From the IMG/VR virus record IMGVR_UViG_3300033066_001283, positions 32,001-96,000 of that record: a DNA stretch of 64,000 nt. The stretch is one strand, 5' to 3'. A model generated the notes under the pieces. That model saw only the letters and a list, made by a program, of their open reading frames with translations. It did not search any database and had not been told where the DNA came from. Both the position numbers and the translations under genes were made by a program. This DNA is from a virus (lineage: Duplodnaviria; Caudoviricetes). Below are positions 1 through 64,000 of the stretch, piece after piece. Position 1 is the stretch's first letter. Every line of letters starts with the position of its first letter.

Positions 1-195
1 TACATAAACAGTGTCACCCTCTTTAACATCAGGTGGAATTAAGTTACCATCAATATCGTATGCACCTGGGCCAGCAGAGATAACAGTACCCCATCTAGGA
101 GTCTTTTCTAGAATCTCAGTAATAAGAATTCCATCTTTCTCTGGGGGCTTTATCATCTCAAAAACTACGTAATTATTTAGTGCTTCAACTTTCAT
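1..195 (-). CDS. groES: Co-chaperonin GroES/Cpn10, 3' end cut by the window edge
   Basis: Not in the ORF track; translated by hand from the ATG at 195: MKVEALNNYVVFEMIKPPEKDGILITEILEKTPRWGTVISAGPGAYDIDGNLIPPDVKEGDTVYV. This matches the Cpn10 pattern (GIL mobile loop, GxVxxxGPG, PxDVKxGDxV). Confidence 0.9.
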   Translation of the reverse strand, partial: MKVEALNNYVVFEMIKPPEKDGILITEILEKTPRWGTVISAGPGAYDIDGNLIPPDVKEGDTVYV

Positions 196-403
196 TATTT
201 AAATTGTAGCTATAAATATCAAAAACTCTTGAACCAGATTCCATCTTGACTTTATTCTTAAGAGGCTTGGAGAATAGAGAGTAGTTAGTGAAAGATAAAT
301 AGGTATACGATAAACTAGTATCAAACACCATAGATTTATTTATATTAGTAATAAAAAGCCTTAGTTGATTAGAATGTGTAAGTAACTTAGTTAACGCATT
401 CAT
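185..403 (-). CDS. Small hypothetical protein (probable start MNALTK at 403)
   Basis: Fills the gap between 438 and groES. The longer track start at 466 would overlap the neighbouring gene. Confidence 0.5.
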   Translation of the reverse strand: MNALTKLLTHSNQLRLFITNINKSMVFDTSLSYTYLSFTNYSLFSKPLKNKVKMESGSRVFDIYSYNLNNES

Positions 404-437
404 ATTACTAATATTATACTGCTTTGAATATGGTTTA

Positions 438-731
438 TTATTCCTGCTCTGTATCTGTATTATCACGTTTCTTCTTTGGTCGTGCTGGCTGCATAAGATG
501 CCTATTATATAGAAAGCCAGATAGTAAAATTAAAGTCTCTTTAGGTAATGAGGTAGATAAAATAACTTCTAATAATGCTGCATCTCTATACGGAGAGTGT
601 TCAGCTGTATTAGTAACCATAACCATCTGTGGAGATTTTCTATCTCCTCTGATAATACAAGTATCAGCTAAAGGAAACTTAGGTGTATCATCATCCGGGA
701 AATCAGATAACATCTCATCAAATTCTTCCAT
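438..731 (-). CDS. Hypothetical protein
   Basis: 97-aa ORF coupled to the upstream gene by a TAATG overlap at 731. Confidence 0.7.
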   Translation of the reverse strand: MEEFDEMLSDFPDDDTPKFPLADTCIIRGDRKSPQMVMVTNTAEHSPYRDAALLEVILSTSLPKETLILLSGFLYNRHLMQPARPKKKRDNTDTEQE

Positions 732-1078
732 TAGATCTCCGTATAGGAAAAATTCCTACCACCTGCCATAACAATAGCCTTAATCTGTAAAGCTACTCCA
801 TCTGGAAGCTCAATCAAATCTCGCCAACTATCAAATCCATATCTCTGATCATCCCTTTCAAAGAAGGGTGAATCTGGAAGCCAATCAGTAATTTCTTCCT
901 CAGATGCATATTTTTTCTTATCTGGATCGTAGGTAGAGAAATTAAGCCATAGCTGTGGTTTTCTTACATCATTGTACTTAATTTTAAGACTAATTGAGTC
1001 ACCAATTGAGGTACGTTCACTAACGAGATTATTAACGATTTCTAACCAACTTCTTTGGTCAAACGTATGTTTCTTCAT
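731..1078 (-). CDS. Hypothetical protein
   Basis: 115-aa ORF in the co-oriented gene string; no motif recognised. Confidence 0.7.
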   Translation of the reverse strand: MKKHTFDQRSWLEIVNNLVSERTSIGDSISLKIKYNDVRKPQLWLNFSTYDPDKKKYASEEEITDWLPDSPFFERDDQRYGFDSWRDLIELPDGVALQIKAIVMAGGRNFSYTEI

Positions 1079-1562
1079 AATAATTCTTAATCTGATTTAC
1101 ACTATCTAAATATTCTTTTTTGGTCAAGTTAAGATGCTTACAGATATCAGACTTCTTTTCTCCCCTACTGAGGAGGGATGCAACTTGATTAGCAGTCTTA
1201 CTTCCAAAGTCTGTGGGAATATCTGAATGATCTTTAATGGGTAATTCGACTCGATCACGATCCATATATCTACCCACTCTCTTAGTATGATCTAACAATC
1301 TTCCTCTAATACAGATCTTCAAGTAATTAAAGATCCTTTTATTAGAAGGATTATCGATCTTCTGTTTAAGACGTGAGAAACACATCAATCGCAAGTCCTG
1401 AATCAAATCATCTTTTTCTTCAGTACGATAATAGATTGGCAAGGTCTTAAATTTCTGCATAGAGAAATAGATAATTTTATCTATCATATTTCTCATCTCT
1501 TCATCATACTCTTTAGGATTCTCGTGCCATTTTGTATATAAGTGAAATAAATCTTCTCTCAT
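1059..1562 (-). CDS. Sigma-70/ECF-like phage sigma factor
   Basis: Region-2-like segment DDLIQDLRL...FNYLKICIRGRLLDHTKR, and a C-terminal region-4-like HTH (LLSRGEKKSDICKHLNLT). Confidence 0.65.
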   Translation of the reverse strand: MREDLFHLYTKWHENPKEYDEEMRNMIDKIIYFSMQKFKTLPIYYRTEEKDDLIQDLRLMCFSRLKQKIDNPSNKRIFNYLKICIRGRLLDHTKRVGRYMDRDRVELPIKDHSDIPTDFGSKTANQVASLLSRGEKKSDICKHLNLTKKEYLDSVNQIKNYYEETYV

Positions 1563-1579
1563 AGAAATAAATACACACC

Positions 1580-2671
1580 TTAACTGACAGATATAACAGA
1601 ACCAGTAATTAATGGGCTATTTGTTGCATTTGTTGAAGTTAAAGTAATGGTAGCTTTATTACCAACCTTACTAATATTAAGTAAAGAAAGGTCTGAGGGA
1701 TCTTTACCTCTTAAAAATACATTACCTAATGTTCTATTGTAGGGATCTTTCAACACTAGAGTCGCAGTATTACCAAATTCATAATGATAAAGCTTTACTC
1801 TTTTAACCCCAACATAGTTAGCAGAAGAAGGTTTAAGACCAAAGCATAGTTGAGATATTGGATCTCCTGATAACATCAATCTAATTGGTCCAGCTTTCTT
1901 TACCGTTAGTGATGAAGTATCATACCCTGGTAAATAGCTTAAATCTAAGCTATACCAAGTTCCTGTATTAGAGTCACCTAACTTCTGGTACCAAACACCC
2001 TTAAGCTCACAATCAAATGCAGGGAATGGCCAAATCTCTAATATGTTAGGATTGAGGCCTCTAAATTGCAAAGGAACCTTAATCTTAAACCAAGAGGTTG
2101 AACTAGTACTCCCAGGCTGAATAAATAACTGCTCCTCTTTCAACATATATACTCCATCATCATTAGCCTGGAATGTATCAATACTAATAGATGAAGGAGA
2201 AGTAGCAGTAGATTGAGCATAGCTTACTTCTATCTCTGGAGATACAATCTTATTCCCATAAACATCTGTCTGAACAATTAGATCAGTAGAGGATGAAATA
2301 GGTAGTAATGCTTGACCAAAGATCTGACTAATATCAGCTGTAGAAGTATTATCCACATAATTAGAGCTATGTATTGAAGCTAGTATCTGAGTATATCCTG
2401 AAGCTGCATCAACTCTAGTAGATAAACTAGTCAGTGTTGCATTTAGGGCTCCTGATTGTGCAATAGCTGCATTCTCAATTCTTAATGATCTTGTAGCTAA
2501 AATATTAGATCTTGTAGCAAGAAGACTAATATCACCACTCACAGCATTAAAGAATCTATTTAGTACATTACTATTACTAGATCCTCCCGCTTTAATCTTA
2601 GGAGTGTCAGCACTTTCAACTAAGAAGTTTGCACTCTGAAATGAAATTCTATCAAATCTGTTTATATTCAT
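1580..2671 (-). CDS. Virion structural protein (baseplate/tail-associated)
   Basis: N-terminal helical segment, beta-rich body and a C-terminal SPLIT strand like those of neighbouring paralogs; structural-gene context. Confidence 0.55.
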   Translation of the reverse strand: MNINRFDRISFQSANFLVESADTPKIKAGGSSNSNVLNRFFNAVSGDISLLATRSNILATRSLRIENAAIAQSGALNATLTSLSTRVDAASGYTQILASIHSSNYVDNTSTADISQIFGQALLPISSSTDLIVQTDVYGNKIVSPEIEVSYAQSTATSPSSISIDTFQANDDGVYMLKEEQLFIQPGSTSSTSWFKIKVPLQFRGLNPNILEIWPFPAFDCELKGVWYQKLGDSNTGTWYSLDLSYLPGYDTSSLTVKKAGPIRLMLSGDPISQLCFGLKPSSANYVGVKRVKLYHYEFGNTATLVLKDPYNRTLGNVFLRGKDPSDLSLLNISKVGNKATITLTSTNATNSPLITGSVISVS

Positions 2672-3234
2672 TCATACCACCTCACATCAATACCTTTTAT
2701 TAATAACCATTCTTTAAACTCAATTTGTTCTCTTATGTAATTATACAAGATAATATCAGCAGATGTTGGATAGATATCTGCTTCAGCAATAGCTAAATAA
2801 TTCCAAGATGTTAACAATGTTTGAAATAGACTGTTACAATTAACAATAGTTTGCTGCATTAAATAGTTAAATTTTGTAGATTCTCTATGGCCATTATATC
2901 TATGATTCCAACGAACAAAAGTATTACGTAAGCTGTTGTCTCTAGTACTTTGCTGATAATTTAAATACTGAAGACTTGCAGAATACCTAGTTAATGTGTC
3001 AGGAAGAACTGGGCCACCATCTAGACCGGCAGATCCCTTTCCCCCACCTGAACCAGTTCCATCACTAGAACCAGTTCCTGCACTAGCTCCTCCACCAATA
3101 GAGTTAGTTCCTCCAAATCCTCCACCACCAAATAATGATCCACCAATCAGTGTTCCAGAACCTAAATCATTCTGAAAGCCTACGGCTGTTACTGGGTCTG
3201 CTCCATAATCAACTGGGGTTTCTTCGTATGGCAT
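2668..3234 (-). CDS. Putative structural protein with Gly-rich linker
   Basis: Long Gly/Ser low-complexity N-terminal half; its stop overlaps the next start (ATGA). Confidence 0.5.
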   Translation of the reverse strand: MPYEETPVDYGADPVTAVGFQNDLGSGTLIGGSLFGGGGFGGTNSIGGGASAGTGSSDGTGSGGGKGSAGLDGGPVLPDTLTRYSASLQYLNYQQSTRDNSLRNTFVRWNHRYNGHRESTKFNYLMQQTIVNCNSLFQTLLTSWNYLAIAEADIYPTSADIILYNYIREQIEFKEWLLIKGIDVRWYE

Positions 3235-3238
3235 TAAT

Positions 3239-5464
3239 TTACCTCGTCATTACATTATACTCATCTAGAATTGGTGAAGATGAGGTTTGGTTAGATTTAA
3301 ACATTTCAGTTTTAATAAAGAGATTTGAAGGCTCTAAAACTGAGGGTTTAAAGATTAACAAGCTTGATGGATCAGCTCCACTAAAGTATCCATCAATTAC
3401 ATTCTTTGATTTCACATTATATAGAATAGTATCTAGTGTTTTATTCCATGCCCAGAATTGAGAATCATAGGGTAAGTTCCATGTTAGGTCAAATTCTGTA
3501 ACTGGTTTAAATTCACCTGATCCTACTATTCTAGTTATTTCATGCTCAGAAGAATTCCTAAAGTTCCAGTCAAATATTGATGGAGAAATTAAAAGCTGAC
3601 AATAGGGATCAGAATCATAAGTATCAGTACCAAATTGAGCAGGATCAGTGATTGTAAACATCAATTCAACTGTATTCCAACCTGCTTGGAATGAAAGGGG
3701 GAAGGTTATTCCATTTCTACCATTAGTCTCAATTGAGTCATCCTGATATATTGTATAAGGTTTATCGTCATTTAACACTGCTGAGCCGTTTATATACAGT
3801 GAGAAGGCCACAAATGATTTACCAATTTCTCTATATGACCTAGCTCCCGCAGCTCGATATCCTTGTAAGAACCAGTACTTAGATTCATTATAGAAAAACG
3901 GAGTTGGGCAATAAACATTAAATTTTAGTTTATAGTTAAAACCATACTGCATTCTTTGTAATGCTTTGTCACCAACTAGAGGAATTATACATAACTGCTT
4001 ATAGCTAGCTAATGCTCCTAATTCTGTATATGTGGCATACCTATTAAATAACATTGCTTGGCCATTTCTATTAATAGCATTACTAAGAGGGTAAATAGTT
4101 TTAGCATAATCTTGAATTTGAAGGGAGTCATTACGAAGATCAGTATCAACCACATTGGACCAAGATCTTAATAAGTTCGAGAAATCTTTAGTATCTGGAA
4201 TATGACTAGTTTCACCATCTTCTCTCCAATCCTTTTTAAAAGCTGTAACTTCTACCTGGTCCTCTCCTAAGTGAAGAACACCTTCTCCAACATTAGTGGT
4301 AGTTAGTCCGCCTAATGATACACCATATAAGCCTCCTAAACTATCTGTACCTACTGCTGCAGTAAATGGAACATTTATTGAGGCTAGTGATGCATCATCA
4401 ACTGATGTCCAAGAATCTGGTGATACCAAGTTCCATGGTCCAGTAATATCTGTAGCGTAGTAGAATTTAACAGAAGAGCCTGATGGAATAGTTCCTTTAT
4501 ACCCAATTTTTATCTCAGAAAAAGGATTATCAGGTTTTAAAAGATTACTATATATTACGCAAGAATCATTACTACTACTGGTATAAAGAGTTATATCTCT
4601 AAATCCAGCTATCTTTGGAAGAGTAGATGATGAAGACTTGAAAACAATCTTCATACCTACAGCATCTGTAAATGTTAATGAATAGGTAGATTTACTATAA
4701 ATAATACTTTTACTAACACTCTTAAATCCAGTACCATTATCTAAGAGTAGTTCAAACTCCACACCAAAGCCAACTGGATCTAAACATATAGAAGTTATAT
4801 TAGTCTTAGGAAAGCTGATACTAATATTAGCAGTTTCCTCTGTAAAGAACATAACTCTCCAGTTAGTAGTATTTCTACCATCAAATGCAAAGCTAGCTTG
4901 GGATCCTGTTTGATTTGCTGATAAGGGAATATTGACTGAGGTTATAGTAATTTCTTGTGGTAAGATTGTTCTATTAGAATCGAGTGAAGGGATAAAAGCA
5001 ATACCTTCAGATGTATCAAACCATGCAGTAGAAGCAGATGAAACGTTAGTAATAGAATTAAATGTTTCAGTAAATATCCAAGAAGCTAAGGTACTAGTTC
5101 TCAGCTTTTCATTCTCAATCTTAGATTTGATATCCTTACTCTTATTTTTCACAAGCTGAGATCTATTCCAAATCTCTAAGTTAATAGAGTTAAGATTGGA
5201 CTCAAGAGTATTAAGACTCATGTTAAGAACACTTAGATCTCTCTGTACCCCAACAAAGTACTTAGCCATTCTGCTAATCTCAATTGGATTACCTGTCTGT
5301 GCCTTATAAACAGGCATTGTAGGACTCCCATAAGGTGACCTACCAACATCTGAAACACCTAGTATTTCCTGAAATATCTCAGGAATTCTTTGTATCGAGG
5401 ATGTTTTAATACCCTTCATTGAAGCTTCTTCAAATAAAGCTACTTTCTGAATTCGTTCAATCAT
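3239..5464 (-). CDS. Virion structural protein with discoidin/F5-8C-like beta-sandwich
   Basis: N-terminal coiled coil, AFDGRNTTNW motif typical of discoidin-like domains, C-terminal SSPILDEYNV. Confidence 0.55.
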   Translation of the reverse strand: MIERIQKVALFEEASMKGIKTSSIQRIPEIFQEILGVSDVGRSPYGSPTMPVYKAQTGNPIEISRMAKYFVGVQRDLSVLNMSLNTLESNLNSINLEIWNRSQLVKNKSKDIKSKIENEKLRTSTLASWIFTETFNSITNVSSASTAWFDTSEGIAFIPSLDSNRTILPQEITITSVNIPLSANQTGSQASFAFDGRNTTNWRVMFFTEETANISISFPKTNITSICLDPVGFGVEFELLLDNGTGFKSVSKSIIYSKSTYSLTFTDAVGMKIVFKSSSSTLPKIAGFRDITLYTSSSNDSCVIYSNLLKPDNPFSEIKIGYKGTIPSGSSVKFYYATDITGPWNLVSPDSWTSVDDASLASINVPFTAAVGTDSLGGLYGVSLGGLTTTNVGEGVLHLGEDQVEVTAFKKDWREDGETSHIPDTKDFSNLLRSWSNVVDTDLRNDSLQIQDYAKTIYPLSNAINRNGQAMLFNRYATYTELGALASYKQLCIIPLVGDKALQRMQYGFNYKLKFNVYCPTPFFYNESKYWFLQGYRAAGARSYREIGKSFVAFSLYINGSAVLNDDKPYTIYQDDSIETNGRNGITFPLSFQAGWNTVELMFTITDPAQFGTDTYDSDPYCQLLISPSIFDWNFRNSSEHEITRIVGSGEFKPVTEFDLTWNLPYDSQFWAWNKTLDTILYNVKSKNVIDGYFSGADPSSLLIFKPSVLEPSNLFIKTEMFKSNQTSSSPILDEYNVMTR

Positions 5465-7437
5465 TATAATCCTTGCAATGCATAGTTCTTAAGACTTGCA
5501 GTATGGTATATATCCTTAGGGTTACCTTTAATTATAGCTTTAAAATACACACTACTAGTAGGGGAATCAAAGGTATATAAATTCTCACCATTTGATCCAA
5601 GCTTATTAATTAGTTCCCACTTAGCTCCATCTTTAGAGATGAAATAAGTAATCCATGTATCTTGTCCCCATTCATCAGGAACATCTTCAGTTACAAACAA
5701 TCCAACTGATTTAACTGGAACAGTAAATTCTCTTTTAACACTTTGAATTATACCAGTAGAGTCATACTGCATTTTCATGACAGTAACATCTTTTAACCCA
5801 ACAGCAGCTCTCCAACCTTTGAATATATCGAAGTCAACCTTATTAGGATCTCTTACATCTGTAAGAACAGTGGAATCATGGCTATACGATCCAATTCCAC
5901 CTACCAAATCATTCAGTAAAAATGCTGCTCCAATATATGGCATAGCTTTACCAAGCCAAGAAGCTGCTTTACCTAAGATAGGAGCTGCTGACCCAAATAC
6001 TTGAACAGGAGATGGAGTTTGTCCCTTTGTTAAAATATTAGTTTGGTTTACATTGTTATAAACATCGGTAACAGCAATACCAGTCTTTAGAATTCCACCA
6101 ATAGCACCCACTATTGAAGATTGTTTATTCTCAAACTTAAGAGGAGGTGGTTTCTCATTCACTGGGAATCTTTGATATTTAATCCATTTATCTACAGACT
6201 TCCAGAATAGTCCACCTCTAACACTTCTTTCCTGTGTAACTTGTTCCTTATATGGATGCGCTAACCCTTTAGCTTGTAAAACTGGTTCTCCTCTTAAAGA
6301 AACATTAATACTTTTAATCTTTCTATTAGTTGGAATGAAGTAAACAGAGCCAACTGATGCGGAGCCTGTTCTCTTAATGATCTGCTGTTGAAGAACTGTA
6401 ACTACTTTATCTGAACCTAGAATAACATTCTCAGCAATTAGGATAGTAGAGTTATCATCTAGGGTAGCTAATACCTTATCAATATAGATTGGAGAATCAT
6501 CTCTAGTAAAAGGTATAAGCTTAATAGCTGAAAGCTCTTGAGGTATTGTAAAATTCAATACGAATGACAAGTTAACATTACTAGGTGTGTCAGTAAAATC
6601 AGCCAAGTCTACTTCTTGGGTTGAGCCATCAGGCCATTCTAATTTAGCTTTCCAATCAAAATTAGAAGTAATCTCTTTAACATTCTTAGTTGTAGCTACT
6701 GAATCTGAGAATACAAATGATCTACCAAACATGGCTACTTTCTGATTTGGTGAAATTGCATTTCTCTCATATTCAAACCAAGTAGTTGTATCATTATCAA
6801 ATACCTTAGCGAAGTTACGGCTATCTGAAGTATCTAATGTTACAGTAGGCTCTTTATCTGAACCATTTAACTGAGAATTAATAACAATTAAGTTAGCACC
6901 TGGAATACCATTAGAGTTTGGATCAAAGGTAACTGAATAATCTGATATAATATTAAGAGAAACTGGAGATAATGTTGCTACTCCATAATCAGTATCAACT
7001 AAAGCAGTAGTATTATTCTTATCAATAAAAGTAGTGTTATTGAAAGTATCAGATACCCAATAAAACTTAGCACTCTCATCAAATGGTACTGCTGTTATAG
7101 ATTGATAGGAATCTACAGCTTCAGATAATAATTTCTCAGTAGCTTCAAGCTCAGCTTTTAAGTTATTATTAGTTTCAGAAATATTAGAATAGATAGTTTC
7201 TAATCTATTACTACCTGAAATAACATGATCAGAAGAAAGCTTGAAGTTATTTCCAACTAGATCATCAAGATTAATTGGATCAGCTAATGGAGCAATAGCT
7301 TCTAAATTAGAATTATTATGTTTAAGGGCCCTAAACACACTCCTTTCTATCTCTAAAATATTAGCATTTTGAGAGTCTATATCTTGAATATGTTTAATTA
7401 AATCTTGTGAAGATCTATTCTGATCAAAATTATCCAA
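5464..7437 (-). CDS. Virion structural protein, paralog of 3239-5464 (TTG start)
   Basis: Coiled coil, ALVDTDYGVATL, VFDNDTTTWF and C-terminal TASLKNYAL; same layout as its neighbours. Confidence 0.55.
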   Translation of the reverse strand: MDNFDQNRSSQDLIKHIQDIDSQNANILEIERSVFRALKHNNSNLEAIAPLADPINLDDLVGNNFKLSSDHVISGSNRLETIYSNISETNNNLKAELEATEKLLSEAVDSYQSITAVPFDESAKFYWVSDTFNNTTFIDKNNTTALVDTDYGVATLSPVSLNIISDYSVTFDPNSNGIPGANLIVINSQLNGSDKEPTVTLDTSDSRNFAKVFDNDTTTWFEYERNAISPNQKVAMFGRSFVFSDSVATTKNVKEITSNFDWKAKLEWPDGSTQEVDLADFTDTPSNVNLSFVLNFTIPQELSAIKLIPFTRDDSPIYIDKVLATLDDNSTILIAENVILGSDKVVTVLQQQIIKRTGSASVGSVYFIPTNRKIKSINVSLRGEPVLQAKGLAHPYKEQVTQERSVRGGLFWKSVDKWIKYQRFPVNEKPPPLKFENKQSSIVGAIGGILKTGIAVTDVYNNVNQTNILTKGQTPSPVQVFGSAAPILGKAASWLGKAMPYIGAAFLLNDLVGGIGSYSHDSTVLTDVRDPNKVDFDIFKGWRAAVGLKDVTVMKMQYDSTGIIQSVKREFTVPVKSVGLFVTEDVPDEWGQDTWITYFISKDGAKWELINKLGSNGENLYTFDSPTSSVYFKAIIKGNPKDIYHTASLKNYALQGL

Positions 7438-10374
7438 TTAATTGCTCCTAATAGGTGTAGAGGATCCCTCTTGCACTTTAAGTGTAAGCGTATGAATATT
7501 AGGTGTAGCTGCAGAAGAAGATGTTCTTATAATTTCTACAGCCATTCTTGGAGAAATATTTAAAGATTCATACTCAACAGTAATTTGTGCAGGTATATCT
7601 CCATATTTAAAGAAGTCTTTAGCAAAGACTACATCTCCAAGACTGGTGATATAATACTCCACAATTGGATAATACTTCTTACTAAGTTTGTTAAACTCTG
7701 GAGGAGTAAGCGTAGGTACCTCACCCGTAATATAGTTAGTTTTATTCCTAGTAATAAATGGAGTTTTAGAACTGGCAATTATCTGTCCCCTTAGATCAGA
7801 TAAGCTTGAACCACTAGGAACAATGCTACTGATAAGTGTATTAGATAGTGTGTTACCCATACTTTCATCTATAGCACAATATTCAGCTAAAAGTTGAGTA
7901 TAAGATGAGGGAGCAGTAGTTAAAACTGTGATCAATCCTTTACTGGGATCAGTAACCTCAAATTCAGAAGGAAGAAGTGGAGTATACCTATTTAAACTAG
8001 AACTATACCAGTATAATCTAAGTAATGATCCATTAATACCTGGAATAATTGGATAAAACTTAGTTGCGTAGCTATTAGTTTTGAAAACATCTGCTGAGAA
8101 TTGAGAACTACTAGTTAATTGCTGAGTGGTATCAGTATTAATAATAGTATCACTATTCTTAATTGCAGCTGGTACCGAGGTAAGAACTTCACCAACAATT
8201 GGTCGTATCTTAGATACATCAGGAGTTCCATAGGTATCTGGATATGCTATAAAGGTGTCTCCCTCTACTGTAACTCTAACTGGAATGTACCCTGACTTTG
8301 ATGAAATAGAATTAAAGTCAGAAGTTATTGCTGTATTTCCTCTAATCCTATCTTTAACATCTCCATTAGTTGTACCATATAATAACTGAGCATTAGGATC
8401 AAAGTTAGTTGGCCAAATACTATTATCATTCAACCAGCTAGTTATACTCTTAACTCTAACCTTTCTTAGATGAAGTGGTGAAGACAATGTAACTTTACCA
8501 TCTCTATCAGTTCCATCAAACACCTCTTTAATAGGAATAGGTGTAGTTATATAGAAAATTTCATCCTGTTTTGGCCAGCCAGCATCCCTTTCTTCATCAG
8601 TATAGAAGTAAAGAATTTTACCATCTTGTATGGGTGATGTTGCGTTATTAAATGGTGAGCCAATAAAGAATGGAACAATGTTAATAGACTTAGCTACATC
8701 ATCTGCATATGGATAAATCTTAAATCCAATCTGGGATCCATCTTGTCCATCAACTTCAGTAGTAACCCAAGCTTGTCTAATTTCTCTCTTACTTTTAAGA
8801 GGCAGGGAAACTACTGATCCTCTTGGAAGATGTTCTCTATATCTTAGATCTAATTCTTTAATTCCAAATCTGTAACTGAATAAAGATACTCCAGGGCCCT
8901 TAGATTCTAGAAGATCAACATTATCTTTAATCAATGCATTAACAGTTGAATCTATGTTTAGTTTAGGAACAGGTGTATTAACACCTGGTTTAACTAATGT
9001 CTCTCTTCTAGGATTAATCTGAGAAATAACAAATGTGAATCTATTAGATAGAACTGTCTTATCTAGAGAAACAGTAGTGGGAGATGAAATAGTTTTACTA
9101 ATCTGACTGGATTCTTCACCTAGAAGTAAAGAAGGTGATGCAAAGTATGCTGATGCATTACTTGTTGAAGTAAATATACCCAGATCTAAATACCCAGATG
9201 CTGCATTTGTAGGTATAAAATCTATTAACTTATAACCTGAGAAGAATCCTGGTGGAAAATCTTCTTTAAGTTTATAGTTAATAACTCTAGAAGAACTATC
9301 AATCCATACTAATCTAGCTCCAGAGTATAGATTACCTAACCCCTTCATAGAATAATTTACTTCAGCTCTTCTACCAATTGGTAAGCCAGTTTCTCCAGAG
9401 ACTGAAGCTGTAGATGATGGAATAGCAAATGTGTATCTAACATATCCTGTTGGAGCAGAAACTACAGCACCCACATCACCAGCAATACCATATGCAGTTC
9501 CAGTTAATACTGTTCCTGATGTTCTCCAGTATGAGAATGAAGAAGCTATAGATGTAGTTAAGGAAGCTGGGGTCCAAGATACTGATACAAGATCAAATGG
9601 TTCAGTAGTAACAGGATCAATGAATACTTCAGTAGCTAGAGTTGGTCTATCTAAATAGTATGTTACTTGAATAGCCATGCCCTGTTTATATGAATCTGGT
9701 AACCAAGCTATATCATTATTGTTAGCACGAATCAAATTAGGAGAATATGTTATTGCAGACCAGAAACTGTTTCTATCCCCGTCAACTATATCATAAATGC
9801 TACCACTCTCAAAGATCTGTGTAAGAGTATTTTCAACTACAACTCTTCCTGCAAATCCACCTAATGATCTAATAGAACTGAAGAAGCCTGTATCCTTAAG
9901 TCTAAAGACATGCTCCTCATCCACATTCTCAAGTGGAGGATAATCAATATAGTATTTATCAGAAGATTCAATTAAATCAGTAGATCCACCTTTAATTCCA
10001 ATAGATGTTGAAGCACTATACTTAGTGCCTGTCTGTATAATCTTTAGACCATTCTCTATCTCTTTTAATCTTTTCTCAGATTCAATTAACCGAGCATTTA
10101 ATTGGGTATAGAGACCAGAAATATAAGAATCTGCTTGATCAATCGATTTATAAATAGCCCCAACATTTGAGTATAAGTAGTTAGAAGCATTATTCCATTC
10201 TGTGCTTGTATTTATAAAGGATGGTAGTACACCTAGGTTATTAACTATTGGAGACGTCAGCTGGTCTAGATTAATATTTACACTTACATCAGTACTAAGA
10301 TTATTCAGCATATAATTGTATGCTTGCTTAGCCCAGGTAAATGGTTTTAGATAAGCTTCTGTATACTCTAACAT
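7438..10374 (-). CDS. Large virion structural protein (baseplate wedge/fibre-attachment-like)
   Basis: Coiled coil, IVDGDRNSFW discoidin-like motif, C-terminal TPNIHTLTL; 978 aa. Confidence 0.55.
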   Translation of the reverse strand: MLEYTEAYLKPFTWAKQAYNYMLNNLSTDVSVNINLDQLTSPIVNNLGVLPSFINTSTEWNNASNYLYSNVGAIYKSIDQADSYISGLYTQLNARLIESEKRLKEIENGLKIIQTGTKYSASTSIGIKGGSTDLIESSDKYYIDYPPLENVDEEHVFRLKDTGFFSSIRSLGGFAGRVVVENTLTQIFESGSIYDIVDGDRNSFWSAITYSPNLIRANNNDIAWLPDSYKQGMAIQVTYYLDRPTLATEVFIDPVTTEPFDLVSVSWTPASLTTSIASSFSYWRTSGTVLTGTAYGIAGDVGAVVSAPTGYVRYTFAIPSSTASVSGETGLPIGRRAEVNYSMKGLGNLYSGARLVWIDSSSRVINYKLKEDFPPGFFSGYKLIDFIPTNAASGYLDLGIFTSTSNASAYFASPSLLLGEESSQISKTISSPTTVSLDKTVLSNRFTFVISQINPRRETLVKPGVNTPVPKLNIDSTVNALIKDNVDLLESKGPGVSLFSYRFGIKELDLRYREHLPRGSVVSLPLKSKREIRQAWVTTEVDGQDGSQIGFKIYPYADDVAKSINIVPFFIGSPFNNATSPIQDGKILYFYTDEERDAGWPKQDEIFYITTPIPIKEVFDGTDRDGKVTLSSPLHLRKVRVKSITSWLNDNSIWPTNFDPNAQLLYGTTNGDVKDRIRGNTAITSDFNSISSKSGYIPVRVTVEGDTFIAYPDTYGTPDVSKIRPIVGEVLTSVPAAIKNSDTIINTDTTQQLTSSSQFSADVFKTNSYATKFYPIIPGINGSLLRLYWYSSSLNRYTPLLPSEFEVTDPSKGLITVLTTAPSSYTQLLAEYCAIDESMGNTLSNTLISSIVPSGSSLSDLRGQIIASSKTPFITRNKTNYITGEVPTLTPPEFNKLSKKYYPIVEYYITSLGDVVFAKDFFKYGDIPAQITVEYESLNISPRMAVEIIRTSSSAATPNIHTLTLKVQEGSSTPIRSN

Positions 10375-11943
10375 TTAAATACTCACTGAAACAAGGGGAT
10401 CTGGTGTAACTTTAGCATATAGAACTTTAACTTGTACTGGGTAGTTGTCTACTGATGCAACAATATTTCTAATTTGTACATTAGGTCCAATTAACATTCC
10501 TCTAGACATTCCATTATTTGAGTTTTGGCCTCTTACAAAGAAACCATGTTGGCCCGCACCAGTAATTGGTGAAGAACTGTCTACAGCACTATAAATAGAG
10601 GTCCATGCAGTTCCATTATGGCTAATAGATACACTAACAGTGTTTCCTTGTACTGATAACTTGAAATATGAAGCACCTGCAGCTACATAAGCTGCCATAT
10701 CGTATGTAGCTAACTCTGTTAGTGTTCCTCCTAATATTGCTGAGCTCCAAGATGTACTTGTATGATCATTAGATAGAGAGTTATCATCTAACTTAGGATG
10801 CCACAACGGCACATTAACTGCCTTAATTATTCTAATCCAATTGTGCGCAGTATCATCACCATTAGGGTTTCCTGCACCGTAATAATCACCAAAGGCTATT
10901 CCATAGAAACTAGCACTAGTTAATGAACCTTGGAATCTTACACAAGGACCAAATCTACCTACATATTGTGCAATAGTTGAAGGAGTATTTTGAGTATGGC
11001 ATAAACATAATTTACCAGTATAACTATGATTGGTATAAATAGACTGGAAGATAACTTCTCCATCAGGTGAAGGATCTAAGTTTGCAACTAGATAGCCTCC
11101 TCCACCAGTATTACTCACACCGCTTTGAAGTTGCATCAGCCCCCAGTTTCCAGCATATGTGAAACTCTTATCTATCCATGGAGTTATATTAGTATACAAG
11201 AATTCAGCACTTGTAGTATTTCCAGTATAGTTTATTTGGAGAATAGGAGCAGCCGTTCTATTAGTAGCAATAGTATGGCCTGTCTGATATGAAACAACAT
11301 CCCATTGGCCATTATCGTTAGCATTAAAATTGAAAGCGTAATTCCAACTATTACCATCTACAGCTGTATAGAATAGATCAGTTAAGCTTTGATAATAACT
11401 ATAAGGTCTATAGTCTTTTCTATAAACAGTAATCTGATAATTTCTTCCAGTGGTTGGAGCAAAAGAAGTAAAGAACTGAGGTTGAATAATACACTTATTA
11501 AATGGTTCAGGTGCTGCATAATTATTGTTAGCCCACACACCTTGAACCATAGCTCCACCAGAAGCAGCAGCTACAAAGTAGGTAGAGTGCTTTATTGCAA
11601 ATCCATTATCAGCAAAAGGTGCAGACCCAAATATAGCTGGAACTGTAGCACTAATTACTGCAGAACTTCCTGAGATTGTGGTACTATAGGTCTCAGTTGA
11701 GAATATAACATCAGTACCTCTTAATGAGCTACTAGTTGATGTAACACCGTAGATTGGTCCGCCCAATCTACCATACAAATATCTCTCAATGTTAAAGCAT
11801 GCATCAAAATAATGATTCCAATGACTGTCTTTAATCATTGCAGTTGGTAATTGGGTACCTCCTGAAGAAAATGCTGTTTTAATTACAAATTGATCTAGGG
11901 ACCCAGGAAATACAGATGTTGATCCGGTTCTGTATAAGTTCAT
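10375..11943 (-). CDS. Putative tail fibre/receptor-binding protein with lectin-like beta-sandwich
   Basis: N-terminal FPGSLDQF anchor-like motif; C-terminal FKLSVQGNTVSV...DSSSPITGAGQHGF resembles the end of a concanavalin-like fold. Confidence 0.5.
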   Translation of the reverse strand: MNLYRTGSTSVFPGSLDQFVIKTAFSSGGTQLPTAMIKDSHWNHYFDACFNIERYLYGRLGGPIYGVTSTSSSLRGTDVIFSTETYSTTISGSSAVISATVPAIFGSAPFADNGFAIKHSTYFVAAASGGAMVQGVWANNNYAAPEPFNKCIIQPQFFTSFAPTTGRNYQITVYRKDYRPYSYYQSLTDLFYTAVDGNSWNYAFNFNANDNGQWDVVSYQTGHTIATNRTAAPILQINYTGNTTSAEFLYTNITPWIDKSFTYAGNWGLMQLQSGVSNTGGGGYLVANLDPSPDGEVIFQSIYTNHSYTGKLCLCHTQNTPSTIAQYVGRFGPCVRFQGSLTSASFYGIAFGDYYGAGNPNGDDTAHNWIRIIKAVNVPLWHPKLDDNSLSNDHTSTSWSSAILGGTLTELATYDMAAYVAAGASYFKLSVQGNTVSVSISHNGTAWTSIYSAVDSSSPITGAGQHGFFVRGQNSNNGMSRGMLIGPNVQIRNIVASVDNYPVQVKVLYAKVTPDPLVSVSI

Positions 11944-13100
11944 ACTCCACCTCTAGCTATTCCCATTAATTTCACTGTAACTATTCCTGAAGCTATATTT
12001 GATACTGTATTAATCTTTACTCCTTGATACCCTGAAACTGTATTAGTAGTATTATCATTTATCCAGTCAGATTTCATAGCTATAAATCCAATATTATAGC
12101 TTAACTCTCCAGAATTATTAACACTGTATCTAAGAGAATAAGGCTGCACCCAAAGAGGATAATTAGTTCCACCATTAGTAACCCATCCTATTGCTGAGAC
12201 ATTATAACAATTCAACGTTACATTAGGAGCTAAGATTGGGTCAGGACTTCTCTTTGTTGCTGAAAGATTATTAATAGTTTGATGCGTAACTTCTCTTCCA
12301 TATGCTAACCATTTAACATTTTGCTGATAGACAATACTAGACGCGCCAGTAGTAGTTCCAGTTACCGTAATAGTAAACACATAGTTATTAGTTCTAAGAG
12401 GTGCTCCACCTGCTGATACTATTCCTGATGATGTTAATCCATGAATAACATTCTCAGTTTGATATAAACAGTCTCCTAACTTATTAACATCCTCTGATTT
12501 AACCTGGTGTATTAATCCATGACCATTATAAACTGGATTAAGATTATTCAAAGAAGTATTAGCAGAATAAAGAACATCTCTTAAGTTATTTGATCGTGAA
12601 GAAAATAATGATCTAGTACCAGTTAGATAAGTTTGGGTAGTGTAATAAATTCTGAGTATTACATAATCTAAATAGTAAGTTTTATTAGAAGTTGTAGTAG
12701 TTAACAGGACACCTAGGTTAGCATTATCATAAAGTTCATAATAAAGGGGTGATGTTCCCCACATATCAGTAAAACTACCAGCAGTACCAGTTGATAAAGA
12801 TGTGGTAAAACTTAAAGTCTTAGTATTTCCAGTAGCAGTTGGTACATCTCTACCAGTCATAAGTCTTAGATTCATACTAGCTGAGGCTGAAGCTTTGCCA
12901 GCTACTTCTACTTCAAATCCAGTAATTACTATGTTCTTTGGGAGAGAGGTGGATTGGAATCCTAAGATATAGAGATTGTCATTACCTAATGAGGAAGCTT
13001 TAGTAGCATAGCTTCCAACCTCTGATAAAACTGCTGCATTGCCAACCCAATACCCTTGGTCTGAATACATGTATGTGGGGTAAATAGAAAGTGATGCCAT
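11940..13100 (-). CDS. Putative virion structural/fibre protein
   Basis: S/T/G-rich, beta-rich (VITGFEVEV...YYLDYVILRIYY); structural context. Confidence 0.5.
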   Translation of the reverse strand: MASLSIYPTYMYSDQGYWVGNAAVLSEVGSYATKASSLGNDNLYILGFQSTSLPKNIVITGFEVEVAGKASASASMNLRLMTGRDVPTATGNTKTLSFTTSLSTGTAGSFTDMWGTSPLYYELYDNANLGVLLTTTTSNKTYYLDYVILRIYYTTQTYLTGTRSLFSSRSNNLRDVLYSANTSLNNLNPVYNGHGLIHQVKSEDVNKLGDCLYQTENVIHGLTSSGIVSAGGAPLRTNNYVFTITVTGTTTGASSIVYQQNVKWLAYGREVTHQTINNLSATKRSPDPILAPNVTLNCYNVSAIGWVTNGGTNYPLWVQPYSLRYSVNNSGELSYNIGFIAMKSDWINDNTTNTVSGYQGVKINTVSNIASGIVTVKLMGIARGGV

Positions 13101-13774
13101 TATCCAACTCCTGTAAGTGTAACTCTAAGATAGACTCTAGTATCCCCACTAAATATAGTACTAAGATTAGGTAGAGTTGCTCCTAAGCCACTAATTCTTA
13201 TATCTATTAATGAGCCTCTAATTAGTAGACATCCTGATGAAGGAATAGCATGTACATTTACTGCCCATCTAGTTAAATCTAAAGTTTCATCATCAGAGTA
13301 TAGAGATCCAGAAACTAATGGATAGTTATCAATTCTATTAAAATACCCTAAAGCATAGTTAATAGTATTAGGATGATCTATATAGATCATATTCTTTCTA
13401 CTAACATTACTGGTCCAATTATTATAATTTACATCTGTATTTGAAGTTATAACACACTCAAAAGGTATAACATGTGAGGCTGGAGATTTACCTTGATTTA
13501 AAGCACCTAAGGATGAGAATGCTAAAATTTCATTCATTGATATTGGAGGTAAATGATAGGTATAGGCTATAGTATTTAGAGAGTTATCTCCACTAGCACT
13601 TGCTGTAACTAAATTAAACTGAACAACGTCAATAAGATTTCTAACTTTATTGAATCTTCCAGCATAAAGTTTAGTATAAGAATCATATCCTGGAGCAGTT
13701 CCAAAATCATATAAAGATTCCCAGTTATCTAAAGCATATGGAAACTGTATTGTGCTAATAATAGGATCTGCCAT
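13100..13774 (-). CDS. Putative virion structural protein
   Basis: N-terminal FPYALDNW resembles FPGSLDQF in 10375-11943. Confidence 0.5.
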   Translation of the reverse strand: MADPIISTIQFPYALDNWESLYDFGTAPGYDSYTKLYAGRFNKVRNLIDVVQFNLVTASASGDNSLNTIAYTYHLPPISMNEILAFSSLGALNQGKSPASHVIPFECVITSNTDVNYNNWTSNVSRKNMIYIDHPNTINYALGYFNRIDNYPLVSGSLYSDDETLDLTRWAVNVHAIPSSGCLLIRGSLIDIRISGLGATLPNLSTIFSGDTRVYLRVTLTGVG

Positions 13775-13778
13775 TTAA

Positions 13779-15344
13779 TTACACCGTATCAAAAATAATT
13801 TCAAATTCAATTCCTGGAGGCATTTGACTTTTAACAATCTCATAAATCTGTGAATATGTAAAGGTTGTTGGGTCTGGATCATCCTCACTGTCTTTAAGTA
13901 GTGAAGGATCAATCTTGACTTCTACAACTCCACCTTCTTTAACTACTTCTCCTTCCCAAATACCTTGATCCCAGAATCCTTTAAGGGTATCAATACCATC
14001 AGTATTTGTATCGATTGCAGTATAAGAATAATCTTCAGGAACTCCACCACCCCTATTTCTAATGTCTGCAATAGAGGTAGAATTAATAGAGGCTGGTGCT
14101 GCTAATACAAACTTTCCTAATGGAAGCATTGAGGGAATTTCTTCTGAGAAAATATCACTGAAGAATGTACCTACTTCATCATAATAGTTTCTACCTGAAA
14201 TAGCATATCCCCAAGTAGAAGCTGTTGATCCACCAAATCTACTACCAATATTTTCAGTTCGTTCTCCTGAAATTAAATGCCTGACAAAATGTGTTTCACC
14301 ATAGTTGATGGCTCTAACAAATGTCATCACATATCTTCCATCAGTAAAAGGATCTTGTTCAACCTTTAGATAAGCACTCGGAAGAGCATAGATTGTTACT
14401 TGCTCTAGAAGTACATCAGAAGCAGGTCTTAGTTGATGTGTAGAATCATCAGTAATTAAATGTCCATACTCAGGATTAGAATCGAATGAATACCACAAAT
14501 TATTCTTATCTCTGAATCCTGTATAATTGTAGTAATCATTATAAGCTAAATAGGTAATTTCTACATACTCATCAGGACCTAGGCTCTTAGTAAGAGTAAT
14601 AGTTTTATTGACCTTATCAATAGATTTAATTAAGGAATGACTCTCAGTACCTGTAAAGTAAAGAGTATCAGAGTATGGAAGAGTTCCATTTACTCTTACT
14701 TCAGTTAGTATTTCAAGATTCTGAGTATACTTTAAAGTATTAGGACTAGTAATAGCTGGTAATTCTTTAACAGTTTTATATTGAATAGTGGCAGGGAAAT
14801 CAGGATGTGTACCAGTAGTTGTATTATATCTAGTCTCAGGAACTGTATAAATTAAGATAACAGTATCTTCTTCAACTAGACCACTTGCTCTTAACCAAGA
14901 ATCTGTTGGTTCAGTAGAGGGAACAGTATATTTTCTCCAAACTGTACCAGGCTTAATAATAGGTTGCCAGGTATTAGCTGGTGTAATATTAATACCTAAA
15001 ACCTTGATTGGATTATTAAGAATCTTTGGGGACCAGAATGTGTCACCTACTGTAACTGATACATTTCCTACTGATGAATAATTAGCGGGATCATCAGTAG
15101 TAAACATTGTATTCTTAACTGCTGGAATAAACAGAGAAAGATCAATAGTTGATCCTAATTGAATATCCTGTATTAATTCCCAGTTATAATCAATATGAGG
15201 GTAGTTCTCTTTAGCATACCTTTCAGCAGATAAAGAAGCTACAGCTGAATCAGGATGGAGAATTGGAGCAGCAATAAATGTTAATCCAACTAAGTCTAAT
15301 TCTACAGGAAGCTTTGGTCCAAAGTATAGATTTAATGAATTCAT
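13779..15344 (-). CDS. Baseplate-associated structural protein
   Basis: C-terminal DIRNRGGG...FWDQGIWEG...IVKSQMPPGIEFEI resembles the ends of baseplate wedge-type proteins; context. Confidence 0.5.
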   Translation of the reverse strand: MNSLNLYFGPKLPVELDLVGLTFIAAPILHPDSAVASLSAERYAKENYPHIDYNWELIQDIQLGSTIDLSLFIPAVKNTMFTTDDPANYSSVGNVSVTVGDTFWSPKILNNPIKVLGINITPANTWQPIIKPGTVWRKYTVPSTEPTDSWLRASGLVEEDTVILIYTVPETRYNTTTGTHPDFPATIQYKTVKELPAITSPNTLKYTQNLEILTEVRVNGTLPYSDTLYFTGTESHSLIKSIDKVNKTITLTKSLGPDEYVEITYLAYNDYYNYTGFRDKNNLWYSFDSNPEYGHLITDDSTHQLRPASDVLLEQVTIYALPSAYLKVEQDPFTDGRYVMTFVRAINYGETHFVRHLISGERTENIGSRFGGSTASTWGYAISGRNYYDEVGTFFSDIFSEEIPSMLPLGKFVLAAPASINSTSIADIRNRGGGVPEDYSYTAIDTNTDGIDTLKGFWDQGIWEGEVVKEGGVVEVKIDPSLLKDSEDDPDPTTFTYSQIYEIVKSQMPPGIEFEIIFDTV

Positions 15345-17026
15345 AGTACTATCCTCTCAGTTTGTGCGTCTCCATCTTCACCATAAAGAATTTCTCCACC
15401 TTGTGGAAGCATATTAAACTCTAGAATTGATGTAAAGTTAGGAGCATAAGCATCTTGAACTAATCTAATACTTCCTACTTTTGGAACCTTATCTTGGCCA
15501 ATAAATATAGTTGATTTATCAGAATGAAGTGTATAGATATAACTCCTAGGAATTCCATCTAAGGATATAGCATTAGCAAAGCATCTAATATATCCATCGT
15601 TATTAACCTGATTAGTTTGTATAGTATTTAGCCATCCTGAGGTCCATTTAGCCATAGTAACCATATTACCAAAGGTATCAACTGTTATGGTTAAGTTCCC
15701 TGAAACTGAAGTGGTTAATGAGGATGCAGTTAAGGTAAACAGTATACTACTCATAGAACTAGCAGGAGATAAAAGAATATGGAATTCTCCTCTGCCATCA
15801 GTTACACTTCCAGTAGGAGATGTAGATACTGCGGACGCTCCTGTAGTATAACTATAGACTATTGGGTAGTATGGAATTGGTAGTTGATTCTCATCATACA
15901 AAGCAGCTGATATAAATACAGGCTCGTTGTATGTTCCACACACTACAGATTTATCAGCTTGTAATCTTAAGAATGAAGGTTTCCAATAACTACTTATACT
16001 AGAAGCAGGATTAGAATGGAATAAATATCCAGCTCTTACTGAATCACTGAAAATGGGATTATAGTTTAGAGTAGTACCATTTTGAATCGTAGCTGATTGT
16101 ATAATATCCGGAACTGAAGATTCATAATCTACTATAAAGTTATCATATGCATTCAATCCAATAAAGTACTGAAGCTGATTATGATCAGTTAATACATATG
16201 ATTTAGTAACGTAGTACTCTAAGGCTACCCAATCTCCTAATGCACACCCTGTAAGTGTATGAGATATATAGTTACTACCAGTTACAGCCCCAGTAACAGT
16301 GTATACTTGATCACCTCTATACACTTTTACATTTTCAATATTACGGTAGCTAGCCCTTACTCCTCCACTTTCCTGGAATGTTAATTCCCTTACTCTCAAC
16401 TTTGGAACCGTGTAGAGTATATCTGCCCACGCTTGTGGTGATGTAGTACTTTTTATCCAAACTTGATTATTAGTTTGATCATACCAATATAGTTTATTGG
16501 AAAGTAGATCTCCAGTAGACGCTACTGCTCCAAAATATAGATTTGTCAGATCCCTTATATTCAGTAATAGAGAAGAAGACGGTAACGTTGCTACATAGCA
16601 CGTACCACTTAAGGCCCACGTTAGCGATACAGCAGGGTAAAAGCAGTTATGGTGAATTGTGTAGGGTTCTTTAGTAGAAGAGCTGTACACAAGAACTGGG
16701 CCCCAAGAAGGCCTAAATGAAATTGACTCAGAGATGATACCTGAAACTGATGATGTGGTTGTGTACCCACCTGATGCTATACCAACACTACCTGAGACTG
16801 CAGCAATAAGTTTAGTCGCTTTTACTGAATAATTATATTGCTCAAAGTTATCGTGATAATACCAACCAGTATTAATATATCCGGTCCATTTTCCAGTATT
16901 AGAAATAACTGGTTGAAATGCTAAATCTTGAAGGTCACCAATACCACTTCTGGGATAGTTTACAGTTTCAAGAAAATTAGGTAATAGATTTTTTAGCCAT
17001 GTCGGCCAACTACTTCTTTCTAACAT
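15341..17026 (-). CDS. Structural protein with bacterial Ig-like (Big_1-type) domain
   Basis: LQADKSVV...ISAALYDENQLPIPYYPIVY...VTDGRGEF is the invasin/intimin Ig-like pattern. Confidence 0.6.
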   Translation of the reverse strand: MLERSSWPTWLKNLLPNFLETVNYPRSGIGDLQDLAFQPVISNTGKWTGYINTGWYYHDNFEQYNYSVKATKLIAAVSGSVGIASGGYTTTSSVSGIISESISFRPSWGPVLVYSSSTKEPYTIHHNCFYPAVSLTWALSGTCYVATLPSSSLLLNIRDLTNLYFGAVASTGDLLSNKLYWYDQTNNQVWIKSTTSPQAWADILYTVPKLRVRELTFQESGGVRASYRNIENVKVYRGDQVYTVTGAVTGSNYISHTLTGCALGDWVALEYYVTKSYVLTDHNQLQYFIGLNAYDNFIVDYESSVPDIIQSATIQNGTTLNYNPIFSDSVRAGYLFHSNPASSISSYWKPSFLRLQADKSVVCGTYNEPVFISAALYDENQLPIPYYPIVYSYTTGASAVSTSPTGSVTDGRGEFHILLSPASSMSSILFTLTASSLTTSVSGNLTITVDTFGNMVTMAKWTSGWLNTIQTNQVNNDGYIRCFANAISLDGIPRSYIYTLHSDKSTIFIGQDKVPKVGSIRLVQDAYAPNFTSILEFNMLPQGGEILYGEDGDAQTERIVL

Positions 17027-18429
17027 TAATTAAATGTGGATCCTCCCACTGTAATCCCTTCTTCTTTCTCCCAGTACCATTTTCTAATATGCTTAGAAAC
17101 TTCTTGAACCTGAACCTTACTGAAACATACCATGTTAAAGTGTTTCTTTAGACTAGAGCTTTGAGAAACTGTTGTGGAACTTTTAGTATACACAACTCTT
17201 GAGTATCTAACTGATACATCTTCCTGATGGGCATTGATAAGTCTCTCTGATAAACTAGTAATTACATTTCCTGATACAGAATATTCTGTGGTTTGGAGGA
17301 TAGTATTATTCACTCTTATTTCAACAAGATCAGGAATATTTAATAAGTACCAGTTATTCCCATTCTTTATTGGCTGTTCAGTTAAATAGACTGTAGGCTT
17401 TTGATCCCAAACATTAAAATCTACTGTTCCTGTAGGAAGCGTATAGGGTGTGTCATCAGTTCCCCAAAGAATAGCTACACCTTTTCCTAGGCTAGCAGAT
17501 ATTCTTTCTTCAACAGTATTAGCAACAGTAATGAAGTGATTCCTAGCCTGAAGTGTTACATTAGTTTCAGATTTATTTCTCTTCAGTTGATTATACTTAG
17601 CAAATGTATCCCAAGTATTCTCAATATAGTATGGCTCTAGAAATATTTTCTGACCATCTATTTTCAGATAGATGGCTTCACTAAGGACATTAGCATGATT
17701 AAGATCAGATAGGAATGAAACTACATACGTTCCAGCTAATCCTAAGTAGATTTTATTTCCAACTATTCTATTATCCTTAGCGTCTAGATAAATCGTATCA
17801 TTAAAAGGATCAGTAATAATAATTAGCGAATCAGCTATCGGAGGATCAAATGCAACAATAGGTCCTATATCTATATATCCAGAGCTACCATCTACTACGT
17901 AAGAAACTATAGCTAAGTTCTTAAAGTAAATCCCTTTACTGGTAATGGCAAAGCTAGGAGATAACTTTTCTGATAATAGAGAGCCTATAGAATCTTTATA
18001 AACTAAAGGTATTTCTATCGATCCTGAAGCAAGCACAACTGTAGGAATATAGTTCTTTGGTTGAATATACTTAGCAAAGTAAAGAACTCTCTCTTCACTT
18101 ATCTCACCAAAGAACTTAGGTACTATAGATTGTGTAAATCTATGAAACAGATCATTCTGATTAGCTAGTGCTATCCCATAAAACTTTCTTAAAGTAGAAC
18201 TAGAGCTGTAATTAGCTTCTAACCATCTAGGAATCCAAGGTACTCTAGGTAAATACTGAAAGTTTTCAACGAATGGGTAAAGAAAGTCTGTAGAAAATCC
18301 TGTAGCTGTAACAGAATAAACACCAAGAACAGCCGATCTTGTAAAAGTATCAATCGACCCAATAGGGGTTAAAATATTCCAGGGATCTAGAAAAGCTGCT
18401 TCCCTTTTACGCTCAACACTAATTGGCAT
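17026..18429 (-). CDS. Baseplate wedge-like structural protein, paralog of 28075-29490
   Basis: WDTFAKYNQLKRNKSETNVTL...ISASLGKG and a C-terminal YW...STF shared with 28075-29490. Confidence 0.55.
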   Translation of the reverse strand: MPISVERKREAAFLDPWNILTPIGSIDTFTRSAVLGVYSVTATGFSTDFLYPFVENFQYLPRVPWIPRWLEANYSSSSTLRKFYGIALANQNDLFHRFTQSIVPKFFGEISEERVLYFAKYIQPKNYIPTVVLASGSIEIPLVYKDSIGSLLSEKLSPSFAITSKGIYFKNLAIVSYVVDGSSGYIDIGPIVAFDPPIADSLIIITDPFNDTIYLDAKDNRIVGNKIYLGLAGTYVVSFLSDLNHANVLSEAIYLKIDGQKIFLEPYYIENTWDTFAKYNQLKRNKSETNVTLQARNHFITVANTVEERISASLGKGVAILWGTDDTPYTLPTGTVDFNVWDQKPTVYLTEQPIKNGNNWYLLNIPDLVEIRVNNTILQTTEYSVSGNVITSLSERLINAHQEDVSVRYSRVVYTKSSTTVSQSSSLKKHFNMVCFSKVQVQEVSKHIRKWYWEKEEGITVGGSTFN

Positions 18430-19244
18430 TATACATATTCACTTCTGGTAAATACAGAACCTGAATCGTACTTACTAGAAGTTGCTAGAAGAGTAACAGT
18501 ATCATCTCTATACAGATTCTCTGTACTAGTTGTCTGTTCTCTCTTAAATTTGGTAATTGCTAACAACCAACCAAGTATACTATCAACAGTATAAGTAGTT
18601 GGTGCAACAGTTGGATTGGTTACAACAGTCCCAAGTAGATTAGATGAAATCTTATTAGCTGCTGCAGTAGAAACACTGGCTGCAGTAATAGCATCTGTAC
18701 CTAATGTACCAGAGAAAGTAGATCGGCTACTAATTGCCGCATCTAAATAATCAAGATAAGGAGCTCTAGTAGTTGTATATCCTTGAGCTGTCAATCCTGT
18801 TCTCACATCTGTGGCAACATTAGTGTGCTCTGCTGTAGTTAGAACAGCAGTTACAGTTTGAGAAATACTAGTTAAAGTACGTGTTCCAGCAGCCCATACA
18901 TTAGTAGGTACTGAACCAATGGCTGAATCAATTCTAGATAATCCTAGGCTAGTTGCGTCTTCTGGATCAAAAGCAACTATCTGATAAAGGGCATCAACTG
19001 GATCACAACCTGTTCCAGTAACATGTAAAGCTAAGGGCCCCAAAGTATTAGTATCTACAGTTGTGGGGGTAAGTTTATACCACCCATAAGAGAGCTCAGT
19101 AATAGAACCAGCAACTGCAGCAAACCCAGCTCCATTCTTACTAATATATGCAGTAGGAGTTACGCCTGTCTTACCTGTGATATGGCTAGTAGCATCTATC
19201 ATCAAAAAGAGTAATGGTTTTGTTGAAGATTGTTTAATTAACAC
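18429..19244 (-). CDS. Putative fibre/decoration structural protein (GTG start)
   Basis: PTAYISKNGAGF...GWYKL N-terminal beta domain, paralogous to 22928-23455; Thr/Ala-rich. Confidence 0.5.
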   Translation of the reverse strand: MLIKQSSTKPLLFLMIDATSHITGKTGVTPTAYISKNGAGFAAVAGSITELSYGWYKLTPTTVDTNTLGPLALHVTGTGCDPVDALYQIVAFDPEDATSLGLSRIDSAIGSVPTNVWAAGTRTLTSISQTVTAVLTTAEHTNVATDVRTGLTAQGYTTTRAPYLDYLDAAISSRSTFSGTLGTDAITAASVSTAAANKISSNLLGTVVTNPTVAPTTYTVDSILGWLLAITKFKREQTTSTENLYRDDTVTLLATSSKYDSGSVFTRSEYV

Positions 19245-19402
19245 TTTTGAATTCCCCTACTAGCTGCTCTCTCATTTCTTGGTGATACTGATCTAAATAA
19301 TGATCCTGCAAATCCTGCTGAAAGTCCTCCAAACCAAAACATGAAGAAGCTTCTTTTACCTGCTGTATTTGAACTTGCACTTCCACCAAATAATAAGATC
19401 AT
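19238..19402 (-). CDS. Small 54-aa protein missing from the ORF track
   Basis: Hand translation: MILLFGGSASSNTAGKRSFFMFWFGGLSAGFAGSLFRSVSPRNERAASRGIQKC*. It fills the gap and overlaps the next start codon. Confidence 0.6.
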   Translation of the reverse strand: MILLFGGSASSNTAGKRSFFMFWFGGLSAGFAGSLFRSVSPRNERAASRGIQKC

Positions 19403-19414
19403 AATAAAATAGAG

Positions 19415-21817
19415 CTACCCACTAAATGTTCCTGAGAAAGAAGTATTTCTGGCAGCAGTTACTTGCGATGGTCCATTATAAACTGGATCACTATAAGTAG
19501 AATTAGAATCATAACTATTATCAGTGAAATAAAGATCATACCCAAATCTACCACCATTTTGTGTCAAGACATTTTGTACATATGGATATGACCAAGCCGA
19601 GTACCCTGAAGTAGTACCAGTGTAATACTTTACATAATTATTTTCAAAGTTTTTCCAATCCTGAATTCTCTGTCCATAGAATGGAATATCTGTAAATGAA
19701 CACCCACCAGTAACATTATTGAAAATAAAGGTACTAATACCATTAGAATTTGTTACAATTGCTGAGGATGATAAGGTACCTGTAACTACAAATCCAGTAG
19801 TTACTGCATTAAGTGCTGTTTGTAATCCAGCTGTTCCAGTACTTGTATTAATAGTAGCAGTAGTTCCAGCAGGCAATGTTATGTTGTAAGTACCAGAACT
19901 ATTGATTCTAAATCTTTTTATTGTGTCTTGATACACACTAGATGGAAGCTCATAGGCAGTAGCACCTCCACCATTGACTATTGAGAATGTGGACATTCCA
20001 TATCCATTCACTAAAACAAACTCTGTAGTATTTACTCCAGTAGTATCATAGACACAGTAAATATTTGGATCTGGATAGGATCCTAAGTAATGCATAGCTA
20101 AAGCATACTTAATAGTAAATACATAATCACTAAGAGGAACTGCAGTGGATAAAGGCCCTACCGTAAATCCATCTACTACAATACTATGAGTTCCCACAGT
20201 TGTTGGAACACACCATTTTCTTTCATACGTACTATTATTAGAGAAAGCGTCAAATCTTCCAATTCCAGCTTGATATACCCAGACAATATCTTGAGTACTA
20301 TAGAATACATTTCCTGAAGCAATATTTCCATGCCCAGTAGTTAGCATGATTCCTCTAGATGCTCCAGACACTGTATTACTTGTTACTATATTCCCTGGAG
20401 CCTGATCATCTAGATATATTCCAGTAATGAAAGCTCCTGTAGACCCTGGAAAATAAGAAGCATTTAGAGTTACATTCTCAATATAGTTGTTTTTAATTAC
20501 ATTATTAGCAAAGTCCCAGTTTCTACCATACACATAGATTGCTCCAGCATCTGACATTTGATAGCAACTATTCTTAATATAGTTACCTGAAATAGTATTA
20601 TCGTTACCCCTTAAAGCAATACCTTGCCCAGGAGTATTCATAATTACATTATCTTTTATCAGTGAGTTTTTAACTCCACCAAAGTAGTAAACATTACCTA
20701 CTCCATAAATTCTGGTATTATTATCTGAGATATTACAGTTGATTATATTAAACTTCTGATCAAATAAAATAGCTCTAGCTTTTGTATTGTTTCCACCACC
20801 TGTAGAAAGAACAACACCACCATACCCACACTGTCTGAATACACAGTTTATATAGCTAATATTCTGGGATATAGTTTTATCAGTATCATCACTTAATTGA
20901 GCTCCATAAGTTGTAGCTCCATCAAATAAGCAGTTAACAACTGAAGTATTTTGGCACTTATTTATTCTAGTACCTCTTCGTCTAGAATAGTAAAAGTTAA
21001 GATTTTTGATTGTGGTATTAGCACAAGTATCTAGGTAAAGAAGATAATCATAGCAGATTGGAATGTATGCATCATATCCAGTAGTATCTGGTAGAAAGTA
21101 TAAATCAAAAGCTGTACCACTTTGATTTAAGTAATAATTACCTACATCAAATTCTTCTGGTACATTGACTATACGAAATCTTCCATTAACTGTTAAAGTT
21201 GATGAAGTGCCTAATCCTGGACTTCCCCATGTAATAGTATTTCCAGCTGCAGTTATATTAGCTACTCTTACATCACTATAAGTAGTACCCATAAATGCAT
21301 GCACAAATGCACTAGAAGTATCAGAATAAGTGAATGTTTTACCAGTTACTGTGAATGACGTACTTCCTATAGTATCAACAAAAGCCCAATCAGATCTTGG
21401 CCATTGAGGTAAAGTCTGTTTTACACCATTATAATAAAGCTCCATATACCTTGGCTCATTATTTAATAGAGTTTCATTAGCAGGTGTATCAAAAGAGCTA
21501 GGTGTAATACCAAAATCTCTAAGATTAACTTTAACAATACTAGCTCTTAAAGACGAAGGTAATCTACTCCATAGCACATCAGAGGAGTTTATAGCTGTCC
21601 ATGCTGACCACGGTATTTTAACTCCTCCAATAATGTTAGCTCCATTACCCTCTACATACACTCCTGAAGCTGTGACAGATAATTGAGTTGTGATAAAGTA
21701 ATCACCAGGCATAAACTCAATTCTGGTATTGCTAGTATTTAATGCAGCTGTAATTGTAGCTTGTGAATCACCAGGACGAAGTATCGTATTTGGTGTAAGC
21801 TTGGCTTTAATACGCAT
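19415..21817 (-). CDS. Right-handed parallel beta-helix protein; putative tailspike/polysaccharide depolymerase
   Basis: Repeated NxxIxNN rungs and SDAGAIYVYG...GIYLDDQAPGNIVTSN motifs of pectate-lyase-fold glycan-active proteins. Confidence 0.8.
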   Translation of the reverse strand: MRIKAKLTPNTILRPGDSQATITAALNTSNTRIEFMPGDYFITTQLSVTASGVYVEGNGANIIGGVKIPWSAWTAINSSDVLWSRLPSSLRASIVKVNLRDFGITPSSFDTPANETLLNNEPRYMELYYNGVKQTLPQWPRSDWAFVDTIGSTSFTVTGKTFTYSDTSSAFVHAFMGTTYSDVRVANITAAGNTITWGSPGLGTSSTLTVNGRFRIVNVPEEFDVGNYYLNQSGTAFDLYFLPDTTGYDAYIPICYDYLLYLDTCANTTIKNLNFYYSRRRGTRINKCQNTSVVNCLFDGATTYGAQLSDDTDKTISQNISYINCVFRQCGYGGVVLSTGGGNNTKARAILFDQKFNIINCNISDNNTRIYGVGNVYYFGGVKNSLIKDNVIMNTPGQGIALRGNDNTISGNYIKNSCYQMSDAGAIYVYGRNWDFANNVIKNNYIENVTLNASYFPGSTGAFITGIYLDDQAPGNIVTSNTVSGASRGIMLTTGHGNIASGNVFYSTQDIVWVYQAGIGRFDAFSNNSTYERKWCVPTTVGTHSIVVDGFTVGPLSTAVPLSDYVFTIKYALAMHYLGSYPDPNIYCVYDTTGVNTTEFVLVNGYGMSTFSIVNGGGATAYELPSSVYQDTIKRFRINSSGTYNITLPAGTTATINTSTGTAGLQTALNAVTTGFVVTGTLSSSAIVTNSNGISTFIFNNVTGGCSFTDIPFYGQRIQDWKNFENNYVKYYTGTTSGYSAWSYPYVQNVLTQNGGRFGYDLYFTDNSYDSNSTYSDPVYNGPSQVTAARNTSFSGTFSG

Positions 21818-22923
21818 TAGGTTTTATATGTATCAAGTGTTACACGAACAGCTCCAAAGTTACTTGTATTAGCCGAGACAACATAGTAATAGTACCCAGT
21901 ATCTAATCTATAAGAAAATGCTATAGCTTGGCCAACACCAGATGCAATTAAACCTGAATCATAAAATGAGACTGTATCAGCAAGAGTACCAACATAGTTA
22001 AAGAGTTGCAATCTAAGTGTTCCAGGAGTAGATATAGCACCAGAGCTGTCTACTTGAACAACACCGAATCTAGCAGCTGTTACATCTAAATATCCAGTAG
22101 AGTTAACAGTAGTGGTTAATAATCCAGAAGCTTTAATATTACCTTGGGAACCAGCAGTTCTGACCACATCGCCGGTTGTCCATAAAGCTCCTCTAGAGTT
22201 AGTTCTAAAGACTGTGTAATCTCCTTCTGCATTAACAGTCCAAGCTTCTGATCCACCTAATGCATCATCTCTTACTGAGAATACTGAAACTCCAGTGTCA
22301 GCATTTACAAAGGCTGCATCCTCAGCTTTACCTAAGTTTGTAGCAGATGTTCCTGGAACTACTGAGAGTATATCAAATGATCCACCAATTGTAGTGGGTT
22401 GCCCTATTACTAACCCTAATGTTTGACCAACATATACTATATCTGATCCTGTAGTTGGTACATCCGATGTTACTGAGGAAGCTACAGAAGCAGCAGAGTT
22501 AAGGCCTGCATTATTAAAGTAAATATTACCAGCACCGGATAATGCTATAACTTTAGCCCCCACCCAGGTAGCTGACCAACCAGAGTTAAGCAAATATCTA
22601 GCACCAGTACCTGTAGCAGTTGGAGTTAAGGTTTTAACAGCTACTGTTGAACCAGAAGCATCATACATTTCTAATGTTGCAATTCTAGATCCATCAGTAA
22701 TAAAAGCATATGTATAGATTGCTGGAGATAGAGGTTTAGTAGGTAAAGTTATAGAGTCTTTAACCTGAACATACAAACCACTAGTGGCATCACCAGGAAT
22801 AGCAGCAGTACTATCTAGTGTGCCATCAACTAGTTTAACACGTTGATAGTGTGCGCCACCAGCGTCATCTGTTGCAATTGTACTTCCTGATACAGGATTG
22901 TTATAATTAAGATTATCTGCCAT
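21817..22923 (-). CDS. Putative virion fibre/decoration protein
   Basis: MADN...IATDDAGGAHYQRVKL N-terminus and a KAEDAA...DTGV motif, recalled from phage structural proteins. Confidence 0.5.
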   Translation of the reverse strand: MADNLNYNNPVSGSTIATDDAGGAHYQRVKLVDGTLDSTAAIPGDATSGLYVQVKDSITLPTKPLSPAIYTYAFITDGSRIATLEMYDASGSTVAVKTLTPTATGTGARYLLNSGWSATWVGAKVIALSGAGNIYFNNAGLNSAASVASSVTSDVPTTGSDIVYVGQTLGLVIGQPTTIGGSFDILSVVPGTSATNLGKAEDAAFVNADTGVSVFSVRDDALGGSEAWTVNAEGDYTVFRTNSRGALWTTGDVVRTAGSQGNIKASGLLTTTVNSTGYLDVTAARFGVVQVDSSGAISTPGTLRLQLFNYVGTLADTVSFYDSGLIASGVGQAIAFSYRLDTGYYYYVVSANTSNFGAVRVTLDTYKT

Positions 22924-22927
22924 GATA

Positions 22928-23455
22928 TTATGTGGTTGGGTCTACGGTAATTATTGGAGCCGCAGCAGCATTCGTTGTAACATCTGCCCTCCAAGCTTCA
23001 GTTGTGTCATCTTCTTTAGTAATAATAATTTGACCTGAGGAAGCATCAACCTTATTTCTTAATACTCTCAATGCATTTCTAACTGATCTTACATTAGTAT
23101 CTGATCCAGTTGCTAGTGAAGTATCTAATAGTGCTGTAGCTACTGCTGTTAAACTAGTAAATATTTGTTCTGGATATACAATTTGGGTATATGGCACCAT
23201 TCCAGTCTTCTGCGCTTTCAAAATAATAACATTACTAGCCATATCAGTAGTATTAACATCTACGTACCAATGGCCTGAAGCAATGTTAGTAACAGTATAT
23301 TGTGTAGGTGCAGGAGAGTTAGATCTAGTAGTAAAAGCAGCTCCATTCTTAGAGATTGTTACAGTAGGTGCAGTTGCAGTATCTGTATCCAAGCCTCCTA
23401 AGGAGTCCCTCATTTCAAACACAAATCTAGTTTCAGTTCCGTAAATAATAGGCAT
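22928..23455 (-). CDS. Putative structural protein, paralog of 18429-19244
   Basis: PTVTISKNGAAF...GHWYV and a C-terminal EDDTT segment. Confidence 0.5.
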   Translation of the reverse strand: MPIIYGTETRFVFEMRDSLGGLDTDTATAPTVTISKNGAAFTTRSNSPAPTQYTVTNIASGHWYVDVNTTDMASNVIILKAQKTGMVPYTQIVYPEQIFTSLTAVATALLDTSLATGSDTNVRSVRNALRVLRNKVDASSGQIIITKEDDTTEAWRADVTTNAAAAPIITVDPTT

Positions 23456-24069
23456 TAGGCTAATGTATCCGAATCGTATGTCTGCGCTTTACACTCAACT
23501 CTAACTGAGTCCCCAGCTGCATCATCACCGTAATCAAAAACTACTTCAATATAGCTACCACCATCAACCCAGACAGTCCAAGCATCGCACTTATTATAAA
23601 TAGTATCAGCAGCAGCTGAAGTGTGTGTATAAGTTAAGTTTCTATCTAAGAGAAAGGCAGTAGAGCTAGTAACTCTAGCTACTCTAGCATATTCTTCTCT
23701 AGCGCCACCCTGGTTAAAAATAAGGTAATCACCAGCAGCAAAAGAAGTAGTTGAGGCAACTGTAACTACAGCCTGACCTGAGGCAGAATCTGAAGTAGCA
23801 CAAGTAGTAGTTTGAGCTGCAGCATACTGAGTTCTAAAAGTAGCAACAGGGCATGGTTGTGCTATTGCGTTAGCATTTAATGTTCTACGAACTAGAACAT
23901 CAACACCATTTGTCTGTGCATTAGTTCCTGTTCTTCCAACACGAATAAAAAGCCATGCTCCTCGTTTAGATCTTAAATCTATAGTTCCAGATGTAGTAGC
24001 GTTTCTAGCTAAGGTAGCTGCTGCAACTACTGAAACATTATCTGTAAAAGTGGGTGTTAGTGTTGGCAT
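23455..24069 (-). CDS. Putative structural protein
   Basis: VVTVASTTSFAAGDYLIF...EEYARV..VTSST beta-domain pattern typical of virion proteins. Confidence 0.5.
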   Translation of the reverse strand: MPTLTPTFTDNVSVVAAATLARNATTSGTIDLRSKRGAWLFIRVGRTGTNAQTNGVDVLVRRTLNANAIAQPCPVATFRTQYAAAQTTTCATSDSASGQAVVTVASTTSFAAGDYLIFNQGGAREEYARVARVTSSTAFLLDRNLTYTHTSAAADTIYNKCDAWTVWVDGGSYIEVVFDYGDDAAGDSVRVECKAQTYDSDTLA

Positions 24070-24085
24070 TATTTAAATAGAGGAG

Positions 24086-24907
24086 TTAGAATAGAGTGTT
24101 ACGAATATTTCTACTAACATTAAATCCAGCCCCAATTCCTAATCCAGAGTAATTTGTAAAGTTAAATAAATCGTAAGGTGCATCATGAAGATTTTTCACT
24201 TCATAGGCAGTAAGTTCTTTATTGAAGATATAAAAAGCTAAACATAGATTATTAGTACCAGTGCCTGGTGAAACAGTTTTACCAGTTCCACCAGGATGAA
24301 CTGCAGCTGCAGTTGATGTAATTAATAGACCATCTACATAGAGAGCAGCGGTAGAGGTTTTCAATGTTTGAGCACCTATTCCATGCGTACCACATAAGGT
24401 ATGAAAGCCTGCTCCTGGATTTACTGATCCTTGTAGTAAAGTATCATTAGTTGCTCCAGCAGTTATACCATCAGTGTATTGAAATCTAGGAAATCCTGAA
24501 GATCCAAAGAATAGACTTATACTTGGGTTAGAATACCAAGTATCAAGAGCTATTATAGTAGAGAATGCTCCAGGTGTACCAACACAATTCACTACTGTAA
24601 ACACTGAAAACGGAAGACCAGAAGCAGTTGAAGCTAAAGAAGAATCAACCAATTGCCAGTTAGGGTGTACAATTTGGTTCTGTGCTGCAGCTGCATAATA
24701 AGCCACTCCAGATTTTGTAGGAACCCATCCATTAGCTGAATATGTAATCTGCTTAGTTTTAGTAATAATCTCTGCTGGAGAACCTGCACCTTCTGAGAAA
24801 GGCATAGCTAATACTAAATTCTTAGCCAGTGGATGTCGGTAATTAACTGATATATTCCCTGGGGGTTTTTGCCTTTTATCGACTGAAGTACTATAATTAC
24901 CTAACAT
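24086..24907 (-). CDS. LamG/concanavalin-A-like lectin domain structural protein
   Basis: HPLAKNLVLAMPFSEGAG, FHTLCGT...ALYVDG and IFNKELTAYEVKNL are LamG-like hallmarks. Confidence 0.7.
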   Translation of the reverse strand: MLGNYSTSVDKRQKPPGNISVNYRHPLAKNLVLAMPFSEGAGSPAEIITKTKQITYSANGWVPTKSGVAYYAAAAQNQIVHPNWQLVDSSLASTASGLPFSVFTVVNCVGTPGAFSTIIALDTWYSNPSISLFFGSSGFPRFQYTDGITAGATNDTLLQGSVNPGAGFHTLCGTHGIGAQTLKTSTAALYVDGLLITSTAAAVHPGGTGKTVSPGTGTNNLCLAFYIFNKELTAYEVKNLHDAPYDLFNFTNYSGLGIGAGFNVSRNIRNTLF

Positions 24908-24946
24908 AAAAAAGTAGAGGACGGTCCCTGGATAAAGAACCGTCCT
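24908..24946 (-). terminator. Rho-independent terminator-like hairpin after groEL
   Basis: Minus strand AGGACGGTTCTT-TATCC-AGGGACCGTCCT (12 bp including two G-U pairs) followed by CTACTTTTTT. Confidence 0.7.
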
Positions 24947-24969
24947 GCTTGTAGGAGGAGTAGCGCAAG

Positions 24970-27570
24970 TTAATAATCGTATTGTGGTGGAGGCTTGGGT
25001 TTATCATCTGGTGCATCCACTATCAATGTTTCAGTCATTAGGAAGATTCCAGCGATAGATCCAGCATTCTCAAGTGCTGAGATTTCCACCATTGCAGGAT
25101 CAATAATTCCTGCTTTAAACATATCTACGTATACTTCGTTCTTAGCATCAAAGCCAGTTCCGTACTCTGATTTAGAAACAGTATCTACAACCACATCAGC
25201 GGCTACACCAGCATTGAAAGCAATAGTCTTCATTGGTACTGCTAATGCTCTTTTAACAATCTCAATTCCAGCCTTCTCATCATCACTAGAGTAAGGTAAA
25301 GCTGATAAGGCATCTCTAGCGGCTAAGAGAGTAACTCCACCACCAGGAACGACTCCACCTTCTAGAGCAACCTTAGTAGCATTAATTGAATCTTCATATC
25401 TATACTTCTTCTCAGTCATTTCAGCCTCAGTAAAAGCTCCAAGCTTAATTACTGCAACACCACTAGAGAGTTTAGCAATTCGCTCAACAACCTTCTCTTG
25501 ATCATACTTACTATCTAATACAGCTAGGGATTCTTTAAGAGAAGCAATATGAGCGTCAACTGTTTCCTTAGTTCCTGCGCCTTCAATAATAGTTGTATCA
25601 TCTTTAGTAACAATAACCTTCTTAGCTTGACCAAGTTTATCAGGAGTGACATTCTCCAACTTAGAGCCTAAATCTTCAGAGAAATAAGTACCATTGGTTA
25701 GAATACCAATATCCTTCATCATATTCTTTCTCTGCTCACCAAACCTAGGAGCTCTAATCGCACAAACATTTATTCGACCTTGGATATGATTAACAATTAG
25801 GGTAGAAAGTGCATCTCCTTCAATTTCATCAGCCATAATTAGAAGTGGTCGCTGTGAAGGTGCAATCTTTTCTAGAAGAGGAATAAGTTCTGCAGCTCTA
25901 CTAATCTTTCGCTCCCAAATAAGAATATAAGGATTCTCTAATACAGATTCCATCTTCTCCTGGTTAGAAACAAAGAACTGAGAGAGCCAACCTCGATCAA
26001 AATTAAAACCTTCAACCACATCTAATACAGTTTCAGTATTTTTAGTTACTTCGAAGGTAACAACACCATCAGCTCCAACCTTGATAAAGGCGTCACTAAC
26101 ATGCTTACCTACTTCTTCACTGTTGCCTGAAATAGTTGAAACAAACTTAACTTCATTCTCATCAGTAACACTAATTTTCTTAATCTTACCTTTGATAAAC
26201 TGCACGGTTGCAGAAATAGCATTATCAATACCCTTCTTCAACAGAACAGGGTTTCCACCATTAGATAAGTATCTATTTCCTTCATTAACTAATGCTTGGG
26301 CTAGAATAGTAGCTGTAGAAGTATTGTGAGTAAGAATATAATTATCTGTAAAGTACAGGTTATCAGGATTACTTACCTTAATACATTGCATTTCAGTATA
26401 CTGTCCAGTGGGTGTAATTGAATCTATACTTATACCATATTTATACCCCTTTAATTCAGAAATACAGTATATAGCAGTGTTAGAATATGACCCATTCTCT
26501 TTTCGTTCCTTCTTATACCAAGAGGTAGCTTTACCTAAGCTTCTAAAAAGTTCAAGTACATCTAAACATAATTGCTCACTAATAGTTGAGTAGCTATGTA
26601 AACCACGGGCATTATAATGCCCGTCAGTGTCCATCAACCCCTCAAAAAGACGTTTTCGAGACTCTAAATCTGAATACAGATATTCTTTAGGAATAAATTT
26701 GGTTCCACTTTTTGTTCCAAGTAAGCCTATCTCTCTAACAAGATCATGAGGACTTTTCCCGTCTGGTGTTTTACCTTGAATTTTAACTCTATAATAATTT
26801 TTATTCTCAACCAAAGTTGTCTTTAAATAAAGACCTTCAGGCAACACAATTTTGTCTATAATATAGGAATCGTTTCTACCTAAAGAAAGTTCAATTGATC
26901 CACTGCCACTAAGACTTCCATCACCAATGAGAGCTCCTACTAAATAAGGATCAAGAACAAAGCTTCTAGTATTAAAGTTTGGAACACTAGTTTCAACATA
27001 GTATTTATGTATTTTAAATCCCTTCAAATCAGTAAAAGATACTTTAAGATTCATAAGTTCTTTAGTGGGAAGAATCTTTAATTTCCCTCTACTTTTTGAT
27101 CTAACTGCCCACAAATGGTCCTCACAGCATTCAACCTCTCTTTTATCAGAGAATTTAACTTTATAAATCTCCTTGGAGCCTTTAGGAAAAATTCCTAAAA
27201 CTTTCTGAACTGTTCCATTTGTTCCACAAATTTCATCTCCAACCTGAAGATCTTCCATTTTTACAAATCCATTAGGAGTAAGAACTCTGCTATAAAGAGG
27301 CTGAGGCCCATCACCTGTAACATCATTTGTCTTTGACGCAACCTGTTTGCATAGCTGTGCACCTGAATCTTCTAGTGGGTCCTTAAGACTAATCTCACGA
27401 GCAATGGTAACTCCATCCTTAGTTACAATAGAATTCCACTGCTTCTTAATAACGACATTCCTACCACGAGGCCCAAGTGTAACCTTAACAGCATCAGCAA
27501 TCTTATTGATTCCTTTAACCATGGCTTCTCGAGCCTGCGCACCATAAATAATATCTTTTCCGTTACTCAT
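24970..27570 (-). CDS. groEL: Chaperonin GroEL (Cpn60) precursor with intein; about 538 aa after splicing
   Basis: VKVTLGPRGRNV, TKDGVTIAREI, GDG|TSTATILA, EGFNFDRGW, ERIAKLSSGVAVIK, EGGVVPGGG, GIIDP. Confidence 0.97.
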   Translation of the reverse strand: MSNGKDIIYGAQAREAMVKGINKIADAVKVTLGPRGRNVVIKKQWNSIVTKDGVTIAREISLKDPLEDSGAQLCKQVASKTNDVTGDGPQPLYSRVLTPNGFVKMEDLQVGDEICGTNGTVQKVLGIFPKGSKEIYKVKFSDKREVECCEDHLWAVRSKSRGKLKILPTKELMNLKVSFTDLKGFKIHKYYVETSVPNFNTRSFVLDPYLVGALIGDGSLSGSGSIELSLGRNDSYIIDKIVLPEGLYLKTTLVENKNYYRVKIQGKTPDGKSPHDLVREIGLLGTKSGTKFIPKEYLYSDLESRKRLFEGLMDTDGHYNARGLHSYSTISEQLCLDVLELFRSLGKATSWYKKERKENGSYSNTAIYCISELKGYKYGISIDSITPTGQYTEMQCIKVSNPDNLYFTDNYILTHNTSTATILAQALVNEGNRYLSNGGNPVLLKKGIDNAISATVQFIKGKIKKISVTDENEVKFVSTISGNSEEVGKHVSDAFIKVGADGVVTFEVTKNTETVLDVVEGFNFDRGWLSQFFVSNQEKMESVLENPYILIWERKISRAAELIPLLEKIAPSQRPLLIMADEIEGDALSTLIVNHIQGRINVCAIRAPRFGEQRKNMMKDIGILTNGTYFSEDLGSKLENVTPDKLGQAKKVIVTKDDTTIIEGAGTKETVDAHIASLKESLAVLDSKYDQEKVVERIAKLSSGVAVIKLGAFTEAEMTEKKYRYEDSINATKVALEGGVVPGGGVTLLAARDALSALPYSSDDEKAGIEIVKRALAVPMKTIAFNAGVAADVVVDTVSKSEYGTGFDAKNEVYVDMFKAGIIDPAMVEISALENAGSIAGIFLMTETLIVDAPDDKPKPPPQYDY
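26323..27306 (-). mobile_element. Intein (328 aa, Pro1, class-3 WCT signature) with LAGLIDADG homing endonuclease, in groEL
   Basis: Starts PQPLYSRVLTPNG after GDG; block B EDHLW; block F MQCIKV; block G ILTHN/T. Endonuclease motifs LVGALIGDG and FEGLMDTDG. Confidence 0.93.
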
Positions 27571-27595
27571 ATTTGTTTAGAATATATCTCCTAGC

Positions 27596-28078
27596 TTACA
27601 TTGTAGACTGGATATACACAGCAATAGCATCTGAGACTGCAAATTTCTTTTCTTTAGAGAATTTTAAGGTTTTCTCATTAAAATCAGGATACTTCTCAAT
27701 TACTATTTTCTGTAATTCATCCTTCTCAGCATTACGATCAGAAGTTAATCCCTTCTTTACTTCTTTAGCTGTAACGGTTCTAAAGGGAATATTGTAAGCT
27801 ACTGCTAATCCTATAACTAAACCTTTTACAAAAGCTAAGGCTTGATTAGCTCTTGAGCTTTTAGATCCTGCTGCGTGCTCAAAAACAATTTTAGTAGGAT
27901 TATATTTCAGGATTTGTTCTGCAAGTTCCTTACTGATAAACTCTAATCTGTCAGTATCAGAATCGGTAACTCTCTTGGAGGACTTGGAAGTTTTAATACA
28001 ACCACAAGCAATAATATTATTAGCTGAGAGAATAGCCCATCCAAAGGCTCTTAAACTAGGATCAAGTGTTAGTATCAT
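27596..28078 (-). CDS. ruvC: RuvC-like Holliday junction resolvase
   Basis: LTLDPSLRAFGWAI, IVFE, AKEVKKGLT..RNAEKDE and SDAIAV, with the acidic catalytic positions present. Confidence 0.85.
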   Translation of the reverse strand: MILTLDPSLRAFGWAILSANNIIACGCIKTSKSSKRVTDSDTDRLEFISKELAEQILKYNPTKIVFEHAAGSKSSRANQALAFVKGLVIGLAVAYNIPFRTVTAKEVKKGLTSDRNAEKDELQKIVIEKYPDFNEKTLKFSKEKKFAVSDAIAVYIQSTM

Positions 28079-29490
28079 AAGAAGGTAGACATACCTACAG
28101 GGACTGTAGATAAATCTTCATTCTGCCAATAATTACTTGGATCTTTCTTATACACTTTTCTTAGTGTGGATGAACTAGGAATCGGAAGATCAACATGCTT
28201 AGCACAAAAGATAATTAAATCTGGTACATTCTCAGGATAGTTATCTGATAGAGTCATTCCTGTAGCTGTGGCAGTCCAATAGGTCAAATACCAACTAGCA
28301 ATAGGTCTGTCTAATTTGTTATGCGTAATATTAAAGTCTAATTCTAATCCAGTAGAATGATCAGTGTACGATACAAATTGATTATTCAGTAGAATAGCAC
28401 CAAAGTCTCTAGTTCCTGTACTACTTTTGTAGAAAGAAGTATTATCAGGATTAGGCATCAAATATTCAGCAACTATTCCATAGCTAGAGACATTTCTAAC
28501 TTGGTATCCTGTAGAAGAAGCTGGAAAACTTATAATGGTGCTAGAAGCAGGCGCAGTCACTATTGCTCCTTGCCTAAGAGCAGAAGAGATATAACTTCTA
28601 GTCTTTCTCTTGGTTTGCCCTCCAAACCAGAAACATCTTTCAACTGCGGTTCCTAATGTACTATTAGTTTCACTAGGTTGTCTTGTTAATCCAGTTAGTA
28701 GAGCTTTCTCATCAACAGAATTCCATAGATTAATCCTATTAGCAGTACTTTTCTGATCATTCAAATACACTATTACACTAGATAAAGCTTTACCTGCAGC
28801 ACTAAGTCTAGATCTTATCTTTGTAGTAGTTGAAGAATTATATCCTAGTAATCCATCAGATCTTATATTATCGGGGTGAATAGGAAAGAAGTTATGCGTA
28901 TTAGGATGTAGAAACCAGGTTAAATACTTATTAAAGGTAGAGTACTTATTATACTGCCAACCACTACCCCTATCTTCTGTATCAGTTTCAATAAGATCCA
29001 AACCATAGATTAATACTGTTGATCCATCTTGTACAAATCTATATTCCCCAGACCAGAACAAATCAAATATACTTGAGGCTTTGGTTACTGATATTCTATT
29101 ACCATTAGAAAGTTCTATTTCAAGCTTATAAACACTTTTATCAAAGGTAACTAACCAAGCATACTCTGGATCAGATGTGTCAAAGTATAAAGCCCTACTC
29201 TTTAGAATAGATCTTAAGATAGGATTAAGAGATTCTTTCTCATTAACGAAGACTTCAAATAATCTTCTGAAAGTATTACCAGTTGTAGAAGCTGGTGAAG
29301 TCAATACCCATGAAGAGGGTAAAGTCGTAGTAGGAGTAGTATAAGAACCAGTAGCTGAGAAGGAAGAGAAAGAGGGTATAGAAACAGACTGGCTAAGAGC
29401 TAAGTAGCTATTAGAAGCAAACCATCTAGGAAGGTTTTCTAACGGTGTAGTCCAATCGTCTACTATTTTGTAGAAGTATCCACGCCACAT
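28075..29490 (-). CDS. Baseplate wedge-like structural protein
   Basis: WNSVDEKALLTGLTRQPSETNSTL (P2 gpI-like motif); directly follows baseplate J. Confidence 0.55.
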   Translation of the reverse strand: MWRGYFYKIVDDWTTPLENLPRWFASNSYLALSQSVSIPSFSSFSATGSYTTPTTTLPSSWVLTSPASTTGNTFRRLFEVFVNEKESLNPILRSILKSRALYFDTSDPEYAWLVTFDKSVYKLEIELSNGNRISVTKASSIFDLFWSGEYRFVQDGSTVLIYGLDLIETDTEDRGSGWQYNKYSTFNKYLTWFLHPNTHNFFPIHPDNIRSDGLLGYNSSTTTKIRSRLSAAGKALSSVIVYLNDQKSTANRINLWNSVDEKALLTGLTRQPSETNSTLGTAVERCFWFGGQTKRKTRSYISSALRQGAIVTAPASSTIISFPASSTGYQVRNVSSYGIVAEYLMPNPDNTSFYKSSTGTRDFGAILLNNQFVSYTDHSTGLELDFNITHNKLDRPIASWYLTYWTATATGMTLSDNYPENVPDLIIFCAKHVDLPIPSSSTLRKVYKKDPSNYWQNEDLSTVPVGMSTFL

Positions 29491-30600
29491 TTATTGTACA
29501 GCTAGGGCTCTAAGAACAAGTCTCTCCCCTATTGCTAGTTTCACTTGACCTTGATCAGAATAGGGTGTTCCATCTATTCCTACTTGAACCACTGCTGATG
29601 CCACATTAGGATCATAGTTTGCTATAGCAGAAATCTGTGAAAGATATAGTGTTCCTATTCCTGTTCCATTTTCAACAACTAGATTATCAATCTTAGAAGA
29701 TATCTGTGCTCTGATGGATTGCCTAATAGACTCCTTATCAGTAACACTAGGAATAAATCTAAGATCAACTCTAATATCCATCTGTCTATAGATTGGGCCT
29801 TTAGCAGTTGCAATTATTCCTACTGGTACATTTTCATCTAACATTGATTGGGCTGCTGAAACTAGAGTAGAAATTTCTGATGAATTATAGGGGACAATTA
29901 CTACATCGAATGTTCCTGCTCCCCTTCTATTATTCAGTAGATAGACATCACGTACACCAGGAATGGAGCGAAGCATTGAAACAACATTAGTCTGATTAAG
30001 AACATTCCTACGCTGAAGCTCATTCAAGATTCTATCTCTATAGGAATCATCACTTTCTTCAAGCTGCCCATTTATAATTGGCAGTATATTGGTAACAGTA
30101 ACAGCAGCATTAGCTAAAGAACTGGCGTTCAAATCCCCTATTCCTACATTGTAAATTGAACCAATATTAGCAGCAGTTACATGAACATCAGTGAAAGCAC
30201 CAGCATTAATATTAGCACCTTCAGTAGTAAAGTAAGCAATAGAAGGATCCGCAGTCTTAAATACACGTGTTCCTACCGGCACTACTAATGAGGCGTTACC
30301 ATTGTTAATAAATCTAACAGATCTGGAACCCCCATTAGTAGTTGAGGATTGAGCACTTTTTCTAGGAACACCAAAGAGAAGTCCAAAATTGTCTAAATAG
30401 GGACCTGAAGCAGTTGTTAAATTAGATTGGGTTTCTATATCAGCAACATACCCCCACAGAGAATCCATTTCCGCAGCTATGATTTTAAGGACTACACCAA
30501 TAATAGAACTATCTAAATCAGCAGTAAGAGGTGTTTCATTCCTAATACGTGTACTAATCCTTTTCAGAATTTCATCTTGTGAGGGTCTCGCTAGCGCCAT
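29491..30600 (-). CDS. Baseplate J/gp47-like protein
   Basis: TASGPYLDNFGLLFGVPRK, VPVGTRV, GSIYNVGIG, ESDDSYRDRI, IPGVRDV, GAGTFDVVI. Confidence 0.9.
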   Translation of the reverse strand: MALARPSQDEILKRISTRIRNETPLTADLDSSIIGVVLKIIAAEMDSLWGYVADIETQSNLTTASGPYLDNFGLLFGVPRKSAQSSTTNGGSRSVRFINNGNASLVVPVGTRVFKTADPSIAYFTTEGANINAGAFTDVHVTAANIGSIYNVGIGDLNASSLANAAVTVTNILPIINGQLEESDDSYRDRILNELQRRNVLNQTNVVSMLRSIPGVRDVYLLNNRRGAGTFDVVIVPYNSSEISTLVSAAQSMLDENVPVGIIATAKGPIYRQMDIRVDLRFIPSVTDKESIRQSIRAQISSKIDNLVVENGTGIGTLYLSQISAIANYDPNVASAVVQVGIDGTPYSDQGQVKLAIGERLVLRALAVQ

Positions 30601-30604
30601 ATTA

Positions 30605-30892
30605 TCAAGTAGAGGAAAGTGCTTGAATACTAAATTTTATTTTCATAGGTTCAGTATCTTCAATCTCATACGCCTTTAAGTAGAAGTAACTTAAGCCTTT
30701 AATTCCTTCATATTCGATAGCGTAGTTCTTAGAAGGACTTAACCTGCCTAAATCGGCAATTGCTTCTTCATCAACTAAGAACTCAAATTGCTCTTTATCT
30801 TGTGTTAAGCATTTAGCATTGAATACTAATTTCCTTTCCAGTAAATCTTCTAGTCCTGGAAGACCAGTTACTAATGAAACATATACTTTCAT
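30605..30892 (-). CDS. Hypothetical protein (start revised to MKVYVS at 30892)
   Basis: The ATG at 30892 overlaps the TAA of the glycosyltransferase gene (TAATG), as elsewhere in the window. Confidence 0.65.
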   Translation of the reverse strand: MKVYVSLVTGLPGLEDLLERKLVFNAKCLTQDKEQFEFLVDEEAIADLGRLSPSKNYAIEYEGIKGLSYFYLKAYEIEDTEPMKIKFSIQALSST

Positions 30893-33348
30893 TAGCCAAA
30901 TGCTCCCTCTCCACAACAAGATTTATACTTTCCACCTGAGTCACAAGGGCACGGATCATTTCTTCCCGCAGCGGCATAAGATTTATAGTATCTAGAATCC
31001 TTAATTACATCAGGAGGACCTACTTCCCCTCTAGCCACTTTCTCAGCCATAGCCTTCCAAGCTAGTGGCCAAAGATGGAAATTCTTCTCAAGAGAATACT
31101 GTTCAATGATTAAATCTCGACCCTTCTGCTTCATTGATTCTAACTTATCAGGATTATCAATCAAGAACTGAATAGCCTGTGCCCAAGTTCTAGCACAACC
31201 TTTTCCATTACCAACAGTTATTACCTTTCCTGGATGTTTTCTAGCAAACCTAGCATAGGGTCCAACATGGCTTGCAACCATAGCGGCTCCAGCGGCTGCA
31301 CCTTCTTCTATCTTAAGGCCTGAATTATGCTGTACAAATCCACCACCTAACCACTGTTCACCATCAGGAACAGAGATATCAAACACTTCATTCCTGCTTC
31401 TTTCAATTAAAACAATTGGATCAACAAAAGTAATAGGAACATATGCATTAGAATGGGGTCGAGAAATAATTGTTTTCATTCTCTCATTTTTTCTCTTACT
31501 CACAAAGCCAATTTCTCTATGAAAAATATCAGTATTTGCACGATTTAGATAAACTATACTTGCTTCATGAACACCATCATTTTGACATTTAACTGCTCTT
31601 CTATCAAGCTTAGCTACTATTCCAAATCCCAATAGAATTTCATGGACATCTTGCATTAACTTATGACTACAACTGGATATAGAACAACCACAGTCTTTAG
31701 ATACTGTACCATCTCCTTCAAACATTCCCTTTAAGAAAGCTGCAATTACACTCTTCTTTGATCTCCAGATAACATCAGGAATAGATAGTGTTTCTTTAGC
31801 TAGCTTTTTATTAGACTCAATACCCAATGATTTAAGAAATTCAGCCACAGGCTTAGATTGGACCGAAACATAAAACATATATCGATTGGTCGGTTGGTTT
31901 ATAGTTGGCTCTAATCCAACCATTCTAAGAAGATACACTATTCTATCTTTTACATCTTCATCTTGGCCAGAAACACAGATACTAATCTGTCCATTTTTCC
32001 CCACATGCCCATCACTTAGAATAAAGCCAAGTAGTTCAGCCCATATTTCATTTATTGTAATTATAGGTAACGAAGAGGCTAAGGTTTTATCAGACACCTT
32101 ACTATCTTTTCTAGTACAAGTCCAGAAGTATGGTACTTTAACATACGGAAGTTTATTTGAATGCTCAAATTGAGCTAGTTGAAGTTGATCACCAACTTGA
32201 AAATCCTTAGCATATTTCCAACCATTACCTCCGTCCTTTAATCTATGAGTTAAACTTACTTCAGTCTCAAACCCCCTCTTAGTGGTAATCTTAAGCGTAT
32301 CTTGAACTCCTGCTGAATAGAAATGAGTTGCAGATTTTACTCCATCTTGTGTATGAACATCCAACTTCAAAGGATAGAACATATCAGCTTCTCTTCCTTT
32401 ATGGAGATCTTCAATTTTAAAGATGCCTTTAGGAGTGTAAACCTTTGTACTTCCTACAACACATTTTGCTAGGTTAAATTGGCAGCTTAAAATTGGTGCT
32501 AATCCTATATCCCAAGCATGTAAACAAGTTGGGTGATCCATAAAATGCTTAGCCTCAATATGCTCAATCCTATCTTCAGGAATATCATAATGATTCTTAA
32601 ACCATTCAAACATTTGATAAGAAGAGTTAAATACAAAAAGCATATTAGGATTCTTCTCAAGAAGAGTCTTTATTGAAGATCCAATTAGTTTAAGGTCAGG
32701 AACGTGGGTCATACCACCACCCCAGCCAACTACAATCTTATCCTTCCAACGTTCTGGCCTAACAAATTCTTTCTTAGTAAAGATTGGATAACCATTATCC
32801 CACTGAACATCTACTCCCCAATCTCTAAAGCTAAAATCAATATAGTTATCTAAAACTGATACATTTCTATTCCACTGGTAGTACCACTTAGCAATTTCTG
32901 GAGTTGTAGTAGTAAATCCATGACAAGCTTCAATAACCTTAGGAAGCATCTTTAATTCTGGTGATCCAGGATGATAAGATACATATGCTGGTGATTCTGG
33001 AAGAACTGAATGAAGATCGTCGTCCAGCTCAAACACTAGCAATTTACCTTCCCATGCAACATGTCTGATAGTTTCATATACTTCTTTAGAGTGCTGCCTA
33101 GGAACAATAATTACATCGTGTTTAAAGAAATCATCCATTGAATGGAATGACGAATAGTGTACATCAGCACCATGCATCTTCAACATATGCAGAGGATTAA
33201 TAACTCTATAGTGGCCACAAGCAGAGGTATCCGCTACAAGACCTAATACTTTTAATCCTTTAAATCTATCACTAACTACTATATCTGGGTGGCCAGCTCT
33301 TTTAGGTGCTAAAAGAGTTTGCTTCTCTCTCTCAATTACTTCATTCAT
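30892..33348 (-). CDS. GT-B fold glycosyltransferase precursor with intein and C-terminal SEC-C motif; about 438 aa spliced
   Basis: ACGHYRVINPL, FELDDDL, VGWGGGMTHVPDL, DIGLAPIL..FNLAK|SGLKIEE...MVASHVGPY; C-terminal GRNDPCPCDSGGKYKSCCG. Confidence 0.88.
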   Translation of the reverse strand: MNEVIEREKQTLLAPKRAGHPDIVVSDRFKGLKVLGLVADTSACGHYRVINPLHMLKMHGADVHYSSFHSMDDFFKHDVIIVPRQHSKEVYETIRHVAWEGKLLVFELDDDLHSVLPESPAYVSYHPGSPELKMLPKVIEACHGFTTTTPEIAKWYYQWNRNVSVLDNYIDFSFRDWGVDVQWDNGYPIFTKKEFVRPERWKDKIVVGWGGGMTHVPDLKLIGSSIKTLLEKNPNMLFVFNSSYQMFEWFKNHYDIPEDRIEHIEAKHFMDHPTCLHAWDIGLAPILSCQFNLAKCVVGSTKVYTPKGIFKIEDLHKGREADMFYPLKLDVHTQDGVKSATHFYSAGVQDTLKITTKRGFETEVSLTHRLKDGGNGWKYAKDFQVGDQLQLAQFEHSNKLPYVKVPYFWTCTRKDSKVSDKTLASSLPIITINEIWAELLGFILSDGHVGKNGQISICVSGQDEDVKDRIVYLLRMVGLEPTINQPTNRYMFYVSVQSKPVAEFLKSLGIESNKKLAKETLSIPDVIWRSKKSVIAAFLKGMFEGDGTVSKDCGCSISSCSHKLMQDVHEILLGFGIVAKLDRRAVKCQNDGVHEASIVYLNRANTDIFHREIGFVSKRKNERMKTIISRPHSNAYVPITFVDPIVLIERSRNEVFDISVPDGEQWLGGGFVQHNSGLKIEEGAAAGAAMVASHVGPYARFARKHPGKVITVGNGKGCARTWAQAIQFLIDNPDKLESMKQKGRDLIIEQYSLEKNFHLWPLAWKAMAEKVARGEVGPPDVIKDSRYYKSYAAAGRNDPCPCDSGGKYKSCCGEGAFG
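31324..32463 (-). mobile_element. Intein (380 aa, class 1) with LAGLIDADG homing endonuclease, in the glycosyltransferase
   Basis: CVVGSTKV start, SLTHRL, LLGFILSDG, FLKGMFEGDG, VFDISV, VQHN/S end. Confidence 0.93.
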
Positions 33349-33366
33349 AGCACTATAATTGTAGAA

Positions 33367-33780
33367 TTAACTGGGAATTATTTCCGCCCTGGAATATACT
33401 AATCCTTTTCTCATATCAAGCCTAGATTGAATCTGTACAGTTTTAGCTAAATCTTCCACTGATGAAAACTCAACTAATATTAATACTTCATTTTCTGATA
33501 ATGATATAGCAGTGACGTCAGGAAAGAATAGTAAGTCATCAAATGTTAATGCTTCTAACACTCTAGATTCTATTGCACTATGAACTAAGTCTTCATTAGG
33601 TGCACCAATAAAGTCTTCTAAACTACAGCCAATTCCAGGAGATAATATCCAGTCTCCCTTAGTAGTCTTCAGTCTAAATATAACTTCTTGTGCAATTTGT
33701 TCGTCACCAGAGACTAATAGAAAATCTCCGTTATCTCCTACTTGAACATCTCCTGAATCATTTGTAAGAATGTCTATCAT
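33367..33780 (-). CDS. gp25/GPW-like baseplate wedge protein
   Basis: GDFLLVSGDEQIAQEVIFRLKTTKGDWILSPGIGCSLEDFIG is the gp25-like pattern. Confidence 0.8.
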   Translation of the reverse strand: MIDILTNDSGDVQVGDNGDFLLVSGDEQIAQEVIFRLKTTKGDWILSPGIGCSLEDFIGAPNEDLVHSAIESRVLEALTFDDLLFFPDVTAISLSENEVLILVEFSSVEDLAKTVQIQSRLDMRKGLVYSRAEIIPS

Positions 33781-34304
33781 TTTGCTACTCCTTGTATAGC
33801 TTTAGAAATAAAATCACCTAATGATGTTGTATAATCTGGAAGCATCTGAGAGATAAGTTCATCCTCAAAGATTTTAGTTCTCTCTATCATACTTTCTAAA
33901 GACACAGTATTAATTACACGATTATTAACTACTACTGATTTATCAGTAAGTAAATACACTTTGCTAAGATCTCCCTTAGGAGATAAAACTTCTTTACCTG
34001 AAAAGACTTTAGTGTTGAAGGTTTTACCTAGGATCTTAAAATTCTCGATATGCTTTGAATTCAAATAAATATTATCAGCAGCTACTACATAGTCTTTACC
34101 AAGATTGTATATATCACCATTAGTACTCAGAAGTACTCTAGCCTTTGCTGCATACAAATCTAATTGTCCTTGGTCTCTACAAACAATTCCAATGGGACCA
34201 TTAGGATGTTTAATTCCTATTTCCCTTGCTGAGTAGTTAAAGGCAATGTGCTTTAAATACTTATCACTAACAGCTTGTGTAAATTGTTGAATAAGACCTT
34301 TCAT
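33777..34304 (-). CDS. Putative baseplate spike/assembly protein
   Basis: Short beta repeats (IGIKHP...GQLDLYA...GDIY); sits just before the gp25-like gene. Confidence 0.4.
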   Translation of the reverse strand: MKGLIQQFTQAVSDKYLKHIAFNYSAREIGIKHPNGPIGIVCRDQGQLDLYAAKARVLLSTNGDIYNLGKDYVVAADNIYLNSKHIENFKILGKTFNTKVFSGKEVLSPKGDLSKVYLLTDKSVVVNNRVINTVSLESMIERTKIFEDELISQMLPDYTTSLGDFISKAIQGVAK

Positions 34305-35116
34305 TAGAATTTAATAGTTCCACCAGCAATACCGGGAACAGAGATTGACGGCGGCGTTAACTTGACATTAGTATATTTCTGGAATACGCTAGTAAGACTT
34401 ATAGCTTCAGGAGACTTAGAAGCATTAATTGGTTGACCAGTATTAATATCTATCCCTGCTATTAAATCATATAACTGTGCTATAAATTTATAAACACCTA
34501 ACTGTTGATTGCTAATAACATGTGTTCCAGTTCTAATCATTTTACCATAGTATGATCTACCTGATTCACTAGATGTAAATTCTTTACCTGTAGCTGGATC
34601 TATACCTGGTACTTTAACTGGAGAAGCATCAGTGCCAGTAGGAGAGTTATCAGCAGTATCTTGTGGAGTTTGGCTTACATTATGAATGGGATTTATTTGT
34701 CGTCTATGCATATCATAGACTATAGGGTTAGGATTATTAGCTCCATTATGAATCATTTGAGCTTCGTTAATAGCAGTATCAGCATCATCAGCAGCTAGAC
34801 TCTTAGTTTTACCTGTTTCATCACCATATTGAGAAGTAGCATTAGGATTAATATATGCCTGTGTTTCCTTAGACGCCCCAGGCTGCTTTACAACAATAGC
34901 AATACCAGTCTTGATAGTATCTCCATGATCATTTAAAGTATTCTGTGCTTGAGCAAGAGTAATATTGTTTATAGCGTAATAATAAGGATTATCATATAGT
35001 TGATGAGAAATAACTGATAGAGCATTAATAGCTACTCCAGTAGATGAACTCCTATAGAAATCTTGAGATTCATTAGCTCGTTGATCAATTTTCTGCCTAA
35101 ATATACTTGGTAACAT
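34304..35116 (-). CDS. Hypothetical baseplate-region protein
   Basis: 270-aa ORF coupled on both sides by TAATG overlaps. Confidence 0.5.
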   Translation of the reverse strand: MLPSIFRQKIDQRANESQDFYRSSSTGVAINALSVISHQLYDNPYYYAINNITLAQAQNTLNDHGDTIKTGIAIVVKQPGASKETQAYINPNATSQYGDETGKTKSLAADDADTAINEAQMIHNGANNPNPIVYDMHRRQINPIHNVSQTPQDTADNSPTGTDASPVKVPGIDPATGKEFTSSESGRSYYGKMIRTGTHVISNQQLGVYKFIAQLYDLIAGIDINTGQPINASKSPEAISLTSVFQKYTNVKLTPPSISVPGIAGGTIKF

Positions 35117-35751
35117 TATCTACCTACCTTTGTAGCCCAATGAACATACACTATATCATATTTAGATACGTGTCTCGTCTTATTAAACACACCTTGAACC
35201 CAAGACTTTCCTGGTTCAGTAGTATTTCCTTCGATTGTATAAATTGTATCTCCTGGTCCAACTCCAGTTACGATTCCAGTATGTGAAATAGGAGACTTAA
35301 TAGTGAAGATATCTCCAACTCTAGGAGTTCCATCAGCTATTTGATTTCTAATTCCCCACGCTCTCATTTCACTAGTAGAGCCAGTTCTAGGTAAAGGATT
35401 GGGAATTCCTTCTTGCTTACAAGCCTGTCCTACAGCCCAATATGCAAATGCAACACACCATGCTTCACCAGAACTTAAGCCAACAGTTTTCTGAAATTCA
35501 GCTATAGCGGCACCTGAGTTATTTCCTATTTCTAGGGTTCCTACTTTAGATTGTGCAAATTGAAGTACTGAAGAGATTAATGAACTAACTTGAACATTAG
35601 AATTGGGAGAATACACTGAGTTAGTAGTATTAACACCTGTACCAACTACAGCAGAGTTAATAATCTTAGAGAATGGATCTCCCAAAGATAGATTATCTCT
35701 AACTTGATCTAACTTAATACTCAATCTTTCTTTAAGCTTTTCCATATCCAT
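35116..35751 (-). CDS. CHAP-domain peptidoglycan hydrolase
   Basis: AWCVAFAYWA (catalytic Cys), PRVGDIF, SHTGIV (catalytic His), TIEGNT. Confidence 0.9.
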   Translation of the reverse strand: MDMEKLKERLSIKLDQVRDNLSLGDPFSKIINSAVVGTGVNTTNSVYSPNSNVQVSSLISSVLQFAQSKVGTLEIGNNSGAAIAEFQKTVGLSSGEAWCVAFAYWAVGQACKQEGIPNPLPRTGSTSEMRAWGIRNQIADGTPRVGDIFTIKSPISHTGIVTGVGPGDTIYTIEGNTTEPGKSWVQGVFNKTRHVSKYDIVYVHWATKVGR

Positions 35752-36440
35752 TATACTAACCCACAGAATATTTTCAAATGGCTAAGTCTATTCATCCAAC
35801 CATTATGATTGGCAGGCCAACCACCACTCTTTACTGATCCTGGAATAGACTGCAAATACTTTATCTGTAATTCTATTGCTTGCTTCGCAACCTCCAATGG
35901 ATTAGTAGTGTTTTTATTATCTCTAATAAATGATATGACAGAACGATTAGTACCGAGGTAGTGAATGTCTAGGAAAATAGCATCTAATGGAACTGGGTAT
36001 GAGGGGCATCCATATTTAAGCCAGTAATTCTTATATACTATTTCACTAGCTTCAGCAGAAGTAATATTCTTAACTGACTGTTGTGGTAAGCCTTTAGATT
36101 TTCTATAAGGATCATAGTCTAGGACTTGTTCAACTCCATACCTACTAGCAGAGTTTCCTCCACCAGCATTATATTCACTACCTTCAACACCATCCTGAAT
36201 CAAGTACTGAAACACTTCCTGAAATCTTCCTGATGAATTAGATGCAGAACCAGCTGCAAATTGAGATGTTATAACTCCTTTCTTATTTGGCACAATATTT
36301 ACTCCTGCAACCATAGGACTAGATACTCCAGTGACTCCTGTATAAGGAAACTTATTACCTAATCCCAAATTATTTCTAGTTTGGTTTAGTTTACTGTTTA
36401 ATATTTTAATGAGATCGTTGGATTCCGGCATTAGTTTCAT
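35751..36440 (-). CDS. GH108-like lysozyme (glycosyl hydrolase family 108)
   Basis: VEG..., SRYGV, VKNITSAEASEIVYKNYW, FLD and C-terminal GWMNRL. Confidence 0.75.
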   Translation of the reverse strand: MKLMPESNDLIKILNSKLNQTRNNLGLGNKFPYTGVTGVSSPMVAGVNIVPNKKGVITSQFAAGSASNSSGRFQEVFQYLIQDGVEGSEYNAGGGNSASRYGVEQVLDYDPYRKSKGLPQQSVKNITSAEASEIVYKNYWLKYGCPSYPVPLDAIFLDIHYLGTNRSVISFIRDNKNTTNPLEVAKQAIELQIKYLQSIPGSVKSGGWPANHNGWMNRLSHLKIFCGLV

Positions 36441-39400
36441 TATCCTCTTCTAAAGATTTCATATAAGCTCTGTCAGCAGGATGCTCTACAAACTCTGGAG
36501 GCTTAACTCCTAAGAATGAAGCAATTGTAGCACTTGCAAATGGAATCCATCCTGCACCAGCTGACGGATCAAGATAGTTATGTATAAGTTTATCAGCCCA
36601 AGAAGGAGTATCTCCTACAACTGCACCTTGATGACCTCTAATACCAGCAGTAAAGGGCAATCTACCTGCTCTTAGTGGATAAATTATACCCACTTTTCTA
36701 GCTGCCAACCTAGCATTAAATCCTTCTATCAGGGCATTACCAATAATCAATTTAGTTGCGTCTATAGCAAAACTAATAATTGCTTGTGGTCCAGCATACC
36801 CAACCAATCTTCCACCAGCATAAAGATCTTTACCAATCTCCCAACTATCAGTTGCTAACTTCTTAAGATCTGTAGTAACTTTTTCTAATGCTCTAGCTCT
36901 AGCAGCAGCCTTATCTATTCCTTCTCCTTCTTTAGCCATAGCTCTAACTTCTTCTTGCCATTTATATATTTTTTTAATTCCTCCTACAACAGAGCTTTCA
37001 CTAACTGCTGCGTCCTCTGCAGTTGTAATTACTTGACCTGCAGCCTTTAATGGGAATGTTAAAAGTGAGAAGGATTCCTCCACGATTTGTAAGGGAGTTT
37101 GAGCATTACCTATTCTGTTAACCATTGCTAGCTCAGCACCAGAATCTTTAAGAATCTGAAGAGCTGTTCTAACATTTGTTCCCGAACTTATGAGAAATTC
37201 CCCTTCTTTGGCATCTCTAACAGCAATATCACTAGTTCTGATAATACCAATATTTCTAGACATTTCTGCTTCTTTAGCTGCATTTCCTACGATATTTTTT
37301 ATTCCATCATTAGATAGATTAGTTTGAATCCATTTTGAAGCTTCAGCAATTTCATCGGCTGAATATGGATTAGCAGTTACTATACCACCTTGGTTAAGAG
37401 TAATAAAGAGAGACTTTTCAGATGCCTCATATTTATTAATAGCTTCTAAAGCTTCCGCTTCAGAATTAAATAGTGTTCTAAATACACCTCGTTTGGCTTG
37501 AGCTTTATATTCATCAACCTTAATTTTAAGGCGTTCGTCAGCTTTAATAATATCAAAAAGAACTTGATCTTCAACGTTAGCAGCTTTCACAGTAGGACTA
37601 ATGCCAATTCCTGTATTTATATCAGCAACAGCTTTAATTTCTGTTGCTCTATCAATTTCTATAGACTTCTGACGAAGCTCATCTATTTGCTTAGTTATCT
37701 TTACTCTATCTTCAGCTTTAAGCTTACTTTTATCTTTATCAGTAAGAACCTTTAATTTCTTTTCAAGTGCTTCTTTGGAAGCTTTCTTATACTCTACTAA
37801 GTATTGATCCTTAATATTAGTATTCTTAGCCTTATGCAGAAGAGCATCATATTGATTAGTGTTACCAATTTTCTTAAATTGAGCTTTCCTATTAAGCTTT
37901 CCTTTAATTTGACCAACGGTTGATGCCCACATTATACGCATTGCCATATAATGCATTAGTCTAGTACCAAAGGTAGATAGGCTGATAACATGGCTTTTGC
38001 CAACTAAGCTATTTGCAGGAAGAACTACAGCATCTGGAGATACCATAGTAATGAATCCAGTTTGTGCATCCATTCGATGAATCACTTCTTTTACTAGTAC
38101 TGGACCCCTTAAATCGTAAATATGATCTGAGAATTCAATTAAATCTCGAGGCTTAATAGATGCACATCCTAACATTGTAAACCAGCCTTGGTACATCTCT
38201 TTAACTGAGTCTAGTAGTGCATTAATTACACCATTATTAATCGCAGGTGTTGTTGGTGAAGCACTAAAATACTCTTGAGCCTCTTTTGCCAATAAGCCGC
38301 CTACAACAGGAAGATAGCTAATACCTTTAGCTAAAGTATTTGCAATACCCTCCCAACCAGCCTGTGTTTGAGTTAGGTTAATCCCAGTATCTACTAGCAT
38401 AGTCTTTCTATCAGATTGTGTAATATCACAATCTAAAGAATAAGTAATAGTTTTAACTGCAGCTTCTTTAGTTCCAAATCCTGACCAAGAATGTAATCCA
38501 ATAGCATCTGTAGCCATATTAGATGAATCAGCAATAATATTAACATCTAGCAAGTTGATAGCTGAGCTTGCAATATACATCTGCATATATGGCTTGTATT
38601 TTAGATGGGTAACTAATTCATTAACATCTCTTACAAAGTCTATTTTATCAAAATCAGGTAAAACTAATTCTTTACCGTCAACCTTTGTAGTAGCTGTAGC
38701 TTCAGTTACAGCCCCATTAGAAAGCACATTCGTGCCTCCATAGGAAACTTCTCCCTGAAGGGTTAAACTTTTGCTTCTACTATCATATTTTAATATTTGG
38801 CCATGCTTAAGTTGCAAATTAAATATAGTAGTAAGACTAGCTAACTGTCTAGCATTTCGACTTAATGACCCACCACCAAATGCGTCTATACTATTAGTAT
38901 AATCGGCTATTTCATTACTAGTAACTCTTACAAGGTTAACATATAAATATTCTTTACCCTTCTGTGCATTCTCAATATTAGAATATATTCTGGGGAGTAA
39001 AGCTGCTATTGTATCAATCTCACTACCTAATGCTTTAATTGCCTCTTGATTAGTAGGAGGGTTAGCATCAGAGAAGGGCATACCAGTTAGCGTAGAGAAA
39101 GGAATAAAAGGAATATAGCCTTTAGACACTGGTGTTCCATTAGGACCGTCATTACTATTGGGAGTTTTTACATTAGTATCTAGTTTTAGGTTCTCTGCTG
39201 GAACTGATAAAATGGATTCATCATAGGTATAGTGATATGGGTACCACCATTTACCAAAGAATAGAGTTGATCTTGTACAGAAGGGCTCTGGTGAGGCTAC
39301 AAACTCGTGTGTAGCTCTTCTACAAACTTCTATAACTTTCCATGGGGAAGGCTCATGGACGTCTACAGAGAAGAGATTACGGTCATTGTTATAGGTAGTT

Positions 39401-42400
39401 AACCCTAGAACAAAGTTAAACATTTCAAATGCAGGTAACCCTTGTTCAAGTTTTGAAGGTGCAGATGAGTATATATTTATCTGCATCTCAGCAGGGTGAT
39501 GTAAAAAGTTTTGACCGTAGTATACTTCACCAAAGTGCGCTATTCCTGAAGAGAAATCTCTGAAGTTTCCACCAAATATATTAGTTACAATATTTGGACC
39601 AAGAATTGATTCTACAACAATTGAAGAAGGATCCTTTCCAGCTCCTCCAAAAGCTCCATCAGAGTAAGCATATGAACCATTAGCTTGTGTAAGTTTTGTG
39701 GTAGCTTGCTTCTCTAGTTCAGCTCCATCACCCACAGCAGTTACAGTCAGGTAACCCTCTTGTACTGGAGCTTCAACTACTTGCCCATTAAATACAACAG
39801 GCAATGCACTCGCATCACACCCATATCCCATTCTTACATGTAGTCTTGCACCTGTAGTTAAAACTAATTGCTTTAGTTGATTTTCTCTCCAAATTTTAAT
39901 AACTTCTTGCGGAACATCTTTAACAATTACTTCACTAAACAGATGCCGAACAACATTAACTAAAGCACCATCAGAAATTTCTTTACCAGTTCTTTCATTC
40001 TTTCTTACAAAAAGATCCTGTTGCATAGCTTCCTGCTGGGCATAGGAAGTTAAGTAGTAGAACATATTACTGAAAGTTACTGAACAGGTGCTTGCAGCTT
40101 GATGTCTAGATTTAAATACATCGATAGAAGCAATACCAGTTCTTGTGTAGAAATGATCCCACAATCTTTTATTACCTGCATTCCAATACCAACCTTCGTT
40201 AATAATTAATACTGAAAATGATGGGAATGCTCCAACCAGTCTTCCAAATGGAGAGTACTTCTGCATATCTAGAAGTGCTCCACCAATCGCAACTTCAGTA
40301 GAAGGATCTAGTGCAGATTTAAGCTTCTTAGTTTGAGAAATTAATATCCTAAGTGCCTCTTTAGGATCCTGATCATTATTTAATCCAGCAGCTGCAGCAT
40401 CAGCGTAAATAGGATAAGCTTTAGCTGTATCAGTATAGATCTTACCTCTTTTTTTAGATGGGAAGAAAGAAGTATCAAAATATTTAGGCTTATCTTCCAA
40501 GGCATAATCATCTGTAAATAAAACTAGTGGGCTCAATCCAAAGAAGTATGGGTCCTTTGCTTCAAAATCTACATAAGCTCCATAGACTCTGCAGAGATTG
40601 ATATATGTTGAATAGAAAACATCAACATATACTCCAGCTCTATCGTACGTATTAAGAATTTCCGCAATAATATTAGCGCCTTTATCAGACAGGTCATAAT
40701 CTTTTATTTTATTCTTAATGTCCTCAATAATACTAGACTTAATCTCATTTTCATCTCTATAGGTACTACAGTTTGGATCAAACCACATCATAGTAGCCAT
40801 TAAGACAATTGATGGAATATTATTAAAGTAGCTTTGATAAGCCTTATATCTTTCACAGAATTTATCTAGAATTAACTCCTTAGCTGGTTGACCGCCTTTC
40901 TGAAGAACATCTTTATCAGTATCGTCATCAATAAGAATATTGGAAGCAAAATCTCCAAACGCTTCTGTATTATTGGGCTTATTAATTCTATACTGTCCAT
41001 AATTATCTCGAGCTAAAAATACTGCTCTTAGAATATGAGGATCAATATTAAACTCTTTACCCTTTCTATTAAAGAGCTTATAATCCTCATCAACACCATT
41101 TCCAGACTGGAACCAACGATTATTTATAGCATTATAATAGACCCAAGAACTACGCTTTGCTACCCCTGCATCTATATCTGGAATAGGATTGAAATTTTCA
41201 TTAGACTGGAAGGAAGAAAGAACAGCTTTTTCTATATCACTAACATCTATTTTTGCTATTTCAGACATCTCAACTTTACGAGTGCCACCATCAGTAGTCA
41301 ATCCAGAGAATTCTTTATTAGCGACCGCATACTCTCTACCTATACCTAAAAATCTATCAGTATTAGGAATACTAATTGGAGCAGATGCAGATAATTTGGC
41401 AAATGCAGATCTCCATGCATAACTAAAGTATCTTGTAGTAGTTATATTTGATTTAGGACTTTGACTATTTGGATCCTGGAGATTAGCATTAGGTCCTTTA
41501 GCTAATTCCTTATCAGCTTCTTTCGCAATTATAATAGATTCAGATTTCTTAGCAGCATCAGATTGAAGATCAACCCACCATGATCCTTCTACTGCTCTAT
41601 CATCTAATGGTTGAGTAACATTAGTCTTAATAACTTCTTTTACATTGGGAACAAGTAACTTATCACCATTCTTATCTGCATTAAACATTCTGGTGTTATA
41701 AGTATTTTCAGGATCAATATGATTCTTATTAACTGCTAGATACTCTGGCATCTCTACTGAAGAAATACCATATTCAGGAGAATATTCAGTATAGAAATCA
41801 GTTTTATCTGTTTTACCTGAAGCTTCACCTACGTTATTAAACTTACCAAATTGATCTGTAGCAACAATATGAAAGGCATGCTGGAAGCTATCTTTAGCTC
41901 CATAATAGCAGTAGAAATCTGGATCAACTCTAGCTCCTGGAAGTGCTTGAGAGTAGGCTGAAGGTGCATCATCCCAAGTAGCAATTAAGTTATAATCTCT
42001 TTCTATAAACTCTCGACAATGCTCAAATATTACTTGCTCTTCTGGAGTAAGTTTTAGAGTTAATGCTTCTATACCCGTTACAGTAGCCCACTTATTTTTC
42101 TTATATTCAGTAGCGATCATTCTAAGGGTATTAACCCAGAAATAAAGCTCATTCTTAGTGGGAAGCTGCATATCAGGATAAACTTCCTGCTCTGCTAAGG
42201 CACCTTGAAGAGAAAACCATTCTAATCCTTTCTGAAGAATAGGATTCCAGTTAGGGTCAGAATTAAATCCGTATTCAGCTACACGATTCATTGAGTTAAA
42301 TGTTGTAGGTAGAAATTGGACTCTTTCAGCTTTCTTTAAAGCAACATCATAGTCAATAAGATTAAAAGAGAAATTCCATACATTGGGCTGCTGGTCTGTA

Positions 42401-44538
42401 GATTGAAATTCTAAAGCTACAGGCATAACAAAATCTACACCCAATAGGTTAAAGATTTCATTATTGATCAACATTAATGGTGAGCCCTTATCACCAGCAT
42501 GCGTACTTTCTTTACCTATAGTTGAGAACTTATTGAGAACTTTAGAAATTGCTCTTTCATCAAACTCTTCCTTTAAAGCTTCTAGCTTTTGTTTTGCTTC
42601 TTTACCAAAGCATTTCCCTTCAATTATAAAGTTAGCAGAGATTCCACCCATATACTGATGAATAGGAAGAGGATCATATCTATTATTAAACATAGCCAGA
42701 TTATGACCTCTGCCACCAGATATTCTTTCTACCACTATCTCATCATTAACAGTATCTGCTCCTGAGATGTTAAACAGAATTGATCTTTCAATATCATTAA
42801 TAAAACTCTCACGCAATAGTTCTGCTACATCAACATGGGATATTCCCTGTCTTTTATCAATCTTGCTAATAGCATTAGTAACATCATTTAAAAGTGTTGA
42901 ATCTTTACCATCAGTTCTAAAAACTATACCAAAATAATCCTGTGGATTCTTGGCCATATTGTCAATTTTAGGTTTAACAACATTGATCCATTCTGTGTAC
43001 CCAAGTGGTTGATCTATAGTTCCACCTAAATCACCAGAGCCAGGGGGAGTACCATTAGTAATATTATACTCTCTTAAGACTGCAGTTTGAATTTGTTCAT
43101 ATAGACTTCTAGGATCAGTGGCATTAACTTCAACTATGTTGTCTGGATCAGACTCAATAGATGCTCTCTGAATAGCTGTTGGGAATGTTTCTGAGATAAA
43201 TGAGGAGGTAACGTGTGCTGAGTTAGGTAAGAAATTACCATTCTCATCTGCATATGTCATTCCAATAAACTTAGACCATTGGACTAAACCAATATAGATT
43301 CCAGGAGACTTAATTGACCCTGTGTATTTAACCCCTCTTGCATCTTCAGTTGCAATGCCAGTAAACTGAGAGAATAGAGCTGGATCTTGAATTTTTAAAA
43401 CATAGTATTTAGTACCAAGTTTAGTATCCTTGGTCCAATCGATCTTCTTAACATTAGGAGAAGTAACGCCATTATCCGTATTTTTTAACAGGCTTTGAAG
43501 TGAAGTTAAGGTATTAAGATCAATATAGCTTCCCTTCGTATCAGCCTTATTAATAATTGTATCAATAGAATTAGCAAATCCTGGACTGGAAAAGCTAAAT
43601 GACATCTTCCCATCAAATATTGAGTTAGGAGAATACCTACTAGTATTTCTAGTTTTACACCAAAGTTTAAACAATGGCCAACATATCATATCATCCATTT
43701 TCCATCGATGAATATTCTTTTTATCATCGTGGTATGGTGGGGTATAATACTCGTAGTTAAATGGATCAAACGCAATATCAACTATGATGGTATTAGGAAA
43801 ACCATCTAATGTGGAAATAGCAAAGTTCTTAACAGCAATAGCCTTACATGGAATATCTCCTCTTTCATCCGGCTTCCCAAAGGGACCACCATCAACAGTC
43901 AAGAATGGAGTTAAGCTTATTTGTTCGAGGATTTCTTGAACAGAAGCGATCTCAGCTGGGCCATTAGCCGTAAAACTAATATTAAAAGTCTCATAGGATC
44001 TCCCTGTTCCCATTTTCAGTGTACCAACCTGCCGCATAGCAGGGGTTTCCGATAAAGAGGTTCTCCTCATCTGTTTGATGAAGTTTACATTATTTTTGAA
44101 TATCGCATACCCTATCCTAATTTCATCATCAGCAAGGGGTCTATTTGCAATTGGAGTAAAGAATGGTAAAGTAATCTTCTTATACTCTGAGTGTCCTGTA
44201 TCCGTGTCACTAAGCTTTGAGATATCTGAGAATGCTAAAATCTTAGTAACTTCTCCTGATTCATTAAAAGTTAATCTAAATTTTCTTCCGTCTGAGAAAG
44301 ACACATTTCTGGAGTCCATCTTAGACATACCATTTAACTTATAGTTTTCAGTATCAGTTAAGCCAATTTCTTTACTCCAACTTTGTGGAGAATAGCTAGT
44401 ACTAATTCTATATACACTATTGACCGCAGATACTCTAGCCCCATCAACAACATATCCAGAAATGATTGCTTGTTCTACTGAATTTTGAATACGCCATTCA
44501 ATCTTATTTAATACTATCTGAACATCTTGGTTAATCAT
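36406..44538 (-). CDS. Giant (2710 aa) baseplate hub/central tail-tip protein
   Basis: GARLHVRMGYG...VVFNGQV...VTAVGDG hub (gp27/gpD-like) motif; degenerate SLT-like segment; C-terminal coiled-coil and hydrophobic helices; lies upstream of the lysins and gp25. Confidence 0.6.
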   Translation of the reverse strand: MINQDVQIVLNKIEWRIQNSVEQAIISGYVVDGARVSAVNSVYRISTSYSPQSWSKEIGLTDTENYKLNGMSKMDSRNVSFSDGRKFRLTFNESGEVTKILAFSDISKLSDTDTGHSEYKKITLPFFTPIANRPLADDEIRIGYAIFKNNVNFIKQMRRTSLSETPAMRQVGTLKMGTGRSYETFNISFTANGPAEIASVQEILEQISLTPFLTVDGGPFGKPDERGDIPCKAIAVKNFAISTLDGFPNTIIVDIAFDPFNYEYYTPPYHDDKKNIHRWKMDDMICWPLFKLWCKTRNTSRYSPNSIFDGKMSFSFSSPGFANSIDTIINKADTKGSYIDLNTLTSLQSLLKNTDNGVTSPNVKKIDWTKDTKLGTKYYVLKIQDPALFSQFTGIATEDARGVKYTGSIKSPGIYIGLVQWSKFIGMTYADENGNFLPNSAHVTSSFISETFPTAIQRASIESDPDNIVEVNATDPRSLYEQIQTAVLREYNITNGTPPGSGDLGGTIDQPLGYTEWINVVKPKIDNMAKNPQDYFGIVFRTDGKDSTLLNDVTNAISKIDKRQGISHVDVAELLRESFINDIERSILFNISGADTVNDEIVVERISGGRGHNLAMFNNRYDPLPIHQYMGGISANFIIEGKCFGKEAKQKLEALKEEFDERAISKVLNKFSTIGKESTHAGDKGSPLMLINNEIFNLLGVDFVMPVALEFQSTDQQPNVWNFSFNLIDYDVALKKAERVQFLPTTFNSMNRVAEYGFNSDPNWNPILQKGLEWFSLQGALAEQEVYPDMQLPTKNELYFWVNTLRMIATEYKKNKWATVTGIEALTLKLTPEEQVIFEHCREFIERDYNLIATWDDAPSAYSQALPGARVDPDFYCYYGAKDSFQHAFHIVATDQFGKFNNVGEASGKTDKTDFYTEYSPEYGISSVEMPEYLAVNKNHIDPENTYNTRMFNADKNGDKLLVPNVKEVIKTNVTQPLDDRAVEGSWWVDLQSDAAKKSESIIIAKEADKELAKGPNANLQDPNSQSPKSNITTTRYFSYAWRSAFAKLSASAPISIPNTDRFLGIGREYAVANKEFSGLTTDGGTRKVEMSEIAKIDVSDIEKAVLSSFQSNENFNPIPDIDAGVAKRSSWVYYNAINNRWFQSGNGVDEDYKLFNRKGKEFNIDPHILRAVFLARDNYGQYRINKPNNTEAFGDFASNILIDDDTDKDVLQKGGQPAKELILDKFCERYKAYQSYFNNIPSIVLMATMMWFDPNCSTYRDENEIKSSIIEDIKNKIKDYDLSDKGANIIAEILNTYDRAGVYVDVFYSTYINLCRVYGAYVDFEAKDPYFFGLSPLVLFTDDYALEDKPKYFDTSFFPSKKRGKIYTDTAKAYPIYADAAAAGLNNDQDPKEALRILISQTKKLKSALDPSTEVAIGGALLDMQKYSPFGRLVGAFPSFSVLIINEGWYWNAGNKRLWDHFYTRTGIASIDVFKSRHQAASTCSVTFSNMFYYLTSYAQQEAMQQDLFVRKNERTGKEISDGALVNVVRHLFSEVIVKDVPQEVIKIWRENQLKQLVLTTGARLHVRMGYGCDASALPVVFNGQVVEAPVQEGYLTVTAVGDGAELEKQATTKLTQANGSYAYSDGAFGGAGKDPSSIVVESILGPNIVTNIFGGNFRDFSSGIAHFGEVYYGQNFLHHPAEMQINIYSSAPSKLEQGLPAFEMFNFVLGLTTYNNDRNLFSVDVHEPSPWKVIEVCRRATHEFVASPEPFCTRSTLFFGKWWYPYHYTYDESILSVPAENLKLDTNVKTPNSNDGPNGTPVSKGYIPFIPFSTLTGMPFSDANPPTNQEAIKALGSEIDTIAALLPRIYSNIENAQKGKEYLYVNLVRVTSNEIADYTNSIDAFGGGSLSRNARQLASLTTIFNLQLKHGQILKYDSRSKSLTLQGEVSYGGTNVLSNGAVTEATATTKVDGKELVLPDFDKIDFVRDVNELVTHLKYKPYMQMYIASSAINLLDVNIIADSSNMATDAIGLHSWSGFGTKEAAVKTITYSLDCDITQSDRKTMLVDTGINLTQTQAGWEGIANTLAKGISYLPVVGGLLAKEAQEYFSASPTTPAINNGVINALLDSVKEMYQGWFTMLGCASIKPRDLIEFSDHIYDLRGPVLVKEVIHRMDAQTGFITMVSPDAVVLPANSLVGKSHVISLSTFGTRLMHYMAMRIMWASTVGQIKGKLNRKAQFKKIGNTNQYDALLHKAKNTNIKDQYLVEYKKASKEALEKKLKVLTDKDKSKLKAEDRVKITKQIDELRQKSIEIDRATEIKAVADINTGIGISPTVKAANVEDQVLFDIIKADERLKIKVDEYKAQAKRGVFRTLFNSEAEALEAINKYEASEKSLFITLNQGGIVTANPYSADEIAEASKWIQTNLSNDGIKNIVGNAAKEAEMSRNIGIIRTSDIAVRDAKEGEFLISSGTNVRTALQILKDSGAELAMVNRIGNAQTPLQIVEESFSLLTFPLKAAGQVITTAEDAAVSESSVVGGIKKIYKWQEEVRAMAKEGEGIDKAAARARALEKVTTDLKKLATDSWEIGKDLYAGGRLVGYAGPQAIISFAIDATKLIIGNALIEGFNARLAARKVGIIYPLRAGRLPFTAGIRGHQGAVVGDTPSWADKLIHNYLDPSAGAGWIPFASATIASFLGVKPPEFVEHPADRAYMKSLEEDNETNAGIQRSH

Positions 44539-45260
44539 AATTTAAAGTGTCGGGGGTGATTGTAGTGGGTGTTAAGAGAACCTGTAAAAGTAAGATCAAG
44601 ATTCTTATTTCCTAGTACTAATGGAGAGTGATTATTACCCTTACCACTCTTTCCAGCATCATTATCTAAAGTAGAGGACATTCCAGCTGGATGTAAATAT
44701 GCTTTCCTTCTATGAGCTTTATCCATAACACGCTTAATAGTATTATGAATAATAGGAACAGACATAGCTCCTACTAGTAGACCAAACGTTTTAGGTGATA
44801 ATAATCTTGCAACATTGGGATTATTCTTTCTAAGTTTGGTAACTGTATCTTTCATCTTTAAAAGTTCAGTAGAAAGAGTTTTGCTTGCTAAATGCCTTTC
44901 TAGGCTCTCTAATCCTAGTCCCCCTAGATTCTCTGCCCCCTTAGCTATAATGCTTGCTCCTGCGGCAACTAGGGCAGCGGAAGACACTATTCTACCACTG
45001 CTCATAGACCTTGAACCTTTCTTAGTATCCATAGCTGCGCCTAACGCAAAATAGCCAGCGAATAAAGGAGCAGGAGTATTTAGAAATACGTGTGAGGCAA
45101 TAGTAACTCCACCAAATAATGCCATAGCAGAGTTGTAATCTTTATTGTGGCTGTAGAATGGATGTTTTCTTACATGGGTTCTATGAATCTTTGGAGCAGC
45201 AATCTTTGATACAGTTCCTGCGGCTAGAAATCCTAGCCCTGCCATCATCAATCCTTCCAT
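44535..45260 (-). CDS. Ala/Gly-rich hydrophobic protein; putative membrane-interacting virion/ejection protein
   Basis: Several small-residue hydrophobic helices separated by basic stretches. Confidence 0.45.
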   Translation of the reverse strand: MEGLMMAGLGFLAAGTVSKIAAPKIHRTHVRKHPFYSHNKDYNSAMALFGGVTIASHVFLNTPAPLFAGYFALGAAMDTKKGSRSMSSGRIVSSAALVAAGASIIAKGAENLGGLGLESLERHLASKTLSTELLKMKDTVTKLRKNNPNVARLLSPKTFGLLVGAMSVPIIHNTIKRVMDKAHRRKAYLHPAGMSSTLDNDAGKSGKGNNHSPLVLGNKNLDLTFTGSLNTHYNHPRHFKL

Positions 45261-48200
45261 TATATACCCTTCCTCATTATATCTCTGGCAGTAGTTCTAT
45301 GATCCCTATTTCTGTTATCTTCAATATAAGTATAATTATTTCTTATATCAAACTCAGAATCAAACATATTATAGACATTTCTGACTAGCTCTTCTTGATG
45401 CCTCTTAGACTCTACAAATCCTTCGAAGGTAATGTCTATTCTGAATGGATCAGTACTTCCATTCCACACAGCCATCTTATCAGGATCTCCTGGGATCTCA
45501 CTATTCTTAATAATAGGATCTATACCTGTTTTTCTACTTGTTTTCCCTTGAGAGAAATCAGGCTTTGGATTAATTCCTGCTGATAAAGCTATTGCAGCAG
45601 AAAGTGCCATTAAAGGTTTTGCAAACTTAGCAGACCCTAATGGAGCTTCTATTCTACTTTGAGAGATCATGGTAGCTTGAAGCTTCTTTCCAATATCTTC
45701 CTGTATAGTTTTAGTAGTAAGATTAACTGCTGTAGTTACTTGTTTAACATTCTCACCTTTGGGAATTCCAGCTTGATGCATTGCTGCTTCCACAGTTTGC
45801 CTTGCCGCTTCTTCTATATGCAAATGCTGCTCAATTCCAGTAAACAATTCTAATCCAGTAGCACCATTATCCCTATTCTGCTGTATATGATTTCTAACAT
45901 TTTCCCAAATATCTCCAATCTTAGCTTCTAGATTATTCTCAAATCTACGCCTATTAGCCATAATACCTTGTTCACTCTCATTAGCAAACGCAGCATCATT
46001 TAACACTATAGAAGAATATTCAATTGCCTGAATTTTCTGAGCGTAGTTACTAATCTCCTCTTCACTTCTCTTTCCAAAGATATGATCTAGGGCTCCAGGA
46101 GCTCCATTTCTAGCAGCATTAAAATACTGTTTAATTCTTTTATTACCTGTTCCAGCAATTCTATTATTTATAGATTCATTTTGACCACTATGAACTGCTT
46201 CAGCTACTAAACTCTCCATTCCTTCAGAAGTAGAAATTTTCTGTTGAAGCTGTCTAATAGTTTTAATATGTGGATTATCTGTATAATCCCAACCCATATC
46301 AGCAATAGCATCTTTCCAAGCTTTTAAGTTACTTCCAAATCCTCTCTCACCTGCTAGTGTGGTTGAAGCTTCATGTAATTTATCAGCTTCCTCTTCACTT
46401 AATCCAAAGAATCTATAGTCTACCTTATTATTCTCGGCAATAACTTTATTAGTTAATTCTCGTACACCATCAAGAAGAGCTTTAGGACCTAATTGAACTG
46501 AAGTATTTAATCCTCCTGATGTAACTCCTAACCCTTCAACAGCCTTACCAGCTAATCCAAGTGTAATTCTAGGTACAGTTGTAATTTCTTTCTCAAATCC
46601 ACCATCTTTCAACCTCTGCATTAATCTTGAGAAGCCATCGAAGTAACCTAGAACACTAGATATTTCATTCTCAGGATCACTACTAACCTTAGCTAACATT
46701 TCTCCATATTTACTACCCAAGAACTGACCATATTCACTTGATGTTAAAGCCTTGTGAGCTTGTGTTCCAGGGATAGCATCTGCTAATTTATATGTGAGTA
46801 ACTTATGCTGAGGACCCTCTTCTATACCTTTTGAAAGTAAGAAATCTGATGCAAATCTCTCTATAGCATCCTGTCTCTCTAATGGATGAGTAGGAAGTGG
46901 ATGTGAAGCAAGTTTTCTTTGGTATTCAGGAAGTAATGCTTGAGCTTTTCTATCTGCATGAAAATTAAAGACAGTATGTGGACCAAATTCATTAATCATT
47001 TCACGATCCCACTCACCTGTAGGATCTTGGAAAGTCTTATTAAAAGGATTTAAACCACGAAGCTTTCTTGCTCCAACATCTTGGTTAATTTCATTATATC
47101 TTTCTATTAAATCATCAGTCCATGGAGTAGCACCATTAGTAAGCTTCGCTCCTAAGTGTGAAGCTGATAAACCACTTAGATTAATATAATTACCAGTGCC
47201 TTTTAACCCTCCATCTAGTTTCATTTCTTCTAACAATGCTGAGAAATGGGATCCATGGGTGTAAACACCATGATTTTTAATGATCATTCCGTAGGTTCTA
47301 GAGATTGGATTCTCATCTAAGTAGACCATAGATTGCACGTCTTTCAGTTCATCAACATTTTCTAAGAACCGTGATTTCATCTTAGCTAATAGTTCATGTG
47401 CTTGTTGAACGTCATATTTAGCCTCATGTTGATGTCGCAATTGACTTAATGGAGTATTTAATTCATCTAAAGCTAAAGTTTCTTGTCTGAGATTTCCTAG
47501 TCTATGCCCTGCTAATTGTGGAATTATTTCAATGTTAAATAATCGATTATGGTAGATATCTGTTAATTCATGTCTTAGAAGAGCAATTCTATCTCTATGA
47601 TCAATAAGACCATCATCCATAATATCTAATTGTTGTAACATAGTTTCAAGGTCAAAATTACCTTTGGTACCAATTACTTCAAACCCACTCATATGATGAA
47701 TAAGTTCTTCAAACTTGTTAAGATAAGCCTCATTGAATCTAACTCTTTTCTGTCCAACATGGTCAAATATTTGGTTATCAGCAGTAGCTAAGTTTGCTTG
47801 ATGAATAAAAGGTAATCCATTAGCAGAAATAGTTTCAAGGTCCAAAATAGCTGAAGATTCAGGATTACTATAATACTTTTTCGCTAGAGCTAATTGATGA
47901 TCTAGTGGTAGATCTAGATCTGAACCAAACACAAATGGTGTATCTTTAACTGATTTAAAAGCAATACTAGTACTTAATCTAGCTTCTTCAAACACTTCAG
48001 CAGGGAATGAAGGCTTATGCCAATTTCCTGTATGAATAACTGAAGCTTGTTCAAGAGCTTTATTTTTATTCAAAATCTCTGCTTTAGTTCCTAAAGTTTT
48101 AATATTAATTTCATTACCATCTACAGAATGAGCAAAAATCTGTACACCTTCTGGAGCTTGATTTAAAATATCTGATAGACTTTTACTAGATATCTCATTC

Positions 48201-49681
48201 TTATTAGGACCTCTGAATCTAAAGTATGACTCATCATTTTGATCAAACTGGGTCGGTACAAATTCCCTTCGCCTAATCTCATAATTGGAACCACTAAGGT
48301 CAACCTCTTTTAATAGATCTCTCTTATTTTCTTGATGGAACTGAAAAGCTGAATCTAAATCAACAACTTTATCGTCAAATACTATATTATTGAAAGTTTC
48401 TGCAGGTATAAAGAGTCTCCTATCCTGATGAGTTTTAAGTATCCTCTCCATTAACCCTTTATTGACAGTAGACACTTCACCTTTATATCTAACTTTCTTC
48501 CCTCTCAATAGATCCATTAGATATTCTGGATTTGCAGCCACCAAACTATCTGTTTCAGCAATCCTATTAAATGGCTTAGCATTTCTATAAAATAGGTTAG
48601 AGAATCTTACTGATGAAGATCTATTATATGTTGTATTAGCAATTTGGCCATACGCTCCCATTCTCCTGGAAACAATATTATCTCTCACTCTAATAAGAAG
48701 GTCATGAATTCCATGCTTCTCAGTAGTTTCAGAAAGAGTATGATTTAAGAGTCTATTACCGCCTCTGGTACTTTTACCTTTCTTCACCCTAGCTTGAAGT
48801 CTTATAGCCGCTTCTCTTGCAGACTTACCTAAATGTGTTGCATGTGGCCCAAGAGCTTCCATATAAGCCTGGGCAGTTCTAGCAGTTGGATCAGTACTAA
48901 CTCCAGGATGATACTCTCCTAAATTCCCACCGAAGAAGGATTTGAAGAGTGATTTCATAGGACTCCATTCACCAGTAACTGTTTTATTACTAGGCATGTG
49001 AGCTTTTGTATGATCAAATAATCCTACAGATCTTGCTTTAACTAGCCCTTGGAATGCTCCACCATCAGTAAGTAACGCTTCAATAAAAGTCTGTGGTGCT
49101 CTGGAATGAGGAACTTTAGAATTTCTAAGTCTTTCTGAGGAATAAGCCTTGATAAATTCTTCAACATACTCAGGAGTTATTTCTTTAGATACATTTTCAA
49201 GAAGCAGTGCTCTAAGATATCCTGGGTCTGCTCTTTCATAACTAGTAAGATCAAACCCCATTACTAGTTCTCTAGCTAAGTCAACTAGCTCTTTACTAAC
49301 TCTAGCACTTCTATCAGGATCGATAGAACCAATCATATGAAAAAGATCTTGGAGAGGTTGTTGTTCTTCTATCCCAATAATAGCTTCAACATTTTCTGGT
49401 GGAATACATCGCTTCGTATCCTCTTCAGCTATTTTCATAGCCTGTTCTGGTGTATTACCACTAGGGTTAGTTCTTAGCGTTGTGAAGATTTCTTCAAAAT
49501 GTGAAGTTGAAGTAACATTAACTGTGGTTAAGTTCTTGTTATGAAGGTAGATTAGGTATAATAATGCTGCACCAGTTTCAGTAGTCGCAACTGAGGACTG
49601 AATCACATAATCAGTTTTAGTCTTCTTATCCCTAATTAATGTGCCGGGTTCATAATTGGGAGTCCCTAATCCTTTTGCCAT
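45260..49681 (-). CDS. 1473-aa protein with an internal DEDDh (DnaQ-like) 3'-5' exonuclease domain
   Basis: ExoI ILDLET, ExoII GNFDL, ExoIII HEAKYDV (about 47390-47860); helical remainder with a hydrophobic C-terminal helix. Confidence 0.65.
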   Translation of the reverse strand: MAKGLGTPNYEPGTLIRDKKTKTDYVIQSSVATTETGAALLYLIYLHNKNLTTVNVTSTSHFEEIFTTLRTNPSGNTPEQAMKIAEEDTKRCIPPENVEAIIGIEEQQPLQDLFHMIGSIDPDRSARVSKELVDLARELVMGFDLTSYERADPGYLRALLLENVSKEITPEYVEEFIKAYSSERLRNSKVPHSRAPQTFIEALLTDGGAFQGLVKARSVGLFDHTKAHMPSNKTVTGEWSPMKSLFKSFFGGNLGEYHPGVSTDPTARTAQAYMEALGPHATHLGKSAREAAIRLQARVKKGKSTRGGNRLLNHTLSETTEKHGIHDLLIRVRDNIVSRRMGAYGQIANTTYNRSSSVRFSNLFYRNAKPFNRIAETDSLVAANPEYLMDLLRGKKVRYKGEVSTVNKGLMERILKTHQDRRLFIPAETFNNIVFDDKVVDLDSAFQFHQENKRDLLKEVDLSGSNYEIRRREFVPTQFDQNDESYFRFRGPNKNEISSKSLSDILNQAPEGVQIFAHSVDGNEINIKTLGTKAEILNKNKALEQASVIHTGNWHKPSFPAEVFEEARLSTSIAFKSVKDTPFVFGSDLDLPLDHQLALAKKYYSNPESSAILDLETISANGLPFIHQANLATADNQIFDHVGQKRVRFNEAYLNKFEELIHHMSGFEVIGTKGNFDLETMLQQLDIMDDGLIDHRDRIALLRHELTDIYHNRLFNIEIIPQLAGHRLGNLRQETLALDELNTPLSQLRHQHEAKYDVQQAHELLAKMKSRFLENVDELKDVQSMVYLDENPISRTYGMIIKNHGVYTHGSHFSALLEEMKLDGGLKGTGNYINLSGLSASHLGAKLTNGATPWTDDLIERYNEINQDVGARKLRGLNPFNKTFQDPTGEWDREMINEFGPHTVFNFHADRKAQALLPEYQRKLASHPLPTHPLERQDAIERFASDFLLSKGIEEGPQHKLLTYKLADAIPGTQAHKALTSSEYGQFLGSKYGEMLAKVSSDPENEISSVLGYFDGFSRLMQRLKDGGFEKEITTVPRITLGLAGKAVEGLGVTSGGLNTSVQLGPKALLDGVRELTNKVIAENNKVDYRFFGLSEEEADKLHEASTTLAGERGFGSNLKAWKDAIADMGWDYTDNPHIKTIRQLQQKISTSEGMESLVAEAVHSGQNESINNRIAGTGNKRIKQYFNAARNGAPGALDHIFGKRSEEEISNYAQKIQAIEYSSIVLNDAAFANESEQGIMANRRRFENNLEAKIGDIWENVRNHIQQNRDNGATGLELFTGIEQHLHIEEAARQTVEAAMHQAGIPKGENVKQVTTAVNLTTKTIQEDIGKKLQATMISQSRIEAPLGSAKFAKPLMALSAAIALSAGINPKPDFSQGKTSRKTGIDPIIKNSEIPGDPDKMAVWNGSTDPFRIDITFEGFVESKRHQEELVRNVYNMFDSEFDIRNNYTYIEDNRNRDHRTTARDIMRKGI

Positions 49682-49685
49682 TAAT

Positions 49686-49718
49686 AAAAATAGAGCAGGA
49701 GGGTTAGTCCTGCTCTAT
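49686..49718 (-). terminator. Rho-independent terminator
   Basis: Perfect 11-bp stem ATAGAGCAGGA/TCCTGCTCTAT with a 7-nt loop, then a T-tract on the minus strand. Confidence 0.8.
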
Positions 49719-49729
49719 CAAAGGAGTAG

Positions 49730-49984
49730 TTATTCTTCTATTGATCTAGAGTGCCGAGCTAGATCAGCTTCCTTTAAAGTTTGAATCCTAGCCTTCTTCT
49801 TGCCCTTCTTATTAGTGTATCCACCATTAGTTCTAGCAATGTATAAAAGCCTCAATCTATTTAGTTCTCTGCTTTCTTTCTTAAACTTCTCTTCATCAAT
49901 CTCACCCTTAGAAAGTAAGTCTTCTAAAGCAGCAATCTCTTTAGTTATATCTGGTGATCCATTATTAATTTTACCGTAATTCAT
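49730..49984 (-). CDS. Small protein with SHOCT-like helix pair (start revised to 49984)
   Basis: EIAALEDLLSKGEIDEEKFKKESREL; the ATG overlaps the upstream TAA. Confidence 0.55.
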   Translation of the reverse strand: MNYGKINNGSPDITKEIAALEDLLSKGEIDEEKFKKESRELNRLRLLYIARTNGGYTNKKGKKKARIQTLKEADLARHSRSIEE

Positions 49985-50298
49985 TATTGTCCTCCTAGAC
50001 AGGAACATCCTGTACAATTACACGTCTCATCACATTTGCAGCTATCCTCTTCTTCCCATACTTCAATCTCTGAAGGATCTTTTTCTGATAAGAGAATATA
50101 GCCTGTTCCATTTACACGCTTATTTAAGGCTCTATAAGCATACTGTTTTAGTTGTAGAAATTCAGCTAGCTCTTTATTTGAGCTTAAGTCAAGATCTTCT
50201 CCTTCAATATGCTCATGAATATGAAACTTATCTTCACTCTTCTCAACAGTTACTACAACTGTCTGATTCTTATAGCTAAACTTAATTCCGTATCTCAT
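49984..50298 (-). CDS. Hypothetical protein with Cys-rich C-terminus
   Basis: Ends SCKCDETCNCTGCSCLGGQ. Confidence 0.65.
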   Translation of the reverse strand: MRYGIKFSYKNQTVVVTVEKSEDKFHIHEHIEGEDLDLSSNKELAEFLQLKQYAYRALNKRVNGTGYILLSEKDPSEIEVWEEEDSCKCDETCNCTGCSCLGGQ

Positions 50299-50470
50299 CT
50301 ACTTGCTCCTCAATAATCTCTCGTATCTTGGCAATATCTTCATCTGATAAGGGAAGTTCAGATTCAACATTAATTGTTTTCTTAATCTTCTTGGTCGCTT
50401 CTTTAATTGCCTTCATCACTCGCTTAGGATTCATACCCTTAACATCTATCTCTATAACTACTTCATCCAT
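50282..50470 (-). CDS. Small hypothetical protein
   Basis: 62 aa, charged, TAATG-coupled to the phosphoesterase gene. Confidence 0.6.
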   Translation of the reverse strand: MDEVVIEIDVKGMNPKRVMKAIKEATKKIKKTINVESELPLSDEDIAKIREIIEEQVDEIRN

Positions 50471-51558
50471 TATCTTATTCCTATTAGTTCTGTCTTGCTA
50501 AGATTGGTAAGCCCATCTTCAACATACAACGCTACATATCCTACTGTAGGTGGTCTATATCTACCATGACCCTCAATTTGATATTCCATCACTTTACACA
50601 TACATCCTGTATTCAGTAATAGTCTACCTTTAGGTGTGTATTCCATACTGAGGAAATGAGAATGGGCTTGTGTAATAACGTTAACATCATCTTCAAAGTT
50701 GAGAATATGATCCCACTGATTAATCCATCCTTCTAACTTTCTAACAGCATCTTGACCACAGAAGTTATTGAAGTGCCCAAATAAGCAGTCATTTAAGATT
50801 CCACAATAGTCCATCTCTATATTCTCATCTACGATAAGATTATTGGAGTCTGGTATGGCGACACTGATAACTTCAACATTCTTGAACTTAGAAGCAAGAA
50901 GATCAATTGGATCAACTATCAGTGGTAGTATTTCAGGCATAATATCCTGAAGTTTCTTAGTTACTCTATGATCATGATTACCTTTAATCATGTAAATCTT
51001 ATCAAATTTATTAGCAAGCTTCTCGAGATGTGTAAGTGCAATAGCAAGCTCTTCAGAAACTCTATATCTATCTGAAGTTTTTCTGAATCTACTAGCTGCA
51101 TACATATCTAAGAAGTCTCCCACAATTACTAAAGTACTTGCTGGATCTTCTAGCAATTTAGCAAATGCTTTCTCATTTACAAATGGGAAATGAAAATCTC
51201 CTGCAACTGCAATTCGATTCTTATCATTCTTAGTCTTAAATGGTGTTGATTTAGGAAGCTTACCTAAAATCTTATCCAATGATTCTGACGCTTTCTCTAC
51301 AAAACTAGAATATGAGTTAGATTGATGCTTATCATTAACAGTAACATCTGAATTCCTATAGTCTTTCCATAGACTTGCCAATGCTCTTCCTGCATCTAAT
51401 TCTGTAGAGAAGACATTAGTTTTAACAAGTCTAGCTTTAATATGATCTACTGCCTTCTTAGCTTGTTTACTAAGATAGTAATCTGAGGCGGCAGCTACAG
51501 GAATATCTCTCTCCTCAGCTAATTCAATAAGTTTATTCGGTATAATTATCTCTTTCAT
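50470..51558 (-). CDS. Calcineurin-like metallophosphoesterase
   Basis: GDFHFP, VGDFLD, KGNHD, GH and AHSH metal-binding motifs. Confidence 0.88.
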   Translation of the reverse strand: MKEIIIPNKLIELAEERDIPVAAASDYYLSKQAKKAVDHIKARLVKTNVFSTELDAGRALASLWKDYRNSDVTVNDKHQSNSYSSFVEKASESLDKILGKLPKSTPFKTKNDKNRIAVAGDFHFPFVNEKAFAKLLEDPASTLVIVGDFLDMYAASRFRKTSDRYRVSEELAIALTHLEKLANKFDKIYMIKGNHDHRVTKKLQDIMPEILPLIVDPIDLLASKFKNVEVISVAIPDSNNLIVDENIEMDYCGILNDCLFGHFNNFCGQDAVRKLEGWINQWDHILNFEDDVNVITQAHSHFLSMEYTPKGRLLLNTGCMCKVMEYQIEGHGRYRPPTVGYVALYVEDGLTNLSKTELIGIR

Positions 51559-51561
51559 TAT

Positions 51562-61098: not shown

Positions 61099-61661
61099 TT
61101 CTTTCTATAGTCAAATCTTTCCACATCATATCCCTTCACACCAGGTTTCAGTTGATCCCTTGGGAAAGGAATATTAGTAGTTGTACCCACACCTGTTTGT
61201 GGAGTATTCTCCTGTAACTTAAAAGCTTCGCTAATTGGTATTGCATATAGACTCTCAAATTGAAATTTACCTAGTGTAAGATACCTGCAATAATAAAATG
61301 GATCACAATTGTGCAGATGTTCTAAAGTCAATCCTGGAACTAAAGCCACTGCTACTGCTTCTAATGATCCAGTTTCACTTTGAATCCACTCTATTGCATC
61401 ATTATAGATAGAGCCTTCTGCATCAACTCCTGAGATTCGATAAATCTCTTTTAGAAGTTTCTGAACTACACCACAAAGTGCAGTTTCCCAATTCTCTTCA
61501 CCTTGAACACAAGTCTCAAGAATATAGTTCTCAGCTTCATAAGTACTAGCTTTTAGTCCTGCTCTTCTTAACTCTGCAGCTGTTAAACCCCTAAAGACAT
61601 AATCCTTAGGGGTTCGAAGCTTACTATCTAGAAGTACAATCTTATAGTACTTATATTCCAT
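61095..61661 (-). CDS. Putative tail assembly chaperone
   Basis: YVFRGLT..EL...ILETCV...GVVQKLLKEIYRISG domain; sits between the tube genes and the tape-measure-like gene. Confidence 0.55.
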   Translation of the reverse strand: MEYKYYKIVLLDSKLRTPKDYVFRGLTAAELRRAGLKASTYEAENYILETCVQGEENWETALCGVVQKLLKEIYRISGVDAEGSIYNDAIEWIQSETGSLEAVAVALVPGLTLEHLHNCDPFYYCRYLTLGKFQFESLYAIPISEAFKLQENTPQTGVGTTTNIPFPRDQLKPGVKGYDVERFDYRKK

Positions 61662-61663
61662 AG

Positions 61664-62341
61664 TTACAACTCTTCTACTTCTGAAGTGTCATCCCATCCA
61701 CTGATGTCCATTGCTCTCTTAGAGATTGTATCTACTAATCCTGCTGGAATGGAATCCCAATTTACTGGATTTGGCCACATAATAACTGATCTGGCAATTG
61801 CCATTTGGGGATCATTAGACTGTTCAGCTAATTTAAGATCAGTTCTGGTCATAGGTCTAATGGCAAATACCCATCTACCTACTCTTAATCTGAATAAAGC
61901 AAATGCACTCTTAGAAAGGTTCTCTTTCTCTTCAGCAGGAATATCTCCCCAATAATCAAAGTCTTTGAGTGTAATTGTACTATCATCAGGACCTAAAACT
62001 CTACCTAAGACATCAATATTAATAAAGCCTGACTTTTCCTGAATAGATTTAGAGATTTGGGGTATATCTCCTACTCTAAGCAGCATTTTCTCTTCTATAG
62101 TAAGCTTAGGCCATAGAACACAAGAGTCAAAGATCTTCTCATTAATCTGCTCAAGTGGCAAAGGCTTATCTTGCATTGTGGCCTCATCACTAAGCTCTTT
62201 AATAGAATTCATCAGTTCAATTGAGATAGGCCTAAATACAGCCTCATCTTTCTTGTTCTGTGAAACCCATTTAAAAAGCTGCAGCTCTGGGTATTCTTTC
62301 TTTAAATTTTCAATTACGTTTTCGGGTACTAGTCCTTTCAT
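61664..62341 (-). CDS. Putative tail assembly chaperone with an internally duplicated domain
   Basis: Two copies of RP...(C/S)V.WP...G....IS..I/A...SG(F/W); GGAG RBS upstream. Confidence 0.6.
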   Translation of the reverse strand: MKGLVPENVIENLKKEYPELQLFKWVSQNKKDEAVFRPISIELMNSIKELSDEATMQDKPLPLEQINEKIFDSCVLWPKLTIEEKMLLRVGDIPQISKSIQEKSGFINIDVLGRVLGPDDSTITLKDFDYWGDIPAEEKENLSKSAFALFRLRVGRWVFAIRPMTRTDLKLAEQSNDPQMAIARSVIMWPNPVNWDSIPAGLVDTISKRAMDISGWDDTSEVEEL

Positions 62342-62349
62342 TTATTCTC

Positions 62350-63186
62350 CTAGAATGGTGTAAATGTCTTGGCAAAATTATTTAAGTTAACTGTATTAGG
62401 ATTAGCAGTATTTCCTGTAATATCGCTAACCTTAAGTATCTGGATATTTCTAGCCATGAATGAGTAAGTCTCAGCAATAGCTCTTCCATCATCAGTAATA
62501 GATGTTCCACGGCTTTGGAAGTGAACTCCAATCAATTTAATTCCATTAGCAGTAGTAATACCATCTTTAAATCCAGTAGGATCTTCATCAACATTATTAT
62601 CTAAGTAATAGTTAGTCTCAGACTGCCAAACAATCTTTCTACCATTACTGAGTGGGGTACCAAAAACTACTTTAATTTCTAATTCTTGGCCAGGATTTTC
62701 AAACATTCCACGTGTATTGTAGACAGTAGCATCATCCACACTAGAATAGGTATTAAACTGATTAGCACTCTTCTTTGCCTTAAGTGCTTTAATTTCAGCT
62801 TGAGAAATAGCTCCACTAGAATCTGTAGAAATAGTAGATAGATCTAGGCTATATGGAGCAACATCATTTTGAGATGCGTAAGTAGAAAAGGAGGTTTGTA
62901 GTCCCTTACCAATATTACTGAGAAGAGAGAATATGAATCCTTCCCTTTTGAAGTTCAAGCTTAACTCTCCAGAGATTAATCTAGCTCCATGATAAATTCT
63001 ATTAGGTACATAACTTGCATAATTATAGTATGGCCTAAGCTGTTCTAGAATCTGATAATTTAATTGGAGTGCTTCATCTAAGAATATATCATTGATATAG
63101 ATATGGGCATCTAGACCACTCCAATAGGCAGTATCAAATTCATCCACCAGTTTCCAGTTTTCTTGTAAAGCTTCAGTTCTAATCAT
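62350..63186 (-). CDS. Tail tube-like protein
   Basis: YWSGLDAHIYI, PYYNYASY...GARLISGELSLNF and AIAETYSFMAR tube-fold pattern. Confidence 0.65.
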   Translation of the reverse strand: MIRTEALQENWKLVDEFDTAYWSGLDAHIYINDIFLDEALQLNYQILEQLRPYYNYASYVPNRIYHGARLISGELSLNFKREGFIFSLLSNIGKGLQTSFSTYASQNDVAPYSLDLSTISTDSSGAISQAEIKALKAKKSANQFNTYSSVDDATVYNTRGMFENPGQELEIKVVFGTPLSNGRKIVWQSETNYYLDNNVDEDPTGFKDGITTANGIKLIGVHFQSRGTSITDDGRAIAETYSFMARNIQILKVSDITGNTANPNTVNLNNFAKTFTPF

Positions 63187-64000
63187 TATGGGGGTGCCGT
63201 AGTTAGGAATTCAGTTGTAGAGTTATTAGTGCTAGTAGCTGTGGTTGCAGTAGTTGTAGTTGCTGCCGTGGTAGTTGCAGTAGTAGTTACTGTTGTTGTA
63301 GCAGCGGTTGTTGTAGCCGCAGTGGTGGTTGCAGCCGTAGTAGCGGTAGTTGTGGCTGTGGTAGTTGCTGTAGTCGTAGCGGTAGTAGTCGCGGTAGTAG
63401 TTGTAACGAAAGTAGTAGCAACAGTGGTAGTATTAACTTGCCTAATTGTTTCTAATCTCTGATCTACATCATTACCATTTACCGCATCAGTAAAGAAGTT
63501 ACCAAAGGCATCCTTCATCCCACTAAGAAGATTATACTGCTTCTTATATGTTTCACGCATCAGTGTGGTAATTTGTGATGCCATGAATGAGTACATATCT
63601 GTTAGCTGAATATCATTCACTGAGATGTTCTTAGAAGTATCAACAATCTTTACTGATTTGATCAGTATACTTCCTATCTCACTCTTTAATCCACTAAAGA
63701 AAACTACGCTAACATCAAATGGTGGAAGATTATCTGGGGTAATATATTCAGGTGCACCTAATCCAGCCCAAGATGCATAAGCTCTTATTACTTCTGCGAA
63801 TGGATTCTCATCTTGTACAACGAATCCCATAGATCCCGCTGGTAGATAGTGTCCTGTTGTATATCCTTTAATTCCCTTTCTACCTAAGCCTACAACAGGA
63901 TATGTTTCTCTATGTTCAGAGAGGCTTAAAATAGTTAGCCCTGGGAGCGAAACCATTGGAGGTTTTGTCCCAGAGCTAAAAGGCAACATTATTGTAACTG
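63186..64000 (-). CDS. Tail tube-like protein with Thr-rich C-terminal extension; 5' end probably beyond the window
   Basis: SEHRETYPVVGLG...GYTTG...AGS, DNLPPFDV, ISVND...YSFMA. The frame stays open to the window edge (VTIMLPF), so the ATG at 63989 is probably internal. Confidence 0.65.
   Translation of the reverse strand, partial: VTIMLPFSSGTKPPMVSLPGLTILSLSEHRETYPVVGLGRKGIKGYTTGHYLPAGSMGFVVQDENPFAEVIRAYASWAGLGAPEYITPDNLPPFDVSVVFFSGLKSEIGSILIKSVKIVDTSKNISVNDIQLTDMYSFMASQITTLMRETYKKQYNLLSGMKDAFGNFFTDAVNGNDVDQRLETIRQVNTTTVATTFVTTTTATTTATTTATTTATTTATTAATTTAATTTAATTTVTTTATTTAATTTTATTATSTNNSTTEFLTTAPP
63189..63431 (-). repeat. Low-complexity coding repeat (TTTA/TTTAA)n, mucin-like
   Basis: 50 of the last 81 residues are Thr, encoded by mixed ACT/ACC/ACA/ACG codons. 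Confidence 0.9.

What the first reader, a model, noticed from the sequence alone, without database searches (positions are those of the whole stretch)
24970..27570. Phage GroEL whose ATP-binding motif is split by a Pro1 class-3 intein
Seen: a 328-aa insert lies exactly between G88 and the Thr of the chaperonin phosphate-binding motif, and removing it restores NDVTGDG-TSTATILAQ. The insert starts with Pro instead of Cys/Ser and has the complete class-3 triad: Trp in block B (EDHLW), Cys in block F (MQCIKV) and Thr in block G (THN). It also carries two LAGLIDADG motifs. Established: class-3 inteins splice through the block-F Cys, and inteins mostly occupy replication, repair and nucleotide-metabolism proteins; I do not know of a characterised chaperonin intein. 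Inference: the ATPase cannot work until splicing occurs. A Cys-dependent intein, which also has a CC pair in block B, could make chaperonin supply and hence virion assembly conditional on redox state, metals or temperature.
Basis: partly seen in the sequence, partly recalled or inferred. Interest (0 to 1): 0.9.

Follow-up and report, generated by a model that had tools for sequence, protein, structure and literature searches.

The report
Class-3 homing intein in phage GroEL
A phage chaperonin (GroEL) gene is interrupted, exactly in its ATP-binding loop, by an ordinary mobile class-3 intein with a homing endonuclease; the host protein appears new for inteins, the element occurs in hundreds of uncultured phages, and nothing shows it acts as a switch.

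Summary
The 866-aa ORF at window 24970..27570 (-) is a GroEL. A 328-aa insert (26323..27306) lies between G88 and T89 (E. coli numbering) of the GDG|TTT phosphate loop.

The insert has all sequence marks of a class-3 intein: Pro1, His64, Trp66, Cys308, Thr326, His327, Asn328 and Thr+1. It also has two LAGLIDADG motifs with both catalytic Asp residues. These residues are invariant or nearly so in 121 homologous GroEL inteins. An AlphaFold model (pLDDT 95) matches PI-SceI and solved class-3 DnaB inteins.

Two natural intein-free alleles (537 and 538 aa, 97% and 95% identical exteins) show a precise 984-nt insertion. Substitutions cluster around the junction.

Inteins are far more alike (56%) than their GroEL hosts (34%), and the two divergences are uncorrelated. 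This points to horizontal homing.

Pro1 is not unusual, because the prototype class-3 intein also starts with Pro. The CC pair is a trait of the wider intein family. The redox/metal switch idea has no specific support.

No GroEL intein was found in the searched literature or in deposited phage genomes. IMG/VR holds hundreds, and this scan has flagged it before in other genomes.

Verdict: a new host protein for a known kind of element, of moderate interest.

The parts
24970..27570 (-). groEL precursor ORF, 866 aa plus stop (P0001)
   Evidence: TIGR02348 641.9 bits in two stretches
27307..27570 (-). N-extein, residues 1-88, ending ...NDVTGDG (G88 = E. coli GroEL G88)
26323..27306 (-). Intein, 328 aa (984 nt), residues 89-416: HINT splicing domain with an embedded LAGLIDADG endonuclease
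   Evidence: Exactly absent from alleles L002 and L003. AF2 pLDDT 95.2. Foldseek PI-SceI 1.6e-16; class-3 DnaB inteins TMt 0.77-0.80
24973..26322 (-). C-extein, residues 417-866, starting with Thr+1 (TSTATILAQ...)
27304..27306 (-). Intein residue 1 = Pro (block A), with no N-terminal nucleophile
   Evidence: P in 120 of 121 homologs, C in 1
27109..27132 (-). Block B ECCEDHLW: Cys60, Cys61, His64 (B:10), Trp66 (B:12)
   Evidence: C60, H64 and W66 in 121/121; C61 in 103/121
26911..26943 (-). LAGLIDADG motif 1 (LVGALIGDGSL), catalytic Asp129
   Evidence: D129 in 119/121; Pfam LAGLIDADG_3 22.7 bits
26617..26649 (-). LAGLIDADG motif 2 (LFEGLMDTDGH), catalytic Asp228
   Evidence: D228 in 120/121
26374..26391 (-). 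Block F MQCIKV with Cys308 (F:4), the predicted initiating nucleophile
   Evidence: C308 in 121/121 GroEL inteins and 60/60 non-GroEL relatives
26320..26337 (-). Block G ILTHN (Thr326 G:5, His327, Asn328) plus Thr+1 of the C-extein
   Evidence: T, H, N and T+1 all 121/121

Best explanation
The gene encodes a GroEL precursor that carries a functional, selfish class-3 intein with an embedded double-motif LAGLIDADG homing endonuclease. The intein sits between G88 and T89 of the phosphate-binding loop.

Inferred splicing mechanism, by homology with the Bethlehem DnaB and mycobacterial DnaB class-3 inteins:
1. Cys308 (block F:4), helped by His64 and Trp66, attacks the Gly88-Pro89 peptide bond. This forms a block-F thioester branch.
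2. The N-extein is passed to the side chain of Thr+1.
3. Asn328 cyclises, helped by His327, and releases the intein.
4. An O-to-N shift restores GDG-TST, giving a 538-aa GroEL with an intact ATP site.

The freed intein's endonuclease would then cut intein-less groEL alleles of co-infecting related phages at the GDG|T coding sequence. Repair from the intein-bearing copy would spread the element together with a short flanking conversion tract.

Shown here: the anatomy, conservation, fold, precise presence/absence polymorphism, clustered flank substitutions, and the decoupling of intein and extein history. Inferred: actual splicing and DNA cleavage. No regulatory role is needed to explain the data.
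For: - The GroEL is split at profile position 86/87, and G88 equals E. coli G88.
- PDB sequence matches: gp41-1 intein 7e-12; class-3 MchDnaB1 (6rix, 6riy) 2.4e-5 and 5e-5; class-3 Msm DnaBi1 (6bs8) 6.5e-4.
- P1, H64, W66, C308, T326, H327, N328 and T+1 are invariant or nearly so in 121 GroEL inteins. H, W, C, T and N are invariant in the 60 nearest non-GroEL relatives.
- The endonuclease Asp residues are kept: D129 in 119/121 and D228 in 120/121.
- The AF2 model has pLDDT 95.2 and pTM 0.91. Foldseek gives PI-SceI 1.6e-16, VMA inteins, and TMt of 0.80 for 6bs8 and 0.77-0.78 for 6rix/6riy.
- Intein-less alleles P0265 and P0266 have 97% and 95% identical exteins and the same neighbours, RuvC upstream and the 273-, 204- and 175-aa ORFs downstream.
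- The difference is exactly 984 nt. 21 of 90 nt differ within 45 nt of the junction against 98 of 1470 elsewhere (Fisher p = 1.2e-6). 6 of 8 amino-acid differences lie between -12 and +4.
- Mean intein identity is 56% against 34.5% for exteins. The intein is the more similar part in 99% of 595 pairs. Spearman correlation is 0.06.
- 64 of the 80 best IMG/VR loci carry GDG|intein|T.
- The prototype class-3 intein has Pro1 and Thr+1 and splices efficiently (PMC2807308). The class definition is in PMC5050341.
Against: - No experiment shows splicing or DNA cleavage.
- Grafting the WCT triplet alone onto gp41-1 did not give productive splicing (PMC7664689). The motif is therefore necessary but not sufficient.
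- The clustered flank substitutions could instead reflect endonuclease-resistant target sites in the empty alleles rather than a conversion tract.
- Extein identities between such divergent phage GroELs depend on alignment quality. However, pairwise global alignments gave the same result as the multiple alignment.
Confidence: 0.85

Rival explanations
1. Conditional protein splicing is used by the phage as a switch. Oxidants, Zn or temperature would reversibly block Cys308, for example through a disulfide with Cys60, Cys61 or Cys27. Phage chaperonin supply, and hence assembly, would then be gated by the state of the host cell.
For: - The related class-3 Msm DnaBi1 is reversibly inhibited by H2O2 through a disulfide of its block-F Cys with a second Cys (PMC6195587), and is temperature sensitive (PMC13476343).
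- N-cleavage of MchDnaB1 is inhibited by H2O2 (PMC7664689).
- This intein has three invariant Cys (C27, C60, C308) plus C61 in 103/121.
- C61 occupies block B:7, which sits next to the N-scissile bond in the Bethlehem model.
Against: - Cys60 and Cys61 are family traits of non-GroEL relatives (40/60 and 20/60). 18 of 121 GroEL inteins have Ser61.
- Sister phages with 95-97% identical GroEL lack the intein altogether, so it is dispensable.
- The distribution and flank signatures fit selfish homing.
- Chemical sensitivity of any Cys-dependent intein is expected and does not show adaptive use.
Confidence: 0.1
2. The intein is splicing-dead or decaying, and the interrupted groEL is a pseudogene or yields only a non-functional precursor.
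For: Pfam and NCBIfam intein models hit only below their cut-offs (Hom_end_hint 22.7 against 32.1; intein_Nterm 18.8-20.6 against 24.5). A class-3 intein pseudogene is known (Arthrobacter Arth_1007, PMC3196547, listed).
Against: - The 866-aa frame is intact.
- Every catalytic residue of the splicing and endonuclease domains is conserved across 121 homologs at only 51-66% identity.
- The exteins still score above the GroEL equivalog cut-off.
- The phage keeps a Cpn10 partner gene.
- The weak profile hits are explained by those models being built mainly on class-1 inteins.
Confidence: 0.03
3. The element splices by a different route from class 3. For example, Thr+1 could attack the N-junction directly (class-2/KlbA-like), with Cys308 only structural.
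For: It has no N-terminal nucleophile, as in class 2. A few GroEL-lineage members have Cys1 (P0144, P0152, P0191, P0202), which shows some plasticity at position 1.
Against: The complete WCT triplet with His B:10 is invariant. The closest characterised relatives are class 3. In the Bethlehem intein only mutations of the block-F Cys, His65 and Trp67 blocked N-terminal cleavage.
Confidence: 0.02

Closest known systems
Mycobacteriophage Bethlehem DnaB intein (prototype class-3 intein; PMC2807308)
   Same: Pro1, His B:10, Trp B:12, Cys F:4, Thr G:5, C-terminal Asn and Thr+1. Similar size (341 against 328 aa). Embedded LAGLIDADG endonuclease. Phage origin. Insertion in a nucleotide-binding protein.
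   Different: The host protein is a helicase, not a chaperonin. B:7 is Ser rather than Cys. Related full-length class-3 inteins in helicases, terminases and DarB-like proteins of deposited phages are only about 31-34% identical to this one.
Mycobacterial DnaB class-3 mini-inteins: Msm DnaBi1 (6bs8) and MchDnaB1 (6rix, 6riy)
   Same: Same HINT fold (TMt 0.77-0.80) and the same WCT/His catalytic set. They sit in a phosphate loop immediately before a Thr (Walker A GK|T against GDG|T).
   Different: They are mini-inteins without an endonuclease, in cellular DnaB. Redox, Zn and heat sensitivity has been shown for Msm DnaBi1 (PMC6195587, PMC13476343), but nothing has been shown here. The redox partner Cys48 of DnaBi1 is not at the position of Cys60/61.
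gp41-1 split intein (6qaz) and its WCT-grafted variant (6riz)
   Same: Best PDB sequence match to the N-terminal splicing half (7e-12). Shares Cys at B:6 and Thr at G:5. Comes from a phage metagenome.
   Different: gp41-1 is a class-1, naturally split intein with Cys1. The WCT graft alone does not splice productively (PMC7664689).
PI-SceI and VMA inteins (1vde, 1ef0, 7qsu)
   Same: Overall two-domain architecture of HINT plus double LAGLIDADG endonuclease (Foldseek E 1e-16 to 1e-13, TMq 0.60-0.69). Inserted in an ATPase.
   Different: Class-1 mechanism (Cys1), eukaryotic or archaeal V-ATPase host, 13-17% sequence identity.
Phage-encoded GroEL chaperonins (deposited Bacteroides, Flavobacterium and Vibrio phages; EL gp146-type, 6tmt)
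   Same: Phage group-I chaperonin without a GGM tail. Extein identity is 41-49% to the deposited phage GroELs. A Cpn10 gene is present in the same genome.
   Different: None of the 50,697 deposited phage records covers the intein part within a GroEL (0 records with at least 80% coverage).

Membership tests
Class-3 intein | No Ser/Thr/Cys nucleophile at intein position 1 (block A:1) | tested here: met
   Pro1; P in 120/121 GroEL-lineage homologs. Definition from PMC5050341.
Class-3 intein | Trp at block B:12, two residues after the block B:10 His | tested here: met
   EDHLW with H64 and W66: 121/121 and 60/60 non-GroEL relatives.
Class-3 intein | Cys at block F:4 | tested here: met
   MQCIKV with C308: 121/121 and 60/60. 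It aligns with the block-F Cys of MchDnaB1.
Class-3 intein | Thr at block G:5, C-terminal His-Asn, nucleophilic +1 residue | tested here: met
   T326, H327, N328 and Thr+1 all 121/121.
Class-3 intein | HINT fold and homology to experimentally proven class-3 inteins | tested here: met
   phmmer: 6rix 2.4e-5, 6bs8 6.5e-4. Foldseek TMt 0.77-0.80 with a pLDDT-95 model.
Class-3 intein | Splicing through a block-F Cys branched thioester intermediate | not testable with these tools
   Needs expression, C308 mutants and trapping of the intermediate.
LAGLIDADG homing endonuclease (double-motif, intein-embedded) | Two LAGLIDADG motifs, each with a catalytic acidic residue | tested here: met
   LIGDG (D129 in 119/121) and MDTDG (D228 in 120/121). 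Pfam LAGLIDADG_3 scores 22.7 bits against a cut-off of 22.5 on the intein alone.
LAGLIDADG homing endonuclease (double-motif, intein-embedded) | Endonuclease fold inserted within the HINT domain | tested here: met
   Foldseek matches to PI-SceI, PI-PfuI, VMA inteins and I-DmoI.
LAGLIDADG homing endonuclease (double-motif, intein-embedded) | Site-specific cleavage of the intein-less allele, and homing | not testable with these tools
   Only indirect evidence: a precise presence/absence polymorphism with clustered flank substitutions, and intein/extein decoupling.
GroEL (group I chaperonin) | Full-length match above the curated equivalog cut-off | tested here: met
   TIGR02348 641.9 bits against a cut-off of 582.1, despite the insert.
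GroEL (group I chaperonin) | Intact GDGTTT-type phosphate loop after intein removal | tested here: met
   GDG|TST after removal. The natural empty alleles read GDGSTT.
GroEL (group I chaperonin) | Co-chaperonin available | tested here: met
   A 203-aa ORF with two Cpn10 domains lies in the same virus record. Whether the two proteins work together was not tested.

The most novel reading that the evidence does not exclude
The intein makes phage chaperonin production self-referential or host-directed, in one of two ways. In the first, GroEL (the host's, or already spliced phage GroEL) stabilises the class-3 precursor, as shown for Msm DnaBi1 (PMC13476343). Maturation of the phage chaperonin would then be autocatalytic and sensitive to stress, redox state or temperature. 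In the second, the endonuclease recognises the near-universal GDG|TTT coding sequence and also cuts the host groEL gene, working as a host-shutoff weapon as well as a homing device.
Probability: 0.07. Interest if true: 0.7.

Novelty: new member of a known kind. Interest (0 to 1): 0.4.

Why it matters
It adds a protein-folding machine to the list of intein hosts, which is dominated by replication, repair, packaging and nucleotide-metabolism enzymes. The insertion again sits in a phosphate-binding loop directly before a Thr. This strengthens the rule that these elements target nucleotide-binding motifs and can hop between them.

The lineage is abundant in uncultured large phages, and natural intein-plus and intein-minus sister alleles are available. 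That makes it a convenient system for three tests:
- homing in phage populations;
- class-3 chemistry with native exteins;
- whether conditional splicing has any consequence for a 14-mer assembly, where unspliced subunits could be excluded or poisonous.

For annotation, such GroELs are currently labelled plain 'chaperonin GroEL' or left unnamed.

Tried and rejected
I therefore have no habitat or expression data and laid no reads.
- The coordinates of the AF2 model were not available to scripts, so I measured no distances for Cys308 to the junction or Cys308 to Cys60/61.
- P0267 (760 aa) first looked like a GroEL with a shorter insert. It is a bacterial GroEL with an internal duplication or assembly chimera, not an intein.
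- I considered a group I intron with an in-frame LAGLIDADG ORF. I rejected it because the frame is continuous and the insert folds as a HINT domain with all the splice-junction residues.
- PHROGs gave nothing for most neighbouring ORFs, so I did not establish the host or the phage family. The nearest cellular GroELs are Armatimonadota/Fimbriimonadales at about 56% identity, which is too weak to name a host.
- The GTDB genome scan found only two GroEL-lineage copies. Both are on short MAG contigs of 7.8 and 5.1 kb, one binned as Candidatus Nomurabacteria. These are probably phage fragments. The other hits I could parse are class-3 inteins at other sites, chiefly the DnaB-type SMGK|TA Walker A junction (11 loci).
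- A Pfam scan of the middle of the 3178-aa ORF gave no hit.
Full report
**What is there**

Window 24970..27570 (-) is a single open frame of 866 aa (P0001).
- NCBIfam's GroEL equivalog model scores 641.9 bits against a cut-off of 582.1. It matches in two stretches that break at profile position 86/87.
- The first 88 residues align to E. coli GroEL so that the last N-extein residue is G88.
- By established knowledge of GroEL, D87 is needed for ATP hydrolysis and T89-T91 contact the phosphates. The 328-aa insert (residues 89-416, window 26323..27306) therefore splits the phosphate loop GDG|TTT.
- The record is an IMG/VR virus contig of 150,263 bp, estimated 80% complete. All genes in the window lie on one strand, and the neighbours include a RuvC-like resolvase and a baseplate wedge protein. 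'Phage GroEL' is therefore correct.

**Proof that it is an insertion**

P0001's own 90% cluster is represented by a 537-aa protein, P0265.
- P0265 is 97% identical to both exteins and reads ...NDVCGDG|STTGTILAQ without any insert.
- A second intein-free allele, P0266 (538 aa, 95% identical), has the same junction sequence.
- P0265's contigs (L002, L003) have the same gene order: RuvC, groEL, then the 273-, 204- and 175-aa ORFs.
- At the DNA level the two forms differ by exactly 984 nt.
- Substitutions pile up around the junction: 21 of 90 nt within 45 nt of it, against 98 of 1470 elsewhere (Fisher p = 1.2e-6). They span about -42 to +12 nt. Six of the eight amino-acid differences in the first 520 codons lie between residues -12 and +4.
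- This is what a homing co-conversion tract would look like. The alternative is target-site divergence that makes the empty alleles resistant. I cannot tell these two apart.

**Class-3 membership**

The class is defined by the lack of a nucleophile at A:1 and by the Trp-Cys-Thr triplet at B:12, F:4 and G:5 (PMC5050341).
- Here P1, H64 (B:10), W66 (B:12), C308 (F:4), T326 (G:5), H327, N328 and T+1 are all present. In 121 homologous GroEL inteins that are only 51-66% identical to this one, P1 is kept in 120 of 121 and the other seven residues in all 121.
- H, W, C, T and N are also invariant in the 60 nearest relatives that sit in other proteins.
- Sequence searches of the PDB give gp41-1 (7e-12) and the class-3 DnaB inteins MchDnaB1 (2.4e-5) and Msm DnaBi1 (6.5e-4).
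- An AlphaFold model built on 96 homologs is very confident (pLDDT 95.2, pTM 0.91).
- The model matches PI-SceI (E = 1.6e-16) and VMA inteins over both domains. It matches the class-3 DnaB mini-inteins over the HINT part (TMt 0.77-0.80).
- The only defining feature I could not test is the chemistry itself.
- Pro1 is not unusual. The founding class-3 intein, from mycobacteriophage Bethlehem DnaB, begins with Pro1, has Thr+1, is 341 aa long and splices efficiently (PMC2807308).

**Endonuclease and mobility**

- Both LAGLIDADG catalytic aspartates are conserved: D129 in 119/121 and D228 in 120/121. The endonuclease part is about as conserved as the splicing part (53% against 57% mean identity).
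- Across 595 pairs of GroEL inteins, mean intein identity is 56% while the host exteins are only 34.5% identical.
- The intein is the more similar part in 99% of pairs, and the two divergences are uncorrelated (Spearman 0.06, p = 0.12) (multiple-alignment version).
- Together with the presence/absence polymorphism, this indicates repeated horizontal homing into very divergent phage groEL genes. The one shared feature of those genes is the GDG|TTT coding sequence, for which only codon-constrained positions are conserved in the flanks.

**Family relations**

- The exhaustive search found 17,320 cluster representatives at E <= 0.001 and 3,106 at E <= 1e-30.
- After the GroEL group, the nearest relatives (25-37% identity) start with A/P-Q-P-L and end THN|T/S. 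They sit mostly between the Walker A Lys and the following Thr/Ser (GxGK|T), and at a few other sites.
- Deposited phages carry such relatives in helicases, large terminases and DarB-like proteins.
- GDG|T is thus another phosphate loop followed by a Thr. This echoes the idea that similar nucleotide-binding sites let these inteins switch hosts (bioRxiv 10.1101/2025.01.02.630785).

**How common, and is it known?**

- IMG/VR holds 510 stretches matching lineage-specific patterns. 64 of the 80 best loci have GDG|intein|T, on contigs of up to 390 kb from many samples.
- In 185,579 species genomes, only two short MAG contigs carry it. It is essentially a phage element and has not colonised cellular groEL.
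- None of the 50,697 deposited phage records has a GroEL that covers the intein.
- No paper in the searchable library contains 'GroEL intein', 'chaperonin intein' or similar phrases.
- Neither the virioplankton chaperonin survey (PMC5649160) nor the actinobacteriophage intein surveys mention one.
- NCBIfam has intein-exception models for GyrA, Tes and others, but none matched here as a GroEL exception.
- This scan's own notes show that first readers flagged the same element in at least three other genomes.

**The switch idea**

There are precedents. Msm DnaBi1 is reversibly blocked by a disulfide of its block-F Cys (PMC6195587) and is heat sensitive (PMC13476343). This intein has invariant C27, C60 and C308, and C61 at B:7 lies next to the scissile bond. 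Chemical sensitivity to oxidants and Zn is therefore plausible.

Several observations weigh against an evolved switch:
- The CC pair is shared with non-GroEL relatives.
- 18 of 121 GroEL inteins have Ser61.
- Sister phages do without the intein.
- Every population signature fits a selfish element.

I rate adaptive regulation at about 0.1.

**Verdict**

This is a real, well-preserved class-3 homing intein in a host protein that appears new for inteins. It is widespread but apparently undescribed. I class it as a new member of a known kind, of moderate interest.

Noticed in passing
window 30892..33348 (-), 818-aa ORF (P0385): A second intein in the same phage. It is a class-1 type (starts CVVGST, ends VQHN followed by S) with a strong LAGLIDADG domain (Pfam 72.9 bits). 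It is inserted in a glycosyltransferase-like protein that ends in a SEC-C motif. A glycosyltransferase is also an unusual intein host.
   Followed up: partly
window 51562..61098 (-), 3178-aa ORF; weak hit at about 55630..55839: A weak intein N-terminal match (TIGR01445, E = 0.003). Read by eye, there is a segment ending LATHN|T and another starting CVDIETEILTENG. This suggests one or two further inteins in the giant ORF. Pfam found nothing in that segment.
   Followed up: partly
G000:C1:31608-32192 (-), which overlaps window 1..192: A 203-aa ORF holds two tandem Cpn10 (GroES) domains, both above the Pfam cut-off. The phage thus encodes a double-domain co-chaperonin as well as GroEL.
   Followed up: no
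G000:C1:114118-114336 (-), outside the window; 785-aa ORF (L009): Another weak intein N-terminal hit (E = 0.004). The genome may be intein-rich.
   Followed up: no
P0144, P0152, P0191, P0202 (GroEL inteins from other metagenomes): A few members of the GroEL-intein lineage start with Cys1 (GDG|CQPL...) while keeping the block B His-x-Trp and the THN|T junction; MRCIKV in block F was seen only in P0202, by a narrow pattern search. These may be class-3/class-1 intermediates.
   Followed up: partly
L090 (bacterial isolate M50B98 contig, 7.8 kb) and L091 (Candidatus Nomurabacteria MAG contig, 5.1 kb): These are the only two GroEL-lineage inteins found in 185,579 species genomes. Both are on short contigs, which could be phage DNA binned into MAGs or a real CPR-associated element.
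   Followed up: partly
L002 1274-2887 and L003 729-2342 (intein-less alleles): The empty alleles read GDG|STTG. Ser at +1 never occurs, and Gly at +4 occurs in only 1 of 121, among the intein-bearing GroELs. The canonical sequence is GDGTTTAT. This could be target-site divergence that confers endonuclease resistance.
   Followed up: partly
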